Origin: Candidatus Sumerlaeia bacterium
GTDB taxonomy: Bacteria > Sumerlaeota > Sumerlaeia > SLMS01
DNA length: 10,275 nt
Reading direction: 5' to 3'
NCBI GenBank assembly: GCA_038208905.1
Contig: JBBQYG010000147.1
Span: forward strand, 1-10,275
A model generated the notes under the pieces. That model did no database searches and had not been told where the DNA came from. It worked only from the letters and a program-made list of their open reading frames with translations. A program made the position numbers and the translations under genes. Below are positions 1 through 10,275 of the stretch, in pieces (the first letter of the stretch is position 1; the number at the start of each line of letters is the position of its first letter).

Positions 1-72
1 CTGCCGCTTTTCCATCTTGCTGAGGAGAGCGGTCATGGGCACGAAGCGGGAATCCGTGCGGAGCGGGGTATT

Positions 73-99
73 GTCGGACGGATAGGACCGATGGGACCA
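73..99. repeat. Degenerate 9-bp tandem repeat (GTCGGACGG ATAGGACCG ATGGGACCA)
   Basis: Three units with GGAC in constant 9-nt phase. Confidence 0.5.
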
Positions 100-101
100 G
101 A

Positions 102-161
102 TGTTCCCGCCAGCTCCGTTCCGCCCTCTCCGCCGTTCCCGCTTTTCCCCGCCTTCATCGC
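102..161. repeat. Degenerate ~9-bp tandem repeat (consensus near CGTTCCCGC); reverse complement resembles the repeat at 7152-7178
   Basis: Units ccgttccgc 116-124, cctctccgc 125-133, cgttcccgc 134-142, ttttccccgc 143-152, cttcatcgc 153-161, plus tgttcccgc 102-110. Confidence 0.5.
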
Positions 162-260
162 CACCAAAAAGCCAGCAAGTTCCCCCTTTCGTTGGTCCCG
201 ACGCCTGTGCTTCAATTGCCGCGCCGTTTGTGAACAAATGATCACGAAAGGCGGGGCACC

Positions 261-1142
261 ATGACAGTCTGCACACCCACGGATCCAGAACTCGCGATGA
301 ACGCCGCCCCTGCTCTCACTCCCGCCGACCGGTTCCGCCTGGCGCCGATGGCGTCGCCCGCCGACTTTTTTGCCCCCCCGGTGGGGATCGACATCCTGAC
401 GCTGCCGCATCAGATCAATGCGCAGTACCAGGTGGGGTTCGCGGTTTCGCCGATGGCGGTGGACCGGGCGCTGAGGTTGCGGTATGCGGTGTTCAACGAG
501 GAGCTGGGCGAGGGCCTGATGGCGTCGCGGAGCACGGGGCTGGATCGCGACGAGTTCGACGATCAGATGCGCCATTTGGTCCTCTTCGACGCGAAGACGC
601 ACGAGGTGGTGGGCACGTATCGGCTGCAGACGGCGACGCATGGCCTGGCGGGGCTCGGGCTTTACTGCGCCAACGAGTATGACCTTTCTCCGATCATGCA
701 TCTGGTGCCGCAACTGGTGGAGTGCGGGCGCGCGTGTGTGCTGAAGGGGCATCGCAGCTACTCCACGGTGATGATGCTGTGGAAGGGGCTGGCGGTCTTC
801 ATGGATTTGACGAATTGCCGCTATCTGTTTGGCTGCTGCTCCCTGACGACGATTGATCCCGACGACGGCTGGCGCGCGATGCGGGCGCTGCGCAAGATGG
901 GCGTGCTGGAGAAGGACCTGATGGCGCCGATGCCGGCGACGAGTTGTGGCGATCCCGCGCGGGAGACGAGCGGCGAGGTCCACGGCACGGTGAAGATTCC
1001 CAAGCTCTTTGGCGCGTACCTCAGCCTGGGGTCGCGGGTGATTTCGTTCCCGGCCATCGACCGCGAATTCGGCACGGTGGATTTCCTGATCATGCTGGAC
1101 AAGACGCGCGTGAATTTTTCGAGCCTCCTGATCCGCGCCTGA
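261..1142 (+). CDS. GNAT-family N-acyltransferase, OlsB-like (ornithine/amino-acid N-acyltransferase; Acetyltransf_5 type)
   Basis: Family-typical motifs: ALRLRYAVFNEE, GLDRDEFD, VVGTYRL, VECGRACV, LWKGLA, YLFGCCSL, IPKLFGAYLSLG, PAIDREFGTVDFLIMLD. Start may instead be the ATG at 297. Stop overlaps the next start (TGATG, 1140-1144). Confidence 0.85.
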   Translation: MTVCTPTDPELAMNAAPALTPADRFRLAPMASPADFFAPPVGIDILTLPHQINAQYQVGFAVSPMAVDRALRLRYAVFNEELGEGLMASRSTGLDRDEFDDQMRHLVLFDAKTHEVVGTYRLQTATHGLAGLGLYCANEYDLSPIMHLVPQLVECGRACVLKGHRSYSTVMMLWKGLAVFMDLTNCRYLFGCCSLTTIDPDDGWRAMRALRKMGVLEKDLMAPMPATSCGDPARETSGEVHGTVKIPKLFGAYLSLGSRVISFPAIDREFGTVDFLIMLDKTRVNFSSLLIRA

Positions 1143-1963
1143 TGGCGGCCTCCGCGCGCCTTCCCCACAACCCGATTCTCGCCGCCGTCCGTTTTGCGGG
1201 CCTGATCGCGTGCGTCGTGGCGGGCTATGCGAATCTGCTGCTGGTGCGCCCGTTCCACAGGCCCGGCCCCGCGCGCCGCCGGTTGCAGGAGCGGCTGATC
1301 CACCGCTGGCTCGGCAGCTATGCCCGCATCTTCGGATTTCGCGTCACGGTGGAGGGCGCCATCCCTCATCCCTCGTCCCTCATCCCCGCCACCGGGGGCC
1401 TGCTCGCGCCGAACCACCTCGGCTATGCCGACATCGCCGTGATGGCGTCGATCATGCCCTGTCAGTTTGTCACGCGTGGGGAGTTCCTGCGCGCGCCCGT
1501 GGCCGGCAGGATCCTGCGCGACTATGGAGTGCCCGCCGTCGAGCGCGCCCGCACGCGCGGCGTGAGCGACCTGCCCGGGGAGATCGCCGAGCGCCTGCGC
1601 ACGGGGACGCGGCTGTGCGTTTTCCTGGAGGGAACCAGCACCGGCGGAGACCGCGTACTGCCGTTTCGATCGCCGATTCTCCAGGGCGTCGTCGCCGCGG
1701 GCGCGCCGGTGATTCCCGTCGCGATCCTGTGGAGCCACGCCGACCCGCGCGCGCTCATCGCGGAGGACCTCGCCTATTGGAAGGACCACGAGATGCTGCC
1801 GCATGTGTGGCGCCTGCTGGGGCTGCGGGGCTTTGCCGCGCGAGTAATCCTTGGCCAACCGATTCCCACCGGTGGCGACGACCGCAAGCAGGCGGCGGCG
1901 GCGGCGCGCGAGGCCGTGGTGGCGCTGACGGGGCTGCCCGCGATGGGGCCGGAGGCACAGTAG
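1142..1963 (+). CDS. Lysophospholipid acyltransferase, PlsC/OlsA family
   Basis: HX4D motif NHLGYAD, block III FLEGTST, then PFRS and VIPVAI; hydrophobic N-terminal segment. Start taken at ATG 1142 (coupled to the upstream TGA), not 944 as in the ORF track. Confidence 0.88.
   Translation: MAASARLPHNPILAAVRFAGLIACVVAGYANLLLVRPFHRPGPARRRLQERLIHRWLGSYARIFGFRVTVEGAIPHPSSLIPATGGLLAPNHLGYADIAVMASIMPCQFVTRGEFLRAPVAGRILRDYGVPAVERARTRGVSDLPGEIAERLRTGTRLCVFLEGTSTGGDRVLPFRSPILQGVVAAGAPVIPVAILWSHADPRALIAEDLAYWKDHEMLPHVWRLLGLRGFAARVILGQPIPTGGDDRKQAAAAAREAVVALTGLPAMGPEAQ
1361..1387 (+). repeat. Heptamer tandem repeat ATCCCTC inside the acyltransferase CDS
   Basis: atccctc-atccctc-gtccctc-atcccc, encoding IPHPSSLIP. 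Confidence 0.75.
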
Positions 1964-2198
1964 CATGGGCATCCTGCCCATGCCCTGACACGGATGCTAC
2001 CATCACTGTGCTAATGACTCCTGCCTCGGCCACAGTAGCATGGGCATCCTGCCCATGCCCCGACACGGATGCTACCATCGCTGTGCTAATGACTCCTGCC
2101 TTGGCCACAGTAGCATGGGCATCCTGCCCATGCCCCGACAGCGTGCGCATTACCGAAGGCTTGCGGTTTCACCCACATGGGCAGGATGCCCATGCTAC
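1956..2198. repeat. GTAG-family REP cluster: 75-bp tandem units plus an inverted REP doublet
   Basis: 23-mer GTAG-CATGGGCA-TCC-TGCCCATG at 1960-1982, 2035-2057 and 2110-2132 (+), with a perfect inverted copy at 2176-2198. Units 1956-2030 and 2031-2105 match at 72/75. Confidence 0.9.
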
Positions 2199-2235
2199 CG
2201 TGGGCCATGCTACCGTGGGTCATGCTACCGTGGGT
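2191..2235. repeat. 15-bp tandem triplication CATGCTACCGTGGGY (GTAG foot of the REP plus flank)
   Basis: Units at 2191-2205, 2206-2220 and 2221-2235. Confidence 0.92.
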
Positions 2236-3154
2236 CGCGATATCCGCGCAGGAACTCCCGCGCGATGCGGGCCTCCAGCAGCTCCAGCGAATCGTAGCGC
2301 CCCAGCGCCGCGCGCAGCCGCCCGCGCACTCCGCGAAGACGCGCCGCGTGCTGTATATACTCGCCGAGGATGCGGTCCTTCAGCTCGGGATAGAGGTCGC
2401 AGAACCGCCGCGCCGCGCGGCCCCTCATGCGGGACTTGGGGAGGTACTCCGCCGCCGTGAATTCGTGGACGTGATACAGCACCGCCTCATAGGCCATCGC
2501 GATCAGCAGTCCGTGGCGCGTGCAGAGGCGGTAGCCCAGTTCCGTGTCTTCGAAGGCTGGCTCGGGAAACTCCTCGTCGAATCGCGCGCCCTCGTCGAAC
2601 CAGCGGCGATCCACCGAGAGGTTCATCGTGTGGAAGTACTCCCACGTGGCGTTCATCTCTCCGGGAATCAGGTAGTAGAACGAATCGTGGTGCGCCACCC
2701 AGTGCATGAATTCCGTGCGGACAACCTCCGGCGCCCAGCGCGTGTTTCCCATCACCGCGTGCCCGGGGCGGCGGCGGTGCATCGCGTCGTGGGCCGCCAG
2801 GAGGCCCGGCTCGCAGCGCACGTCGTCATTGAGGAAAAGGATCAACTCCCCGCGGCACTCCGGCAACTCGCGGTTGCGGGCCTTGGCGGGACCGCCAGCG
2901 GGAACATTGATCCAGCGCGACGTCCAGCCGGGGGCCTCGATCAACGGCCCGGCGTCGCGTTGTATAGACACGGGTCCGCCATCGCACACGATGATGAGTT
3001 CGCCGCTCGCCTCGCCCGCGAGGGGGCGCAGCGACGCGAGGCACTCCCTCAGGCGGTCGAGCCGGTCCTTCACGCAGATGAGGATGGTAAATCGCGGCAA
3101 GTCCAGCGGCCCGTCCCTCCTCGGTGGCGCTAACGGATCATCAGGCCCGTCCAC
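2225..3154 (-). CDS. Glycosyltransferase family 2 (GT-A fold)
   Basis: FTILICVKDR..LRECLASL, ELIIVCDGG, GPAKARN, GELILFLNDD, FEDTELGYRL. Start uncertain: GTG at 3154, or TTG at 3100 downstream of GAGGAGG. Confidence 0.88.
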   Translation of the reverse strand: MDGPDDPLAPPRRDGPLDLPRFTILICVKDRLDRLRECLASLRPLAGEASGELIIVCDGGPVSIQRDAGPLIEAPGWTSRWINVPAGGPAKARNRELPECRGELILFLNDDVRCEPGLLAAHDAMHRRRPGHAVMGNTRWAPEVVRTEFMHWVAHHDSFYYLIPGEMNATWEYFHTMNLSVDRRWFDEGARFDEEFPEPAFEDTELGYRLCTRHGLLIAMAYEAVLYHVHEFTAAEYLPKSRMRGRAARRFCDLYPELKDRILGEYIQHAARLRGVRGRLRAALGRYDSLELLEARIAREFLRGYRDPR

Positions 3155-4608
3155 GAGCCGGGGCCGGGGAGCGTCGTGCGGCTGGCCTCCACCGTGTTGC
3201 CGTAGAATCCTTGGTTCGCGCGGCCACCGTTGCCCGCGGGTTCCAGCTCAAACGGAGCGAGGGGATTCGCCGCGTCGATGGCGGGACTGGTCACCGGGTC
3301 TAGCACCCAGCCGGCGGTCGCGGTGGACCAGTGGCCGGCCTGTGATTGCAGGTGAAAATCCCCCGCCGCCGCGTTGACGAAGAGCGGATCGCCCACGCGG
3401 TTGCCGGTGCCGGGAACCGCCTCTTCGGTGGTGGAGTAGCTAACCGTGACGGAGCCCGGATCGGCCCCAAACACCGAGCTGCCATCGTTACCCCACATGA
3501 TGCTGTTCTCCACCGTCGCGGTGCAGAACGGGGAGACGAACAAGGCATTGCCGCCCAGCGTCGGCTCCGGCGTCAGGTGTCCCCAGATCGTGCAATGGCG
3601 AATCGTCGCCGTGGAGCCGATGTCGTCGGGGCCCGGGTCCACATACACCGCGCCCGCGCCAGAGTCGGGATTCGTCTCGTTCGCATAGATCAGGCAGTGC
3701 TCGATCACGGCGCTGGCGCCCTCGTCGATGAAGACGCCCGATCCGGCGCCGGGGGAAAAGTTGTGGTGGATCCTGTTGCGGCGAATCATCGCAAAGGCGC
3801 CGGAGTTGAAAACGATGATGCCGCCGCCCCACCCATAGCCAAGGTCGCGGCCGATCTCGTTGCCGAAAATCTCGTTGTCCTCGATCGTGATGTCGGGGCT
3901 GAAGGCGTATATACCGCCGCCATGGTCGCCCACGGCCACGTTCCCCTCCACGGTATTGCCGCGGATGACCACAATGCCGCCGCTGACGGTGATCCCCGCG
4001 CCGCGCGCCGCGCGGTTGCTGCGGATGGTGTTGCCGTCGATCGTGGTGTTGGCGTTGCCGGTGAAGATCCCGCCCCCAAAGCTTTCGAGTTCCGCGTCGA
4101 TGGCGGTGTTGTCCTCGATCAGGTTGTTGGCGATGGTTGGCGAGCCGCCATCGATATAGACGCCGCCCCCCTGGCTGCGGAATTCGTCGCGGCTGGCGCC
4201 TCCGCCGCCCCGGATTGTGAAGCCCTCCACGCGGCTTGCGCCGGACTCGACCAGTTCGAAGACCGCACTGGTCGCGACTCCCTCAACCACGGTCACGTTG
4301 GTCTGCGGATTCGCGGCGGAAAAATCCCCCGGCGTGGACGCCGCATACTCCAGCGCCAACGCCCCCGCAAAGCCGCCCATCACCGTCAGCGTCTTCGCCT
4401 CCACAACCACCGGCCCCACATACGTCCCGCGCGCCACCAGCACCCGGTCGCCCCCGTTAGCGGCGGCAACCGCCGCGGAGATCGACCGATAGGGCCGAAC
4501 CGCCGAACCGTCCTCGGTCCCCGTCTCGTTATTCTGATCCACGCGCACATCCGCCGCATGGGTCACGGTGGCGGCGGCAAGCATCGCAACGACGAGGGCA
4601 CGGCGCAT
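3130..4608 (-). CDS. Secreted right-handed parallel beta-helix repeat protein (pectin lyase-like fold)
   Basis: Signal peptide MRRALVVAMLAAATVTHA; GTEDGSAVRPYRSISAAV N-cap; repeated GGGI(Y/F)..I.NN.I..N units; C-terminal DPLFV..GDFHLQS..SPAIDAANP..EP.GNGGRANQGFYGNT.EAS block. Start placed at ATG 4608. Confidence 0.85.
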   Translation of the reverse strand: MRRALVVAMLAAATVTHAADVRVDQNNETGTEDGSAVRPYRSISAAVAAANGGDRVLVARGTYVGPVVVEAKTLTVMGGFAGALALEYAASTPGDFSAANPQTNVTVVEGVATSAVFELVESGASRVEGFTIRGGGGASRDEFRSQGGGVYIDGGSPTIANNLIEDNTAIDAELESFGGGIFTGNANTTIDGNTIRSNRAARGAGITVSGGIVVIRGNTVEGNVAVGDHGGGIYAFSPDITIEDNEIFGNEIGRDLGYGWGGGIIVFNSGAFAMIRRNRIHHNFSPGAGSGVFIDEGASAVIEHCLIYANETNPDSGAGAVYVDPGPDDIGSTATIRHCTIWGHLTPEPTLGGNALFVSPFCTATVENSIMWGNDGSSVFGADPGSVTVSYSTTEEAVPGTGNRVGDPLFVNAAAGDFHLQSQAGHWSTATAGWVLDPVTSPAIDAANPLAPFELEPAGNGGRANQGFYGNTVEASRTTLPGPGSWTGLMIR

Positions 4609-4763
4609 GGGGGGAGGCTCCGGGGGGGACGATTGGAAACATGAATACGGCAATACCCACGTACCGGGGCCCGTGGGTCAATCGAGATGCCCTGATTGGG
4701 AATGGGGACGGGCAGTACGCAATCGGGCCACACGCCCATTTCCGCATTGAGGCTCTGTCCGGA

Positions 4764-5123
4764 TTCCCGTGGCCGCAGTCGCCGACACTGAAGCAGGCGC
4801 AAGCCATCGCCAAAGCCGCCGTCGAGTTGCGCAAGCTTCGCCGCGAGGTGATGCAGGAGCACGGCTGGAGTCTGCGCGACCTGTACCAGACGCTCGAAAC
4901 TCCGGGATCGAATCCCCTGCGCGACGCGCAAGAGGCGCTGGACACCGTCGTCCGCGCGGCCTATGGCATGAGGAAATCGGAGGACATCCTCGCCTTCCTC
5001 CTCAAGCTGAACCATCAGGTGGCCGATCGCGAAGGTCAGCTTCTCGAAGTCACCGGCCCCGGCCTCCCGCCCTGCGTGACGGACAAAAAGCCATTCATCA
5101 CAAAGGATTGCATTGTGGCCTAA
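4764..5123 (+). pseudogene. Orphan C-terminal fragment of an MmeI-like (type IIL/IIG) restriction-methyltransferase, within ORF 4641..5123
   Basis: FPWPQSPT..AIAKAAVELRKLRREVM..WSLRDLYQTL..NPLRDAQEALDTVVRAAYGM..EDILAFLLKLN resembles the MmeI-family C-terminus. No methyltransferase or nuclease motifs upstream; the first ~41 codons of the ORF are not recognisable. Confidence 0.72.
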
Positions 5124-5287
5124 TTATTTTCCGTTCCTGCGCCGCCGCCCCCTTCCCCATTGACCGACCGGCCAAGTGCCGGGTTGACTCACCCTTCGCC
5201 GGGCGGTGGCGCGCGGGCTTGGGGCCAGGACCCCTGCCCGCTGTCCCTGTCCCCCGACCACGGCGCATTCCAAAAGGACGCATTACC

Positions 5288-7147
5288 ATGAGTGTGGCAA
5301 CGATTACCCGGCAGCAACCGACGGAAGCCCGACACCCCTTTGCGGGCAAGAAGATGACGGGAGCCGATATGGTTGTCCAGGTACTCGCCGACGAGGGCGT
5401 CGATGTGATCTTCGGCTATAGCGGCGGGGCCATCCTGCCGACCTATGACGCCGTGTTCCGCTACAACGAGAGCAAGGACCGCCAGACCGAGGAAGTGAAG
5501 CTGATCGTGCCCGCCAACGAGCAGGGCGCCGGCTTCATGGCGGCGGGCTATTCCCGCGCCAGTGGCAAGGTGGGCGTTTTCCTGGTAACGTCCGGCCCCG
5601 GTGCCACCAACTGCGTAACCCCCATTCGCGACTGCATGGCCGATTCGATTCCCGTGGTGCTGATCTGTGGCCAAGTGCCGACGGCGGCGGTGGGGACCGA
5701 CGCGTTTCAGGAGGCCCCGATCTTCAATATCATGAGCGCCAGCGCGAAGCACTGCTTTCTGGTGACCGACCCCACGAAGCTGGAGGCAACCGTCCGCTCC
5801 GCCTTCGAGATCGCCCGCAGCGGCCGCCCCGGTCCCGTGGTGATCGACCTGCCCAAGGACGTCCAGAACTGGGTCGGCGAGTTCAAGGGCGAGGGCGTCC
5901 TCAACTTCCGCGGCCATGAGGCGCGGATGGAGGAGTTGGAGGCGGCGCGCATGAACGACAAGCTCGCGGCGCGCTTCTTCCAGATGCTCGCCCAGAGCGA
6001 GCGCCCCCTGCTCTATGTCGGTGGCGGCGTCGTCAACGCCAACGCCTCGCTGGAGCTGCGCGAGTTCAGCGACCGCTTCCAGATCCCCGTGGTCACCACG
6101 CTCATGGGCATCGGCGCCATCGACGTCCACAGCGACCTCTCCATGCACATGCTCGGCATGCACGGCACCGCCTACGCCAACTATTCGGTCGAGGACTGCG
6201 ACATGCTGATCGCCGTGGGCAGCCGCTTCGACGACCGCGTGGCCGGCAAGGTCAAGGAGTTCGCCCCCAACGCCCGCTTCATCGCCCACATCGACATCGA
6301 CGCCGCCGAAATCGGCAAGGTCAAGAACATCAACTGGTCCTTTGTCGCCGACGCCAAGACGGGCCTTCGCGCCCTGATCGACTTCGGCGCCACCGCCTTC
6401 AAGAAGGACTACACCGCGTGGCACGCCCACCTGGCGGAGTTGAAGGTGGAGCACGCGATGAACTATGACCGGAACAGCAAGTTCATCCAGCCCTACTATG
6501 TGATCGAAACCCTCAGCGAAGTCACCAACGGAGAGGCCATCATCGCCACCGGCGTGGGCCAGCACCAGATGTGGGCCGCCCAGTACTACAAGTACCGCCA
6601 CCCGCGCAGCTGGCTGACCAGCGGCAGCATGGGCACCATGGGCTTTGGCCTTCCCGCCGCCATCGGCGCCCAGTTTGCCTGCCCCGACCGCCTGGTGATC
6701 GACATCGACGGCGACGGCTCCATCCGCATGAACCTGGGAGAGCTGGAGACCGCGACCACTTACGGCACGCCGGTCAAGGTGCTCCTCCTCAACAACAACG
6801 GGGACGGCATGGTTCGCCAGTGGCAGAAGATGATGTACGAGAACCGCTTCTCCGGCACCGACAAGACCCTTCACATGAAGGACTTCGTCAAGGCCGCCGA
6901 GGCCGACGGCTACAAGTACGCCGTCCGCCTCAGCGACCCCGCCCTGGTCCGCGAGACCATCGAGAAGTTCGTCGCCTTCGACGGCCCCGCCTTCCTCGAG
7001 GTCATGATCGACCCCGACGCCTGCGTTTACCCGATGGTGGGACCCGGCAAGGGCTACAAGGAAATGACCACCGGCGAATGGATCAAGCCACGCACGATCC
7101 ACGCACCGGAAAAGGTCGAGACCGAGAAGGCGTACAACATGTTCTAA
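5288..7147 (+). CDS. ilvB: Acetolactate synthase large (catalytic) subunit, biosynthetic type
   Basis: FGYSGGAILP, NEQGAGFMA (catalytic Glu), VTSGPGATN, GTDAFQE, GMHG, RFDDRV, GVGQHQMWAAQ, SGSMGTMGFGLPAAIGA and the ThDP motif GDGS..NN. AAAGGA RBS before ATG 5288; strongly C/G-ending codons. Confidence 0.95.
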   Translation: MSVATITRQQPTEARHPFAGKKMTGADMVVQVLADEGVDVIFGYSGGAILPTYDAVFRYNESKDRQTEEVKLIVPANEQGAGFMAAGYSRASGKVGVFLVTSGPGATNCVTPIRDCMADSIPVVLICGQVPTAAVGTDAFQEAPIFNIMSASAKHCFLVTDPTKLEATVRSAFEIARSGRPGPVVIDLPKDVQNWVGEFKGEGVLNFRGHEARMEELEAARMNDKLAARFFQMLAQSERPLLYVGGGVVNANASLELREFSDRFQIPVVTTLMGIGAIDVHSDLSMHMLGMHGTAYANYSVEDCDMLIAVGSRFDDRVAGKVKEFAPNARFIAHIDIDAAEIGKVKNINWSFVADAKTGLRALIDFGATAFKKDYTAWHAHLAELKVEHAMNYDRNSKFIQPYYVIETLSEVTNGEAIIATGVGQHQMWAAQYYKYRHPRSWLTSGSMGTMGFGLPAAIGAQFACPDRLVIDIDGDGSIRMNLGELETATTYGTPVKVLLLNNNGDGMVRQWQKMMYENRFSGTDKTLHMKDFVKAAEADGYKYAVRLSDPALVRETIEKFVAFDGPAFLEVMIDPDACVYPMVGPGKGYKEMTTGEWIKPRTIHAPEKVETEKAYNMF

Positions 7148-7151
7148 GGCA

Positions 7152-7178
7152 GGGAACGGCGGAAACGGCGGGAACGGC
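7152..7178. repeat. 9-bp tandem repeat GGRAACGGC x3
   Basis: gggaacggc-ggaaacggc-gggaacggc, with a fourth unit at 7187-7195. Confidence 0.8.
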
Positions 7179-7230
7179 CAAAAGAAGGAAACGGCTCGGC
7201 GCGGGGGAATGCGTCGGGCCGTTTCCTGTT
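7179..7230. terminator. Probable intrinsic terminator hairpin between convergent ilvB and the FkbM gene
   Basis: 17-bp stem 7186-7202 / 7211-7227 (two G-U pairs on the + strand), 8-nt loop. Followed by TCTTTT on the - strand but only GTT on the + strand. Confidence 0.55.
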
Positions 7231-7283
7231 AAGGCTGTTTGGAAATCCATGTCGTCGTTGCGGCACCCCGAAAACTTCATTTG

Positions 7284-7402
7284 CCACGGAGGTCTCGGAG
7301 AACACTGAGCACAATCCGGCATTGATCGTGGGAAGGATGGGCGAGAGGACGATGAGGCCTGCTCACGCCGGCCGTTCTCCGTGTCCTCGGTGGCCTCCGT
7401 GG
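7284..7402. repeat. Inverted-repeat element with 26-bp arms built from 9-bp CACGGAG-type units
   Basis: CCACGGAGGTCTCGGAGAACACTGAG (7284-7309) vs reverse complement of 7377-7402, CCACGGAGGCCACCGAGGACACGGAG: 21/26 match, 67-bp spacer. Confidence 0.75.
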
Positions 7403-7460
7403 TGAACTGCCTTTTGAGGCTGGACTCGGCTACCACATTCTGAAAAGCCCTCCAAGGGCG

Positions 7461-8369
7461 CTACATCAGTCCGAGGCGGGTGAGTTCGTCGAGAGAGCTG
7501 TCGCGGGCGAAAAGGAAGTCTTCATTCTGCTCCACCGGATGCGCCGGCCCTAGGGCGACGCGGCGGCTCGTGCGAAAGCGCATGGAGAATGGCCGGTAGC
7601 CGTGGCTGGCAAGCAGCTCGATCAGCTCCGCTGCGGAACTCCCCGCGCGGGCCAGCATCGCCGGATTGATTTCAGCCAGGATGAAGGCCGGGGCGCCGGG
7701 GGAAGCCAGCCAGCGCGACGCGCCACGGAAGGCCAGAGTCTCGGAACCTTCGATATCGATCTTCAGCAGGCGAATCTTGCCCCATGTCGCGGAGAGGTCG
7801 TCCAAACTGGCACTGGCCACCTCGACAGTGCCCGTAGCGCTGCCATCGCGCTGGATGAACGAGTCGCTCTCCGCCTCGGCGCCGTGGAGGAGCAGTCGCT
7901 CGCCCCCCTGATCCGAGAGTGCAAAAGCATGAACCTCGATCTTGGCCAGACCCGAGTTCAGAGATGCGTTTCTCCTGAGACGCACAACGGTCGCCGGGTT
8001 CGCCTCGATCGCATGAACAACGCCCTGCGTGCCAACCAGCGCCGCCGCCTGAACCGTGAAAAAGCCGAGGTGCGACCCCGCGTCCACGAACGTGTCACCG
8101 GGCCTCAGCAGCCGCGCAAGCAACAGACGGCTCTCCTCGCCGAACCACTCGTAGGCCATCAACCGGTGTATATACGATCCCAGATTGTAGGAAATCAACC
8201 CGTCGCCGTGGGGAACGATCTGCTCTCCGGCGAATGTTCCGGGAAAAGCATGACGAAGCGCCCCATCCAATACCCTGTAACCGCGACGCCGACCGACCAG
8301 ATAGGGCATGGCACGCGCACAGCGCAGCCCCACCGTTGGACGTTGCCGCCCAGCCAAGGAAGCGCTCAT
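7461..8369 (-). CDS. FkbM-family SAM-dependent methyltransferase
   Basis: LRPGDTFVDAGSHLGFFT, VHAIEANP, AFALSD, SLDDL, IRLLKIDIEGSE..AFRGA, ILAEINP. ATGA overlap with the moaA stop. Confidence 0.88.
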   Translation of the reverse strand: MSASLAGRQRPTVGLRCARAMPYLVGRRRGYRVLDGALRHAFPGTFAGEQIVPHGDGLISYNLGSYIHRLMAYEWFGEESRLLLARLLRPGDTFVDAGSHLGFFTVQAAALVGTQGVVHAIEANPATVVRLRRNASLNSGLAKIEVHAFALSDQGGERLLLHGAEAESDSFIQRDGSATGTVEVASASLDDLSATWGKIRLLKIDIEGSETLAFRGASRWLASPGAPAFILAEINPAMLARAGSSAAELIELLASHGYRPFSMRFRTSRRVALGPAHPVEQNEDFLFARDSSLDELTRLGLM

Positions 8370-9391
8370 CCCCCGATCGCCTGCATCCCGCGCGCAAACG
8401 GATCAGTCAGCGCCTGCATCGCGTCATAGCGTTCCGCCCGCGCCAGAAACTGGTGGCGCATCGCGTCGGCCACGGCGGAGCGGTCGCGGGCGTGGATGGG
8501 GATCGAAAGGTCCTGCTCATCGGGAGAGAGCAGGCACGCCTTCAGCGCGCCGTCGCTGGTCAGGCGCAGCTTGTTGCACGTGAGGCACTTGGTGTTGGAC
8601 ATCTGGCTGATGAAGCCGATGCGCGCGGTCGTCCCGCGCACGCGATAGGTCGTGGCGGGGCCATAGCCCGTGCGGTTCCCCGCGGCGGCGCCATCGCCTT
8701 CCGGCTCCAGCATGTATCCATCCGCCGCCAGCAGTTCCATCGCGTCCCCGGCAGAGAGGAAGTGGCGGTGGAAGTAGTCCTTGTCGCCAAAGATCGGCAT
8801 CAACTCGATGAAGCGCGCCTCGATATCGTGCCCGTGGGAGAAGCGGACGAATTCGCCCAGCTCGCCATCGTTCACTCCGCGCAGCAGCACGCAGTTTACC
8901 TTCACCCGGCGAAACAGCGCGCGGGCCGCGCGGATCCCTGAGAGGCAACGCTCCAGCGATCCGCCGCGCGTCAGCTCCGCGTAGCGCCCCGCGTCGAAGC
9001 TGTCCAGCGACACGTTCACCCGCGTCAGCCCGGCGCGATGGAGTTCCCCCGCCATCGCCGCCAGCCGGATGCCGTTGGTCGTCATTGCCACGTCGGTCAG
9101 GCCCGCGTGGCGGCGGATGCCGGCGATCCACTCCGTCAGACCCGGGCGGATCGTGGGCTCGCCTCCAGTCACGCGGATTGCCTCCACGCCCAGCTCGTTC
9201 ACGCACACATCCACCAGAAAATCCAGGTCGTCCCAGCTTAGCCGATGCGGATGCGTGGTGGCGCACCCCTTTACGGGATTGCAATAGGAGCAGGAAAGAT
9301 TGCACAGGTCCGTCACCGACACGCGCACATACCTCAGCCGCCGGCCATAGCGGTCGATCACGGGGGCGGGACGTTGGAGGGCGGCAATCAT
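8366..9391 (-). CDS. moaA: GTP 3',8-cyclase MoaA (molybdenum cofactor biosynthesis, radical SAM)
   Basis: DRYGRRLRYVRVSVTDLCNLSCSYC (CX3CX2C), RVTGGEP, MTTNG, RVNVSLDS, RFIELMP, CLTCNKLRLTSDGALKAC (CX2CX13C), C-terminal MQAIGG. Start placed at ATG 9391. Confidence 0.95.
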   Translation of the reverse strand: MIAALQRPAPVIDRYGRRLRYVRVSVTDLCNLSCSYCNPVKGCATTHPHRLSWDDLDFLVDVCVNELGVEAIRVTGGEPTIRPGLTEWIAGIRRHAGLTDVAMTTNGIRLAAMAGELHRAGLTRVNVSLDSFDAGRYAELTRGGSLERCLSGIRAARALFRRVKVNCVLLRGVNDGELGEFVRFSHGHDIEARFIELMPIFGDKDYFHRHFLSAGDAMELLAADGYMLEPEGDGAAAGNRTGYGPATTYRVRGTTARIGFISQMSNTKCLTCNKLRLTSDGALKACLLSPDEQDLSIPIHARDRSAVADAMRHQFLARAERYDAMQALTDPFARGMQAIGG

Positions 9392-9512
9392 GCGAACAAG
9401 GGAAGCGAAAACGCGGCCCCTTGGCGAGCGATTTCCGCCCCCCTGGGCCCGCCAATCTCCCGATTGGCGCCGGGGCCCGCAGCCTCGATGGTTCCGCCGC
9501 AGGCTAACTCTA

Positions 9513-9653
9513 GAGCGGTTCTCGAAAATCTTGTCGCGATGGAGGACGCCGTAAAAGAGTATCGTGGGCATCTTGCCCGCGTGTGGGGGCGACGGGGCTC
9601 GGGCGAGACGCCCAAGCTACGTTGGAATACGACAGGACTTTCGAGAGTCACTC
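9513..9653. mobile_element. 141-bp non-autonomous MITE with 24-bp imperfect TIRs flanked by TA
   Basis: Left end GAGCGGTTCTCGAAAATCTTGTCG (9513-9536) vs reverse complement of the right end GAGTGACTCTCGAAAGTCCTGTCG (9630-9653): 19/24. TA at 9511-9512 and 9654-9655. The adjacent repeat copy shows the uninterrupted site. Confidence 0.82.
9559..9620. repeat. Diverged GTAG-family inverted REP doublet inside the MITE
   Basis: GTATCGTGGGCATCTTGCCCGCG (9559-9581; 18/23 to the REP at 1960) and reverse complement GTAGCTTGGGCGTCTCGCCCGAG (9598-9620; 17/23), 16-bp spacer. Confidence 0.8.
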
Positions 9654-9791
9654 TAACCCAGCCGATCAGGAGATCGGCGCCCCCCTGGGCCCGCCAATCT
9701 CCCGATTGGCGCCGGGGCCCGCAGCCTCGATGGTTCCGCCGCAGGCTAACTCTGACCCAGCCGATCAGGAGATCGGCGCTCCCAATTGGCG

Positions 9792-10275
9792 ATGCCCCTC
9801 CGCTTCCTCTACTTCGACGCCGGTTTCACGCTGCTGCACCCGTGGCCGTCGGTGGGGCATCACTATGCGGAGGTCGCGGCGGAGTGGAGCGTCTCCGCTT
9901 CGGCTCCGGCGCTGGACGCCGCGTTCCGGGGCGCATGGCGCGGTGCGCTGGCGGGGCGGGATAGTGCGCTCCCCTATGGCCGGAACCTCGCGGAGGCGCG
10001 GGTCTTCTGGGCGGGAGTCGTCACGGAGTGCTTTCGTCTCGCAGGCGCGGCGGCCCCGACGGAGCAGGCGTTCCACGATGCCGTCTTTGACCGCTTTGCG
10101 GAGGCCCGGTGCTGGCGTCTTTATCCCGATGTGAATCCCGCGCTGGCGCTTCTGGAGGAGCGGGGCATCCCCTTTGGCGTATTAAGCAACTGGGATCCTC
10201 GGCTTCGGCCCGTGCTGGATGCCCTGGGGTTGGGCCCCCGGCTGTCGGCACTGGTGATCTCCAGCGAGGCCGGGT
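9792..10275 (+). CDS. HAD-superfamily (IA, REG-2-like) hydrolase, 3'-truncated by the window end
   Basis: Not in the ORF track. Translated by hand: MPLRFLYFDAGFTLLHPWPSVGHHYAEVA..WRLYPDVNPALALLEERGIPFGVLSNWDPRLRPVLDALGL..VISSEAG. Open to the window end; HAD motif I (FDAGFTL) and motif II (LSNWD). Confidence 0.88.
   Translation, partial: MPLRFLYFDAGFTLLHPWPSVGHHYAEVAAEWSVSASAPALDAAFRGAWRGALAGRDSALPYGRNLAEARVFWAGVVTECFRLAGAAAPTEQAFHDAVFDRFAEARCWRLYPDVNPALALLEERGIPFGVLSNWDPRLRPVLDALGLGPRLSALVISSEAG

Follow-up and report, generated by a model that had tools for sequence, protein, structure and literature searches.

The 400-bp spacer between moaA and a divergently oriented HAD-like hydrolase gene in a Candidatus Sumerlaeia genome raises the question of which kinds of repeats fill it and how they came to lie inside one another. 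The stretch of DNA analysed here (the window, 10,275 nt) is the entire contig C147 of a 4.24-Mb assembly, hereafter G000, that comprises 301 contigs, the shortest of them at least 1500 nt long, with 64.5% G+C and 93.9% completeness. In the window, moaA is a minus-strand gene at 8366-9391, with scores of 103 bits for Radical_SAM and 75.7 bits for Mob_synth_C, and the hydrolase gene, truncated by the contig end, runs from 9792 to 10275 on the plus strand with a Hydrolase score (25.8 bits) just below the 26.4 cut-off. Directly downstream of moaA, with a 4-base stop overlap, lies a gene for an FkbM-type methyltransferase (7461-8369, minus strand; Methyltransf_21, 65 bits). The spacer itself (9392-9791) is made up for the most part of a 349-bp repeat block that starts 44 bp from the moaA start codon. 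A host function for these repeats finds no support: scanning 9000-10275 against Rfam (E up to 1) returned a chance-level miRNA match and nothing else, and a promoter and terminator consensus scan of 9300-9900 returned none. Our results make it probable that the block is a stack of repeats, with a hairpin-doublet element (family 2) as its base, a tandem duplication of that element, an IS630-type MITE inserted in the first copy and an inverted pair of REP sequences carried inside the MITE as a passenger.

The block is organized around a 99-bp unit that is present twice. The first copy is split into a left part of 76 nt (9436-9511) and a right part (9655-9677), while the second copy (9678-9776) is uninterrupted, and the arrangement is reflected in an exact 76-nt direct repeat (9436-9511 and 9678-9753, spacing 242 nt) and in a 35-nt repeat at 94% identity (9650-9684 and 9749-9783). 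The two copies are identical at 98 of 99 positions, the single difference being an A at 9655 and a G at 9754. Copy 1 holds 143 extra bases, consisting of a 141-bp body (9513-9653) and one TA, and reads CTC-TA-body-TA-ACCC, as against CTC-TG-ACCC in copy 2, where the TG falls at 9753-9754. The left TA (9511-9512) takes its T from the last base of the left 76 nt, and the right TA (9654-9655) directly precedes the remainder of copy 1 (9656-9677). An initial sequence-only reading of this DNA had proposed two 99-bp units that differ at one base, the first with 143 additional bp and the second uninterrupted and devoid of the target TA, and the repeat coordinates agree with it on each of these points.

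The insert is a genuine multi-copy, TA-flanked MITE, small and non-coding. Its 24-nt ends (9513-9536 and 9630-9653) match as inverted repeats at 19 of 24 positions, the same count obtained in the sequence-only reading, and at 20 of 24 in the consensus of the 18 complete copies, from which the window body departs by one base. Folded as single-stranded DNA, the insert pairs its ends and forms two inner hairpins (-29.4 kcal/mol, z -2.52), with 2 of 200 shuffled sequences folding equally well. A BLASTN search of G000 with positions 9513-9653, which the sequence-only reading had put forward as a check, recovered 37 copies, window copy included, at 96.5-100% identity to the window copy (identity of at least 90% across at least 100 nt), a repeat number far beyond chance; two more diverged matches of at least 100 nt showed 71% and 81% identity. 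Among the 37 copies, 18 are complete and internal, 2 are truncated and 17 lie at contig ends, and on this count many of the contig breaks in the assembly are due to the MITE, a point of relevance for its annotation. Pairs of MITE ends at a single fixed spacing number 29 in G000. Tabulation of the flanks, likewise proposed beforehand, revealed TA in 25 of 30 readable left flanks and in 26 of 27 right flanks, against a genomic TA dinucleotide frequency of 1.46%; the base preceding TA is a pyrimidine (T/C) in 19 of 25 cases and the base following it a purine (G/A) in 25 of 26. Flanks and family suggest a TA duplication at the insert in the window, where the sole available empty site is the one that reads TG. 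In relatives matching both moaA and the HAD-like gene the matches fall on separate contigs, with the genes not neighbours, and the relatives examined therefore provide no orthologous empty site. At another locus of G000 (C46:25701-26040), about 2.4 MITE copies are arranged head-to-tail in an array that reaches the contig end, with neighbouring copies sharing one TA.

A search of 40 relatives did not find the MITE, returning only two matches of 24-34 nt, both to the REP part, and a 26-nt MITE pattern had no match in a species-representative genome collection from which the records of the window genome itself may be absent. With a looser pattern of the MITE ends, 45 of 60 metagenome loci were found to carry the MITE, and of 57 flanks compared with G000 contigs, 53 align at 83-100% identity, mostly at 94% or above; these loci hence represent the same population rather than independent hosts.

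The metagenome loci also bear on the affiliation of the MITE ends. Among 21 loci with the end pattern and without the MITE, the sole complete insertion sequence (IS) is a 1.12-kb element (L075) with TA on both sides. Its ends agree with those of the MITE in 20 of 24 bases; because the locus was found with a MITE-derived pattern, 19 of these 20 were fixed by construction. In our reading, the likeness extends some 8-10 nt further inward at the end that bears the transposase stop codon. The encoded protein (356 aa) scores 110 bits against DDE_3 and contains HTH_32/33/29 domains. It has matches in 18 of 74 other genomes of the phylum, including near full-length homologues at 55-58% identity in four of them (G014, G016, G021 and G072). 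The homologue copies in G016 and G072 are TA-bounded, and their inverted ends, which start TAGAGCGGTT and TAGAGCGTTTCTCAGAAAGATTGTCC, are close to the MITE end, TAGAGCGGTTCTCGAAAGTCTTGTCG. A second metagenome locus (L041) was considered as a MITE partner and rejected, given that it carries an IS256-type (Mutator family) transposase adjoining a lone end-like motif, and the remaining non-MITE pattern loci have no partner end inside the locus. Taken together, these comparisons support the assignment of the MITE ends to an IS630-family lineage, and the TA-MITE that the sequence-only reading had envisaged, with IS630/Tc1-mariner as one of two candidate groups, is borne out by copy number, flanks and ends. 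The search for a full-length IS with the same ends that it had suggested succeeded in part, in that L075, G016 and G072 hold elements with similar ends and the source genome holds none.

Within G000, neither tblastn nor a protein search with the L075 protein detected a matching transposase, IS-length pairs of MITE ends (3 mismatches) amounted to noise alone, and the ends of the genome's own IS630-family element (C162; DDE_3, 81 bits) are unlike those of the MITE. Since the assembly contains no contig under 1500 nt, a repeat-bounded IS of 1.1 kb could have been filtered out of it. The C162-type element and the MITE do meet at two sites, C162:1150-1330 and C57:21465-21599, where G000 shares flank and TA with the near-identical metagenome contigs L099:1600-1802 and L103:2440-2700; G000 continues with a C162-type IS630 end and the metagenome contigs with a MITE end, which suggests either insertion of a C162-type IS into the CTAG formed where a MITE ends, or polymorphism of the two sites. 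A title in the reference list of PMC2170065 (Tenzen and Ohtsubo 1991) refers to an IS630-associated transposon that prefers TA in CTAG.

The core of the MITE consists of two inverted REP hairpins with their heads facing outward. Arm 1 (9559-9583, plus strand) has a GTAT head and the stem-loop GGGCA-TCT-TGCCC, and arm 2 (about 9596-9620, minus strand) has a GTAG head and the stem-loop GGGCG-TCT-CGCCC; the arms differ from each other and from the REP consensus by compensatory stem changes. The sequence-only reading had described an inverted GTAG-REP pair, and it was correct as to the inverted pair and the GTAG family, one of the two heads being GTAT. Degenerate heads are permitted according to PMC3733652. 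A 25-nt REP core searched with at most 5 mismatches produced 145 matches in 86 clusters of G000, among which 29 single hairpins and 10 inverted doublets are free, with no MITE end within 75 nt. A 24-nt REP pattern (at most 1 mismatch) produced 76 matches in G000 and none for its reversed control; among 75 genomes from the phylum, it occurs at least once in nine, one of them G000. The 25-nt arm of the MITE itself has 35 exact matches in G000, 33 of them within MITE copies, so that nearly half of the best-matching REPs of the genome (some 33-35 of 76, numerator and denominator being drawn from different queries) sit in MITE copies.

G000 encodes two Y1_Tnp genes, one of which, on contig C219 (37-38 bits, cut-off 23, with a visible HVH motif), is flanked by the GTAG REP on both sides (183-207 and 939-963), each REP with an inverted partner. 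This arrangement supports the view that the inner pair of the MITE belongs to the GTAG REP family associated with the C219 Y1/RAYT gene, and it agrees with the association between GTAG REPs and RAYTs that the sequence-only reading had pointed out. The other, stronger Y1_Tnp gene (67 bits; C12:8100-9300, also indexed as L001) lies between two direct hairpin blocks of about 110 nt whose GCTTAAGC/GCTTCAGC centres define a third palindrome family, and 270 bp away is an old copy of the MITE in which a REP arm is duplicated. A further locus (C159:1275-1552) displays six REP hairpins of alternating orientation in 278 bp, a BIME-like array with intervals of 108 nt between its three minus-strand copies.

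Every one of the 37 young MITE copies contains the REP doublet, as does an older, diverged subfamily (C10, C12, C208, C190, C68, C24 and C220) with a spacer about 28 nt longer, and no MITE end-pairs lacking REPs were seen in G000. Its presence in young and old copies indicates that the doublet is a fixed passenger of the MITE and came to this site inside it. The sequence-only reading had the kinds of elements right and erred over the REP doublet, which it took for a recent layer of its own: the three independent recent layers that it had stacked at the locus are contradicted by a doublet that travelled inside the MITE. In two other genomes (G024 and G016) REP doublets occur free and without MITE-like ends, and G016 also holds the IS; the lineage of G000 is thus the most likely origin of the REP-MITE chimera.

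The 99-bp unit is a member of a different palindrome family. Family-2 elements have the ends (C/A)TGGGAACGCC and GGCGTTCCCA(G/T), with a hairpin in each end and a variable spacer in between; the hairpin follows the pattern GGAACGCC-NNN-CTCCCG-NNN-GGCG, with two inverted copies per element, and no target duplication is evident. In the window, the left hairpin of copy 1 lies at 9446-9469 and the right one, which extends into the junction between copies, at 9661-9683, and copy 2 has hairpins at 9688-9711 and 9759-9782. G000 contains 20 family-2 doublets of 93-125 nt, in line with the prior suggestion that the 99-bp unit is part of a second palindrome family. The stem shows clear covariation. Of 59 hairpins collected with at most 2 mismatches, 42 have Watson-Crick pairs throughout the three variable stem positions, with five triplet types; when partners were shuffled, this number averaged 9.6 and never exceeded 19 in 2000 trials. 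The exact pattern is found in 9 of 75 genomes of the phylum, spanning six families including that of G000, the reversed control being 0 throughout; a 24-nt pattern of the unit had no match in metagenome contigs, where the records of the window genome itself may be absent. Outside the family-2 heads, the three adjoining bases in the 20 doublets are mostly CTG/ATG on the left and CAG/CAT on the right, and many elements end ATG...CAT. At window position 9779, two 61-nt records of another sequencing run (X1) differ, with C or T, the T giving the family-2 consensus GGCGTTCCC, which indicates that strains vary within the right end of the element.

A partner gene for family 2 was sought at Y1 loci. 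Family-2 hairpins flank neither of the two Y1 genes in G000 and none of the 20 Y1 loci inspected out of 34 matches in five other family-2-bearing genomes, and no RAYT link was found at these genes. The hairpin cassette of PF05635 (23S_rRNA_IVP, GxxExxY) was also discarded as a source: the sole PF05635 gene of G000 (C172:1245-1532, within C172:1000-1700, also L029) is enclosed by inverted G/A-rich and C/T-rich arms of different sequence, unrelated to the repeats of the window. A preference of the MITE for family 2 was rejected as well. Only the window copy, 1 of 37, lies within 150 nt of a family-2 hairpin, with about 0.17 expected by chance, and the nesting of one family in the other can on this basis be regarded as incidental.

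How the unit came to be doubled can be read from its borders. The 8 nt immediately upstream of copy 1 (CGCCCCCC), which lie outside the family-2 ends, recur at the junction (9678-9685). The right border of copy 2 is CGCTCCC, and the last bases of the family-2 element (CGCTCCCAA, 9777-9785) are the partner of 9436-9442 in a 6-of-7 microhomology. A junction that repeats the upstream flank, combined with this microhomology, fits a local duplication and not a second insertion, and local duplication at the 7-bp microhomology is the most likely origin of the tandem. The succession of events that we propose would then begin with a family-2 element of about 100 bp, two inverted hairpins around a variable spacer, as the host layer. 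This element and 8 nt of upstream flank would then have been doubled with a period of 99 bp, probably by slippage or by unequal exchange between the two stretches of CGC(C/T)CCC microhomology. The 141-bp non-autonomous MITE would have entered the TA of copy 1, the TG of copy 2 offering no target, and the inverted GTAG REP doublet (REPIN) would have joined an ancestral MITE in a single capture and been copied along ever since. While the IS630 family and the ends of the MITE are read from the comparisons above, the act of transposition is proposed by analogy with IS630 and ISY100, whereby a DDE transposase acting in trans would have moved the element by cut-and-paste with duplication of the TA.

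Whatever the order of these events, the TA/TG difference requires one substitution, and the probability that the sole difference among 99 positions falls on the target dinucleotide by chance is about 2 in 99. Under the simplest reading, already offered by the sequence-only one, the uninterrupted copy beside an active MITE is likely to be the one without a TA target; copy 2 would persist uninterrupted because the MITE enters only where TA is present. The alternative of TG as an excision footprint was rejected by reasoning, given that copy 2 is exactly of unit length and that ISY100-type cleavage leaves additional bases, as reported in PMC2170065.

The tandem structure must be weighed against the possibility that no single chromosome carries filled and empty copies side by side, with the contig instead stringing together two single-unit alleles. 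Evidence on this point comes from the assembly itself and from four other sequencing runs (X1, X4, X5 and X7) that contain near-identical DNA as 31-mer contigs. In X1 (record 1) and X4 (record 9), contigs that start in moaA continue unbroken past 9436-9465 and reach 9511 and 9506, respectively, which should not happen in a 31-mer graph of a tandem genome, where a fork is expected at that point; moreover, the X4 depths of the record entering the MITE (4.0) and of the record across the TG site (3.2) sum to about that of the shared left contig (6.9). No record in any of the four runs covers 9678-9711, leaving the duplication junction unconfirmed by other-run contigs, the unit is uncovered in the contigs of X5 and X7, and the records that pass from the unit into the MITE (X1 record 2 and X4 record 10) have just 28 letters on the MITE side, below the 31-letter bar. 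Yet the same runs also speak against the two alleles: X4 record 16, which crosses the TG site and continues towards the HAD gene, and two X1 records (6 and 7) show no break at 9755, where a filled single-unit allele is predicted to merge and where continuity should not be seen under a simple one-unit polymorphism. The four runs, in addition, differ from the window at several bases and are not its source. In the assembly, overlaps of exactly 141 nt with another contig were detected at 42 of 602 contig ends, and overlaps of 140, 127, 77, 55 or 27 nt at none of them, which implies an assembler word of 141, longer than the 76-nt repeat, and hence a path made of read-supported words, every step being a 141-mer present in the reads. 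The junction, GATCGG followed by CGCCCCCCTGGG, is furthermore not buildable from two single-unit alleles, which overlap by 7 nt with one mismatch. We accordingly judge a contig strung together from two alleles to be unlikely, and retain the tandem as the likelier structure, to which strain variation may contribute, noting that tandem and single unit can interconvert, as an exchange within the 76-nt or the 22-nt repeat yields a single empty or filled unit.

Two other explanations concern the identity of the insert. The whole 141-bp element could be a long REPIN moved by a RAYT (HUH) enzyme, with TA reflecting target preference and no DDE enzyme involved. G000 does encode a RAYT with cognate REPs and lacks a matching DDE transposase, and section 7 of PMC3733652 reports REP dimers regularly enclosed in long palindromes, none of them REP-less. 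Against this stand the homology of the MITE ends to those of TA-flanked IS630-family elements and the occurrence of REPs without MITE ends, both in G000 (29 free singles and 10 free doublets) and as doublets in G024 and G016. IS200/IS605-type enzymes are not known to duplicate their target or to depend on inverted repeats at the element ends, which also counts against this explanation, and we deem it very improbable. Descent from an IS5-group element (IS427/IS1031 type), an alternative mentioned in the sequence-only reading, draws on flanks that fit YTAR and on MITE ends that begin GAG, such ends being typical of some IS5 subgroups; with a duplication of 2 bp, TA, and ends that match IS630-family elements with DDE_3 transposases, it found no support and its probability is in our estimation negligible. 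The IS630-type MITE with a REP passenger is thus the identification of the insert that we carry forward.

Each component of this MITE has parallels in known systems. Correia elements of Neisseria and RUP of Streptococcus pneumoniae are named as IS630-derived MITEs in PMC2817692, and ISY100 constitutes the biochemical model for the IS630 type, with insertion at TA and normal duplication in 34 of 39 products (PMC2170065). As with the IS630-derived MITEs so described, the window element is a non-coding sequence of about 100-150 bp with inverted ends, TA flanks and many near-identical copies, and its ends are related to those of IS630-family ISs; unlike Correia and RUP, it has at its core a doublet from a RAYT-linked REP family, and its assembly is without a cognate transposase. 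With the REPIN-RAYT systems (PMC3116915, PMC3337134; GTAG super-family in PMC3733652) it shares GTAG-head hairpins, inverted doublets and the presence of such repeats on either side of a Y1 gene, and it departs from them in that the share of best-matching REPs lying inside the MITE, about 33-35 of 76 by different queries, can spread with a DDE-type shell.

The closest precedent found is provided by the GTAG-15 dimers of Anabaena variabilis and the CGTC-1 dimers of Halothiobacillus neapolitanus, which are enclosed in long palindromes (PMC3733652). There, as here, a longer palindromic shell surrounds REP dimers and no REP-less shell is found; that shell is presented as a target palindrome, with no transposase named in the corresponding section, whereas the shell in the window has IS630-type ends, TA flanks and full-length relatives. 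The stacking of unlike repeats in one spot further recalls the insertion sequences that target REPs (Tobes and Pareja 2006, as cited in PMC3184786). In those cases, going by that citation, the IS lies within a REP, while in the window the REP lies within a transposon, and the transposon within another repeat in just 1 of 37 copies. In our literature search, we found no description of an IS630-type MITE that encloses a REPIN and no paper about repeats in this phylum.

The locus itself is a curiosity, and each of its layers is a familiar form of bacterial selfish DNA; novelty resides in the chimera of a REPIN with an IS630-type MITE and in an orphan family of hairpin doublets. The chimera offers a concrete case in which the spread of a transposon roughly doubled a REP family, and identification of the shell through its IS630-family ends provides a mechanism by which REP dimers could have come to lie in long palindromes as described, with no enzyme named, in PMC3733652. 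The analysis also adds, from an uncultured phylum, a hairpin-doublet family with clear structural covariation for which no partner gene was found. Beyond this, we tentatively suggest, as a reading that we hold possible rather than probable, that the REPIN, as a permanent passenger of the MITE, can be spread by both HUH and DDE enzymes, and that family 2 constitutes a class of hairpin doublets without a RAYT, moved by some other enzyme. If so, family 2 would have a patchy distribution within one phylum (9 of 75 genomes), compensatory changes preserving its stem, and two unrelated enzymes could spread the same DNA, allowing REP numbers to rise without the RAYT; this would touch on the idea of REPIN populations as dependent on one RAYT and inherited together with it.
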